NCBI RefSeq assembly: GCF_003018115.1 | Contig: NZ_CP027457.1 | DNA length: 64,000 nt | Strand: one strand, 5' to 3' | DNA from: Escherichia coli | Lineage (GTDB): Bacteria > Pseudomonadota > Gammaproteobacteria > Enterobacterales > Enterobacteriaceae | Shown: in pieces, positions 1 to 64,000 of the stretch | Position numbering within the stretch: the stretch's first letter is position 1 | Layout: every line of letters starts with the position of its first letter | Notes under the pieces: generated by a model | What the model saw: only the letters and a program-made list of their open reading frames with translations | Database searches by the model: none | Told to the model about the DNA's origin: nothing | Translations under genes and position numbers: made by a program

Positions 1-857
1 TGGTTCACAACGGTATTGAATACGGCGATATGCAGCTGATTGCTGAAGCCTATTCTCTGCTTAAAGGTGGCCTGAATCTTTCCAACGAAGAACTGGCACA
101 GACCTTTACCGAATGGAATAACGGTGAACTGAGCAGCTACCTGATCGACATCACCAAAGATATCTTCACCAAAAAAGATGAAGACGGTAACTACCTGGTT
201 GATGTGATTCTGGATGAAGCAGCAAACAAAGGTACGGGCAAATGGACCAGCCAGAGTGCGCTGGATCTCGGCGAACCGCTGTCGCTGATTACCGAGTCTG
301 TGTTTGCACGTTATATCTCTTCTCTGAAAGATCAGCGCGTTGCCGCGTCTAAAGTTCTCACTGGCCCGAAAGCGCAGCCAGCAGGCGATAAGGCTGAGTT
401 CATCGAAAAAGTTCGTCGTGCGCTGTATCTGGGCAAAATCGTTTCTTACGCCCAGGGCTTCTCTCAGCTACGCGCAGCGTCTGAAGAGTACAACTGGGAT
501 CTGAACTATGGCGAAATCGCGAAGATTTTCCGTGCTGGCTGCATCATCCGTGCGCAGTTCCTGCAGAAAATCACCGATGCCTATGCCGAAAATCCGCAAA
601 TCGCTAACCTGCTGCTGGCTCCGTACTTTAAGCAAATTGCCGATGACTACCAGCAGGCGCTGCGTGATGTCGTTGCTTATGCGGTACAGAACGGTATCCC
701 GGTTCCGACCTTCTCTGCGGCAGTTGCCTATTATGACAGCTACCGTTCCGCTGTTCTGCCTGCGAACCTGATCCAGGCACAACGTGACTATTTCGGTGCG
801 CATACTTATAAGCGCATTGATAAAGAAGGTGTGTTCCATACCGAATGGCTGGATTAA
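1..857 (+). CDS. gnd: 6-phosphogluconate dehydrogenase (decarboxylating), C-terminal part; 5' end lies outside the window
   Basis: Open frame runs from the window edge ([21 protein letters not shown]...) to the stop at 855-857; translation recognised as Gnd C-terminal region. Confidence 0.93.
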
Positions 858-883
858 TCTGATTTAAATCAATTAATCAATGC

Positions 884-914
884 AAGGCCCGGAGGAACCC
901 TCCGGGCTTTTTTA
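884..914 (+). terminator. Intrinsic terminator downstream of gnd
   Basis: GC-rich inverted repeat gcccggagg...cctccgggc followed by a T-run. Confidence 0.7.
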
Positions 915-1105
915 TTATACAAAGCGGCAGGTTATGGCCTTTTTTTATAATTTATGGTTAAAAAAGCGATATAATACAGAGTCGCACAGCAGGATCGCTG
1001 CCTTGACAGTTCATCCGCATCGGCGTTAAAAATCCCGCAGTAGATGAAGATGTGGTGGTGGATTAATGACCACTCTAAATGTTTAACCGGAAGAAGTCAG
1101 AGCTA

Positions 1106-2272
1106 ATGAAAATAACAATTTCAGGAACAGGTTATGTTGGTCTTTCAAATGGTATTCTGATTGCGCAAAATCACGAAGTAGTTGCATTGGATATCGTTCA
1201 GGCCAAAGTTGACATGCTTAACAAGAAGCAGTCACCGATTGTTGATAAGGAGATTGAAGAGTATCTGGCGACTAAAGATCTCAATTTCCGCGCTACGACA
1301 GATAAGTATGACGCGTATAAAAATGCCGATTACGTTATTATTGCCACGCCTACCGATTATGACCCGAAAACAAATTATTTTAATACCTCAAGCGTGGAAG
1401 CGGTCATCCGTGATGTGACAGAAATTAATCCCAACGCGGTAATGGTGATTAAATCTACAATTCCGGTAGGTTTCACCAAATCAATTAAAGAACGTCTGGG
1501 TATCGATAACCTTATTTTCTCTCCGGAATTTCTCCGTGAAGGTAAAGCCCTTTACGATAATCTCCATCCTTCACGTATTGTCATTGGTGAGCGTTCAGAA
1601 CGCGCAGAACGTTTTGCTGCGTTGTTACAGGAAGGAGCGATTAAGCAAAATATCCCGACCCTGTTTACCGACTCCACTGAAGCAGAAGCGATTAAACTTT
1701 TTGCAAACACCTACCTGGCGATGCGCGTGGCGTACTTTAACGAACTGGATAGCTACGCAGAAAGTTTAGGTCTGAATTCCCGTCAAATAATCGAAGGCGT
1801 TTGTCTCGACCCACGAATTGGCAACCATTACAACAATCCGTCGTTTGGTTATGGTGGTTATTGTCTGCCGAAAGATACCAAGCAGTTACTGGCGAACTAC
1901 CAGTCTGTGCCGAATAACCTGATTTCGGCAATTGTCGATGCTAACCGCACGCGTAAAGACTTTATTGCCGATGCCATTTTGTCACGCAAACCGCAAGTGG
2001 TGGGTATTTATCGTCTGATTATGAAGAGCGGGTCAGATAACTTCCGTGCGTCTTCCATTCAGGGGATTATGAAACGTATCAAGGCGAAAGGCGTTGAAGT
2101 GATCATATACGAGCCGGTGATGAAAGAAGACTCATTCTTCAACTCTCGCCTGGAACGAGATCTCGCCACCTTCAAACAACAAGCCGACGTCATTATTTCC
2201 AACCGTATGGCAGAAGAGCTTAAGGATGTGGCAGACAAAGTCTACACCCGCGATCTCTTTGGCAGTGACTAA
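1106..2272 (+). CDS. ugd: UDP-glucose 6-dehydrogenase
   Basis: ORF 1079..2272; start placed at ATG 1106 ([16 protein letters not shown]..., N-terminal Rossmann GxGxxG). About 388 aa. Confidence 0.93.
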
Positions 2273-2418
2273 CATCCTGTTATCAGGGCGATTTTCGCCC
2301 TGATTCTCTTATGTTCCCTTTGTAATAATTCATTCTTTTTATCATTTATCCTATAGCATTCATGGCGATTATCGCTAAACTATGGCGACTTAAAATTATT
2401 TCGTCCGTTAGGGTAATG

Positions 2419-3399
2419 ATGAGAGTAGAAAATAATAATGTTTCTGGGCAAAACCATGACCCGGAACAGATTGATTTGATTGATTTACTGGTGCAGTTGT
2501 GGCGCGGCAAGATGACTATCATCATTTCTGTCATTGTGGCTATTGCCCTGGCTATAGGGTATCTGGCCGTTGCCAAAGAAAAGTGGACTTCCACAGCTAT
2601 TGTTACTCAACCTGATGTGGGGCAAATCGCTGGTTATACCAACGCGATGAATGTGATTTACGGTCCGGCTGTACCGAAAGTCTCCGACATTCAGGCTTCA
2701 CTTATTGGACGTTACAGCACTGCATTCTCAGCATTAGCGGAAACGCTGGATAACCAGGATGAAGCAGAAAAGCTGACCATTGAGCCTACCGTCAAAAATC
2801 AGTCATTACCTTTAGCGGTGTCTTATGTTGGTGAAACACCTGAAGGTGCGCAGAAGCAGCTGGCGAAGTATATCCAGCAAGTTGACGACCAGGTAAATGT
2901 AGAGCTGGAAAAAGACTTGAAAGACAATATCGCGCTGCGTATGAAAAACTTGCAGGACTCTTTAAGAACTCAGGAAGTAGTCGCGCAAGAGCAGAAAGAT
3001 CTGCGTATCCGTCAGATTCAGGAAGCGTTGCAGTATGCGAATCAGGCGCAGGTGACAAAACCGCAAATTCAACAGACTGGCGAAGATATCACGCAAGATA
3101 CGTTGTTCCTTTTGGGGAGCGAAGCGCTGGAGTCGATGATTAAGCATGAGGCGACCCGTCCGTTGGTGTTCTCACCAAACTACTATCAGACTCGTCAAAA
3201 CCTGCTGGATATCGAAAGCTTAAAAGTTGATGATCTTGATATTCATGCTTACCGTTATGTGATGAAACCGACGTTACCTATTCGTCGCGATAGTCCGAAA
3301 AAGGCAATTACATTGATTCTGGCAGTGCTGCTGGGCGGCATGGTTGGCGCGGGGATTGTGCTGGGGCGTAATGCTCTACGCAATTACAACGCGAAGTAA
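2419..3399 (+). CDS. wzzB: O-antigen chain-length determinant (polysaccharide co-polymerase)
   Basis: ORF 2362..3399; start placed at MRVENNNVSGQ... (ATG 2419), 326 aa, two transmembrane ends flanking a periplasmic coiled-coil region. Confidence 0.9.
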   Translation: MRVENNNVSGQNHDPEQIDLIDLLVQLWRGKMTIIISVIVAIALAIGYLAVAKEKWTSTAIVTQPDVGQIAGYTNAMNVIYGPAVPKVSDIQASLIGRYSTAFSALAETLDNQDEAEKLTIEPTVKNQSLPLAVSYVGETPEGAQKQLAKYIQQVDDQVNVELEKDLKDNIALRMKNLQDSLRTQEVVAQEQKDLRIRQIQEALQYANQAQVTKPQIQQTGEDITQDTLFLLGSEALESMIKHEATRPLVFSPNYYQTRQNLLDIESLKVDDLDIHAYRYVMKPTLPIRRDSPKKAITLILAVLLGGMVGAGIVLGRNALRNYNAK

Positions 3400-3414
3400 T
3401 CTTTTCGGTTTTAA

Positions 3415-3454
3415 AGAAAAAGGGCAGGGTGGTGACACCTTGCCCGTTTTTTTT
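3415..3454. terminator. Bidirectional intrinsic terminator between convergent wzzB and hisIE
   Basis: Hairpin gggcagggtggtgacaccttgccc flanked by an A-run upstream and a T-run downstream. Confidence 0.75.
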
Positions 3455-3495
3455 GCCGGATGCGACAACAACATCGCATCCGCTTACCCCGCAAC

Positions 3496-4100
3496 TCACT
3501 GATGCCGTTTACGCAGGTTCTCAATCACCGTCGTTAAATCCAGATCCTGATCCTGCAACAACACCAGCAGGTGATACATCAAGTCAGATGCCTCGTTGGT
3601 CAGCTCAAAGCGGTCATGTACCGTTGCTGCCAGCGCAGTTTCCACCCCTTCTTCCCCCACTTTCTGCGCAATGCGCTTGGTGCCGCTGGCATACAGTTTG
3701 GCGGTATAGGAGGTTTCCGGGTCGGCAGATTTGCGCTCGGCGAGCAGTTGTTCCAGTTGATACAGGAACAGCCACTGGTGAGCGGTGTTGCCGAAGCAGC
3801 TGCTGGTGCCTTTGTGGCAGGTCGGGCCGATGGGATTCGCCAGCACTAATAAAGTGTCGTTGTCGCAGTCCGGCGCAATACTCACTACGTTGAGGAAATT
3901 GCCCGACGTTTCGCCTTTGGTCCACAGTCGCTGTTTAGTGCGCGAGAAGAAGGTGACTTTGCCGCTTTCGATGGTTTTGTCTAAGGCTTCCGGGTTCATA
4001 TAGCCCAGCATTAACACTTCGCCGGATACAGCGTGTTGCACAATCACCGGCATCAGTCCGTCGGTTTTTTCCCAGTCCAGTTCGCGACGTTGTTGTTCTG

Positions 4101-4107
<7 letters not shown>
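3496..4107 (-). CDS. hisI: Bifunctional phosphoribosyl-AMP cyclohydrolase / phosphoribosyl-ATP pyrophosphatase
   Basis: 203-aa ORF, recognised HisIE sequence, last gene of the his operon. Confidence 0.95.
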
Positions 4108-6185
<2,078 letters not shown>

Positions 6186-6186
<1 letters not shown>

Positions 6187-7252
6187 TACAGCACTCCTTT
6201 CGACGAGGGCAGGGTGTCGCCTTCCACGCGGATGGCCTGGCGCAGGGTGCGACCAAAGGCTTTGAACAGGCTCTCTACACGGTGGTGATCGTTTTTACCT
6301 TTGGTTTTCAGGTGTAGCGTCACGCCCATGGTGTAAGAGAGCGAACGGAAGAAGTGCTCGATCATTTCAGTGCTGAGATCGCCCACGCGCTGGTAGGTAA
6401 ATTCAGCTTTATATTCCAGGTGCGGGCGACCAGAGATATCCAGTGCACAGCGGGCAAGGCATTCGTCCATCGGCAGCACAAAACCAAAGCGGCAAATACC
6501 GCGTTTGTCGCCAAGAGCAATTTTTAATGCTTCGCCCAGCGCCAGGCCGGTATCTTCGACGGTGTGGTGATCGTCGATATAGAGGTCGCCTTTAACGTTG
6601 ATTTCCATCCGGAAACCGCCGTGGGTGGCGATCTGATCCAGCATGTGATCAAAGAATCCAACGCCGGTATTAATCTTGCTGCCACCTTCACGATCCAGCC
6701 ACACCTGGACGTCAATTTGCGTCTCTTTGGTGTTGCGCACTACATGGGCGTAACGGTCTCGTTTAGTGAGTTGCTCGCCAATCATTGGCCAGTTCAGGGT
6801 TTCGCGGTCGTAGCGTAAACCATTAATACCCATGTTTTCAGCCAGTTGAATATCGGTCGCGCGATCGCCAATCACATAACTGTTGGCGCGATCCATCGCT
6901 TGCTCAGCGAGATAACGCTCCACCAGTTTTACTTTCGGCTTACGGCAGTCGCACTCATCGGCGGGCAGGTGCGGACAAATCAGCACTTCATCAAACTGCA
7001 CGCCTTGTGAGGTGAAGATCTGCATCATCAGGTTGTGTGGGCCATCGAAATCCGCCTGCGGGAAACTTTGTGTTCCCAGACCATCCTGATTAGTGATCAT
7101 CACCGGCTTGTAGCCCGCTTTTTGCAGCTTCAGCAGCTCCGGGATCACGCCAGGTTCAAAGGCGAGTTTGTCAAAACGGTCCACCTGAAAATCACTCGGC
7201 GGTTCGCTAATCAGGGTTCCATCGCGATCGATAAAAAGATACTTCTGACTCA

Positions 7253-7253
<1 letters not shown>
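6186..7253 (-). CDS. hisB: Bifunctional histidinol-phosphatase / imidazoleglycerol-phosphate dehydratase
   Basis: ORF 6186..7256; ATG start at 7253 ([14 protein letters not shown]...), 355 aa. Confidence 0.95.
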
Positions 7254-9624
<2,371 letters not shown>

Positions 9625-9629
9625 GGCGA

Positions 9630-10529
9630 TCACTCCATCATTTTCTCAATCGGCAGGACCAGGATTGAACTGGCTCCCAGCGCTTTCAGTTTTTCCATCG
9701 TTTCCCAGAACAGGGTTTCGCTACTCACCATGTGCATCGCTACGCGCTGTTGATCACCTGCCAGCGGCAGAATAGTTGGGCGTTCGGCACCTGGCAGCAG
9801 GGCGATGACTTCATCCAGACGTTCAGTCGGTGCGTGCATCATGATGTATTTTGATTCGCGCGCCTGGATCACGCCCTGAATACGGGTCAGCAGCTTGTCG
9901 ATCAGTTGCTGTTTAGATTCTTCCATTTCGCCATCGCGCTGGATCAGGCAGGCTTTCGAGCGGTAGATAACTTCGACTTCGCGCAGGCCGTTAGCTTCCA
10001 GCGTGGCACCGGTGGAAACCAGATCGCAAATCGCATCCGCCAGTCCGGCGCGCGGGGCGACTTCAACAGAACCGTTCAGTAAGCAGGATTTAAAAGAGAT
10101 GCCTTTCTGGTCGAGATAACGCTTGAGCAGGTGAGGATAAGAGGTGGCGATACGTTTACCGTTTAAGGAGAGCGGACCGTCCCAGGCTTCATCAACCGGC
10201 GTTGCCAGCGAAAGGCGGCAGCCGCCGAAATCCAGTCGACGCAGGGTAAAGTAGCGCGGATCTTCACCCTGGGCTCGGCGGTTAAGCAGCTCTTCTTCCA
10301 GCACGTTTTCGCCGATAATCCCAAGGTCTACCACGCCGTCCATTACCAGACCGGGAATGTCGTCGTCACGCACGCGCAGAATATCAATCGGCATGTTTTC
10401 TGCCATCGCGATCAGGCGCTGGGTGTGAAGATTGATTTTAATGCCACAGCGCGCCAGCAATTCGCGTGAGTCATCACTTAAACGGCCGGATTTCTGCATA
10501 GCTATGCGTAAACGAGTGTTGTCTGTCAT
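9630..10529 (-). CDS. hisG: ATP phosphoribosyltransferase
   Basis: ORF 9630..10568; start at ATG 10529 ([21 protein letters not shown]...), 299 aa. Confidence 0.95.
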
Positions 10530-10575
10530 TTTCTTATTCCTCTTTAAACCTGTCTGAACCGTTATCAACCGCGCA

Positions 10576-10611
10576 ATAAAAAAGCCCCCGGAAGGTGATC
10601 TTCCGGGGGCT
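10576..10611 (-). terminator. his operon attenuator (leader terminator hairpin plus U-run)
   Basis: Inverted repeat agcccccggaag/cttccgggggct followed on the minus strand by a T-run, between hisL and hisG. Confidence 0.85.
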
Positions 10612-10674
10612 TTCTCATGCGTTCATGCACCACTGGAAGATCTGAATGTCTTCCAGCACACATCGCCTGAAAGA

Positions 10675-10725
10675 CTAGTCAGGATGATGGTGATGATGGT
10701 GGTGTTTAAATTGAACGCGTGTCAT
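10675..10725 (-). CDS. hisL: his operon leader peptide (MTRVQFKHHHHHHHPD)
   Basis: Minus-strand 16-codon ORF with seven consecutive His codons directly upstream of the attenuator. Confidence 0.93.
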   Translation of the reverse strand: MTRVQFKHHHHHHHPD

Positions 10726-10975
10726 AAAAGTCTCTGTGAATGTTTATTCAACTGATGTCTTTTAACCTAAACCACTTTCACGTTAGAAAGCAAGGGCTTT
10801 TTTATATATTTTATGGCGATGGATTTGTTTAATGAATGAGCGGGGAAAGGAGGGGGCTAAGAGGAGTGTCCCCTAACCTGACGGCACCCAAAATAGCGAA
10901 ACCTGGATTTTTCGTCTCACTGACAATGTCTTGATCTACAGACTAATTAATAAATAGTTAATTAACGCCTATCAT

Positions 10976-10993
10976 TGTACAATGAACTGTACA
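10976..10993 (+). promoter_or_regulatory. Probable YefM-YoeB autoregulatory operator (TGTACA-N6-TGTACA)
   Basis: Two TGTACA half-sites 6 bp apart, immediately upstream of the yefM RBS and start. Confidence 0.6.
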
Positions 10994-11008
10994 AAAGAGG
11001 AGATTGAA

Positions 11009-11260
11009 ATGCGTACAATTAGCTACAGCGAAGCGCGCCAGAATTTGTCGGCAACAATGATGAAAGCCGTTGAAGATCATGCCCCGATCCTTATTACTCG
11101 TCAGAATGGAGAGGCTTGTGTTCTGATGTCACTCGAAGAATACAACTCGCTGGAAGAGACGGCTTATCTACTGCGCTCCCCCGCTAACGCCCGGAGATTG
11201 ATGGACTCAATCGATAGCCTGAAATCAGGCAAAGGAACGGAAAAGGACATTATTGAGTGA
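11009..11260 (+). CDS. yefM: Antitoxin YefM (Phd/YefM family)
   Basis: ORF 10982..11260; start at [21 protein letters not shown]... (83 aa). Confidence 0.93.
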
Positions 11261-11511
11261 AACTAATCTGGTCTGAGGAGTCATGGGATGATTATCTGTA
11301 CTGGCAGGAAACAGATAAGCGAATTGTTAAAAAGATCATTGAACTTATCAAAGATACCCGCAGAACACCATTTGAAGGTAAGGGGAAGCCAGAACCCCTG
11401 AAGCATAATTTGTCAGGCTTCTGGTCCCGACGCATTACAGAGGAGCACCGTCTGGTATACGCGGTTACCGACGATTCACTGCTCATTGCAGCATGTCGTT
11501 ATCATTATTGA
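11257..11511 (+). CDS. yoeB: Toxin YoeB (RelE-fold ribosome-dependent mRNA interferase)
   Basis: 84-aa [25 protein letters not shown]... overlapping the yefM stop by 4 nt. Confidence 0.93.
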
Positions 11512-11593
11512 ACAGATTCATTCATAGAATGAATTGTCAGTTTTGATACGCTAGCGTAGCCTTATAGATCTAAGGTGTATCAGGAGATAACGG

Positions 11594-12418
11594 ATGAAAA
11601 AGGTCGCAATTGTCGGGTTAGGGTGGTTAGGCATGCCGCTGGCGATGTCACTTTCAGCGCGAGGCTGGCAAGTCACCGGGAGTAAAACCACACAAGATGG
11701 TGTCGAAGCGGCCCGAATGAGTGGCATTGATAGCTATCTGCTTCGCATGGAGCCTGAGTTAGTTTGCGATTCTGACGATCTGGATGCCCTGATGGATGCC
11801 GATGCGCTGGTCATTACGCTTCCGGCACGTCGTAGCGGCCCCGGCGATGAGTTCTATTTACAAGCGGTACAAGAGTTAGTGGATAGCGCGCTGGCCCATC
11901 GTATTCCCCGAATTATTTTTACCAGCTCGACGTCTGTCTATGGCGACGCGCAAGGCACGGTCAAAGAAACTACCCCGCGTAATCCGGTAACCAACAGTGG
12001 ACGAGTATTAGAAGAACTCGAAGACTGGCTGCACAATTTACCTGGTACTTCGGTCGATATTCTGCGTCTTGCGGGTCTTGTCGGACCGGGACGTCATCCC
12101 GGACGCTTCTTTGCCGGAAAAACCGCGCCTGATGGTGAACATGGTGTTAATTTAGTCCATTTAGAAGATGTTATTGGCGCTATCACTCTGTTGTTACAGG
12201 CACCTAAAGGCGGACACATCTATAATATATGTGCGCCAGCTCACCCTGCGCGTAATGTTTTCTATCCGCAGATGGCCCGTTTACTGGGGCTGGAGCCTCC
12301 GCAGTTCAGAAATAGTCTGGACAGCGGCAAAGGTAAGATTATTGATGGCAGTCGGATTTGTAATGAACTGGGATTTGAATACCAGTATCCCGATCCGCTG
12401 GTAATGCCGCTGGAGTAA
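11594..12418 (+). CDS. yeeZ: NAD(P)-binding Rossmann-fold protein (epimerase/dehydratase-like)
   Basis: 274-aa ORF MKKVAIVGLGWLGMPLA... with N-terminal GxGxxG. Confidence 0.85.
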   Translation: MKKVAIVGLGWLGMPLAMSLSARGWQVTGSKTTQDGVEAARMSGIDSYLLRMEPELVCDSDDLDALMDADALVITLPARRSGPGDEFYLQAVQELVDSALAHRIPRIIFTSSTSVYGDAQGTVKETTPRNPVTNSGRVLEELEDWLHNLPGTSVDILRLAGLVGPGRHPGRFFAGKTAPDGEHGVNLVHLEDVIGAITLLLQAPKGGHIYNICAPAHPARNVFYPQMARLLGLEPPQFRNSLDSGKGKIIDGSRICNELGFEYQYPDPLVMPLE

Positions 12419-12463
12419 ACGACCACGCCAGCAGGACGCCGCATGCACTGCAAGGGGGCGTGT

Positions 12464-13393
12464 ATGAAACCACTGCTGGATGTGTTGATGATCCTCGATG
12501 CCTTAGAAAAAGAAGGCAGTTTTGCGGCGGCGTCGGCCAAACTCTATAAGACGCCGTCCGCTCTGAGTTACACCGTTCACAAGCTGGAAAGCGACCTTAA
12601 TATTCAATTGCTTGATCGTAGCGGTCACCGCGCTAAATTCACCCGTACCGGAAAAATGTTATTAGAGAAAGGGCGGGAAGTTCTGCATACCGTGCGAGAA
12701 CTGGAAAAGCAGGCGATCAAACTGCATGAAGGCTGGGAAAACGAGCTGGTGATTGGCGTGGACGACACGTTTCCTTTTTCTCTGCTTGCGCCACTGATTG
12801 AAGCTTTTTATCAACATCATAGCGTGACGCGCCTGAAGTTTATCAATGGCGTACTCGGTGGTTCCTGGGATGCCCTGACTCAGGGGCGAGCGGATATTAT
12901 TGTTGGCGCGATGCATGAGCCACCATCTTCCAGTGAGTTTGGTTTCTCGCGGTTGGGCGATCTGGAACAAGTCTTTGCGGTCGCGCCTCATCATCCGCTA
13001 GCCCAGGAAGAAGAGCCGTTAAACCGTCGTATCATTAAGCGATATCGGGCGATTGTGGTGGGAGACACTGCGCAGGCAGGCGCTTCTACGGCCTCACAAC
13101 TTCTCGACGAACAAGAAGCCATTACCGTTTTCGATTTTAAAACCAAGCTGGAGCTGCAAATTAGCGGCCTCGGCTGCGGCTATTTACCCCGTTATCTGGC
13201 GCAACGTTTTCTCGATAGTGGCGCGTTAATCGAGAAGAAAGTGGTCGCCCAAACTCTCTTTGAACCCGTCTGGATTGGCTGGAATGAACAGACCGCAGGG
13301 CTTGCCAGCGGCTGGTGGCGGGATGAAATTTTAGCAAATAGTGCGATCGCCGGTGTTTATGCAAAATCTGATGACGGAAAATCAGCCATTTAA
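12464..13393 (+). CDS. yeeY: LysR-family transcriptional regulator
   Basis: ORF 12443..13393; start chosen at MKPLLDVLMILDALEKEGSF... (HTH N-terminus), about 309 aa. Confidence 0.85.
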   Translation: MKPLLDVLMILDALEKEGSFAAASAKLYKTPSALSYTVHKLESDLNIQLLDRSGHRAKFTRTGKMLLEKGREVLHTVRELEKQAIKLHEGWENELVIGVDDTFPFSLLAPLIEAFYQHHSVTRLKFINGVLGGSWDALTQGRADIIVGAMHEPPSSSEFGFSRLGDLEQVFAVAPHHPLAQEEEPLNRRIIKRYRAIVVGDTAQAGASTASQLLDEQEAITVFDFKTKLELQISGLGCGYLPRYLAQRFLDSGALIEKKVVAQTLFEPVWIGWNEQTAGLASGWWRDEILANSAIAGVYAKSDDGKSAI

Positions 13394-13659
13394 AGAAAAA
13401 TTATTATGACAAGCCTCTCATTCTCTTGTCATTTCCCCCCCATTTAGGCACAATGCGCCGCTGTCAAAAAATGACTAAAAACCGACGTTTCATCAGCGTC
13501 GGTTATTTTTTGCTTCAAACCAATCATTCATACCAAGAGGCCGGGCTTCGTACCGGATAGATATTTACTAAAAATCGACAGTTGTTGTCGCTGAGGAATC
13601 CAAAAAAATGGGGCAATTTTTTGCTTACGCGACGGTTATCACCGTAAAGGAGAATGACC

Positions 13660-15018
13660 ATGTCGCATAACGTTACTCCAAACACCTCTCGCGTGGAATT
13701 GCGTAAAACGCTTACGTTAGTTCCGGTTGTAATGATGGGTCTTGCCTATATGCAGCCGATGACGCTGTTTGATACTTTTGGTATCGTTTCAGGCCTCACG
13801 GATGGTCATGTGCCGACAGCCTATGCGTTCGCATTGATTGCGATCCTGTTTACGGCTCTGAGCTACGGGAAGCTGGTTCGCCGCTATCCTTCTGCTGGCT
13901 CTGCATACACTTACGCCCAGAAATCCATTAGCCCGACTGTCGGCTTTATGGTGGGTTGGTCTTCTCTGCTCGACTATCTGTTCGCGCCGATGATCAACAT
14001 TCTGCTGGCGAAAATCTATTTTGAAGCTCTGGTGCCTTCCATCCCATCGTGGATGTTTGTGGTGGCGCTGGTGGCCTTTATGACCGCCTTTAACCTGCGT
14101 AGTCTGAAATCCGTAGCGAACTTCAACACTGTAATCGTCGTGTTGCAGGTAGTGCTGATCGCGGTGATTCTGGGCATGGTTGTTTATGGCGTATTTGAAG
14201 GTGAAGGCGCTGGTACGCTGGCGAGCACTCGTCCGTTCTGGTCTGGCGATGCGCATGTTATCCCGATGATTACCGGGGCGACAATCCTGTGCTTCTCCTT
14301 TACCGGCTTTGACGGCATCAGCAACCTGTCGGAAGAAACCAAAGATGCAGAGCGCGTTATCCCGCGTGCGATTTTCCTGACCGCGCTGATTGGCGGCATG
14401 ATCTTCATCTTTGCAACTTACTTCCTGCAGCTGTACTTCCCGGATATCTCTCGCTTTAAAGATCCGGATGCGTCACAGCCTGAAATCATGCTGTATGTTG
14501 CGGGTAAAGCGTTCCAGGTTGGCGCGCTGATCTTCTCCACCATTACCGTACTGGCGTCTGGTATGGCGGCGCACGCAGGCGTAGCGCGTCTGATGTACGT
14601 AATGGGTCGTGACGGCGTATTCCCGAAAAGCTTCTTCGGTTATGTACACCCGAAATGGCGTACTCCGGCGATGAACATCATCCTGGTTGGCGCGATTGCC
14701 CTGCTGGCAATCAACTTCGACCTGGTAATGGCTACAGCGCTGATTAACTTTGGTGCGTTGGTGGCGTTCACCTTCGTTAACCTGTCGGTCATCTCGCAGT
14801 TCTGGATCCGTGAGAAGCGTAATAAGACGCTGAAAGATCACTTCCAGTATCTGTTCCTGCCGATGTGTGGTGCGCTGACTGTTGGTGCGCTGTGGGTTAA
14901 CCTGGAAGAAAGCTCAATGGTTCTGGGTCTGATCTGGGCTGCTATCGGTCTGATTTACCTGGCTTGCGTCACCAAGAGCTTCCGTAACCCGGTTCCGCAG
15001 TACGAAGACGTAGCATAA
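13660..15018 (+). CDS. plaP: Putrescine importer (APC-family amino acid/polyamine permease)
   Basis: ORF 13654..15018; start at [14 protein letters not shown]..., about 452 aa, multi-TM permease; AAGGAG RBS upstream. Confidence 0.88.
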
Positions 15019-15036
15019 TCATCTTTTCTAATAATT

Positions 15037-15074
15037 AACCGGAGTCGAATGAACATTTGGCTCCGGTTTTTTTA
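15037..15074 (+). terminator. Intrinsic terminator downstream of plaP
   Basis: Hairpin aaccggagtcgaatgaacatttggctccggtt followed by a T-run. Confidence 0.75.
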
Positions 15075-15196
15075 TTCTTTTTTATCGAAATCCTCATTAA
15101 TAACCATTTGTTCTAATTTAGAGAATTTGGTTATTGGTCTGCATTCCACCAGTCATGAATAATTTCCCCATTAACATTCATCTGGTTAATTAATTT

Positions 15197-16255
15197 ATGT
15201 TTTCAATGATATTAAGCGGGCTAATTTGTGGTGCTCTGCTGGGATTTGTCATGCAGCGTGGGCGTTTTTGCCTGACTGGTGGTTTTCGCGATATGTATAT
15301 CGCGAAAAATAATCGCATGTTTTACGCCTTGCTGATTGCAATTTCGATACAAAGCGTGGGGGTTTTTGCGTTAATTCAGGCAGGCCTACTGACTTACGAA
15401 GCCGGGGCGTTCCCGTGGCTTGGTACTGTTATAGGTGGGTATATCTTCGGGCTGGGAATTGTTCTGGCGGGTGGATGTGCCACCGGGACCTGGTATCGCG
15501 CGGGTGAGGGATTGATCGGCAGTTGGATCGCGCTTTTCACTTATATGGTGATGAGTGCGGTGATGCGTTCTCCACACGCCAGTGGTTTAAATCAAACCTT
15601 GCAGCACTACAGTACTGAACATAACTCTATTGCTGAGACTTTTAATTTGTCTGTGTGGCCGTTGGTTGCCGTATTGCTGGTGATAACGCTCTGGGTGGTG
15701 ATGAAAGAGTTGAAGAAGCCAAAACTCAAAGTCGCGACCTTACCGCCGCGCCGAACTGGGATCGCTCATATTCTGTTTGAAAAACGCTGGCATCCCTTTG
15801 TCACTGCTGTACTCATCGGTTTGATTGCGCTTTTAGCCTGGCCCCTGAGTGAAGCAACCGGACGTATGTTTGGGTTAGGCATCACTTCCCCAACGGCCAA
15901 TATTCTGCAATTTCTGGTCGCGGGTGACGTGAAATACATTAACTGGGGCGTTTTCCTGGTGTTAGGGATCTTCGTGGGGTCATTTATTGCAGCCAAAGCG
16001 AGCCGTGAGTTCCGCGTTCGCGCAGCTGATGCACAAACAACAGTACGTAGCGGGTTAGGTGGTGTACTGATGGGCTTCGGTGCCAGTATTGCAGGTGGTT
16101 GCTCTATCGGTAATGGACTGGTTATGACTGCAATGATGACCTGGCAGGGCTGGATTGGCCTTGTATTTATGATTCTCGGAGTCTGGACTGCGTCCTGGCT
16201 TGTGTATGTTCGACCGCAGCGTAAGGCGCGACTGGCAACTGCTGCGGCAAATTAA
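15197..16255 (+). CDS. yeeE: Thiosulfate transporter (YeeE/YedE family inner-membrane protein)
   Basis: 352-aa polytopic membrane ORF with conserved Cys motifs (GRFCLTGG..., GGCSIGNG...). Confidence 0.88.
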   Translation: MFSMILSGLICGALLGFVMQRGRFCLTGGFRDMYIAKNNRMFYALLIAISIQSVGVFALIQAGLLTYEAGAFPWLGTVIGGYIFGLGIVLAGGCATGTWYRAGEGLIGSWIALFTYMVMSAVMRSPHASGLNQTLQHYSTEHNSIAETFNLSVWPLVAVLLVITLWVVMKELKKPKLKVATLPPRRTGIAHILFEKRWHPFVTAVLIGLIALLAWPLSEATGRMFGLGITSPTANILQFLVAGDVKYINWGVFLVLGIFVGSFIAAKASREFRVRAADAQTTVRSGLGGVLMGFGASIAGGCSIGNGLVMTAMMTWQGWIGLVFMILGVWTASWLVYVRPQRKARLATAAAN

Positions 16256-16268
16256 GTAAGGTGTAAAG

Positions 16269-16496
16269 ATGGCGATTAAAAAGCTGGATGTGGTGACGCA
16301 GGTCTGTCCGTTTCCACTCATAGAAGCAAAAGCAGCACTGGCAGAAATGGCCAGCGGCGATGAGTTGGTAATTGAGTTTGATTGCACCCAGGCAACAGAA
16401 GCAATCCCACAATGGGCGGCAGAAGAAGGACATGCCATCACCGATTATCAGCAGATTGGCGATGCTGCGTGGAGCATCACCGTTCAAAAAGCCTGA
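16269..16496 (+). CDS. yeeD: TusA-like sulfurtransferase
   Basis: 75-aa ORF with the TusA CPxP motif (VCPFPLIEAK), directly downstream of yeeE. Confidence 0.9.
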   Translation: MAIKKLDVVTQVCPFPLIEAKAALAEMASGDELVIEFDCTQATEAIPQWAAEEGHAITDYQQIGDAAWSITVQKA

Positions 16497-16504
16497 CCCA
16501 ACAT

Positions 16505-16538
16505 TGTCCTCCGCCGTATCAGCGGCGGAGGCTTCAAA
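16505..16538. terminator. Stem-loop between convergent yeeD and sbcB
   Basis: Inverted repeat cctccgccg/cggcggagg; flanking T-runs are weak. Confidence 0.45.
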
Positions 16539-17966
16539 CTAGACGATCTCTTCCGCGTACTGCCAAAGCGCTTTTAACAGCGCCACTTTTTCTTTATCGT
16601 CGGCATACTGCTGCGCCAGCATCTGAATCTCTTCTGCATAGCCTTGTAAAAACTCGGGTGTGAATACCTGGCGGCGGTGCTCCAGCCAACGTTGCTGCTC
16701 GGCATAATCCAGCGTCCCTGGGAAGTTGCGTGCCCGATAATTGAACAACAGCTTTTCAATCCGTTTATCAACAAAAGTGATATCCAGTGCCGGTAAATTA
16801 CGCGGCTCGGTTTCCAGCACAATTTTCATTGCTGCACGATCGGCGTCACTGAAAAAGCCGTTATAAAGCTGTGTATCCACGTTATCTGAAGGCGTAAACG
16901 GTTCGGCTTCCGCGAATATCGCCACCACTTTTTCGCGCACTTGCGGATTTTCACGCAGAATTTTCAGGTTATCGAGGCAATGCTGACGATTAATTCCCAG
17001 TCGGTCGGCATCTTCCGGGCGTAGCGTATTCGCCTGGGCCAGCACCGGACATTTATTGATATGCACCAGCTTAACCGGAACGGCGGCGTTATCGCCAAGA
17101 TCGGTTTTTGCGGTATATAAACGCTCGCGTAATGTGTCGCTATCCAGTTCCAGTAATGGCGAAATGTCTCCTGCCAAATCCACCATAATTACGGCATTGC
17201 GATTTTCAGGATGCCACGCCAGCGGTGCCACCCAGCTGGTATTGCCGCGCCATGCCCCAAACATTCCGGAAACGTGCACCAGGGGTTTCATCTGCGGAAC
17301 ATCAATCAACGCCATCAGTTTGTGTTTATTACGATGGGTAAAGAGATATTCAAACAGACGTGGCTGACGCGTTTTTACCAGTTTCGCCATCGCAATAGTG
17401 GCGTACACATCAGCCATCGCATCGTGGGCGTTGCTATGTTCAATACCATTCGCTTTGGTTAAATGCTCAAGGCGAAAGCTCGGTAGACCGTCATCATTTT
17501 CAGGCCAGTTTATTCCTTCCGGGCGCAGGGCATAACAGGCACGCATAACATCCAGTAAATCCCAGCGCGAGTTATCATGCTGCCAGCTCCAGGCGTAAGG
17601 ATCGTAGAAATTACGATAAAAAATGTTGCGTGTGACTTCGTCGTCGAAACGCACATTGTTGTAGCCCAGAATACAGGTCTTCGGTACGGTAAAAAGCGAG
17701 TGAATACGGGCGGCAAACGCGGCTTCGTTTTCTCCTTTCGCCCGTGCTTCCTGCGGGGTAATACCGGTAATTAATACGGCTCCAGGCTGGGGTAAATAGT
17801 CATCCGCAGGCTTGCAGTAAAAGACTTCGGGTTCGCCGATGACATTGAATTCGCTATCGGTGCGAATGGCTGCGAACTGTGCAGGGCGATCTAACGCGGG
17901 GTGCGTGCCAAAGGTTTCGTAATCGTGAAACAAAAAGGTAGATTGTTGCTTACCGTCATTCATCAT
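16539..17966 (-). CDS. sbcB: Exodeoxyribonuclease I
   Basis: ORF 16539..18038; start at MMNDGKQQSTFLFHDYETFGTHPALDRPAQFAA... (475 aa). Confidence 0.93.
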   Translation of the reverse strand: MMNDGKQQSTFLFHDYETFGTHPALDRPAQFAAIRTDSEFNVIGEPEVFYCKPADDYLPQPGAVLITGITPQEARAKGENEAAFAARIHSLFTVPKTCILGYNNVRFDDEVTRNIFYRNFYDPYAWSWQHDNSRWDLLDVMRACYALRPEGINWPENDDGLPSFRLEHLTKANGIEHSNAHDAMADVYATIAMAKLVKTRQPRLFEYLFTHRNKHKLMALIDVPQMKPLVHVSGMFGAWRGNTSWVAPLAWHPENRNAVIMVDLAGDISPLLELDSDTLRERLYTAKTDLGDNAAVPVKLVHINKCPVLAQANTLRPEDADRLGINRQHCLDNLKILRENPQVREKVVAIFAEAEPFTPSDNVDTQLYNGFFSDADRAAMKIVLETEPRNLPALDITFVDKRIEKLLFNYRARNFPGTLDYAEQQRWLEHRRQVFTPEFLQGYAEEIQMLAQQYADDKEKVALLKALWQYAEEIV

Positions 17967-18168
17967 TAGGTTAAATCCGTTATTTCTACTGTCTGCCAGA
18001 GTATCAAATATCACCGTGCTAATCAGCTTTAGCGCCACAATTTGGCAGCGAGTGGCAACAGATCATGTCAGATAAAAATGAGAGGGTAGTCACATTTTCT
18101 TGCACTTTATTCCAGCCAGTTCATAAGTATTTCCGTAAAAAGAACAGCTATTTGAAACTCCTGAGGGT

Positions 18169-19341
18169 TTGCTGTTGAAACGCCGTCTTATTATTGCTGC
18201 TTCTTTGTTCGTTTTTAACTTATCGTCTGGTTTTGCGGCGGAAAACATTCCTTTTTCACCTCAGCCTCCTGAGATTCATGCCGGATCCTGGGTATTGATG
18301 GATTACACCACCGGTCAGATCCTCACCGCGGGTAATGAGCATCAACAGCGCAATCCCGCCAGCCTGACAAAGCTGATGACGGGTTATGTCGTGGATCGCG
18401 CTATCGATAGTCATCGCATTACGCCAGACGATATTGTCACCGTGGGGCGTGATGCGTGGGCGAAAGATAATCCGGTGTTTGTCGGTTCTTCACTGATGTT
18501 TTTGAAAGAGGGCGATCGCGTATCGGTACGTGATTTAAGCCGTGGTTTAATTGTGGATTCCGGAAATGACGCTTGTGTTGCACTGGCTGACTATATTGCC
18601 GGTGGGCAACGGCAGTTTGTTGAAATGATGAACAACTATGCCGAGAAGCTGCATCTCAAGGATACGCATTTTGAAACAGTGCATGGCCTGGATGCGCCAG
18701 GTCAGCATAGCTCGGCTTATGATTTAGCTGTGCTTTCTCGCGCTATCATCCACGGCGAGCCCGAGTTTTATCATATGTACAGTGAGAAAAGCCTCACCTG
18801 GAACGGTATCACCCAGCAAAACCGTAACGGGTTATTGTGGGATAAAACCATGAATATTGACGGCCTGAAAACGGGTCATACTTCTGGTGCCGGGTTTAAT
18901 CTCATTGCTTCGGCTGTAGATGGGCAGCGTCGTCTCATTGCAGTGGTAATGGGTGCTGACAGCGCAAAAGGTCGTGAGGAAGAGGCAAGAAAATTACTGC
19001 GTTGGGGGCAACAAAACTTTACTACGGTGCAAATTTTGCACCGTGGGAAAAAGGTCGGTACGGAACGCATCTGGTATGGCGATAAAGAAAATATCGCCCT
19101 GGGAACAGAACAAGAGTTCTGGATGGTACTACCGAAAGCCGAAATTCCACATATCAAAGCCAAATATACCCTTGATGGTAAAGAGCTCACCGCGCCAATT
19201 AGCGCCCATCAGCGGGTAGGGGAAATTGAACTTTACGACCGTGATAAACAGGTGGCGCACTGGCCGCTGGTTACCCTGGAATCTGTCGGGGAAGGCAGCA
19301 TGTTTTCTCGCCTGAGTGATTATTTCCACCATAAGGCCTGA
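18169..19341 (+). CDS. dacD: D-alanyl-D-alanine carboxypeptidase (PBP6b)
   Basis: About 390-aa ORF with signal peptide and the SxxK motif (PASLTKLMT). Confidence 0.92.
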   Translation: MLLKRRLIIAASLFVFNLSSGFAAENIPFSPQPPEIHAGSWVLMDYTTGQILTAGNEHQQRNPASLTKLMTGYVVDRAIDSHRITPDDIVTVGRDAWAKDNPVFVGSSLMFLKEGDRVSVRDLSRGLIVDSGNDACVALADYIAGGQRQFVEMMNNYAEKLHLKDTHFETVHGLDAPGQHSSAYDLAVLSRAIIHGEPEFYHMYSEKSLTWNGITQQNRNGLLWDKTMNIDGLKTGHTSGAGFNLIASAVDGQRRLIAVVMGADSAKGREEEARKLLRWGQQNFTTVQILHRGKKVGTERIWYGDKENIALGTEQEFWMVLPKAEIPHIKAKYTLDGKELTAPISAHQRVGEIELYDRDKQVAHWPLVTLESVGEGSMFSRLSDYFHHKA

Positions 19342-19427
19342 CCTTTCTTTTGCAGCAGACTGGCAGGAGTGCGAGTCTGCTCGCATAATCAACACTCATT
19401 CCTTGTGGTTTTAATTTTGCAACTATA

Positions 19428-19443
19428 CTGTATATAAAAACAG
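19428..19443 (+). promoter_or_regulatory. LexA (SOS) box upstream of sbmC
   Basis: CTGTATATAAAAACAG matches the CTGT-N8-ACAG SOS box, 17 bp upstream of the sbmC ATG. Confidence 0.8.
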
Positions 19444-19459
19444 TATTAATGGAGGCGTC

Positions 19460-19933
19460 ATGAACTACGAGATTAAGCAGGAAGATAAACGTACCGTTGC
19501 AGGTTTCCATCTCGTTGGCCCGTGGGAACAGACGGTAAAGAAAGGCTTTGAGCAGTTGATGATGTGGGTAGATAGCAAAAATATTGTGCCGAAGGAGTGG
19601 GTTGCTGTCTATTACGACAATCCAGATGAAACACCCGCCGAAAAATTACGCTGCGACACCGTCGTGACGGTGCCGGGTTACTTTACGCTTCCCGAAAACA
19701 GTGAGGGCGTCATTCTGACAGAAATTTCAGGTGGTCAGTATGCGGTGGCGGTAGCTCGTGTAGTCGGTGATGATTTTGCTAAACCCTGGTATCAGTTCTT
19801 TAATAGCCTCTTGCAGGACAGTGCTTATGAAATGTTACCAAAGCCCTGCTTCGAGGTTTATTTGAACAATGGCGCGGAAGATGGGTACTGGGATATCGAA
19901 ATGTATGTTGCGGTGCAGCCAAAACATCACTAA
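19460..19933 (+). CDS. sbmC: DNA gyrase inhibitor (GyrI)
   Basis: 157-aa [28 protein letters not shown]... Confidence 0.92.
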
Positions 19934-20131
19934 TTCATCTCAGGGCGGTGTGTTAACGCGATGACCACTCTTTTTTTTGAAAGCGAAAAGAGTAAGATGC
20001 GCCTTTCAATTTTTTCGCTCCTGCCGGGAAATTACACTGTTCCCGGTTTGTCCGTCGGATATTTCAGAGGCGCCCCTTCTGGCCGACAGATGAGTTATGA
20101 GCGCTTTTAATCTTCATTACGGAGTTTCTGC

Positions 20132-21190
20132 GTGCGTGCCGATAAGTCATTAAGCCCGTTTGAAATCCGGGTATACCGCCATTACCGCATTGTGCATGGT
20201 ACTCGGGTCGCGCTGGCATTCCTGCTCACTTTTCTCATTATCCGCCTGTTTACTATCCCGGAAAGTACCTGGCCGCTGGTCACCATGGTGGTGATTATGG
20301 GGCCAATCTCGTTCTGGGGTAACGTTGTCCCTCGCGCCTTCGAACGTATTGGCGGTACGGTGTTGGGTTCGATTTTAGGTCTTATCGCTCTGCAACTGGA
20401 GTTAATCTCGTTACCGCTGATGTTAGTCTGGTGCGCGGCGGCTATGTTTCTTTGCGGTTGGCTGGCGCTGGGCAAGAAACCGTATCAAGGTTTATTGATT
20501 GGGGTGACGCTGGCAATTGTTGTGGGTTCCCCGACAGGTGAAATTGATACGGCGTTATGGCGAAGCGGCGATGTGATCCTCGGCTCTTTACTGGCAATGT
20601 TGTTTACCGGTATCTGGCCACAACGGGCGTTCATCCACTGGCGTATTCAACTGGCGAAAAGTCTGACCGAGTATAATCGGGTCTATCAATCTGCATTCTC
20701 ACCGAACTTACTCGAACGCCCACGTCTGGAAAGCCATCTACAAAAACTCTTGACCGATGCCGTGAAAATGCGTGGGCTGATTGCGCCCGCCAGCAAAGAA
20801 ACTCGTATTCCAAAATCGATATATGAAGGTATCCAGACCATTAACCGCAATCTGGTTTGTATGCTGGAGTTGCAAATCAATGCATACTGGGCCACGCGCC
20901 CCAGCCATTTCGTGTTATTGAACGCGCAAAAACTTCGTGATACCCAGCACATGATGCAGCAAATACTGCTGAGCCTTGTTCATGCGCTGTACGAAGGTAA
21001 TCCGCAGCCGGTTTTTGCCAATACGGAAAAATTGAACGATGCTGTGGAAGAGCTGCGTCAGTTGCTCAATAACCACCATGACCTGAAGGTTGTGGAAACA
21101 CCAATCTATGGTTATGTGTGGCTGAACATGGAAACGGCGCATCAGCTTGAGTTGCTATCGAATCTGATTTGCCGGGCCTTGCGCAAATAA
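20132..21190 (+). CDS. yeeA: Inner-membrane protein, FUSC/ArAE-like putative efflux family
   Basis: 352-aa ORF with N-terminal TM segments and a C-terminal soluble domain. Confidence 0.85.
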   Translation: MRADKSLSPFEIRVYRHYRIVHGTRVALAFLLTFLIIRLFTIPESTWPLVTMVVIMGPISFWGNVVPRAFERIGGTVLGSILGLIALQLELISLPLMLVWCAAAMFLCGWLALGKKPYQGLLIGVTLAIVVGSPTGEIDTALWRSGDVILGSLLAMLFTGIWPQRAFIHWRIQLAKSLTEYNRVYQSAFSPNLLERPRLESHLQKLLTDAVKMRGLIAPASKETRIPKSIYEGIQTINRNLVCMLELQINAYWATRPSHFVLLNAQKLRDTQHMMQQILLSLVHALYEGNPQPVFANTEKLNDAVEELRQLLNNHHDLKVVETPIYGYVWLNMETAHQLELLSNLICRALRK

Positions 21191-21361
21191 TTCCTGAACT
21201 TCAGAATCATCTTGCTGCTGCTTCGATTCAGCAAGGATAAAGGGTATGATAGTGAAAAGGGATAAAAGCATTGTCATCTGCGGCAGCTATGAGTAATGTT
21301 GGCCCTAACGAATAGCGGTTGCTTAAACGAATCCGACTCTCACATTATCAGGGGTATAAAA

Positions 21362-21691
21362 ATGGAAACTACCAAGCCTTCATTCCAGGACGTACTGGAA
21401 TTTGTTCGTCTGTTCCGTCGTAAGAACAAACTGCAACGTGAAATTCAGGACGTTGAGAAAAAGATCCGTGACAACCAGAAGCGCGTCCTGTTGCTGGACA
21501 ACCTGAGTGATTACATCAAGCCGGGGATGAGCGTTGAAGCAATCCAGGGCATCATCGCTAGCATGAAAGGTGACTATGAAGATCGCGTTGACGATTACAT
21601 CATCAAAAATGCCGAGCTCTCCAAAGAACGCCGCGATATCTCCAAAAAGCTGAAAGCTATGGGCGAAATGAAAAACGGCGAAGCGAAGTAA
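21362..21691 (+). CDS. yeeX: UPF0265/DUF496 family protein
   Basis: ORF 21296..21691; start at [18 protein letters not shown]... (109 aa). Confidence 0.88.
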
Positions 21692-21702
21692 TTCCTGTTT
21701 TA

Positions 21703-21732
21703 TTCAATGAGGGTTGCCCGGCAACCCTCATT
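21703..21732 (+). terminator. Stem-loop downstream of yeeX
   Basis: Inverted repeat gagggttgcccggcaaccctc; T-run is imperfect. Confidence 0.5.
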
Positions 21733-21791
21733 GCTCATTGATTCTTTTCTGTGTATCACAGTCATCATTCCCATCTGATAACCTATCGAAA

Positions 21792-21968
21792 TTAGCGACA
21801 GACATCTTCTGTATGAAGCAAGGCAAAAAGTTCTGCAACTCTATTGTTATTAACCGCACTGGTTACTAACACGTTGTGCGATCCAGCTTCCCGTAACCAA
21901 ACTTTCACCAAAGATATTTCTTCCATGCTGGCTAAATCTGCTTTGGTGACTACTCCAATGATCGGACG
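21792..21968 (-). pseudogene. Remnant of a EutP/PduV-family small GTPase gene (C-terminal about 58 codons only)
   Basis: Minus-strand frame RPIIGVVTKADLASMEEISLVKVWLREAGSHNVLVTSAVNNNRVAELFALLHTEDVCR*; resembles the C-terminus of EutP (RQIAVISKTDM...). No N-terminal P-loop region is present. Confidence 0.4.
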
Positions 21969-22149
21969 TTAACACGAGGAAGTCTGGCTATTCCACAATG
22001 CCATCTTCTTTCGTAATGGATTGAGAATGCTGGATTTTTAATTATATTACGCGCAGTATTAATCGTGTAAATGTTTTGCGGTCAGCAACGGTGGGGGATC
22101 CATTGTTCTGTTCAATGAATACCATCATACAATTGAATCAGGAGTCGGT

Positions 22150-22695
22150 ATGATGATTTTGGTGACGGGGGGCGCACGGAGCGGGAAGAGTCGCCACGCA
22201 GAGGCGCTTATTGGAGACTCTTCACAGGTTCTGTATATCGCCACCTCGCAAATCCTTGATGATGAGATGGCTGCACGGATAGAACATCATCGGCAAGGCC
22301 GCCCGGCGCACTGGCGCACGGTGGAGCGCTGGCAACATCTTGATGAATTAATTCATGCAGACATTAACCCGCATGAAGCTGTGTTGCTGGAATGCGTTAC
22401 CACAATGGTGACTAATCTGTTGTTTGATTATGGCGGAGATAAAGACCCTGATGAATGGGATTATCAGGCGATGGAACAGGCGATTAATGCTGAGATTCAG
22501 TCGTTGATTGCTGCCTGCCAACGTTGCCCCGCAAAGGTTGTATTAGTGACTAACGAAGTGGGAATGGGGATTGTGCCGGAGAGTCGTCTGGCACGTCATT
22601 TTCGTGATATTGCCGGGCGGGTAAATCAGCAGCTGGCCGCTGCGGCGAATGAAGTGTGGCTGGTGGTTTCGGGTATTGGAGTAAAAATCAAATGA
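22150..22695 (+). CDS. cobU: Adenosylcobinamide kinase / adenosylcobinamide-phosphate guanylyltransferase
   Basis: 181-aa ORF with P-loop GGARSGKS. Confidence 0.93.
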
Positions 22696-23435
22696 GTAAA
22701 TTATTTTGGGCGATGCTCTCTTTTATTACGCGTCTGCCTGTGCCGCGTCGCTGGTCCCAGGGACTGGATTTCGAGCATTATTCTCGCGGTATTATTACTT
22801 TTCCTTTAATTGGATTATTGCTTGGCGCGATTAGCGGGCTGGTTTTCATGGTGCTGCAGGCATGGTGTGGCGTACCACTGGCGGCACTGTTTAGCGTGCT
22901 TGTGCTGGCGCTGATGACCGGGGGATTCCACCTGGACGGCCTCGCCGATACCTGTGATGGCGTATTTTCTGCACGTAGCCGCGATCGCATGTTGGAAATC
23001 ATGCGTGATAGCCGTTTAGGCACCCACGGCGGTCTGGCATTGATTTTTGTTGTACTGGCAAAGATTCTGGTGTTAAGCGAGTTGGCTCTGCGTGGCGAAC
23101 CGATCCTTGCATCGCTGGCGGCAGCATGTGCGGTCAGCCGCGGGACTGCCGCATTATTGATGTATCGTCATCGTTATGCCCGGGAAGAAGGGCTTGGCAA
23201 TGTATTCATTGGCAAAATTGATGGGCGACAAACCTGCGTCACACTCGGCTTGGCCGCTATTTTTGCTGCCGTATTATTGCCGGGTATGCATGGTGTGGCT
23301 GCTATGGTGGTGACGATGGTGGCGATTTTCATCCTCGGTCAGCTTCTCAAACGTACGCTGGGCGGGCAAACCGGCGATACGCTGGGAGCTGCTATAGAGC
23401 TTGGTGAACTGGTCTTCCTGCTGGCACTGCTATAA
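22692..23435 (+). CDS. cobS: Adenosylcobinamide-GDP ribazoletransferase (cobalamin synthase)
   Basis: ORF 22656..23435; start at [18 protein letters not shown]... (247 aa); ATGA overlap with the cobU stop. Confidence 0.92.
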
Positions 23436-23446
23436 AGAGACGTGAC

Positions 23447-24526
23447 ATGCAAACACTTGCCGATTTACTGAATACGATCCCTGCTATCGATCCTGCCGCT
23501 ATGTCGCGTGCACAACGGCATATTGACGGGTTACTCAAACCTGTTGGTAGCCTTGGAAGGCTGGAGGCGCTTGCCATACAACTGGCAGGAATGCCGGGGT
23601 TGAATGGCATACCGCATGTGGGCAAAAAAGCGGTACTGGTTATGTGTGCCGATCACGGCGTCTGGGAGGAAGGGGTCGCTATTTCCCCAAAAGAAGTGAC
23701 AGCCATTCAGGCTGAAAATATGACCCGCGGAACAACCGGCGTGTGTGTGCTGGCAGCACAAGCGGGCGCTAACGTCCACGTAATTGATGTTGGTATTGAT
23801 AGTGCTGAGCCTATCCCCGGGCTTATCAACATGCGTGTCGCACGAGGTAGCGGCAATATTGCTTCAGCTCCGGCAATGAGTCGCCGTCAGGCTGAAAAGT
23901 TGCTTTTGGACGTCATATGTTATACGCGGGAGCTGGCAAAAAATGGTGTCACGCTGTTTTGTGTAGGTGAACTGGGGATGGCAAACACGACACCGGCAGC
24001 GGCAATAGTCAGCACAATCACTGGCCGGGATCCTGAAGAAGTGGTTGGGATTGGCGCAAACCTGCCAACAGATAAACTGGCTAATAAAATTAATGTTGTG
24101 CGCCGGGCGATTACGTTGAATCAACCAAATCCGCAGGATGGCGTTGATGTTCTGGCAAAAGTGGGTGGATTTGATTTGGTCGGAATGGCTGGCGTGATGT
24201 TAGGCGCTGCTTCCTGCGGTTTACCCGTGTTGCTGGATGGATTTCTTTCTTATGCTGCTGCGCTCGCAGCCTGCCAGATGTCTCCTGCAATCAAACCGTA
24301 TCTCATTCCTTCTCACCTGTCGGCAGAAAAAGGGGCGCGTATAGCGCTGTCGCATTTGGGGCTGGAGCCTTATCTCGATATGGAGATGCGTTTAGGTGAG
24401 GGGAGTGGCGCAGCTCTGGCGATGCCCATCATCGAAGCTGCCTGTGCGATATATAACAACATGGGCGAACTTGCTGCCAGTAATATTGTTCTACCGGGGA
24501 ATACGACTTCTGATTTGAACAGTTAA
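23447..24526 (+). CDS. cobT: Nicotinate-nucleotide--dimethylbenzimidazole phosphoribosyltransferase
   Basis: 359-aa [35 protein letters not shown]... Confidence 0.93.
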
Positions 24527-24590
24527 AAACGAAAAGTCTGATAAAAGCTATACTTAACGGATAGCTTTCGCGACTTAGGAAAGGGACATG

Positions 24591-25523
24591 ATGCGTCGTG
24601 TAAATATTCTTTGCTCATTTGCTCTGCTTTTTGCCAGCCATACTAGCCTGGCGGTAACTTATCCATTACCTCCAGAGGGTAGCCGTTTAGTGGGGCAGTC
24701 GTTTACTGTAACTGTTCCTGATCACAATACCCAGCCGCTGGAGACTTTTGCCGCACAATACGGGCAAGGGTTAAGTAACATGCTGGAAGCGAACCCGGGC
24801 GCTGATGTTTTCTTGCCGAAGTCTGGCTCGCAACTCACCATTCCGCAGCAACTGATTTTGCCCGCCACTGTTCGTAAAGGGATTGTGGTTAACGTCGCTG
24901 AGATGCGTCTTTATTACTACCCACCAGACAGTAATACTGTGGAAGTCTTTCCTATTGGTATCGGCCAGGCTGGGCGAGAAACCCCGCGTAACTGGGTGAC
25001 TACCGTTGAACGTAAACAAGAAGCTCCAACCTGGACGCCAACGCCGAACACTCGGCGCGAATATGCGAAACGAGGGGAGAGTTTGCCCGCATTTGTTCCT
25101 GCGGGGCCCGATAATCCCATGGGGCTGTACGCGATTTATATTGGCAGGTTGTATGCCATCCACGGTACCAATGCCAATTTTGGTATTGGGCTCCGGGTAA
25201 GTCAGGGCTGTATTCGTCTGCGCAATGACGATATCAAATATCTGTTTGATAATGTTCCTGTTGGGACGCGTGTGCAAATTATCGACCAGCCAGTAAAATA
25301 CACCACTGAACCAGATGGCTCGAACTGGCTGGAAGTTCATGAGCCGCTGTCGCGCAATCGTGCAGAATATGAGTCTGACCGAAAAGTGCCATTGCCGGTA
25401 ACCCCATCTTTGCGGGCGTTTATCAACGGGCAAGAAGTTGATGTGAATCGCGCAAATGCTGCGTTGCAACGTCGATCGGGAATGCCTGTGCAAATTAGTT
25501 CTGGTTCAAGACAGATGTTTTAA
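24591..25523 (+). CDS. ldtA: L,D-transpeptidase (YkuD domain; links Braun lipoprotein to peptidoglycan)
   Basis: ORF 24588..25523; signal peptide, YkuD catalytic region with HGT...SQGCIRL motif; the K-12 erfK homologue. Confidence 0.9.
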
Positions 25524-25548
25524 GAGCGTTGGTAATTAGAAAGCAAAA

Positions 25549-25568
25549 AGCCTGCTAGAAAGCAGGCT
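25549..25568. terminator. Bidirectional terminator between ldtA and tRNA-Asn
   Basis: Hairpin agcctgctagaaagcaggct flanked by A-run and T-run. Confidence 0.7.
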
Positions 25569-25578
25569 TTTTTGAATT

Positions 25579-25654
25579 TGGCTCCTCTGACTGGACTCGA
25601 ACCAGTGACATACGGATTAACAGTCCGCCGTTCTACCGACTGAACTACAGAGGA
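25579..25654 (-). tRNA. asnV: tRNA-Asn (GUU)
   Basis: 76-nt reverse complement of the canonical E. coli tRNA-Asn, ending CCA, anticodon loop cuGUUaa. Confidence 0.95.
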
Positions 25655-25979
25655 ATCGTGTGAACGGGGCGCATATTAATGGCAGTGCATGGTGATGTCA
25701 AAGGGTGAAATGCATTTTTTTGTTTGTTTGCTGTCAATTTCAACAAAGTGATGAGATTTCAATCTTATTGGTAATGAACCATCGTGGTGCATACCCTCCT
25801 TTTATAGGGCAGGGGAACGCGACTGCTGGTGAAAAGAGCCAATGACGAATCTATCATAATCTCTTATTTGACAGTTGGTTAGCTTGTACATCAACGCCAA
25901 AATAAAACTGGCAAGCATCTTGCAGTCTGGTTGTAAGTAATGGCGGCACTTGGGCCGATTCTCAAAAACCGGAGGCAAC

Positions 25980-26897
25980 ATGAACTTCAGACGCCTGAAA
26001 TACTTCGTAAAAATTGTAGATATTGGTAGCCTGACCCAGGCTGCTGAAGTATTGCATATCGCACAACCAGCGCTCAGCCAGCAGGTTGCCACACTGGAAG
26101 GTGAGTTAAATCAACAACTTTTGATTCGCACAAAACGAGGCGTTACGCCAACAGACGCCGGAAAAATTCTCTATACCCATGCGCGGGCCATTTTACGTCA
26201 GTGTGAGCAGGCCCAACTGGCGGTGCATAACGTTGGTCAGGCATTATCGGGGCAAGTCTCGATTGGCTTTGCGCCAGGAACCGCTGCGTCATCCATCACC
26301 ATGCCCTTATTACAGGCGGTTCGCGCTGAATTTCCGGAGGTCGTTATCTATCTTCATGAAAATAGCGGTGCAGTGCTTAACGAAAAACTGATAAATCACC
26401 AACTCGATATGGCGGTGATTTATGAGCATTCCCCTGTGGCTGGTGTATCCAGTCAGGCTTTACTGAAAGAAGATCTTTTTCTGGTAGGAACTCAAGATTG
26501 CCCGGGGCAAAGCGTTGATGTTAATGCTATTGCGCAAATGAACCTCTTTCTCCCCAGTGATTACAGTGCTATTAGACTTCGTGTTGATGAGGCTTTTTCC
26601 CTACGGCGACTCACGGCAAAAGTCATTGGTGAAATTGAGTCTATTGCCACGCTTACCGCAGCGATTGCGAGCGGCATGGGCGTTGCAGTATTACCCGAAT
26701 CGGCCGCGCGTTCGTTATGTGGCGCAGTAAACGGGTGGATGTCACGCATTACCACACCTTCCATGAGTCTCTCTTTGTCACTAAATTTACCCGCCAGAGC
26801 GAACTTATCACCACAGGCGCAAGCAGTGAAAGAGTTGTTAATGTCAGTGATGAGTTCTCCAGTGATGGAAAAAAGGCAGTGGCAATTGGTGAGCTAA
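25980..26897 (+). CDS. nac: Nitrogen assimilation control protein (LysR family)
   Basis: ORF 25950..26897; start at MNFRRLKYFVKIVDIGSLTQAAEVLHIAQPALSQQV... (305 aa). Confidence 0.93.
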   Translation: MNFRRLKYFVKIVDIGSLTQAAEVLHIAQPALSQQVATLEGELNQQLLIRTKRGVTPTDAGKILYTHARAILRQCEQAQLAVHNVGQALSGQVSIGFAPGTAASSITMPLLQAVRAEFPEVVIYLHENSGAVLNEKLINHQLDMAVIYEHSPVAGVSSQALLKEDLFLVGTQDCPGQSVDVNAIAQMNLFLPSDYSAIRLRVDEAFSLRRLTAKVIGEIESIATLTAAIASGMGVAVLPESAARSLCGAVNGWMSRITTPSMSLSLSLNLPARANLSPQAQAVKELLMSVMSSPVMEKRQWQLVS

Positions 26898-26998
26898 GCG
26901 TTATATCGGGATGGAATAAGATGCGGGTTTTTATTATTTGTTATGCCGGGCATTAGACTTTAACAATAACGGGAAATCTGAACTGCCCGGAGTTTACC

Positions 26999-27949
26999 GT
27001 GAATTTCCAACAACTAAAGATAATCCGCGAGGCTGCACGTCAGGATTACAACCTGACAGAGGTTGCGAATATGCTTTTTACCTCACAGTCAGGCGTCAGC
27101 CGTCATATTCGGGAACTGGAGGATGAACTTGGCATCGAAATATTTGTTCGACGAGGTAAGCGACTGCTGGGCATGACTGAACCGGGCAAAGCATTACTGG
27201 TCATTGCAGAACGTATTCTGAATGAAGCCAGTAATGTTCGTCGGCTTGCAGACCTGTTTACCAACGATACGTCTGGCGTTCTCACTATTGCAACGACGCA
27301 TACTCAGGCACGTTATAGCTTGCCAGAGGTCATTAAAGCTTTTCGCGAACTTTTCCCGGAGGTTCGGCTCGAGCTAATCCAGGGGACGCCACAGGAAATT
27401 GCGACGTTGTTGCAAAATGGCGAAGCTGATATTGGTATCGCCAGCGAGCGTTTGAGTAATGACCCGCAGCTCGTCGCCTTCCCGTGGTTTCGTTGGCACC
27501 ATAGTTTGCTTGTTCCACTCGATCATCCCTTGACGCAAATTACACCGTTGACGCTGGAATCAATAGCGAAGTGGCCGTTAATTACTTACCGACAGGGGAT
27601 TACGGGGCGCTCACGTATTGATGACGCATTTGTCCGCAAAGGTTTGCTGGCAGATATTGTATTAAGTGCGCAGGATTCTGATGTCATTAAAACCTATGTT
27701 GCTCTTGGGCTGGGGATTGGATTAGTTGCCGAACAATCCAGCGGCGAACAAGAGGAAGAGAATTTAATCCGTCTGGATACGCGGCATCTTTTCGATGCCA
27801 ATACTGTATGGTTGGGACTGAAGCGAGGGCAACTTCAACGTAACTATGTCTGGCGCTTTCTGGAACTTTGTAATGCAGGACTGTCAGTTGAGGATATCAA
27901 GCGCAAGGTGATGGAGAACAGTGAAGAGGAAATTGATTATCAGATATAG
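26999..27949 (+). CDS. cbl: CysB-like LysR-family regulator of sulfonate utilisation
   Basis: 316-aa ORF MNFQQLKIIREAARQDYNLTEVANMLFTSQSGVSRHI... Confidence 0.93.
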   Translation: MNFQQLKIIREAARQDYNLTEVANMLFTSQSGVSRHIRELEDELGIEIFVRRGKRLLGMTEPGKALLVIAERILNEASNVRRLADLFTNDTSGVLTIATTHTQARYSLPEVIKAFRELFPEVRLELIQGTPQEIATLLQNGEADIGIASERLSNDPQLVAFPWFRWHHSLLVPLDHPLTQITPLTLESIAKWPLITYRQGITGRSRIDDAFVRKGLLADIVLSAQDSDVIKTYVALGLGIGLVAEQSSGEQEEENLIRLDTRHLFDANTVWLGLKRGQLQRNYVWRFLELCNAGLSVEDIKRKVMENSEEEIDYQI

Positions 27950-27955
27950 CAAAAA

Positions 27956-27976
27956 GCCCGCTATAAAAGCGGGCTT
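27956..27976. terminator. Bidirectional terminator between cbl and tRNA-Asn
   Basis: Hairpin gcccgctataaaagcgggc flanked by A-run and T-run. Confidence 0.7.
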
Positions 27977-27986
27977 TTCAGAAATT

Positions 27987-28062
27987 TGGCTCCTCTGACT
28001 GGACTCGAACCAGTGACATACGGATTAACAGTCCGCCGTTCTACCGACTGAACTACAGAGGA
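27987..28062 (-). tRNA. asnU: tRNA-Asn (GUU)
   Basis: 76-nt sequence identical to the other tRNA-Asn copies. Confidence 0.95.
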
Positions 28063-28222
28063 ATCGCTGTTGAGGCACATCTTAACGGCGAAAAATCTTT
28101 TGTCAAACCCGATTTTTAAATTTCCCAACTGTTTGCCGTTTCTATCAACAGTTTGTTGCATTTGCAGACAATTTGTTGGCGAAAATCTTTGCAGCTTTGC
28201 TGATTCTCCCTCATTATTTGAA

Positions 28223-29710
28223 ATGTGGTTTCACTTTCTGCAATTAAGGTCGGCTTTGAATATCTCCTCTGCTTTACGCCAGGTTGTTCACGGCACTCGC
28301 TGGCACGCTAAACGCAAGAGCTACAAAGTGTTGTTCTGGCGCGAGATAACCCCGCTTGCTGTTCCTATCTTCATGGAGAATGCCTGTGTCCTGTTGATGG
28401 GGGTTCTGAGCACTTTTCTGGTCAGCTGGCTGGGAAAAGATGCGATGGCCGGCGTGGGATTGGCGGACAGCTTCAATATGGTCATTATGGCTTTTTTTGC
28501 TGCTATCGATCTTGGTACTACTGTCGTTGTGGCATTTAGTCTCGGTAAGCGGGATCGACGACGAGCGAGGGTGGCGACGCGGCAGTCATTGGTGATCATG
28601 ACGTTGTTTGCCGTACTGTTGGCAACGCTTATTCATCATTTTGGCGAACAAATTATTGATTTCGTCGCGGGTGATGCCACGACAGAAGTTAAAGCACTGG
28701 CGTTGACTTATCTGGAGCTGACGGTACTCAGTTATCCAGCAGCTGCCATCACTCTTATTGGTAGCGGGGCACTTCGTGGTGCAGGGAATACGAAAATACC
28801 GCTATTGATTAACGGTAGCCTGAATATTCTTAATATTATTATTAGCGGCATATTGATTTACGGCCTTTTCTCCTGGCCGGGACTGGGATTTGTCGGGGCA
28901 GGGCTGGGTTTAACCATTTCTCGTTATATTGGCGCAGTTGCAATTTTGTGGGTGCTGGCGATTGGTTTTAATCCTGCGCTAAGGATTTCGTTAAAGAGCT
29001 ATTTTAAACCGCTGAATTTTAGCATTATCTGGGAAGTCATGGGGATTGGTATTCCCGCGAGTGTCGAATCAGTGTTATTTACCAGTGGTCGGTTATTAAC
29101 CCAAATGTTCGTTGCCGGGATGGGGACCAGTGTTATTGCCGGAAATTTTATCGCGTTTTCAATTGCGGCTCTTATCAACTTACCCGGAAGTGCGCTCGGC
29201 TCTGCTTCTACGATCATTACAGGCCGAAGGTTGGGGGTAGGGCAGATAGCGCAAGCAGAGATTCAGTTGCGGCATGTGTTCTGGCTGTCCACTCTTGGAT
29301 TAACGGCCATCGCCTGGCTAACGGCTCCCTTTGCCGGGCTTATGGCATCGTTTTACACCCAGGATCCACAAGTTAAACATGTCGTTGTGATTCTGATTTG
29401 GCTAAATGCTTTATTTATGCCTATTTGGTCCGCCTCATGGGTGCTACCCGCTGGATTTAAAGGTGCTCGTGATGCCCGTTACGCCATGTGGGTTTCGATG
29501 TTGAGCATGTGGGGTTGTCGGGTTGTCGTCGGTTATGTGCTGGGAATCATGCTTGGCTGGGGTGTGGTTGGTGTCTGGATGGGAATGTTTGCCGACTGGG
29601 CTGTGCGGGCCGTGCTGTTTTACTGGCGAATGGTTACTGGACGTTGGCTATGGAAATACCCTCGATCCGAGCCGCAAAAGTGTGAAAAAAAGCCAGTTGT
29701 GTCGGAATAA
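28223..29710 (+). CDS. yeeO: MATE-family multidrug/flavin efflux transporter
   Basis: ORF 28070..29710; start placed at MWFHFLQL... (ATG 28223, 495 aa) because the longer frame begins only 8 nt from the divergent tRNA. Confidence 0.82.
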   Translation: MWFHFLQLRSALNISSALRQVVHGTRWHAKRKSYKVLFWREITPLAVPIFMENACVLLMGVLSTFLVSWLGKDAMAGVGLADSFNMVIMAFFAAIDLGTTVVVAFSLGKRDRRRARVATRQSLVIMTLFAVLLATLIHHFGEQIIDFVAGDATTEVKALALTYLELTVLSYPAAAITLIGSGALRGAGNTKIPLLINGSLNILNIIISGILIYGLFSWPGLGFVGAGLGLTISRYIGAVAILWVLAIGFNPALRISLKSYFKPLNFSIIWEVMGIGIPASVESVLFTSGRLLTQMFVAGMGTSVIAGNFIAFSIAALINLPGSALGSASTIITGRRLGVGQIAQAEIQLRHVFWLSTLGLTAIAWLTAPFAGLMASFYTQDPQVKHVVVILIWLNALFMPIWSASWVLPAGFKGARDARYAMWVSMLSMWGCRVVVGYVLGIMLGWGVVGVWMGMFADWAVRAVLFYWRMVTGRWLWKYPRSEPQKCEKKPVVSE

Positions 29711-29810
29711 ACGACAAAATGCAGATTATTTCAGCAAACGATTTCAAATTTAAAAAACAGGCTTTGACATTGTGGGTGGGCATCGCTAATATTCGCCTCG
29801 TTCTCACGAT

Positions 29811-29886
29811 TCCTCTGTAGTTCAGTCGGTAGAACGGCGGACTGTTAATCCGTATGTCACTGGTTCGAGTCCAGTCAGAGGAGCCA
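29811..29886 (+). tRNA. asnW: tRNA-Asn (GUU)
   Basis: 76-nt canonical tRNA-Asn on the plus strand, inverted relative to the other three copies. Confidence 0.95.
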
Positions 29887-29948
29887 AATTTTAGTTTTGA
29901 GACATCTCTATGAGTCTCAAGGCAGTTAAAAAATAAAAATTATTTTTA

Positions 29949-29984
29949 CCCGGCCACTTTGTAAAAAAGTGGCCGGGTTTTTTG
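29949..29984 (+). terminator. Intrinsic terminator downstream of plus-strand tRNA-Asn
   Basis: Hairpin cccggccactttgtaaaaaagtggccggg followed by a T-run. Confidence 0.75.
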
Positions 29985-30335
29985 ATTTCTGTGTTTCGTG
30001 CGCTTAATCGAGTCTCACGCTTCAGTGAGCAAATTGCCCCTCCCCAACAGACATCACGATTCACAAGGTCAAAAATTCTGTTCCATGAAGTACCGTACAA
30101 AGATAAAGAGAAAAATGCCTTATGCGGGATGTCGCTGTCGCGTCTTTATCGGGAAACTATACGTAATTACCACTTGCCTTCTGTAATCAGAAAAAGAAGA
30201 CCTGGAATTTTAATAAATATTATTTCTCTGGGGGGATTTTTATAATCAATATGACGAGTTGAAAATTATATTCTTTATAAGAATTATATGAGGTTAAAGA
30301 AATCTGCCGTAAAGACAGATTTCTTTAAAAGATAA

Positions 30336-31052
30336 TTAGAGATTTGCGACGTTATGATAAACTTTTTGTACATCGTCGTCATCTTCAAGGGCATCAACAA
30401 GCCCTTCAAAGATTTCTAAATCTTCTGGGGAAAGCTCAACTTCAGATTGAGCAATCATTTCTAATTCTGTTGTTGAGAACTCAGTGATTCCAGCTGCTTT
30501 TAGAGCCGCGATTCCTTTATGAAGGTCAGTAGGTTCGGTATAAATAACAATGTTACCTTCTTCTTCAGTCACATCACGAACATCAACTTCAGCTTCAAGT
30601 AAAATTTCAAAAATATGGTCAGGGTCTGATCCTTTAAATACAATCACACCAGTATTGTCAAACATATAGCTGACAGAACCTGCCGCTCCGATATTGCCGC
30701 CTTTTTTATTGAAAATTGTGCGAACGTTAGCAATCGTACGGTTAACATTTGAAGTCAATGTCTCGGCGATAATCATTGAGCCATTAGGACCAAAGCCTTC
30801 ATAACGGCCCTGCACGAATGTTTCATCTCCGCCGCCTTTGGCTTTATCAATTGCTTTATCAATAACGTGCTTTGGAACTTGTGCCTGCTTTGCACGTTCA
30901 ATAACGAATTTTAAAGATGTGTTTAATTCTGGATCGGGTTCACCTTGTTTAGCGGCAGCATAGATTTCTACACCGAATTTTGCATAAATTTTAGACGTTG
31001 CACCGTCTTTAGCCGTTTTTTTAGCAACAATATTGGCCCATTTACGTCCCAC
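30336..31052 (-). CDS. yeeN: YebC/PmpR-family transcriptional regulator
   Basis: 238-aa [34 protein letters not shown]... Confidence 0.9.
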
Positions 31053-31394
31053 TGGAATGATCTCCTCGAAAATTTATTTACATTACTGGTAAATCGTTAA
31101 CATGTGTTAATTCGGCATATTATATCATAACAGGAAAAATCTCGTCTATTAGAAATAAAAATATTCTAAAGCCATAATCTTATATTTAATTTTATAAAAA
31201 CTTATATTGTTGGCGGGATTTTTTATAATTGTGTTTTGAAAGCATACTTGCTTTTAATATGTGGAAATCATTAAGACGATAATAAAACTCGTATCCGCCC
31301 AAGGAAGCAAACAGCCCGCGTTTATTGCGGGCTATTTGCCAGATGTCTTACTTAATCCTTCACATCTATTTTTGATAAGAAGGTTCAGAACTTA

Positions 31395-32849
31395 TTATCG
31401 GAACGGCGGCTCATTAAAGGTTCGTAATTTACGTGAATGCAGTCGGTCGCCTTCTGCGCGCAGCAAATCGATCGCCCGAATGCCAATTTGTAGGTGTTCG
31501 GAAATAGCGCCTTCATAAAAACGGTTAGCCTGACCGGGAAGTTTAATCTCGCCATGCAACGGTTTATCTGAAACACACAGTAGTGTCCCGTATGGCACGC
31601 GGAAACGATATCCTTGCGCGGCAATGGTTGCACTTTCCATATCAATTGCTACGGCCCGGCTTAAGTTAAAACGAAGTGCAGAAGCTGAGTAACGTAATTC
31701 CCAGTTCCTGTCATCTGTGGTTACCACAGTACCAGTACGTAGCCGCTGTTTGACTTCCTCACCGGGCCTGCCGCTCACCAGCTTGGTGGCGTCATAAAGC
31801 GCACGTTGCACTTCAGCAATGCTCGGAATAGGAATATCGGGCGGCAGAACCGCATCAAGAACGTGGTCATCGCGTAAATAAGCGTGTGCAAGTACATAAT
31901 CGCCAATGGCCTGACTTTCACGTAATCCGCCACAGTGACCAATCATCAACCAGACATCCGGGCGTAGCACTGCCAGATGATCGCAGATGGTTTTAGCATT
32001 TGACGGTCCCACGCCAATATTCACCAGAGTAATACCCTGACCATCGGCGGTAATTAAATGCCATGCTGGCATCTGGTGTTTTTTCCATGCAAGGTCGGAA
32101 ATGGCTTCTTCTGGCGCTTCGGTTTCGGCGGTGATCCAGTTCCCGCCAGCACAAGAAAGGGCAATGTAGGGACTATCAGGATCGAGGATCTGGCTGCATC
32201 CCCAACGAACGAATTCATCCACATAACGTGTATAGTTGGTAAACAAGACGAACGGCTGAAAATGTTCAACTGGCGTACCGGTATAATGGCGCAACCGTGC
32301 GAGGGAAAAATCGACGCGGCGCGCATCAAAATGCGATAGCGGGGAGAATTCAGTTGGATGATAAATGCCGTCTGCAGTTTCATCGCCAATTTGCGCCAGT
32401 TCTGTTGTCGGGAAATAGCGAGTTAACCCAGCGCTCATTGAGCGATCAAGTGTCAATTCAGAGCCATCGATGACATAAGGATAAGGGATTTCATGCTGCG
32501 AGGGTTGCACCGAGATATGCGCACCATAATCCTGATACAGCAACGTAAGTTGTTCATTGAGATACGAACGAAAGAGAGTAGGGCGAGTAATCGTGGTGGT
32601 GTAGCTGCCTGCGTGAGTAAAACGACCAAATGCGCGCGTTTTAGGGGGATTGGTTGTGCTACCATCCCAGGTTACGGTCAGTGATGGATAGACAAAAAGA
32701 CCTTGTTTGCGGGCGTTTTCATCAGGTAATTCGCCACTTGTAATATATTTGCCAATGGCGTTGCGTAAAGCGACTACAGATTGCTCATACAGCGCGTCGA
32801 GTTTATCCAGTGCCTGAGCTGGGGTCAGACCGGAGCCCTTATTATTCAT
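31395..32849 (-). CDS. amn: AMP nucleosidase
   Basis: ORF 31395..33005; start at MNNKGSGLTPAQALDKLDALYEQSV... (ATG 32849, 484 aa). Confidence 0.92.
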   Translation of the reverse strand: MNNKGSGLTPAQALDKLDALYEQSVVALRNAIGKYITSGELPDENARKQGLFVYPSLTVTWDGSTTNPPKTRAFGRFTHAGSYTTTITRPTLFRSYLNEQLTLLYQDYGAHISVQPSQHEIPYPYVIDGSELTLDRSMSAGLTRYFPTTELAQIGDETADGIYHPTEFSPLSHFDARRVDFSLARLRHYTGTPVEHFQPFVLFTNYTRYVDEFVRWGCSQILDPDSPYIALSCAGGNWITAETEAPEEAISDLAWKKHQMPAWHLITADGQGITLVNIGVGPSNAKTICDHLAVLRPDVWLMIGHCGGLRESQAIGDYVLAHAYLRDDHVLDAVLPPDIPIPSIAEVQRALYDATKLVSGRPGEEVKQRLRTGTVVTTDDRNWELRYSASALRFNLSRAVAIDMESATIAAQGYRFRVPYGTLLCVSDKPLHGEIKLPGQANRFYEGAISEHLQIGIRAIDLLRAEGDRLHSRKLRTFNEPPFR

Positions 32850-32950
32850 GTGTGTCTCCTGTTCCATACAATTACCGCACATCCGATAGTATGTCACAGA
32901 AATGTGAAACAAAAGTGTAAGGCGAAGATCGGATGATCTTCGCCAGGCTA

Positions 32951-34267
32951 TCAAGCGCGTTGACTGTCTTTCATCAACAAAGCGGTCATTGCGGAAATCA
33001 GGCATCCAGCCAGCAAATAAATGGCGACGCTATGCCAGTTCCCGGCAAAGTAAGTGATGAGTGCAGCGGCAATAAAAGGTGTAAATCCACCGCCAACCAC
33101 ACTGGCAACCTGATAACCGACTCCAGCGCCACTATAGCGATAACTGGCACCAAACATTTCGGTAAACATCGGTTGTTGCACACACACCACCATGTCATGC
33201 GCAATGTTTGCCAGCATTATGGAGAAGAAAACTATCCAGAAAATAGATTGTGCTTCAAGCGCCATAAAGAAAGGAAATGCGCTCAACGTTCCGATTAACG
33301 CACCTGTGATATAAACCCTGCGGCGACCAAAACGATCGGCAAGCCAGGCAAAACAGGGAATTGTCAGGCAGCTTAATCCACCTACCAGCAAACCAATATT
33401 AAGGAAAAGTTCGCGCGGTAACCCCATATTCTGGGTTGAATAATTAAGTGCAAAGGCGGTAACGATGTACATCGTCAGCAACTCGCACAGCCGTAGCGCA
33501 ATAATCTTCAGGAAAGCACCAGGATGTCGTAACAGCGCTTCGATAACCGGGATGCGTTTTTTCGCGGCAGCTTGATTATGTTGCTGTTGTTCAAATTCCG
33601 CGGACTCTTCCATGCCATTGCGCACCCACAATGCTCCCAGTACCAGTACGATGCTAAACAGGAAAGGAATGCGCCAGCCCCAGCTTAAAAACTGTTCGTC
33701 AGTCGTCATTATACTGATCAATGAAACCAGTCCGGTTGAAAGCAGTAAACCTACTCCGTAGCCAACTTGTACACCGCTACTGTAAAAGGCTTTTTTATTT
33801 TCCGGCGCACTTTCAACGGAAAGCAACGCCGCGCCTCCCCATTCGCCGCCGACGGCAAATCCCTGAATGGCACGCAGTGTCACCAGCAAAATAGGTGCCC
33901 ACCACCCAATGGTCGAGAATGAAGGAAGAATACCAATCAAGGCTGTCGCGATGCCCATCATCCAGACGGTCAGCATTAACATGCGCTTACGTCCCAGTCG
34001 GTCGCCAAAGTGACCGAAAATGACACCGCCGAGCGGACGGAAAAGGAATCCGACGCCAAAGGTGGCAAATGCGGCGAGCGTTCCCATAGCCGGGCTTACT
34101 TGCGGGAAAAACTCGCGATTAAAAACCAGTGCGGCGGTAATGCCATAGAGTAAAAAATCATACCAGTCGACGACGGCACCAGCGAAACTGCCTAACGCAG
34201 CTCGTCGGGCGCGACTTAACGAAAGCGTCCCTTCATCGGGACGAGTGGAGATGAGCGTGGAGTCCAT
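32951..34267 (-). CDS. shiA: Shikimate:H+ symporter (MFS)
   Basis: 438-aa 12-TM MFS ORF MDSTLISTRPDEGTLSLSRARRAALGSFAGA... Confidence 0.92.
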   Translation of the reverse strand: MDSTLISTRPDEGTLSLSRARRAALGSFAGAVVDWYDFLLYGITAALVFNREFFPQVSPAMGTLAAFATFGVGFLFRPLGGVIFGHFGDRLGRKRMLMLTVWMMGIATALIGILPSFSTIGWWAPILLVTLRAIQGFAVGGEWGGAALLSVESAPENKKAFYSSGVQVGYGVGLLLSTGLVSLISIMTTDEQFLSWGWRIPFLFSIVLVLGALWVRNGMEESAEFEQQQHNQAAAKKRIPVIEALLRHPGAFLKIIALRLCELLTMYIVTAFALNYSTQNMGLPRELFLNIGLLVGGLSCLTIPCFAWLADRFGRRRVYITGALIGTLSAFPFFMALEAQSIFWIVFFSIMLANIAHDMVVCVQQPMFTEMFGASYRYSGAGVGYQVASVVGGGFTPFIAAALITYFAGNWHSVAIYLLAGCLISAMTALLMKDSQRA

Positions 34268-34581
34268 AATGATCCTGTTTGTACTGTCTTTTTATAATTA
34301 GTATGGAAAAGGTAACTCACATTGCTGTCGATCTATAAACGAACCTTATGAGACTACCTCGACAGAGCGCATCTGCAAATGATTTTATGGCTGATGAGCA
34401 GCAACATGAAAAATTCGCTGGAAGATGAAAGCGCAGGAGTTGCTGGTGTTGTTTAAGGATTAAGCAGAGGCCCCACAGGTTCGAGATATGAAACATAAAA
34501 GTCCGCATATGCACAAAATTGCACCCTGATGATTCTGATAGACTGCATTGCATTATAACCAGTAGGGAGGCGAGGTTAGTT

Positions 34582-35634
34582 ATGTTTTTAGCATCATTGT
34601 TGAGACGTATTGTATTTAGTTACTACGATTATAAAGCTTATAATTTCAATATTGAAAAAACAGAGTTTGTTGTTATCCATATTCCCGATCAGATTGGCGA
34701 TGCTATGGCCATCTTTCCTGTTATTCGGGGGCTTGAATTGCATAAAATTAAGCATCTTTTAATTGTAACGTCGACAATTAATTTAGAAGTCTTTAATGCG
34801 CTCAAACTTGAACAGACTAAATTAACATTAGTCACAATGACTATGCAGGATCACGCAACATTAAAAGAAATAAAAGATTTAGCGAAGAACATAACACAGC
34901 AATACGGTACGCCGGATCTTTGTATAGAGGCGATGCGTAAAAAGAACCTGAAAACGATGTTATTTATCAGTCAGTTGAAAGCAAAAACGAATTTTCAGGT
35001 TGTTGGTTTAACCATGAAGTGCTATTCCCCTTTGTGTAAGAACGCGTCCCGGATGGATCAGAATCTCCGGGCTCCTGTACCCATGACATGGGCATTTATG
35101 ATGCGGGAGGCGGGTTTTCCAGCAGTCAGGCCAATATATGAATTGCCACTAAGTGAGGATGTACTCGATGAGGTGCGCGAGGAAATGCGATCGTTAGGAG
35201 CTTACATTGCGCTCAATTTAGAAGGTAGCTCGCAGGAACGTACATTTTCACTATCGATTGCAGAAAATCTAATAGAAAAAATTCAAAGTGAAACAGATAT
35301 ACCAATAGTGATCGTTCATGGACCAAAAGGGGAAGGTAAAGCCAGGGCATTAGTGGATTGTTATAATAATGTCTACCGTTTATCCTTATCACCCTCGATT
35401 AAACGTTCAGCAGCAATCATAAAAGATGCTTATATCGCAATAACTCCTGACACCTCAATATTACATATGGCAAGTGCCTATAATACCCCCGTTGTTGCAA
35501 TTTATGCTGATTACAAAACGCGATGGCCCGCAATGGCCGATGTTTCGGAGTCAGTCGTCGTTGGGCAAAAAATTGACAATATAAGTCTGGATGAATTCGC
35601 AAAGGCATTAAAAAGTGTTTTGGCGAGAATATGA
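34582..35634 (+). CDS. yeeL: Glycosyltransferase family 9 (heptosyltransferase-like) protein, apparently intact
   Basis: ORF 34519..35634; start placed at ATG 34582, which follows a GGGAGG RBS (about 350 aa). C-terminal GT9-type motif (ITPDTSILHMASAYNTPVVAIYADY). AT-rich codon usage. Confidence 0.75.
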   Translation: MFLASLLRRIVFSYYDYKAYNFNIEKTEFVVIHIPDQIGDAMAIFPVIRGLELHKIKHLLIVTSTINLEVFNALKLEQTKLTLVTMTMQDHATLKEIKDLAKNITQQYGTPDLCIEAMRKKNLKTMLFISQLKAKTNFQVVGLTMKCYSPLCKNASRMDQNLRAPVPMTWAFMMREAGFPAVRPIYELPLSEDVLDEVREEMRSLGAYIALNLEGSSQERTFSLSIAENLIEKIQSETDIPIVIVHGPKGEGKARALVDCYNNVYRLSLSPSIKRSAAIIKDAYIAITPDTSILHMASAYNTPVVAIYADYKTRWPAMADVSESVVVGQKIDNISLDEFAKALKSVLARI

Positions 35635-35895
35635 GGCAGTACTTATGAATAGTAATGCCGATCTGTTATGAACGGTGGTGTCATCAATACTCTGAGGCTG
35701 GTCAATCATCACAGAAAACCAGCCTTTAGATCAAAGCAGTACTCACCGAAAATGATCATAGTCACATCGAACGCGATTCTGGCGGTGCAGCATTTTTATT
35801 TATTCATTTTCTGTGAGAGAAGGGCAAGCTCTATAGAGGGAATGTAAAAAAGAGTGCCCCGAATGGAGCACTCTTTAAGAAATTATAACGGAAAA

Positions 35896-43878
<7,983 letters not shown>

Positions 43879-44191
43879 GCTTACCTTCCCTGAACGAGCT
43901 AACATAAATGCGCCCTTTCTAGCACAGCGAAAAAATGTAAATCCTGATAGCAATATGATTGAAAATTAATAACTTTTCGTTAGGCAGTTTTGGGGGTGAG
44001 TTGCAAGAGGGGAGACTACTGAATAACTCAAGTTTTATAATCGAGGGGAAAATGGTGATGGCGTTCATAGCAAAACGCCCTCAACCATAAAGGTCGAGGG
44101 CGCTTAAGATGTTAAAAACCCGCTATCCGTTAAAAAACAATGTTCAACTAAGGTCAGTGACATTGCGCTAAAAAAGCGAATTTTTAGAATT

Positions 44192-44267
44192 TGGCTCCTC
44201 TGACTGGACTCGAACCAGTGACATACGGATTAACAGTCCGCCGTTCTACCGACTGAACTACAGAGGA
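44192..44267 (-). tRNA. asnT: tRNA-Asn (GUU)
   Basis: 76-nt canonical tRNA-Asn; 5'-flank conserved with the copy at 25579-25654. Confidence 0.95.
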
Positions 44268-44367
44268 ATCGTGTGAACGGGGCGCATATTACTTAGCGGT
44301 ACCTTGTCTGTCAACACTAAATTTCATAAGTCATTTCAATTGGTTAATTAATCTGCAAAGTTGTTAA

Positions 44368-45165
44368 TTAATGAACATTCGTCGCCGAAAACGAGTCTGT
44401 ATCATTAGCGTGATGCAGTCTCTGCAAAGGATCTTGTTGATAAAATTGGCAGAAACGTTGCCACAATGAAGGGAAACGAGGAGCAAAAAGTTCTGGGGCG
44501 CTAAAGAAATATTCAGAAAGTACGGCAAAACATTCAGCAGGATCACTGGCAGCATAAGCATCAATGCTCGCCGCATTCTCGCCAACCAATTCGATTTCTT
44601 CCTGAATGTTGTTCATTGCAGCATGAAGATCGTGTTCCCAGCCAGCAACCTCACGCAACGGAATAAAGGGAACACCGCTGGCGCGATCGCCGTTACGGGT
44701 GTCCAGCTTATGAGCGACTTCATGAATAATCAGGTTAAAACCAGAAGCATCAAAAGAATCTTGTATATCCAACCAGTTCAAAACGATAGGCCCTTGCTGC
44801 CAGCTCTGACCTGACTGAACAATACGTTGGTTATGCACCAGACCGATATCGTCTTCCCATTCATCATCGACCACAAATGGCGCAGGATAAATTAAGACTT
44901 CATGAAAACCATCCAGCCATTCCAGTCCTAACTCCAGAACGGGTAGGCAAAATAGAAGTGCTATCCGGCAGCTTCTTAATGAATCCAGTTCAAAGCCCTG
45001 TAAAGGAACAAGCCGCTTTTGCTGTAAAAAACGTTCGGCAAGAGTGACTAATTTGCTTTGTTCCTGTTCCGTCAGACACGTTAAAAGGGGGATCGATAGT
45101 GCTTCCTGCCAGGGAAGGGCAGTTTGATGTGCTGATTCTTGTACTTTCCAGGGCCACTTAATCAT
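44368..45165 (-). CDS. mtfA: Mlc titration factor A (zinc metallopeptidase-like)
   Basis: ORF 44368..45204; start at [28 protein letters not shown]... (265 aa); HEVAH motif present. Confidence 0.9.
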
Positions 45166-45258
45166 CGTTTTGCTCGCAAACTCGTCACTTGAACAAAATT
45201 GCACGGACAGGGACTGTTAAAATGCCAAATTTCCTGGCATCATGGCAACCATCTGAAC

Positions 45259-45348
45259 GGAGAGATGCCGGAGCGGCTGAACGGACCGGTCTCGAAAACC
45301 GGAGTAGGGGCAACTCTACCGGGGGTTCAAATCCCCCTCTCTCCGCCA
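45259..45348 (+). tRNA. serU: tRNA-Ser (CGA)
   Basis: 90-nt GGAGAGATGCCGGAGCGGCTGAACGGACCGGTCTCGAAAACCGG...CTCTCCGCCA with long variable arm, anticodon CGA. Confidence 0.93.
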
Positions 45349-45917
45349 CTTTATCAATGACTTATCTCCCGACTTCCCGCCTTGCTTTTCCTAAACAGAA
45401 CAATCGTAGAATATTCTTGAAGGGTTAGATCGTCACTGTTTTCTGTTCGATACTGTGACATTCAGCACTTGATTCGCTATGGATCTGACAGGAAGCTTTC
45501 GAGCGAAAATGTGCAGTTATTCAGTCGTTTTCTTATCGCTCACCATTCTTCTTTTAGACATTCATCCTATGAAACTGCCGCAAAGTTGGTGGTGGGAACT
45601 GAAGTTGCGTAGAGAAGGGGTCAATAATTGAGTCAAAAAAGGAACGCGGCCGTCAGATTAAAGCCGCGGGACAAAGTCCATAATTTCCAAGAGTTGTTGA
45701 ATTTCCCAGCTTTTTTGAAAGCCTTTGTATCATACTAACAAGTAAAAAAGGTTTAAATACCAAAATTAACCTGTATTTTTGATAAGTCTTACCATTGTAC
45801 GATTTACACAGTTTCTGCTCCTCCTTGTTGATAGTGGAAAGGGTGCATTGTGCACTTGCGTAAACATTTATGACGCGTTGATGTCCATGGTTCACATTTC
45901 CTTGTCAGGGGATCGAC

Positions 45918-46448
45918 TTATTTGCGGCGAGGCATCATTCGTAACAGAGTATTATCTTTCTGAATGTAGTGATGAAAGAGTGCTGCGCCAGCGTGAGCTG
46001 CGATTAAAAAGTAGCCTATATTTGCCCAGGTTTCGTGAATATTTTTTATCAGTGCTTTAATTTCGCTGTTTGGGGTAACAAAGGGAGACACATTGAAACC
46101 AAGGAAACTCCACGATTTTCCACTGTAAGCCATTAAAGCAATCCCCAGCAGAGGAAGCGCAAGGAAGGTTATATAAAGCATGATGTGCATTAGCGAAGCC
46201 GCTTTCATTTGCCAGGCAGGTGGCGGTGGCACAATAGAAGGATCACTATAACGGTGTTTTATAATCAGGCGTGAAAACATTAACACCCAAACGAATATAC
46301 CCGCATTGTAATGTGTTTCTCGCATCAGCAGATAAGTACTACTACCTTTAGGAAACCAGCCACGGAGTTCCATCGCGGCATAGGTTATTGCAACGAAAAG
46401 CAGCGTTATCCAATGTAAATAAATTTGAGTTTTTGAGAATCGGTTCAT
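45918..46448 (-). CDS. yodB: Cytochrome b561-family membrane protein
   Basis: ORF 45918..46478; start at MNRFSKTQIYLHWITLL... (176 aa), 4 TM with conserved His. Confidence 0.88.
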   Translation of the reverse strand: MNRFSKTQIYLHWITLLFVAITYAAMELRGWFPKGSSTYLLMRETHYNAGIFVWVLMFSRLIIKHRYSDPSIVPPPPAWQMKAASLMHIMLYITFLALPLLGIALMAYSGKSWSFLGFNVSPFVTPNSEIKALIKNIHETWANIGYFLIAAHAGAALFHHYIQKDNTLLRMMPRRK

Positions 46449-46790
46449 TTTTGTAGCTCCTGTAATTTTCACAGTCAAGCTATCCCACGAACCTTAAAAA
46501 TTCCTTATACAGATGTGGTTTTAAGAATTTGTTATTTAAAAAATTGATAGTGCACATTGTAACCAGCCAATATAAGCAATGTCGTGAGCACAGGTATCTT
46601 TCTCTGTTGGCCGTATTGTGTATGGAATCCGTTATTGGTTAACTCAATGCGGGTTAGCTTATTAATATACAGACACGTCATAGTGATGAGCGTGTCTGTA
46701 GCTAGCTTGCGTTCAGTGGCGTTTGTGGATGGACCAGTGGCAGTTATGATGACTTACTAAAGCGGCATCGAGGCGTTATCATGAGAATAC

Positions 46791-47441
46791 TCAATGAGAC
46801 ATCATTTCCTCGACCACTTCTTCGCTACTCAACTGATATGGATAATACGTTGGCCAGTTTTCCATTTCATTTAATAAAGATTGCTGTGAATCATTACCCA
46901 TAAAAATGTGAAAATGAGATGATTTTCGTGGTGCAATTATATGATCGCTAAATTGTATATATTTAGGGGCTTTGCTTTCAGGATCTTTACATTCGAATAA
47001 GTAACGAACGCCTTTCTTGCCTGATTTATAGGTGAGTATTTTGTATCCATCGTAATCATATTTACAGGATGTTGTTTCATTATTTCTATGGAATTCAACA
47101 ATGCCGTCCTCAATGCCAATCATCTCGATATCTGTTGCATAACCTTTGTGATAATAATCTTTAATTTCAGCAAATGTTTTAGTTTTATCTGCATCCGCTT
47201 TCTTCTGAAAGACGGGGTCAAGTTTGCCACTTTGCAGTAAAGGATAAACGGATTGCCAGACTCCATCCCAGTCACTGAGCGTTCGGTTTTGTACATTGGC
47301 ATCATCAAAAACACCATTAGCAGCTTTTTGTTCGACCTCTGTTAAGGGGTTGCCGTGTGAGTGATGACCATGCGAAAAGGCAGGAGCGCTAACAATAAAG
47401 ACACCTAAAGCAACAGCCAGTTTATGAAGACGAATCGCCAA
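46791..47441 (-). CDS. zinT: Periplasmic zinc/cadmium-binding protein
   Basis: 216-aa ORF with signal peptide and His-rich N-terminus (HGHHSHG). Confidence 0.92.
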
Positions 47442-47476
47442 AACAGTTTCCTCCAGAGTTAATGTATATGATGTGT

Positions 47477-47500
47477 AATGTTATATTGTAACATATAACA
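47477..47500. promoter_or_regulatory. Probable Zur box in the zinT promoter
   Basis: AT-rich palindrome tgttatat-N6-atataaca directly upstream of zinT. Confidence 0.65.
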
Positions 47501-47625
47501 AAATGCAACAACTCTTAGGAAACGAGAGCATGGCTTTCTCAGTTCTACTTATCTATCTTATTGAAATAAAATAAATTATTTTTGTGATTTGAGGTTGATG
47601 ACAAACGAAACATAACCTGATGTGA

Positions 47626-47666
47626 GCTGCGTAGGCCGGATAGGGCGCTCGCGCCACATCCGGCAG
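47626..47666. repeat. REP (repetitive extragenic palindromic) element
   Basis: gcgtaggccggatagggcgctcgcgccacatccggca, the typical REP consensus, between zinT and msrQ. Confidence 0.8.
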
Positions 47667-47697
47667 GGATAACGCGTACTTTGTCGGCAATATGAAG

Positions 47698-48333
47698 TTA
47701 TACAGATAATTTGTTGTGAACCTGCTTGCGTAACCGGTTAAAAAGGGAACGCAACTTCTTATACCGTAAGGCTAAAAGCAGTACAGCCAGCCCAGCGTAG
47801 ATGAGCGGCTGCGGTGAAATAATCTTCACTGACCACAGATAATGTATTGGGGACAGGATCGCGACAAGATAGACGAAATTATGCAACTGTTGCCAGTGCT
47901 TGCCGAGTTTTCGCTGCATCGCCTGGGTTGAAGTAAACGCTAAAGCAAGCAAAATAACCCAGCTGATAATTCCTAACGTTAAATAAGGCCGGGTAATTAA
48001 CTCCTTGCCTAATAACGCCAGATTATTCACGCCCAGCTCCAGCAATGCGTAACTGGTTAAATGCAGTGTCGCCCAGGCAAAGCACCATAAGCCTAACAGG
48101 CGGCGAGTGCGTATCAATAACGGCTGTTTTGCGTAGCGTGCCAGAGGTGTGATTAACAAGGTCGCCAGCAAAAATTTCAGTGCAGTGCGACCAGTAAAAT
48201 GCTGAATATCTTTCACCGGATCGGCACCCAGTCCACCGTGATTGATTGCCCAGACCAGCCAGAGAAACGGCAACAATCCGGCAAGATGCAGGCAAACTTT
48301 CAGCCATGTCACCTGTTTTGCTGTCAGACGCAT
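47698..48333 (-). CDS. msrQ: Methionine sulfoxide reductase heme-binding subunit
   Basis: 211-aa polytopic membrane [26 protein letters not shown]... Confidence 0.92.
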
Positions 48334-49344
<1,011 letters not shown>

Positions 49345-49446
49345 TCACACTTTTTTGTCGTTAGCCAGCAAGAGCCGTTTACTGCTAATCTGTCAGGGAG
49401 TGTCCTCCCTAACAGTAGCAGAGATCTGCTTTTACATATTTATGCA

Positions 49447-49860
49447 TTAACTGCCACGATAGGTTGAATACCCATATTGGCTAAGTAATAAAGGCACATG
49501 ATAATGCTCGTTCACTTTATTAATATGAAATTCAACGGGGATCTCAGGGAAGAAACTTTCAAGATTTTGTTTCTTGAAATAGTCCCCGGTTTTAAATACG
49601 ACACGGTAATCGCCCGTAGTTGCAGTTTGCTCGGGCCACAGTGCCTTAATTCGTCCATCCTTATCTGTTTTGGCGGTATTAAGTTGTAACCAGCCGTTAT
49701 CCGCTTTCTTTTCAAGAGTGACTGTCACGTCGGCAGCGGGTTTTCCTGTTTGCTGGTTCAAAATGTGCACGCTAAGAATGTTTTGTTGTGCAGCATAGAC
49801 CAAAGAAGGTAATGAAAATGCAGCCGTTACTACGGAGAGTACTAAATAACGCTTTAACAT
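49447..49860 (-). CDS. hiuH: 5-hydroxyisourate hydrolase (transthyretin-like periplasmic protein)
   Basis: 137-aa ORF with signal peptide and C-terminal YRGS motif. Confidence 0.9.
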
Positions 49861-49992
49861 GTTTATATCCTTGTCATGTGAATGAGTTTTGAGGATAGCG
49901 AAAAAGCGTCCAGGGTAACCTTACAGCAGCATTACAATTTTGTAATGAACCAGGCTGTTTCTATAACATATGATTTATGGCATATTATTTTC

Positions 49993-50664
49993 ATGAAGAT
50001 TTTACTTATTGAAGATAATCAAAGGACCCAGGAGTGGGTAACGCAGGGGCTTTCCGAAGCGGGTTATGTCATCGATGCCGTTTCTGATGGCAGAGATGGG
50101 CTTTATCTTGCGCTGAAGGATGATTATGCATTGATCATTCTGGATATTATGCTTCCGGGTATGGATGGCTGGCAGATCTTACAAACGTTAAGAACGGCAA
50201 AGCAAACCCCTGTTATTTGCCTTACTGCAAGGGATTCTGTCGATGACAGAGTCAGAGGGCTGGACAGTGGAGCAAATGATTATCTGGTAAAACCTTTTTC
50301 ATTTTCTGAGTTGCTGGCAAGGGTTCGGGCACAATTAAGGCAACATCACGCTTTGAATTCAACATTAGAAATCAGCGGCTTAAGAATGGACTCTGTTAGT
50401 CAAAGTGTGAGCAGGGACAATATCAGTATTACACTGACGCGCAAGGAGTTTCAGTTACTTTGGCTACTGGCCTCCAGAGCTGGCGAAATTATACCCAGAA
50501 CGGTTATTGCGAGTGAAATTTGGGGAATCAACTTTGATAGTGATACCAATACGGTGGACGTCGCCATTCGCAGGCTCCGCGCAAAAGTTGATGATCCTTT
50601 TCCTGAAAAGCTAATCGCCACAATCCGGGGGATGGGCTATTCATTCGTAGCGGTAAAAAAATAA
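49993..50664 (+). CDS. hprR: Two-component response regulator (OmpR family)
   Basis: ORF 49882..50664; start at MKILLIEDNQRTQEW... (ATG 49993, 223 aa). Confidence 0.9.
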   Translation: MKILLIEDNQRTQEWVTQGLSEAGYVIDAVSDGRDGLYLALKDDYALIILDIMLPGMDGWQILQTLRTAKQTPVICLTARDSVDDRVRGLDSGANDYLVKPFSFSELLARVRAQLRQHHALNSTLEISGLRMDSVSQSVSRDNISITLTRKEFQLLWLLASRAGEIIPRTVIASEIWGINFDSDTNTVDVAIRRLRAKVDDPFPEKLIATIRGMGYSFVAVKK

Positions 50665-52022
50665 TGAAAAGATTATCTATAACCGTCCGTTTAACCTTGC
50701 TTTTTATATTGCTGCTGTCTGTTGCTGGCGCTGGAATTGTATGGACTCTCTATAATGGCCTGGCAAATGAGTTGAAATGGCGCGATGATACAACACTCAT
50801 TAACCGGACAGCACAGATCAAGCAGTTGTTAATTGATGGGGTAAATCCAGATACGTTACCTGTGTACTTTAACCGGATGATGGATGTTAGTCAGGATATC
50901 TTGATCATTCATGGTGATAGCATCAATAAAATTGTTAACCGGACAAATGTCAGTGATGGCATGTTAAATAACATACCTGCTAGTGAGACAATCAGCGCAG
51001 CTGGCATTTACAGAAGCATTATTAATGATACAGAGATAGATGCTTTACGAATTAATATTGATGAAGTTTCGCCATCATTAACGGTTACTGTGGCTAAATT
51101 GGCTTCAGCCAGACATAACATGCTTGAACAGTATAAAATCAATAGCATTATAATTTGCATTGTCGCCATTATACTGTGCTCAGTATTAAGTCCGCTGTTA
51201 ATCCGGACGGGGTTACGAGAGATCAAAAAGTTGAGTGGTGTAACGGAAGCGCTGAATTATAACGATAGCCGAGAGCCTGTTGAGGTTAGCGCATTACCGA
51301 GAGAACTAAAACCTCTTGGGCAGGCGTTGAATAAAATGCATCATGCTTTAGTCAAAGATTTTGAGCGTCTAAGTCAGTTTGCTGACGATCTCGCTCATGA
51401 ACTTAGAACGCCAATTAATGCATTACTGGGTCAGAATCAGGTTACGCTCAGTCAAACCAGAAGTATCGCTGAATATCAAAAAACAATTGCCGGAAACATT
51501 GAAGAGCTGGAAAATATTTCGCGGTTAACAGAGAACATACTGTTTCTTGCCAGGGCAGATAAAAACAATGTTTTGGTGAAACTGGACTCGCTTTCTCTCA
51601 ATAAGGAAGTCGAAAATTTGTTGGACTATCTTGAATACCTTTCAGACGAGAAAGAGATTTGCTTTAAGGTCGAGTGCAATCAGCAAATCTTTGCGGATAA
51701 AATTTTACTACAACGAATGTTATCGAATCTTATTGTTAACGCTATTCGATATTCGCCAGAAAAATCGCGTATTCATATAACCAGTTTTCTTGATACCAAC
51801 AGCTATCTTAATATTGATATCGCCAGCCCTGGAACGAAAATTAATGAGCCTGAAAAACTCTTCCGTAGATTTTGGCGGGGAGATAATTCGCGTCATTCCG
51901 TAGGTCAGGGACTAGGCCTTTCTTTAGTCAAAGCGATTGCCGAATTACATGGGGGAAGTGCTACGTATCACTATCTCAATAAGCATAATGTGTTCCGGAT
52001 TACGTTGCCGCAAAGAAATTAA
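50664..52022 (+). CDS. hprS: Two-component sensor histidine kinase
   Basis: 452-aa ORF with two TM segments, H-box (LAHELRTP) and ATPase G-boxes; start overlaps the hprR stop. Confidence 0.9.
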   Translation: MKRLSITVRLTLLFILLLSVAGAGIVWTLYNGLANELKWRDDTTLINRTAQIKQLLIDGVNPDTLPVYFNRMMDVSQDILIIHGDSINKIVNRTNVSDGMLNNIPASETISAAGIYRSIINDTEIDALRINIDEVSPSLTVTVAKLASARHNMLEQYKINSIIICIVAIILCSVLSPLLIRTGLREIKKLSGVTEALNYNDSREPVEVSALPRELKPLGQALNKMHHALVKDFERLSQFADDLAHELRTPINALLGQNQVTLSQTRSIAEYQKTIAGNIEELENISRLTENILFLARADKNNVLVKLDSLSLNKEVENLLDYLEYLSDEKEICFKVECNQQIFADKILLQRMLSNLIVNAIRYSPEKSRIHITSFLDTNSYLNIDIASPGTKINEPEKLFRRFWRGDNSRHSVGQGLGLSLVKAIAELHGGSATYHYLNKHNVFRITLPQRN

Positions 52023-52118
52023 CATAGGCTTCAGTACGCCCGTTAAAAAACGCAGCCACGTCGTGAGTACTAACGCGGCTGCGATTGATTATGCGCTTAC
52101 ATTCAAACGTAACAGGGA

Positions 52119-52970
52119 TTAACCCGCGTAAGCTGCCAGCATTTCCTGCGCCGCCAGTTTACCCAACGCATTCGCTGCAAAAGGACTGTCGCCGGTGAAA
52201 AGTTTACGGTCCTTATGTACTCGCCCGGTGATGTCGTCATTAATGATGTTCATGCCCATTTTCTTCAGCTCTTCGCCGAAGTACCAGGTGAGATGACCCG
52301 GCATATAGCCAATCTCTGGCGTTTGTTTGTCTGCGGCGTCTGGGAATGCGCAAATGGAATAACCATTCAGTGGGTTATCGCCGTGGCGAAGCGCCAGAAA
52401 AGCCGCCGGGCCGTGGCAAAGGGAGATAACAAAACGGTCATTTTTGATTGCCCACTGTAAAGCGGCAGCTACGTCCTGGCTTTCAGGTAAACCAATAAGT
52501 GCGCCATGACCACCAGGAACAAAGATTGCTGCATATTCGCTATCAGCGTTGAGGCTGGCGACAACATCCGCGAGTTTCTTCGGATTGCGGAACAACGATT
52601 TATGCTGCTCAAAGAATGGCATTACTTTTTCATCTTTGTGCGGCATAGCCCAGTATTCAAACTTGGTCATCAGACCGGAAATGGTCGCCACTTCGAATTC
52701 GAAACCTGCAGCATGGAGATGATACAACGGCAGCAACGTTTCAATCGGATGGTTACCGGTCGAGAACAGCTTTCCGTTATCGGTCGGCAAATAACGTTCG
52801 TCCGCGGCGATCACCAGAATTTTATGTTTACCGCGATACGGTTTTGGATAGTCCACGCCATCAAGATCAGAGACAGGACTGGTATATTGGCTAAGCGAAT
52901 ATTCTGAAGGGAAGAATGCATTATCTTCAGCAATATCGACCTGCGGATTTTTACTTGTTTGAACAGTCAT
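52119..52970 (-). CDS. hchA: Hsp31 glyoxalase III / protein deglycase (DJ-1/PfpI family)
   Basis: 283-aa ORF MTVQTSKNPQVDIAEDNAFFPSEYSLSQYTSP... Confidence 0.93.
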   Translation of the reverse strand: MTVQTSKNPQVDIAEDNAFFPSEYSLSQYTSPVSDLDGVDYPKPYRGKHKILVIAADERYLPTDNGKLFSTGNHPIETLLPLYHLHAAGFEFEVATISGLMTKFEYWAMPHKDEKVMPFFEQHKSLFRNPKKLADVVASLNADSEYAAIFVPGGHGALIGLPESQDVAAALQWAIKNDRFVISLCHGPAAFLALRHGDNPLNGYSICAFPDAADKQTPEIGYMPGHLTWYFGEELKKMGMNIINDDITGRVHKDRKLFTGDSPFAANALGKLAAQEMLAAYAG

Positions 52971-53483
52971 AGTGTATTCCTTATTGTTGCTTAGTTAGGG
53001 TAGTCACTATATTTGCGACTGAGCTGGTCGCTATTTTTAACCAGGCTGGAAAATTGAGTCAATATATCGAAAGCGGTAGTCGGCGGGTGTAAGTATGTAA
53101 TGATGATGCTGCACTGGTGTTGAATATTATTCACGCCAAATTTTCCTTATTGAGCAACGTCGTCGCAAGTGGCCTCAATGATTTTAGACCATTATCAAAG
53201 GTACGGGGCGGCGGGGAGAGATTTAGTGCTGTGGAATATTGTGGTGCTGATGAATATTTATATCCCGGATTGGTAGAGAAAAAGCTTTTTCCATGCACTA
53301 TTTTTGCAAATATTTCTATATGGGAGGCGTGTTTGTTGCGGATTAATTCATAAAGAAATGTATTTGGAGTGTTGGCTGGAAGAGTAGCTGGTAGAAGATA
53401 TTGTGCCAGGAGGGGCAGGGTAAGGGGCTGTATCGATATGCATTGACAATTGCGTGTGCCGGAGATGGAGATGAAATGCCAAT

Positions 53484-53519
53484 AAAAAAGCCTGAGTTCG
53501 ATGAGGGACGAACTCAGGC
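53484..53519 (-). terminator. Intrinsic terminator downstream of yedS
   Basis: Hairpin gcctgagttcg...cgaactcaggc preceded on the plus strand by an A-run (T-run on the minus strand). Confidence 0.65.
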
Positions 53520-53562
53520 TAGTGTTCAGTTTTACAGTAACACGCCGCGGCGCGTTGACTGA

Positions 53563-54756
53563 TTAGAACTGGTAGACTAAGCCCACAGCAACGATATCAT
53601 CGGTAGCGATGCCGTTTGCTTCGTAGAAGTCATCGTCGTTGTCCAGCAGGTTGATTTTGTAATCAACATAGGTGGACATGTTTTTGTTGAAGTAGTAGGT
53701 CGCACCAATATCAACGTATTTAACCAGATCTTTATTGGTGTAACGTGGGTCGCCGTTGCCGTCATGAGCCCAACCGCCTAAATCCTTACCTTTAGATTGC
53801 AGGTAAGCGATGGACGGGCGCAGGCCAAAGTCGAACTGATACTGAGCAACAACTTCAAAGTTTTGGGTTTTGTTAGCGATGGCTGATCTTGATTCACCAT
53901 TATCAAACTCGCCACCACCATATGGGGTCATATTGCGAGTTTCAGCGTACATAGCTGCTAAATACACATTATTAGCATCATATTTTGCACCAACAGTCCA
54001 TGCTTCAGCGGTTTCACCACCAGCATTTCTGTTGCTATGGTTACGATCATTTAAACCAACTCCAACCTGACGATCTGAACGATCAGAGTTTGAATATGCA
54101 GCACCCAGACTTAAACCGAAGTCGAAGTCATAGGAAGTGGACATACCGAAACCATCACCATTTTCTTGAGCAATGTCCCGACCCTTACCCTTACCAGAAC
54201 CTTCCTGACCGAATGGACCACCGTTTTCGTTATTACTCTGATATTGCAGAGCAAAGTTCAGGCCATCGACCTGACCAAAGAAGCCATTGTTACGGTAGGT
54301 TGCAACACCATTAGCACGACCGTTCATGAAGTTGTCAGCGCCAGCATAGGTATCGCCACCAAATTCTGGCAGCATATCGGTCCATGCTTCTACGTCATAT
54401 ACGACACCGTAGTTACGACCATAGTCGAAAGTACCATTCTGACCAAAGCCTAAACCTGCAAATGCCAGACGCGTTGCAGTATTACCTTTGTCGCTTTCAG
54501 TACCGTTTGCGCCAATGTTAAATTCCCACTGACCGTAACCAGTGAATTGATCAGCGATCTGAGTTTCACCTTTGAAACCGATACGGGCATATGACATGTC
54601 GCCATCGCTGCCAGAATCATCAGAGAAGTAGTGCAGACCCACTACTTTTCCGTACAAATCCAGTTTATTACCATCTTTATTATAGACTTCAGCCGCATTT
54701 GCTGCGCCAGCAACTAATAACGCCGGGACCAGCATTGCCAGAACTTTTCTTTTCAT
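53563..54756 (-). CDS. yedS: OmpC/OmpF-family general porin, apparently intact
   Basis: ORF 53563..54825; start at [37 protein letters not shown]... (397 aa), C-terminal aromatic residue (YQF). Confidence 0.88.
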
Positions 54757-55066
54757 TATGTATTCCCTTGTGATTATAATCTTCATGAATATATCAATAA
54801 GTGCCGTTATCCAAAAAAAGCACATTTGGATACTATTCTATGAAGTTCATTTTATTTTAAGGATTGCATGTAACAAATGTATTTAAAAGATTTCAAAATG
54901 TTTCTAATCTATTTAATATAATTCAGGATTATGAATTCTGAATATAAACATTCATGAAGATTATAAATGCATATCAATATGTTATGAGTTGAGCGGAAAC
55001 ATAGGGGGTATCAATGATTGTTGCGCCAAACGGCTGGTGTGATCAGGCGCACATTAATGAAGGCAT

Positions 55067-55160
55067 AAAAAAAAGCCGGCATCATGCCGGCCCAAAAAAT
55101 ATAAACAAGACGATAAAAGGCTAATAACGGTAGCATCATGACACAGAATAATAAAAAGGT
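55067..55160 (-). ncRNA. Candidate small RNA in the yedS-yedR spacer (possibly RseX); extent approximate
   Basis: Minus-strand intrinsic terminator (gccggcatgatgccggc followed by a U-run) at 55067-55091 with no ORF upstream. The 5' end is not defined. Confidence 0.35.
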
Positions 55161-55384
55161 ATAATTGTAATCAGTGCTAATATATTGATTAAATGAATTA
55201 ATAAAGCCGATATCAAAGATAAATAAAATCGCTCAAAACGATTTTTCCTGTATTCACTGCCGTTGCGCAAAATTTATCTATTTGTTCAAAAAATGATTGA
55301 GTCTTGACTGGCTCATCCAATGTGGAAAAATGTGACTTTTATCACATAATAGTACTAAGTCTGAATTTTCCGGGTTATCTCAAA

Positions 55385-55687
55385 ATGGAATACGGTTCGA
55401 CAAAGATGGAAGAGAGACTCTCTCGCAGCCCTGGCGGCAAACTGGCTTTGTGGGCTTTCTATACATGGTGTGGCTATTTCGTCTGGGCAATGGCGCGTTA
55501 CATCTGGGTGATGAGCCGGATCCCCGATGCCCCCGTGTCGGGATTTGAAAGCGATTTAGGCTCTACCGCGGGAAAGTGGTTAGGGGCACTGGTCGGATTT
55601 TTATTTATGGCTCTGGTCGGGGCATTGTTAGGCAGCATTGCCTGGTACACCCGACCTCGTCCCGCACGTAGCAGACGCTATGAATAA
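55385..55687 (+). CDS. yedR: Small inner-membrane protein
   Basis: ORF 55304..55687; start placed at MEYGSTKMEERLSRSPGGKLALWAF...; two predicted TM helices. Confidence 0.7.
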   Translation: MEYGSTKMEERLSRSPGGKLALWAFYTWCGYFVWAMARYIWVMSRIPDAPVSGFESDLGSTAGKWLGALVGFLFMALVGALLGSIAWYTRPRPARSRRYE

Positions 55688-55726
55688 AAACTGCTAAGGT
55701 GGCGACTCTTTGGCAACGGAGCGCGT

Positions 55727-56422
55727 ATGGACTTACAACACTGGCAGGCACAGTTCGAAAACTGGTTGAAAAACCATCATCAGCACCAGGACGCGGCCCA
55801 TGACGTGTGTCATTTTCGCCGCGTCTGGGCTACGGCACAGAAGCTGGCGGCAGATGACGATGTCGATATGCTGGTGATTTTGACCGCCTGTTATTTTCAC
55901 GATATTGTGAGCCTGGCGAAAAATCATCCGCAAAGGCAGCGTTCTTCAATCCTGGCGGCAGAAGAGACGCGTCGCCTGCTCCGTGAAGAGTTCGAGCAAT
56001 TTCCGGCGGAGAAAATCGAGGCCGTTTGTCATGCCATTGCCGCTCACAGTTTCAGCGCGCAAATCGCCCCCTTAACAACGGAAGCTAAAATCGTCCAGGA
56101 TGCGGATCGGCTGGAAGCCCTGGGGGCGATTGGCCTGGCGCGCGTGTTTGCCGTTTCAGGGGCATTGGGCGTGGCGCTGTTTGATGGTGAAGATCCGTTC
56201 GCACAGCATCGCCCGCTTGATGATAAACGCTACGCGCTGGATCATTTCCAGACTAAGTTGCTGAAGCTACCGCAAACCATGCAAACCGCAAGAGGCAAGC
56301 AGCTGGCGCAGCACAACGCGCATTTTTTAGTCGAGTTTATGGCGAAGCTCAGTGCCGAACTGGCGGGGGAGAATGAAGGTGTCGATCACAAGGTAATAGA
56401 TGCGTTTTCATCCGCTGGCTGA
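55727..56422 (+). CDS. yedJ: HD-domain phosphohydrolase
   Basis: 231-aa ORF with HD motif (CYFHDIV). Confidence 0.88.
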
Positions 56423-56488
56423 GCGCGTGGCCCTAAATGGCTGTAATTATGTTAACCTGTCGGCCATCTCAGATGGCCGGTGAAATCT

Positions 56489-57907
56489 ATGCAGGAAAAT
56501 ATATCAGTAACCGATTCATACAGCACCGGGAATGCCGCACAGGCAATGCTGGAGAAACTGCTGCAAATTTATGATGTTAAAACGCTGGTGGCGCAGCTTA
56601 ATGGTGTGGGTGAGAATCACTGGAGCGCGGCAATTTTAAAACGTGCGCTGGCGAATGACTCGGCATGGCACCGTTTAAGTGAGAAAGAGTTCGCCCATCT
56701 GCAAACGTTGTTACCCAAACCACCGGCACATCATCCGCATTATGCGTTTCGCTTTATCGATCTATTTGCCGGAATTGGCGGCATCCGTCGCGGTTTTGAA
56801 TCGATTGGCGGACAATGCGTGTTTACCAGCGAATGGAACAAACATGCGGTACGCACTTATAAAGCCAATCATTATTGCGACCCGGCGACGCATCATTTTA
56901 ATGAAGATATCCGCGACATCACCCTCAGCCATAAAGAAGGCGTGAGTGATGAGGCGGCGGCGGAACATATTCGTCAACACATTCCTGAACACGATGTTTT
57001 ACTGGCCGGTTTCCCTTGTCAGCCATTTTCGCTGGCTGGCGTATCGAAAAAGAACTCGCTCGGGCGGGCGCACGGTTTTGCCTGCGATACTCAGGGCACG
57101 CTGTTCTTTGATGTGGTGCGCATTATCGACGCGCGTCGTCCGGCGATGTTTGTGCTCGAAAACGTCAAAAACCTGAAAAGCCACGACCAGGGTAAAACGT
57201 TCCGCATCATCATGCAGACGCTGGACGAACTGGGCTATGACGTGGCTGATGCAGAAGATAACGGGCCGGACGATCCGAAAATCATCGATGGTAAACATTT
57301 TCTGCCGCAGCACCGTGAACGCATCGTGCTGGTGGGTTTTCGTCGCGATCTGAATCTGAAAGCCGATTTTACCCTGCGTGATATCAGCGGATGTTTCCCT
57401 GCGCAGCGAGTGACGCTGGCGCAGCTGCTGGACCCGATGGTCGAGGCGAAATATATCCTGACGCCGGTGCTGTGGAAGTACCTCTATCGTTATGCGAAAA
57501 AACATCAGGCGCGCGGTAACGGCTTCGGTTATGGAATGGTTTATCCGAACAATCCGCAAAGCGTCACGCGTACGCTGTCTGCGCGTTATTACAAAGATGG
57601 CGCGGAAATTTTAATCGATCGCGGATGGGATATGGCCACGGGTGAAAAAGACTTTGACGATCCGCTGAATCAGCAACATCGTCCACGTCGGTTAACGCCT
57701 CGGGAATGCGCGCGCTTAATGGGTTTTGAAGCGCCGGGAGAAGCGAAATTCCGCATTCCGGTTTCGGACACTCAGGCCTATCGCCAGTTCGGTAACTCGG
57801 TGGTCGTGCCAGTCTTTGCCGCGGTGGCAAAACTGCTTGAGCCAAAAATCAAACAGGCGGTGGCGTTGCGTCAGCAAGAGGCACAACATGGCCGACGTTC
57901 ACGATAA
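56489..57907 (+). CDS. dcm: DNA-cytosine C5-methyltransferase (CCWGG)
   Basis: ORF 56480..57907; start at [21 protein letters not shown]... (472 aa); motifs FAGIGG and PCQPFS. Confidence 0.93.
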
Positions 57908-58358
57908 GGCCACGCGCAGCAAAAATATGCGCGCGATTGCCACGCGTGATACGGCGATTGAGAAGCGCCTCGCCAGTTTGTTAACCGGGCAGGGCCTGGC
58001 GTTTCGCGTTCAGGACGCCAGTCTGCCCGGACGCCCGGATTTTGTCGTTGATGAATATCGCTGCGTGATATTTACCCACGGCTGCTTCTGGCATCATCAT
58101 CACTGCTATCTGTTTAAAGTGCCTGCGACTCGAACCGAGTTCTGGCTGGAGAAGATAGGTAAAAATGTTGAGCGCGATCGCCGCGATATCAGTCGCTTGC
58201 AGGAACTCGGCTGGCGCGTATTGATTGTCTGGGAGTGCGCGTTACGTGGGCGCGAGAAGCTGACGGATGAAGCGCTTAGCGAGCGTCTGGAAGAGTGGAT
58301 CTGCGGCGAAGGTGCCAGCGCGCAGATCGACACGCAGGGGATTCATTTACTCGCTTGA
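57888..58358 (+). CDS. vsr: Very-short-patch repair endonuclease
   Basis: Start at [21 protein letters not shown]... (156 aa), overlapping the dcm 3' end by 20 nt in another frame. Confidence 0.92.
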
Positions 58359-59267
58359 TGCGTCCTGAATAACTGGCGCAACTACGGGTTTTGCCGGGAA
58401 GAGATATTTTCCCAACGTTACCAGTACCACCGCGAAGACAATTACGCCGAGCGCCAGCCATTCAATCTTCGACAGTGTTTCTCCACCCAGTCCCGTACCC
58501 AGCAAGACCGCGACCACCGGGTTAACGTAAGCGTAGCTGGTGGCGAGAGCCGGACTGACATTACGGATTAAATACATATAAGCGTTGATGGCGATAATCG
58601 AACCAAACAGCGCCAGATAGCCGACCGCAAGGAAGCCTGAAAGGGAAGGGAGCGCCGTCAGTTTTTCACCCGCAATCATCGACGCGATCATTAACACCAC
58701 GCCTGCCGCCAGCATCTCAATCGCACCCGCCATCATCCCTACAGGTAAGGTAATGCGCGAGCCATAAACTGAGCCAAACGCCCAGCTAATCGAGCCGATT
58801 AAAATCAGAATCGCGCCCCACGGATTGCCGCTTAAATTTCCACCGCTATTGAGCATGATGATTCCGGCAAGCCCAATGGCAATACCCACCCATTCCAGTT
58901 TGCGCGTTTTAATGCCAAACAGGCGGCTGAAGCACAGGGTAAAGAGGGGCACGGTTGCAACCACTACGGCGGCGATGCCGGAAGGAACATTTTGATGTTC
59001 GGCAACCGTCACCATGCCATTACCGACAGCCAGCAATAACAGGCCAATCAGCGCGGCATTGAGCAGCGGACGTAGCGGGGGGAGTTTGTGTCCGCGCAGT
59101 AGCAAAAATGCCAGCAATAAAATACCGGCTGCCAGGAATCGAACGCCCGCCATCATTAACGGAGGCCAGCTTTCCACGCCAATCCGAATGACAAAATAGG
59201 TTGAGCCCCAAATGATATACAACGCAAACAGCGCGCCAAAAAGCGGTAACAACTGGCGGAAACGCAT
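58347..59267 (-). CDS. yedA: EamA/DMT-family inner-membrane transporter
   Basis: 306-aa 10-TM ORF. Confidence 0.88.
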   Translation of the reverse strand: MRFRQLLPLFGALFALYIIWGSTYFVIRIGVESWPPLMMAGVRFLAAGILLLAFLLLRGHKLPPLRPLLNAALIGLLLLAVGNGMVTVAEHQNVPSGIAAVVVATVPLFTLCFSRLFGIKTRKLEWVGIAIGLAGIIMLNSGGNLSGNPWGAILILIGSISWAFGSVYGSRITLPVGMMAGAIEMLAAGVVLMIASMIAGEKLTALPSLSGFLAVGYLALFGSIIAINAYMYLIRNVSPALATSYAYVNPVVAVLLGTGLGGETLSKIEWLALGVIVFAVVLVTLGKYLFPAKPVVAPVIQDASSE

Positions 59268-59439
59268 AATCCCTCACGGTGGAAATAAAAAGGTGGTTCA
59301 TAGTAAACGTGAAAATCATTCTGCTGGCGAGAGATATAATTGCACTTGATTGTTAAAAAAATGTTGACCTGTGAAGCAAGTATCAGAGCTGCCGTTTTTG
59401 CTTCATACTTACACCCTTCAACAATAAAAATGAGAGGGA

Positions 59440-60357
59440 ATGCTTTTGGCCGGGAGTAGTTTACTGACGTTGCTCGATGATATCGCCACACTACTGGACG
59501 ATATCTCCGTGATGGGCAAACTGGCGGCGAAGAAAACCGCCGGTGTATTAGGGGATGACTTATCGCTCAATGCGCAACAAGTTTCAGGCGTGCGGGCCAA
59601 CCGGGAACTTCCCGTGGTCTGGGGCGTGGCGAAAGGATCGCTGATTAATAAAGTGATTCTGGTGCCGCTGGCGCTGATCATCAGTGCGTTTATCCCGTGG
59701 GCGATTACGCCTCTGTTGATGATTGGTGGCGCGTTTCTCTGCTTTGAAGGAGTAGAGAAAGTGCTGCATATGCTGGAGGCGCGTAAACATAAAGAAGATC
59801 CGGCGCAGAGCCAGCAGCGTCTGGAGAAGCTGGCGGCGCAGGATCCGCTGAAGTTTGAAAAGGACAAAATAAAAGGGGCGATTCGTACCGATTTTATATT
59901 GTCTGCCGAAATCGTCGCCATCACGCTGGGGATTGTGGCCGAAGCGCCGTTGCTTAATCAGGTGCTGGTGCTTTCAGGCATCGCGCTGGTAGTGACCGTG
60001 GGCGTCTACGGTCTGGTAGGGGTTATCGTGAAGATTGATGACCTGGGGTATTGGCTGGCGGAAAAATCCAGCGCGCTGATGCAGGCATTAGGTAAAGGAT
60101 TATTGATTATCGCGCCCTGGCTGATGAAAGCGTTATCGATTGTCGGCACGCTGGCGATGTTCCTCGTCGGCGGCGGGATTGTGGTACATGGTATTGCGCC
60201 GCTGCATCACGCCATTGAACATTTCGCCGGGCAGCAAAGTGCAGTGGTGGCGATGATATTACCGACTGTTTTAAATCTGATTCTTGGATTTATCATCGGC
60301 GGCATCGTGGTGCTGGGAGTGAAAGCCGTAGCGAAAATGCGCGGTCAGGCACATTAA
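59440..60357 (+). CDS. yedI: DUF808-family inner-membrane protein
   Basis: 305-aa [35 protein letters not shown]... Confidence 0.88.
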
Positions 60358-60435
60358 TACTCGCACAGGCTATTATGCAAAATTCGCCATCTTCAACTAA
60401 GGTGAACAAGTTTCACTCGAAAAAAGGAGGCGAGT

Positions 60436-60618
60436 ATGAGCTTTATGGTTAGTGAGGAAGTTACGGTTAAAGAGGGCGGCCCGCGGATGATTGTCACCGG
60501 ATACTCCAGCGGTATGGTTGAGTGTCGTTGGTATGACGGTTACGGGGTCAAGCGGGAAGCTTTTCATGAAACCGAGCTTGTTCCGGGGGAGGGGAGTCGT
60601 TCTGCGGAAGAAGTTTGA
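60436..60618 (+). CDS. yodC: Small protein of unknown function (DUF2158)
   Basis: 60-aa ORF preceded by an AAGGAGG RBS. Confidence 0.85.
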   Translation: MSFMVSEEVTVKEGGPRMIVTGYSSGMVECRWYDGYGVKREAFHETELVPGEGSRSAEEV

Positions 60619-60630
60619 AAGGGTATCATT

Positions 60631-60665
60631 AACACCAGGCCGGATCACTTCCGGCCTGGTGTGCC
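60631..60665 (+). terminator. Stem-loop downstream of yodC
   Basis: Inverted repeat caccaggccggatcacttccggcctggtg. Confidence 0.6.
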
Positions 60666-60788
60666 AATGCCTGCAATGAATGATAGTCGCGTCTTATCAT
60701 GCCACCATTATAAAATTATCGCTGTTTTGCGGTACGCTATCGCCAGGTTATGCCAGAATCATAAAAAAGCAGGTTGGGAGTCGTCAGG

Positions 60789-63313
<2,525 letters not shown>

Positions 63314-63492
63314 TTACCAGGATGATTCTCAAAACAGCACAAATTATCAAAGATGATTTTTTCGGGAGCGATCCCGCTGACGCCAGAGCCACCAAGGGGT
63401 GACGTGCGTCACATTTCTATTCATAAGTAGCGTTAATCATTCATATGGCGAATATTTTCTTGTCAGCGAAAAAAATTGCGGATAAGGTGATG

Positions 63493-63579
63493 AACACATC
63501 AGATTTCCTGGTGTAACGAATTTTTTAAGTGCTTCTTGCTTAAGCAAGTTTCATCCCGACCCCCTCAGGGTCGGGATTT
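63493..63579 (+). ncRNA. dsrA: DsrA small regulatory RNA (Hfq-dependent; rpoS activator and hns repressor)
   Basis: AACACATCAGATTTCCTGGTGTAACGAATTTTTTAAGTGCTTCTTGCTTAAGCAAGTTTCATCCCGACCCCCTCAGGGTCGGGATTT, with terminal hairpin and U-run, matches DsrA as I recall it. Confidence 0.9.
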
Positions 63580-63592
63580 TTTTATTGTGCAT

Positions 63593-63820
63593 TCAACGAT
63601 TCACTTCAGAGACGCTGAAGTCATGAATATCCAGTTCGAAGGCATCCGCCAATTCACGCCATGTATGATATTCACGTCCATCGACGCTAACGTGTTCAGA
63701 ATCGTTCTGGCTGCGATGAACTTCGCTTTCGCTAATTTCATTGATCGCCGCCAGCAGGGCATCGACATCGACGCTGACCTCACGTTTTGCGGTATCGCTG
63801 TACTCTTTTGCGGTTTTCAT
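63593..63820 (-). CDS. yodD: Small stress-induced protein
   Basis: ORF 63593..63835; start at MKTAKEYSDTAKREVSVDVDALL... (75 aa). Confidence 0.85.
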   Translation of the reverse strand: MKTAKEYSDTAKREVSVDVDALLAAINEISESEVHRSQNDSEHVSVDGREYHTWRELADAFELDIHDFSVSEVNR

Positions 63821-63982
63821 CATCTTTCCTCGCAACCGTTACTCTGTTGTTGCCGCCAGTCGTTAAGTCCGCCTGGCATCTCTTAAGTATAGACCGTCGA
63901 GAAAATCAGCACTCGCGCGCGCCTGGCGCTGCCAGAAAAACGAAATTGTTCTACACTGGCACAAAGCCACAGGAGGAAAACG

Positions 63983-64000
63983 ATGAAGGTGAATGATCGG
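63983..64000 (+). CDS. dsrB: DsrB, first codons only (MKVNDR...); continues beyond the window
   Basis: ATG at 63983 preceded by AGGAGG; only 6 codons are visible. Confidence 0.6.

Follow-up and report, generated by a model that had tools for sequence, protein, structure and literature searches.

By homology, the segment at positions 55067-55157 (minus strand) is the sRNA gene rseX, which is already known. It is thus no mere candidate, and nothing about it is new. The segment lies in a stretch of Escherichia coli DNA of 64,000 nucleotides (contig NZ_CP027457.1 of assembly GCF_003018115.1), which is referred to here as the window. The best explanation of the whole, which we hold with near certainty, is an rseX gene with a sigma70-type promoter that is silenced by H-NS and encodes an Hfq-dependent, trans-acting repressor of ompA and ompC. 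RseX was reportedly predicted in 2002, named in 2006, and studied as recently as 2021-2024. It is described as a 91-nt multicopy suppressor that acts on ompA and ompC (PMC8313858, PMC7648144), in agreement with the preliminary description of this DNA, which had called it a multicopy suppressor of this kind.

In an Rfam scan of the whole window, the family RF01401 (rseX) matched at 55068-55157 (minus strand) over model positions 1-94 of 94. The score was 98.0 bits against a gathering score of 50 (E = 2.9e-12). A permissive scan of the spacer between yedS and drpB (E <= 1) returned, besides rseX, only sub-threshold echoes of the terminator; the other families remained far under threshold (RyhB with 23 bits against 55, Esr41 with 19 against 102). 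In the MG1655 record, the ncRNA rseX (b4603, NC_000913.3 2033649-2033739) is flanked by drpB (formerly yedR) and the yedS pseudogene. The gene in the window is likewise placed between drpB (yedR) and yedS, in the same orientation as yedS. When aligned to the window, the K-12 gene falls at 55067-55157 (minus strand) and not elsewhere, with 90 of 91 positions identical, and the two spacers share 99% identity. The preliminary description had placed RseX between yedR and yedS and had named alignment with the published sequence as a check. The Rfam match, the MG1655 annotation and the spacer alignment all bear the placement out.

K-12 RseX (b4603; RF01401) and the RNA encoded in the window agree in locus, strand relation, length (91 nt), terminator, promoter -10 element, and all bases except one. 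The sole difference in the RNA is at nt 27, which is A in the window and U in K-12. In addition, yedS is a pseudogene in K-12, and intact here. Since A27 lies in the variable loop of the 5' hairpin, and outside both segments that are predicted to pair with targets, the substitution would not be expected to change the function of the RNA.

The spacer that contains rseX extends over 628 bp (54757-55384), from the ATG of yedS (54756-54754, minus strand) to the ATG of drpB (at 55385). Its GC content is 0.29-0.35, as is typical of H-NS-bound DNA, whereas the flanking genes have about 0.5. These measurements match the earlier picture of an AT-rich, non-coding spacer of about 630 bp. Of the 628 bp, rseX takes up 91, and the remaining spacer comprises the drpB promoter region and the highly conserved region upstream of yedS.

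On the plus strand, an A8 run (55067-55074) is followed by gccggcatcatgccggc at 55075-55091, which reads on the minus strand as the hairpin GCCGGCAUGAUGCCGGC and then U8. The minus-strand terminator that had been pointed out at 55067-55091 can be read directly, with the hairpin gccggcatgatgccggc at 55075-55091 and the run of eight U at 55067-55074. As the hairpin is extendable to 55093, the Rho-independent terminator of rseX occupies 55067-55093 (minus strand). A consensus scan of 54600-55500 found a single terminator-like site, at 55093-55073 (minus strand), with nine pairs, six of them G-C, and a loop of three, followed by TTTTTTAT. The shuffled region contains a mean of 0.6 such sites, hence one match alone is not beyond chance. 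For this reason, the identification of the gene is based on homology and not on the terminator count. The terminator stem is present in both the MFE and the centroid fold, and one of its pairs shows a compensatory change, from G-C to A-U, in Citrobacter amalonaticus. Just downstream of the terminator, in a variable part of the spacer, there is also an inverted repeat (TGCGCC...GGCGCA, 55011-55050, both strands). This repeat is without a U-run and without a family match, and is partly conserved, in Escherichia only.

The minus-strand sequence upstream of the annotated 5' end (55157) ends in ...CTGATTACAATTATACC. The -10 hexamer TACAAT of the rseX promoter (55164-55169, minus strand, read by eye) is thereby placed at -12 to -7. 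The best candidate for a -35 element is TTAATC (55187-55192), which is separated by a 17-bp spacer and matches the consensus in only three of six positions. Because of this poor -35 element, the consensus promoter scan did not include the rseX promoter in its list. The minus-strand promoter search that the preliminary description had proposed yields a -10 hexamer and a weak -35 candidate. According to PMC8313858, which cites Chen 2002 and Douchin 2006, RseX has a sigma70 promoter with 5' RACE support.

The consensus scan did list a promoter-like site on the plus strand (ATGACA-16-TATAAT, 55138-55165), which agrees with the consensus in 11 of 12 positions and is antisense to the 5' end of rseX. 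Its -35 element is located inside the RseX core, and its -10 element (55160-55165) overlaps the -10 element of rseX (55164-55169, minus strand). At least one site as good as this is found in 6.3% of dinucleotide-shuffled spacers. The element is kept in the aligned Escherichia sequences. A start from this site would be expected near 55172, heading towards drpB. As a further possibility, the rseX promoter may be paired with the site on the opposite strand, in a bidirectional or mutually exclusive arrangement.

From 5' to 3', RseX consists of a U-rich 5' end, a conserved core, an internal U-rich stretch, the GC hairpin and the U8 tail. The internal U-rich stretch (nt 52-63, GUUUAUAUUUUUU, 55095-55106, minus strand) was read from the sequence and is located just 5' of the terminator hairpin. 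A U-rich stretch, a hairpin and a U tail make up the usual Hfq-binding module of enterobacterial sRNAs, and the three elements of RseX together form a putative module of this kind. The fold of the whole RNA is marginally more stable than the folds of shuffled sequences (z = -1.8), and the terminator alone is robustly predicted. For the 5' hairpin of the Rfam model, there is no covariation support in our alignment.

Of 5426 complete E. coli genomes, 4876 carry the gene, always in one copy. The exact allele of the window, with A27, is present in seven of the 5426. About 10% of the complete E. coli genomes are without rseX, and the gene is therefore dispensable. In E. coli S1-CAM-01-C (NZ_CP145718.1; L011 2791-3938), an IS3-family transposase is found between hchA and drpB, in place of yedS and rseX. 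In the E. coli genomes that were looked at, PGAP has annotated no feature at the rseX position.

Beyond E. coli, a scan with a strict pattern and one genome per species matched E. albertii, E. whittamii, two Escherichia sp. and Citrobacter amalonaticus, in addition to E. coli itself. This gives five further species representatives with rseX, all above the Rfam gathering score. The strict scan, with its one genome per species, returned no Salmonella genome; an RF01401 match in Salmonella has been reported (PMC3632133). In an alignment of eight sequences, from Escherichia species and Citrobacter amalonaticus, the core of RseX (nt 12-49, 55109-55146, minus strand) is invariant, save for nt 24-28, which form the loop of the 5' hairpin, and a single stem base in Citrobacter. 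Variation is seen in the upstream and promoter region, at the very 5' end and in the segment that precedes the terminator. The gene order, with drpB divergent and the porin gene in tandem with rseX, is the same in Citrobacter amalonaticus.

The conserved core shows complementarity to ompA and ompC. In a pairing test with local windows of 22 nt, in which the target sequences came from MG1655 and not from the window strain, RseX nt 37-51 paired with ompA -23 to -7 at -17.5 kcal/mol, which was equalled by two of 100 dinucleotide shuffles of RseX. RseX nt 29-44 paired with ompC -15 to 0 through 14 contiguous pairs at -16.4 kcal/mol; seven of 100 shuffles equalled this value, and hence the ompC pairing has only a slight advantage over shuffles. 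Both predicted duplexes cover the Shine-Dalgarno sequence. The predicted ompC pairing segment (55114-55129, minus strand) is contained entirely in the invariant core, which the predicted ompA pairing segment (55107-55121, minus strand) overruns by 2 nt. With the translation initiation region of yedS, the best pairing reached -8.1 kcal/mol and was equalled by 96 of 100 shuffles, so that no pairing is predicted there. A pairing elsewhere in the yedS leader (-94 to -74, -13.5 kcal/mol) relies on the U-rich 5' end of RseX and was dismissed as unconvincing. Global RNAduplex predictions of RseX against whole leaders were also discarded, as they gave long, loop-filled duplexes that 113-261 of 300 shuffles equalled or surpassed.

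These features are consistent with the following mode of action. A 91-nt primary transcript would start from the sigma70-type promoter (TACAAT, with a weak -35 element) and end at the GC-rich hairpin and U8 tail. The RNA would act in trans as an Hfq-dependent regulator, with its conserved single-stranded core pairing with the Shine-Dalgarno and start codon regions of the ompA and ompC mRNAs. This pairing would block translation and lower the mRNA levels, and the outer membrane protein load would fall. The reduced load would explain why loss of RseP, a protease of the sigmaE pathway, is suppressed by extra copies of rseX. In its AT-rich DNA, the gene would be silenced by H-NS, backed up by StpA, which would explain why RseX is normally almost undetectable.

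As reported in PMC8313858 and PMC7648144 for the work of Douchin et al. 2006, RseX was isolated through its ability to suppress rseP lethality in multicopy, and its repression of ompA and ompC depends on Hfq. Silencing by H-NS, with StpA as backup, has been described, and RseX species of 91 nt and ~75 nt appear only in hns mutants (PMC8313858). In wild-type K-12, RseX is undetectable by Northern blot (PMC8313858), and its natural role is therefore uncertain. Further direct targets are fimB and ihfB (PMC8313858). The repression of fepA is unusual in that it needs the RseX terminator loop and probably proceeds without pairing (PMC11979758). We infer that the mechanism drawn from this literature, with its dependence on Hfq, repression of ompA and ompC, silencing by H-NS and additional targets, also holds in the window strain.

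Among other sRNAs, MicC and MicF are like RseX in that the sRNA gene is found beside a porin gene (ompN and ompC, respectively), and in that the target is another major outer membrane protein. The micC and micF genes are transcribed divergently from their porin neighbour, whereas rseX is in tandem with yedS, upstream of it. There is no sequence relationship between RseX and MicC or MicF, and Rfam gives rseX alone here. As in the case of rseX, the MicC/ompN and MicF/ompC loci are silenced by H-NS (PMC5745476; PMC8313858). RybB and MicA are like RseX in being Hfq-dependent, in repressing ompA and/or ompC, and in relieving envelope stress (PMC8313858, PMC3632133). However, they are sigmaE-dependent, whereas no sigmaE promoter has been reported for RseX (PMC8313858). 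RseX also differs from both in its reported sigma70-type promoter, its silencing by H-NS and its unrelated sequence.

Downstream of rseX and co-oriented with it, yedS is an intact porin gene for a protein of 397 amino acids (53563-54756, minus strand), which matches the NCBIfam 'porin OmpC' subfamily over its full length (537.6 bits). The presence of a porin gene next to the element, as described before, is thus confirmed. In the nearest strain, F9792, PGAP has given the gene the name ompC. The region 54757-54906 (minus strand), which appears to hold the upstream region and 5' UTR of yedS, is almost invariant from E. coli to Citrobacter in an alignment of seven sequences. A promoter scan found the promoter-like site TTGTTA-16-TAAAAT in it (54876-54849, minus strand). 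The same region contains repeats such as GAAACATTTTGAAATC and TTTGTTACATG, which to our eyes resemble OmpR boxes, and a possible 7-bp hairpin (AUCCAAA...UUUGGAU) may form in the yedS leader. On the other side of rseX, and divergent from it, drpB (yedR, 55385-55687, plus strand) encodes a protein of 100 amino acids that matches the NCBIfam equivalog div_DrpB_YedR (151.6 bits), in line with the MG1655 annotation. The promoter-like site TGGAAA-16-CATAAT (55323-55350, plus strand), found by the consensus scan, is listed with drpB.

The arrangement of rseX and yedS invites a different reading, in which the 91-nt transcript is a prematurely terminated yedS leader and the hairpin an attenuator, with read-through turning on the porin gene 310 nt downstream. 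The two genes are adjacent and have the same orientation in E. coli and Citrobacter, and 'RseX and surrounding areas' are derepressed together in hns mutants (PMC8313858). Nevertheless, we consider attenuation very improbable. The terminator is strong (9-bp stem, six G-C pairs, U8), and no competing anti-terminator fold is apparent. In the almost invariant 150 nt that precede it, yedS has a promoter-like site of its own, and the alignment varies most in the ~150 nt between the terminator and this conserved block. Moreover, rseX has been kept in K-12 although yedS is a pseudogene there, and plasmid-borne RseX is active in trans (PMC8313858, PMC11979758). Coding of a small protein has a practically negligible probability. 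Two overlapping open reading frames exist in a mechanical sense, one of 42 codons (55139-55011, minus strand), which starts inside the RseX RNA, and one of 44 codons (55270-55136, minus strand). However, the former has no Shine-Dalgarno sequence and passes through the terminator, which leaves the 91-nt RNA without a stop codon, and its frame is broken in every other aligned Escherichia sequence by an indel of 1 nt in the U-rich stretch. The latter has a TTG start and lies in the poorly conserved upstream region. We therefore reject a small protein on account of the frame-breaking indels. The earlier statement that no open reading frame lies upstream of the terminator stands, as the minus strand shows only mechanical frames of 35-44 amino acids.

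If rseX is accepted as an sRNA gene, it could still be a silenced relic without a natural role, the effects of which are seen on artificial overexpression only. The weak -35 element, the failure to detect RseX in wild-type K-12 (PMC8313858), and the genomes without the gene, one of them with an IS3 element in place of rseX and yedS, all point in this direction. We nonetheless find the relic improbable, because Escherichia species and Citrobacter share an unvarying core between diverging flanks, a pattern that speaks for purifying selection. In addition, a TraDIS experiment in S. Typhimurium scored RseX as necessary for competitive growth (PMC3632133). The functional sRNA gene rseX is thus the reading that we prefer.

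Rfam matches indicate further RNA genes in the window. The DsrA sRNA gene is found at 63493-63579 on the plus strand (RF00014, 102.5 bits, full model), and the histidine operon leader, an attenuator, at 10576-10699 on the minus strand (RF00514, 131.6 bits). At 13439-13513 on the plus strand, the enterobacterial sRNA family STnc240 is matched with 68.2 bits (RF02074; gathering score 55). The window also carries four tRNA-Asn (GTT) genes, which score equally in Rfam and are spread over about 19 kb, at 25579-25654 (minus strand), 27987-28062 (minus strand), 29811-29886 (plus strand) and 44192-44267 (minus strand), together with one tRNA-Ser (CGA) gene at 45259-45348 (plus strand). These five genes presumably correspond to asnT/U/V/W and serU of E. 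coli.

As a discovery, the result has little weight. It is of use for annotation, as rseX is unannotated in most RefSeq records although ~90% of complete E. coli genomes carry the gene. Where yedS is intact, as here, rseX and yedS may in addition be a co-silenced 'porin swap' module: once silencing by H-NS is lifted, the cell would produce the alternative porin YedS, and RseX would remove OmpC and OmpA. RseX would spare yedS in this scheme, because no pairing is predicted with its translation initiation region. We regard the module as a tentative and rather unlikely proposal; if true, it would parallel MicC/ompN and MicF/ompC. With its intact yedS, the window strain would be a better background than K-12 for the natural role of the RseX-YedS pair.

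Follow-up and report, generated by a model that had tools for sequence, protein, structure and literature searches.

Within the window, a 64,000-nt stretch of Escherichia coli DNA (contig NZ_CP027457.1), the genes drpB (yedR), yedJ, dcm, and vsr lie in the same direction, separated by spacers of 39 nt and 66 nt and then joined by a 20-nt overlap (Table 1). This is almost certainly the chromosomal drpB(yedR)-yedJ-dcm-vsr operon of E. coli. ORF coordinates, Pfam, NCBIfam, and RefSeq annotation all agree with the calls of yedJ, dcm, and vsr made in an earlier note on this DNA; the NCBIfam matches of the three proteins are at the equivalog or subfamily level and well over cut-off. In a near-identical genome, the RefSeq/PGAP annotation agrees on the gene boundaries (dcm listed there as 4190-5608 and vsr as 5589-6059) and on the 20-nt overlap. 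No observation spoke against this identification. The first gene of the transcript is drpB, and the operon begins one gene upstream of yedJ. The start of drpB was published as ATG-22, giving a protein of 100 aa (PMC7648144); PGAP calls a 93-aa form from 55406. At the other end, the convergent gene yedA, whose final 12 nt are shared with the final 12 nt of vsr, is the boundary of the operon and not a member of it. The only match over the gathering score in an Rfam search of positions 54800-59500 was the RseX sRNA, located upstream on the other strand; no leader or riboswitch was detected in the spacers.

Table 1. Features of the drpB-yedJ-dcm-vsr locus (coordinates of the 64,000-nt window)
Feature	Position	Strand	Details
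Promoter-like site TGGAAA-16-CATAAT	55323..55350	+	Consensus scan, 9/12 matches
drpB (yedR), small inner-membrane cell-division protein	55385..55687	+	NCBIfam NF038392 div_DrpB_YedR, 4.5e-45
yedJ, predicted HD-domain phosphohydrolase, 231 aa	55727..56422	+	ATG 55727, TGA 56422; 39-nt gap from drpB
Two cross-genus conserved blocks, yedJ-dcm spacer and dcm start	56447-56462, 56476-56500	+	Eight-sequence alignment
GC-rich hairpin CGGCCATC-TCA-GATGGCCG	56461..56479	+	9 nt upstream of dcm ATG; no U tract
dcm, DNA cytosine-5 methyltransferase (CCWGG), 472 aa	56489..57907	+	ATG 56489, TAA 57905-57907
vsr Shine-Dalgarno AAGAGG, within dcm CDS	57876..57881	+	6 nt ahead of vsr ATG; anti-SD -5.8 kcal/mol
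dcm/vsr overlap, 20 nt including dcm stop, 7 codons	57888..57907	+	ORF listing, sequence, annotation
vsr, very-short-patch repair T:G mismatch endonuclease, 156 aa	57888..58358	+	ATG 57888-57890, TGA 58356-58358
yedA (EamA-family exporter), convergent	58347..59267	-	ORF listing, profile search, annotation

The region is present in 5,367 of 5,426 complete E. coli genomes, and the locus is 100% identical to that of strain PD4 (one mismatch by bit score). Relative to K-12, there are 36 substitutions over 4 kb, all of them outside the two spacers and the overlap; the genes come in the same order as in the K-12 dcm-vsr operon, and the spacers and the 20-nt overlap match it base for base. DrpB and YedJ are identical to the K-12 proteins, and Dcm and Vsr differ from theirs by one residue each (E301G and T131S, respectively), which amounts to strain-level polymorphism only. 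The porin gene next to the locus (yedS/ompC-like) is intact in this strain but frameshifted in one whose locus proteins match those of K-12.

YedJ is matched by the Pfam model HD (PF01966; 7.6e-17, 62.1 bits, cut-off 22) and by the NCBIfam equivalog NF007515 (1e-138, 460.3 bits, cut-off 286), and residues H29, H58-D59, and D125/D127 make up the H...HD...D metal-binding motif. PDB 3GW7, deposited as "uncharacterized protein yedJ", is the same protein (E = 2.6e-153). Its nearest characterised relative is YpgQ from B. subtilis (PDB 5DQV), a Mn-dependent (d)NTP pyrophosphohydrolase. Both proteins consist of a single HD domain of about 210-230 aa, the match covers residues 9-214, and H25, H29, H58, and D59 of YedJ, counted on the translation, carry the numbers of metal and active-site residues of YpgQ (PMC8177086). 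The sequence relationship, at E = 1.7e-19, suggests that YedJ may have a YpgQ-like (d)NTP pyrophosphohydrolase activity; more broadly, it is predicted to be an HD-domain metal-dependent phosphohydrolase encoded on the same transcript as dcm and vsr. A literature search on "yedJ" alone returned only unrelated papers among the matches listed. Enrichment of CCWGG in yedJ (6 sites in 696 nt versus 1.6 expected, P = 0.006) was considered as methylation feedback and rejected as chance, because the counts vary elsewhere (0-4 sites, at positions that are not conserved, in yedJ of other strains and species) and 1.4% of all 696-nt segments of the 64,000-nt sequence contain at least six sites.

Dcm matches the Pfam models DNA_methylase (PF00145; 1e-76, 258.9 bits, cut-off 22) and, at the N terminus, DNA_meth_N (PF18284; 3.9e-20, 72.1 bits), as well as NCBIfam NF007772 (1.7e-286, 950.2 bits, cut-off 710). 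The C5 methyltransferase motifs are I (FxGxG), IV (PCQ, with the catalytic Cys), VI (ENV), VIII (QxRxR), and X (GN), and the Dcm translation contains FAGIGG, PCQ, ENV, QHRER, and QFGNSV. With 471 of 472 residues identical to K-12 Dcm, the protein is predicted to methylate the inner C of CCWGG. Vsr shares 99% identity with the E. coli Vsr cluster and matches Pfam PF03852 (1.2e-39, 134.4 bits, cut-off 27) and TIGR00632 (2.5e-54, 182.7 bits, cut-off 97.85, residues 1-118). The residues that we take from the crystal-structure literature to be catalytic (Asp51 and His69), intercalating (Phe67, Trp68, and Trp86), and Zn ligands (Cys66, His71, Cys73, and Cys117) are all at their expected positions in the 156-aa translation.

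The statement in the earlier note that vsr begins 20 nt ahead of the dcm stop in a different frame is exact to the base, and (57888-56489) mod 3 = 1 places vsr in the +1 frame relative to dcm. The term "frame-shifted" used there denotes this other reading frame rather than programmed frameshifting, as Vsr starts at its own ATG. The overlap is identical in Salmonella and in two Citrobacter species, C. koseri and C. freundii, and because its length is the same in all of these it is not a chance ORF artefact. Judging from the genomes sampled, the 20-nt +1 overlap is specific to the Escherichia/Salmonella/Citrobacter group: in Erwinia psidii, dcm and vsr are in tandem but about 118 nt apart, and in Mangrovibacter the two genes are divergent. 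What these pairs, and that of Neisseria, have in common with the E. coli locus is the linkage of a Vsr-family nuclease to a C5-methyltransferase. Such a nuclease repairs the deamination damage of the linked methyltransferase, although Caulobacter VsrA is unlinked to its methylase (PMC12907096).

In other genomes, namely E. fergusonii, an Enterobacter, Phytobacter palmae, and a Klebsiella-labelled isolate, dcm is absent and yedJ is followed directly by vsr; inspection by eye of the sequences upstream of vsr in dcm-less genomes revealed no similarity to the dcm 3' end. Genomes in which the two genes overlap have a weaker vsr Shine-Dalgarno sequence (-3.6 to -5.8 kcal/mol, five genomes) than genomes without dcm (-6.3 to -10.5 kcal/mol, five genomes), which fits a reliance of vsr on upstream translation in a comparison covering few lineages, some of them mutually related. 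A consensus scan of the plus strand inside dcm found no promoter-like site for vsr. The RNA around the vsr Shine-Dalgarno sequence and AUG folds at -27 kcal/mol, moderately stabler than shuffled sequences (z = -1.95); the junction RNA structure is without covariation support.

The K-12 dcm-vsr operon, including the overlap and the dependence of vsr on dcm translation, was reportedly described in 1990-93 by Sohail (1990) and by Dar and Bhagwat (1993). The view of the overlap as a co-expression device, put forward in the earlier note, is supported: a nonsense mutation in dcm codon 45 (dcm-6) eliminates Vsr activity as well (PMC4444293, citing Dar & Bhagwat 1993), and dcm and vsr have been described as co-transcribed (PMC12907096). 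Carried over from published K-12 genetics on identical sequence, this would mean that efficient Vsr synthesis here requires ribosomes translating dcm, and therefore that a cell making the methylase would also make the nuclease. We infer that the coupling works through ribosomes opening local structure or preventing polarity. Vsr is a separate polypeptide, initiated at its own ATG; it nicks 5' of the T in T:G mismatches arising from 5-methylcytosine deamination, after which short-patch repair synthesis restores the C. Co-transcription does not equal a constant Dcm/Vsr stoichiometry, because Vsr is reported to be low in growing cells, and VSP repair is reported mainly in stationary phase (PMC2715241).

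The proposal that yedJ is co-transcribed with dcm has been borne out experimentally in K-12: SMRT-Cappable-seq, a long-read method, detected an operon transcript that carries all four of yedR, yedJ, dcm, and vsr (Yan et al. 2018, PMC6131387). By analogy with these experiments on identical spacers, the same genes would be co-transcribed here. The promoter-like site ahead of drpB is likely to be the drpB (operon) promoter, as its position matches the promoter and transcription start site mapped between the old GTG-1 (55322) and ATG-22 (55385) codons (PMC7648144). From a promoter just upstream of drpB, a polycistronic mRNA would extend through the 39-nt and 66-nt spacers into dcm and vsr. A strong terminator or promoter between yedJ and dcm, which the earlier note had named as evidence against co-transcription, was not found by the scans; the spacer holds only the GC-rich hairpin. 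No promoter-like site (at least 9/12 matches) was detected by the consensus scan on the plus strand from 55909 to 58358, and the sole plus-strand terminator-like call in either of the spacers, situated between yedJ and dcm (56427-56444, six pairs with three G-C), is weak and not conserved. The SD-like GGAG of yedJ forms an anti-SD duplex of -5.8 kcal/mol. The Shine-Dalgarno sequence of dcm is weak (-3.9 kcal/mol), and an in-frame GTG lies at 56480, ahead of the dcm ATG; Dcm would be translated from the ATG at 56489, with this weak ribosome-binding site adjoining the hairpin.

An alignment of eight spacer sequences from Escherichia, Salmonella, and Citrobacter revealed the two conserved blocks, which hold the inverted repeat TTAACC (56452-56457)/GGTGAA (56479-56484; GGTTAA in most relatives). 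RNAalifold pairs both blocks in this alignment, but without a single compensatory pair (covariation term -0.01); RNA structure in the spacer thus has no support beyond sequence conservation. A short upstream ORF (ATG 56449) was also rejected: C. koseri has lost the reading frame, and the stop codon carries a mutation both here and in K-12, therefore the conservation is at the nucleotide rather than the peptide level. The blocks may act as a secondary promoter for dcm, as a leader, or as a binding site for a protein.

The spacer also bears on two other readings of how dcm and vsr are transcribed. The hairpin could attenuate read-through from yedJ to dcm, and in a stronger version it would be a terminator or attenuator that insulates dcm-vsr and in practice makes yedJ and dcm separate transcription units. 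It does have a perfect 8-bp stem with six G-C pairs (-12.6 kcal/mol alone, and -17.1 with an outer helix in which CCUGU pairs with GCAGG, the last AUG base plus the next four), it lies 38 nt after the yedJ stop, and its stem is invariant in the aligned Escherichia loci. However, the bases that follow are GUGAAAUCUAUG rather than a U tract, the hairpin was not among the calls of the terminator scan, Salmonella and Citrobacter do not conserve the stem, and full-length capped transcripts from yedR to vsr have been reported in K-12, which has the identical spacer (PMC6131387). Insulation is improbable; lying so close to where dcm begins, the hairpin would more plausibly influence translation or the stability of the mRNA. 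In the other reading, dcm-vsr is additionally transcribed from its own promoter, located either within the 3' part of yedJ or within the 66-nt spacer, and co-transcription from yedJ is optional read-through and not the sole source of dcm-vsr mRNA; it complements the operon explanation, and the two are compatible. A single IS1-mediated deletion, shared by 451 of 5,426 complete E. coli genomes and with its junction at window position 55985, has eliminated hchA', the porin gene, rseX, drpB, and codons 1-86 (the 5' third) of yedJ. Because these genomes have lost the drpB promoter and retain intact vsr and 472-aa dcm genes, dcm may also have its own promoter. The conserved blocks, the first of which includes TATGTT, are invariant from Escherichia to Salmonella and Citrobacter while their surroundings have diverged, and visual inspection of the alignment suggests a CTGAAA-17-TATGTT arrangement in Salmonella and C. 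freundii. On the other hand, E. coli lacks the -35 candidate because of a 7-nt gap in its sequence when aligned with Salmonella and Citrobacter, the consensus scan found no site with at least 9/12 matches between 55985 and 56488, transcription out of IS1 is possible in the deletion variant, retention of intact ORFs is no proof of expression, and SMRT-Cappable-seq reports the extended operon (PMC6131387). We therefore treat a dcm-proximal promoter as a tentative possibility and lean somewhat against it.

The remaining alternatives concern the protein products. The vsr frame is open for a further 54 codons upstream of its ATG, to TTG 57726, as would be needed if programmed +1 frameshifting of ribosomes where dcm ends produced Vsr as a Dcm-Vsr fusion. 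This reading is effectively refuted: vsr has its own ATG with AAGAGG ahead at canonical spacing, Vsr orthologues in dcm-less genomes begin at the same MADVH... residues, the matches of the 156-aa protein to the NCBIfam and Pfam models start at its residues 1-2, and Dcm and Vsr are reportedly translated separately (Dar and Bhagwat 1993). As for YedJ, it might be a partner of VSP repair or of 5-methylcytosine damage handling rather than a bystander, a role to which we give little credence. By analogy with YpgQ, one form it could take is a pyrophosphohydrolase clearing modified or deaminated pyrimidine nucleotides, and if such a partnership were real, the conserved core would consist of yedJ and vsr, with dcm inserted between them. 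The location of yedJ directly upstream of vsr (with a 17-36-nt gap) in four sampled dcm-less enterobacterial loci speaks for it, but plain conserved synteny with gain or loss of dcm explains this adjacency equally well. Moreover, distant YedJ homologues have neither dcm nor vsr nearby, P. vulneris retains vsr without yedJ, and the 451 E. coli genomes with the IS1 deletion truncate yedJ and keep dcm-vsr.

The drpB(yedR)-yedJ-dcm-vsr operon is the preferred explanation of this locus, and the earlier interpretation was right and already known: the overlap has been known since 1990-93 and the co-transcription since 2018. The finding therefore has little weight as a discovery, as the question of yedJ co-transcription was answered experimentally in 2018 (PMC6131387). 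The dcm/vsr overlap in this strain is that of the well-studied E. coli locus, ordinary and already explained, and it represents the textbook coupling of a mutagenic DNA modification with its dedicated repair enzyme.

Pfam and NCBIfam concur unambiguously on the three genes named in the earlier note, an HD-domain yedJ followed by dcm and vsr: YedJ carries an HD domain (Pfam) and matches NF007515, "phosphohydrolase" (NCBIfam), Dcm matches PF00145 and PF18284 (Pfam) and NF007772 (NCBIfam), and Vsr matches PF03852 (Pfam) and TIGR00632 (NCBIfam). The interval 55727-58358 is the exact span from the yedJ start to the vsr stop. As had been noticed, vsr begins within dcm in a different frame: from its ATG (57888) to the end of the dcm stop codon (57907) the two genes overlap by 20 nt, with vsr in the +1 frame relative to dcm [(57888-56489) mod 3 = 1]. 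RefSeq annotation of the same sequence agrees on the gene ends and the 20-nt overlap, and lists drpB, yedJ, dcm, vsr, and, converging on them, yedA. A GTG at 56480 is in frame with dcm, three codons before its ATG. The Dcm translation has all methylase motifs intact (FAGIGG, PCQ, ENV, QHRER, and GNS), and that of Vsr keeps every one of its catalytic and zinc residues (D51, C66, F67, W68, H69, H71, C73, W86, and C117, as in the structural literature). The observation is confirmed and its interpretation supported; the yedJ-dcm-vsr feature itself is already known.

Coordinates of genes and of the small RNA around dcm and vsr (window positions)
Feature	Position	Strand	Product or match	Source
Porin gene, yedS locus	53563-54825	-	397 aa, intact	PGAP "porin OmpC"
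RseX, Hfq-binding sRNA	55068-55157	-	98 bits, E = 2e-13	Rfam RF01401
yedJ	ATG 55727 to TGA 56422	+	231 aa	ORF list and sequence
dcm	ATG 56489 to TAA 57905-57907	+	472 aa	ORF list and sequence
vsr	ATG 57888 to TGA 58358	+	156 aa	ORF list and sequence

Dar and Bhagwat reportedly found in 1993 that dcm and vsr are expressed from a common promoter, that the two proteins are translated separately, and that Vsr synthesis depends on translation of the upstream dcm. That dcm and vsr partly overlap, and what this does functionally, is well established (PMC4444293), and dcm-6, a nonsense mutation at codon 45, abolishes Vsr activity too (PMC4444293, citing Dar & Bhagwat 1993, Mol Microbiol 9:823). VSP repair reportedly acts mainly in stationary phase, with Vsr held low during growth (PMC2715241). 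The earlier view that the overlap ensures co-expression needs this one qualification: Dcm and Vsr are linked by it, but their ratio is not fixed. In five genomes with dcm, the vsr anti-Shine-Dalgarno duplex is predicted at -3.6 to -5.8 kcal/mol; in five that lack dcm it is stronger (-6.3 to -10.5 kcal/mol). A weaker signal inside dcm fits translational dependence on dcm, though the sample is small and partly non-independent. The predicted fold around the vsr Shine-Dalgarno and AUG (-27 kcal/mol) is moderately better than shuffles (z = -1.95) and has no covariation support.

Gene order elsewhere was sampled by a genome scan with YedJ and from the gene context of Vsr homologues (n = 7). Several Escherichia, Salmonella, Citrobacter koseri, and C. 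freundii have (drpB)-yedJ-dcm-vsr next to yedA, with an overlap of exactly 20 nt and the same TAA. Four genomes have no dcm at the locus and carry vsr directly behind yedJ, 17-36 nt away: E. fergusonii, Enterobacter sp. kpr-6, Phytobacter palmae, and "Klebsiella sp." BIGb0407 (L029:3787-4968, L031:3785-4971, L032:3781-4965, and L009:7001-8200). The Shine-Dalgarno of vsr is stronger in these four. Three of these four genomes keep vsr codons 1-7 (ATG GCN GAY GTN CAC GAT AAR), and the TAA that stops dcm is therefore part of conserved vsr coding sequence. In BIGb0407, CAT AGC AAA places a TAG one codon earlier; in Pseudescherichia vulneris, which has vsr without yedJ or dcm, the seventh codon is AGA, giving TAG in the dcm-stop frame. 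Mangrovibacter keeps drpB-yedJ, with dcm and vsr divergent and ~5 kb away; Erwinia psidii has dcm and vsr in tandem, ~118 nt apart and 3.6 kb from yedJ; and neither dcm nor vsr lies within 7 kb of the YedJ homologues in Rhizobiaceae, Balneolaceae, Herbaspirillum, Marinomonas, Bacillota, and Bacteroidota.

In Escherichia sp. MOD1-EC7003 (L023:6723-8249), too, vsr has outlived dcm: yedJ is internally deleted, leaving residues 185-228, and dcm residues 1-37 are joined to 307-472, with vsr intact. E. coli CM13 (L025:2624-2847) has lost dcm except for the last 23 codons and retains vsr with its Shine-Dalgarno region, which looks like an engineered knockout designed to retain vsr. Across the drpB-yedI region of E. 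fergusonii CP058057.1, proteins are 70-89% identical to those of E. coli, as distant as in Salmonella; this looks low for a congener, and the region may have been replaced horizontally.

RseX, whose intrinsic terminator is called at 55093-55073, is encoded in the stretch from the porin gene to drpB and is transcribed divergently from the drpB promoter region, a known K-12 arrangement (PMC7648144). In CM13 the porin gene has a frameshift and an internal stop; the DrpB, YedJ, Vsr, and YedA accessions are those of K-12. Downstream, the convergent genes vsr and yedA overlap by their final 12 nt (58347-58358). No plus-strand terminator was called after vsr, and on the yedA strand the closest terminator-like hairpin (CGCGTGGCAATCGCGCG and CATATTTTTG; 57930-57946, minus strand) sits within the 5' end of vsr, ~400 nt past the yedA stop, which suggests that the two mRNAs are likely to overlap antisense.

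To call the role of yedJ unknown, as the earlier note did, is still fair. The crystal structure of its product (3GW7) was deposited as "uncharacterized protein yedJ". Among characterized relatives, B. subtilis YpgQ is the nearest (5DQV; E = 1.7e-19); it is a Mn-dependent (d)NTP pyrophosphohydrolase. The authors of the K-12 SMRT-Cappable-seq study guessed that YedJ might act on the nucleotide pool in connection with DNA modification or repair (PMC6131387); such a role is a possible lead.

Co-transcription of yedJ with dcm, which the earlier note had thought possible, is borne out by documented read-through in K-12 (SMRT-Cappable-seq, PMC6131387) across a spacer identical to the one here. The transcript would begin at drpB, formerly yedR, which encodes a non-essential divisome protein (PMC7648144). 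Western and complementation data place its main start at old codon 22 (ATG 55385; 100 aa), with the promoter between old codons 1 and 22 (PMC7648144); automatic annotation starts it seven codons downstream (ATG 55406; 93 aa). A promoter-like TGGAAA-16-CATAAT at 55323-55350, found by scanning, agrees with the published position. Comparison with a K-12 genome over 4 kb shows 36 substitutions, all of them outside the spacers on either side of yedJ (drpB-yedJ and yedJ-dcm) and outside the overlap. No residue differs in DrpB or YedJ, and one does in each of Dcm (E301G) and Vsr (T131S). K-12 experiments therefore transfer directly. Region 55300-58700 is 100.0% identical to strain PD4 (1 mismatch by bit score) and occurs in 5367 of 5426 complete E. 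coli genomes.

Nothing strong separates yedJ from dcm, given this read-through and the scans. These found no promoter-like site on the plus strand from 55909 to the vsr end, and a single, marginal terminator-like call in the spacer (56427-56444; 6 pairs, 3 of them G-C), in sequence unconserved even within Escherichia. A GC-rich hairpin with a perfect 8-bp stem (56461-56479; -12.6 kcal/mol) is followed by GUGAAAUCUAUG, with no U tract. With an outer helix, in which CCUGU pairs with the G of the dcm start codon and the four bases after it, it reaches -17.1 kcal/mol; the dcm Shine-Dalgarno is weak (-3.9 kcal/mol), and the modeled hairpin would more plausibly affect dcm translation or mRNA stability.

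A single transcript from drpB through vsr remains our main explanation, to which a secondary dcm-proximal promoter or regulatory leader could be added; we consider this addition possible though somewhat doubtful. Two observations together leave room for it. Spacer blocks 56447-56462 and 56476-56500, flanking a variable center, do not vary among Escherichia, Salmonella, and Citrobacter; they hold the inverted repeat TTAACC/GGTTAA (GGTGAA in this strain and K-12), show no covariation within 56447-56500 in that alignment, and are candidates for a promoter, leader, or operator. Furthermore, the same IS1 junction, at 55985 (L024:4248-5438), is present in 451 of the 5426 complete E. coli genomes; the deletion there has taken the porin gene, rseX, and drpB together with the 5' end of hchA and yedJ codons 1-86, leaving dcm (472 aa) and vsr intact. 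A lineage can thus keep dcm-vsr without an intact YedJ, and this variant serves as a natural experiment on whether dcm depends on YedJ or on the promoter upstream.

Follow-up and report, generated by a model that had tools for sequence, protein, structure and literature searches.

The stretch of DNA between yedP and yodD in the analysed window, which comprises 64,000 nucleotides of Escherichia coli contig NZ_CP027457.1, is almost certainly the chromosomal dsrA gene of this strain, with a weak promoter of its own, an intrinsic terminator, and a trans-acting small RNA (sRNA) as its product. The first-pass annotation had recognised the DsrA sRNA from the letters alone, at 63493-63579, and this identification was borne out by the Rfam covariance model for DsrA (RF00014), which cmscan placed on the + strand at exactly these coordinates. 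The match covers model positions 1-85 of 85 and scores 102.5 bits, far over the gathering score of 60, with an E-value of 9.7e-20 in a permissive scan of positions 60000-64000 against all 4227 Rfam families; it was retained when the whole window was scanned at the gathering threshold (E = 1.5e-18). The matched sequence reads AACACATCAGATTTCCTGGTGTAACGAATTTTTTAAGTGCTTCTTGCTTAAGCAAGTTTCATCCCGACCCCCTCAGGGTCGGGATTT.

The comparison with an annotated reference, which the same annotation had proposed as a check, was equally clear. Positions 63383-63600 of the window align with the dsrA region of K-12 MG1655 (NC_000913.3; ncRNA b1954, "small regulatory RNA DsrA", annotated at 2025223-2025313) at 100% identity, namely, 218 aligned bases with zero mismatches, spanning the 110 nt upstream that hold the promoter, the gene itself and its tail. 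The curated K-12 gene is 91 nt long, and corresponds to 63493-63583 in the window; the Rfam match, like the classical RNA, is 87 nt long and ends at 63579. Throughout everything that can be compared between the two loci we found no difference, as promoter, 87-91-nt RNA and tail are identical, the flanking genes are the same (yedP, yodD, dsrB and rcsA), the three stem-loops with the terminator are alike, and both RNAs are complementary to rpoS and hns; the host strain itself is not K-12. The features of the locus are collected in Table 1.

Table 1. Features of the dsrA locus, in positions of the 64,000-nt window.
Feature	Position	Strand	Description and evidence
yedP	62480..63295	-	271-aa ORF; mannosyl-3-phosphoglycerate phosphatase-related protein in 100% identical E. 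coli record
Putative dsrA -35 hexamer, TTGTCA	63460..63465	+	Read from sequence; identical to K-12
Putative dsrA -10 hexamer, TAAGGT	63483..63488	+	Weak, 3/6 matches to TATAAT; identical to K-12
dsrA (DsrA sRNA)	63493..63583	+	RF00014 match, identity to K-12 b1954, fold
Stem-loop 1 (DsrA nt 4-22)	63496..63514	+	7-bp stem, U7-G19 wobble, AUUUC pentaloop; seen in the fold
Putative rpoS-pairing region (DsrA nt 10-32)	63502..63524	+	3' half of stem-loop 1 plus linker; by complementarity
Putative hns-pairing region (DsrA nt 31-43, UUUUAAGUGCUUC)	63523..63535	+	By complementarity
Stem-loop 2 (DsrA nt 35-59)	63527..63551	+	Structurally plastic central hairpin
Stem-loop 3, Rho-independent terminator	63553..63583	+	Hairpin 63553-63577, T-run 63577-63583; terminator scan
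yodD	63593..63820	-	75-aa translation MKTAKEYSDTAKREV... / MKTAKEYSDTAK...; peroxide/acid resistance protein YodD
dsrB	start 63984	+	Downstream of yodD

Weak Rfam matches overlapping the same place were rejected: anti-hemB (25.7 bits), Betaproteobacteria toxic sRNA (21.7 bits) and EF3314_EF3315 (17.4 bits) lie far under their gathering scores, and merely reuse the terminator hairpin of DsrA.

Work on DsrA goes back to the mid-1990s, and the RNA serves as a model of a trans-acting sRNA, one that connects the RpoS and H-NS regulons with low temperature and acid stress. The finding is thus correct but ordinary, since the gene is already known and nothing about it is new, and the discovery value of the match is very small. 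Its practical value lies in annotation, in that a functional non-coding gene is recovered from an interval without any feature in the automatic RefSeq annotation of the E. coli records examined. Among ten RefSeq/PGAP E. coli records listed, of the 5338 genomes with a match, none carries an annotated feature under dsrA, which agrees with the earlier comment that this gene is readily overlooked. This absence is an annotation gap and not a biological one. Among the records that we opened, an ncRNA feature is present only in the curated K-12 record.

Both flanking genes were found where the first-pass annotation had put them. The order in the window is yedP (-), dsrA (+), yodD (-) and dsrB (+), with rcsA coming next in a 100% identical record, and the order in K-12 is alike, with dsrA between yodD (b1953) and yedP (b1955). 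The gene yedP is divergent from dsrA and yodD convergent with it, the stop codon of the latter (63593-63595) lying 10 nt past the end of the DsrA T-run. Of 5426 complete E. coli genomes, 5344 contain a match to the surrounding 1.6 kb, which is 100% identical in strain 2824 (from chicken) and 95-99% identical in most other strains; in strain 2824 the annotated neighbours are dgcQ, yedP, yodD and dsrB and, further out, rcsA and fliR. The 87-nt dsrA sequence is present in 5338 of these 5426 genomes, in 4973 of them at an identity of at least 99%.

Two observations on this distribution are worth recording. The places matching dsrA number 5341, two of them on plasmids, and 88 of the 5426 complete genomes are without a match. 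Moreover, in the clinical E. coli strain B-1109 (NZ_CP117971.1, 1792-2566) dsrA is interrupted by an IS1A element, such that only DsrA nt 22-87 still lie beside yodD, and stem-loop 1 and the promoter are split off. This strain is probably a natural dsrA mutant.

Orthologues were collected by scanning a genome collection of species representatives with the pattern GATTTCCYGGTGTAACGAATTTT, which returned 71 matching stretches, all of them from Enterobacteriaceae. The genera include Escherichia, Salmonella, Citrobacter, Enterobacter, Klebsiella and Raoultella, as well as Buttiauxella, Atlantibacter, Siccibacter, Franconibacter and Trabulsiella. Together with two E. coli reference loci these matches gave a set of 73 loci for the analysis of synteny. 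In 63 of the 73, dsrB begins at a fixed distance of about 450 nt downstream of dsrA; rcsA follows dsrB in 61 loci, and in 50 yedP is found some 200 nt upstream of dsrA. Among the loci that lack one of these genes, many stop short of the place where it would be expected. The alignment used for structural conservation (A2) holds 67 distinct sequences. One of the loci, on NZ_JAALBX010000009.1 (1266-1360; labelled Citrobacter freundii M-21), has a dsrA of the Atlantibacter type, close to those of three other loci in the set (L029, L030 and L044); the remaining Citrobacter sequences differ from it, which suggests that this assembly may be mislabelled or misclassified.

The predicted minimum free energy fold of the window RNA consists of three stem-loops, at -31.9 kcal/mol compared with an average of -16.2 kcal/mol for dinucleotide shuffles (z = -5.18; none of 200 shuffles as good). 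The first stem-loop agrees with the element solved by NMR (PMC5766208). Its pairing reaches 99.8% in the 67 orthologues, a conservation that is partly by construction, as most of this stem-loop is fixed by the search pattern; the pair between nt 9 and nt 17 occurs as A-U, G-U and G-C in these sequences.

The third stem-loop, namely the terminal hairpin with its U-run noted in the first-pass annotation, was recovered by the terminator scan. It has ten pairs, seven of them G-C, a loop of five and the tail TTTTTTATTG, the first T of the T-run closing the stem. Across the 67 orthologues it is 93.2% paired, and five of its ten pairs change on both sides, that is, they covary; the observed covariation score was reached by none of 500 shuffles, and sliding the partner columns lowers the pairing from 88% to 26-46%.

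The exact pairing of the second stem-loop is ambiguous here, in agreement with its published plasticity, in which two conformations are in equilibrium (PMC5766208). Over the 67 species, the long stem of Model A, or Rfam type, is only 77% paired, Model B from NMR is 91.5% paired, and a 5-bp palindrome, CUUGC/GCAAG, is 98.8% paired; no covariation separating these alternatives was found in the 67-sequence alignment. A CUUCUU repeat permits a slip of register between them. Within this plastic, variably paired region lies AAGUGCUUCUUGC, which is nearly invariant across the alignment, and this combination of conservation with variable pairing is what would be expected of a putative target-pairing seed.

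The putative promoter was located by eye and by its conservation across genera. A consensus promoter scan did not detect it, as the -10 hexamer shares three of six positions with TATAAT and the scan requires at least four. The spacer between TTGTCA and TAAGGT is 17 nt long and the first transcribed base would be 63493. In the 71 upstream regions compared, namely those of the window and of 70 Enterobacteriaceae loci, TTGTCA occurs at the same register in 43, and TAAGGT, TAATGT or TAGTGT occupies the -10 register in 47. We infer that TTGTCA is the -35 element from this position, that is, from the 17-nt spacer and the start at 63493, and from the work of Repoila & Gottesman, which we take to support this assignment. 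Transcription on the + strand would thus begin at 63493 from a weak sigma-70 promoter belonging to dsrA itself, and would stop at the intrinsic terminator at 63553-63583, yielding a three-stem-loop RNA of 87-91 nt. In K-12, DsrA is known as a discrete small RNA that requires Hfq and is induced at low temperature (PMC6537650, PMC5766208); since the promoter is identical to that of K-12, the same behaviour may be expected in this strain.

To evaluate the pairing of DsrA with its targets we used the rpoS leader and the hns sequence of K-12, rather than those of the window's own genome, as both loci fall outside the window. When folded without restriction, duplexes between full-length DsrA and either the 631-nt rpoS leader or the hns mRNA were long and full of loops, at -40 to -54 kcal/mol, and could not be interpreted; this approach was rejected and replaced by target windows of 30 nt and by a test of the longest perfect run. 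With the former, the best duplex joins DsrA nt 9-40 with positions -125..-96 of the rpoS leader, at a dG of -28.8 kcal/mol, and one of 300 dinucleotide shuffles of DsrA was as good. With the latter, the longest run measures 12 bp, between nt 20-31 and positions -118..-107, a length reached by two of 1000 shuffles. The fold predicted for positions -150 to +30 of the rpoS leader has this same upstream segment paired with the Shine-Dalgarno/AUG region, and therefore binding of DsrA to the segment would free the ribosome-binding site.

In the case of hns, DsrA nt 31-43 form a perfect Watson-Crick run of 13 bp with codons 3-7 (+7..+19), which none of 1000 shuffles reached. The loop-tolerant duplex-energy test with 30-nt target windows was not significant for this mRNA, 82 of 300 shuffles being as good, such that for hns the contiguous-run test alone is significant. 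Repression of hns has been described at the translation-initiation region (PMC6537650), with which the 13-bp run agrees.

In published work DsrA is described as an Hfq-dependent RNA, induced at low temperature, which activates rpoS by an anti-antisense mechanism and represses hns (PMC5766208, PMC6537650). These complementarities fit such a mechanism, in which DsrA would base-pair in trans with its targets with the help of Hfq. Nucleotides 10-32 would pair with the upstream arm of the inhibitory rpoS leader hairpin, around -120 to -97, and the ribosome-binding site so freed would allow translation of RpoS to be activated, this being the anti-antisense step. Nucleotides 31-43 would pair with the hns mRNA just past its start codon, at +7..+19, and synthesis of H-NS would be repressed. 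The assignment of both regions to these roles draws on sequence complementarity, and the rpoS activation and hns repression predicted from it fit those published for DsrA.

RprA and ArcZ are likewise Hfq-dependent, and their pairing site in the rpoS leader is the same upstream hairpin arm, but they are unrelated to DsrA in sequence, are encoded elsewhere in the genome and respond to different signals. At the dsrA locus of the window neither the RprA nor the ArcZ model of Rfam gave a match, the DsrA model being the only one of the three to do so. These two have been named as the other sRNAs that, like DsrA, activate translation of rpoS (PMC3794604, PMC3937726).

That the interval might instead encode a small protein, with the match to an RNA model being incidental, is hardly credible. 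Two open reading frames do exist mechanically, one of 36 aa at 63437..63547 (-) and another of 116 aa at 63536..63886 (+), yet the longer of the two runs antisense through the whole of the annotated yodD gene, and single-base indels among the orthologues in the dsrA span (columns 29, 34 and 61 of alignment A2) would break any reading frame. Conservation, moreover, tracks the paired stems and the variably paired seed, not codon positions, and both the curated K-12 annotation and PGAP leave this interval free of any CDS. The small-protein reading is effectively refuted, and the view of the first-pass annotation that the overlapping frames are spurious holds.

Nor do we give any appreciable weight to the notion that the hairpin with its T-run is a mere terminator of yedP or yodD, such that no independent RNA gene would exist. 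It is true that yodD converges on the hairpin, with its stop codon 10 nt from the T-run, and that the terminator scan of the - strand revealed no other terminator-like site for this gene. However, yedP is transcribed away from the hairpin, and on the strand of yodD the hairpin is followed by GAAACUUGCUU, without a U-run. Furthermore, the 60 nt upstream of the hairpin are part of a full-length covariance-model match and, together with the promoter, are conserved across genera, which is not expected of a bare terminator. The hairpin may additionally stop transcription of yodD, in which case the interpretation of the interval as an sRNA gene would still stand.

With dsrA so identified, the convergent arrangement leaves room for a further speculation, which we consider improbable though less so than either of the alternatives above. 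Transcripts of yodD might read through the DsrA hairpin and give rise to an RNA fully antisense to DsrA, which would couple expression of the stress protein YodD to the titration or processing of the sRNA. Such read-through is conceivable because the yodD stop codon is only 10 nt away, the scan of the - strand revealed no terminator-like site belonging to this gene, and the hairpin is without a U-tail in that direction. The idea is drawn purely from the layout of the genes; if true, it would add an unreported regulatory layer to a classic sRNA.

Elsewhere in the window three further RNA elements score over their Rfam gathering thresholds, namely, the rseX sRNA at 55068-55157 (-; 98 bits), STnc240 at 13439-13513 (+; 68.2 bits) and the histidine operon leader at 10576-10699 (-; 131.6 bits). 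The window also contains four tRNA-Asn(GTT) genes and one tRNA-Ser(CGA) gene, the five tRNA genes lying at 25579-25654 (-), 27987-28062 (-), 29811-29886 (+), 44192-44267 (-) and 45259-45348 (+); genomic islands are known to integrate at asn tRNA genes.
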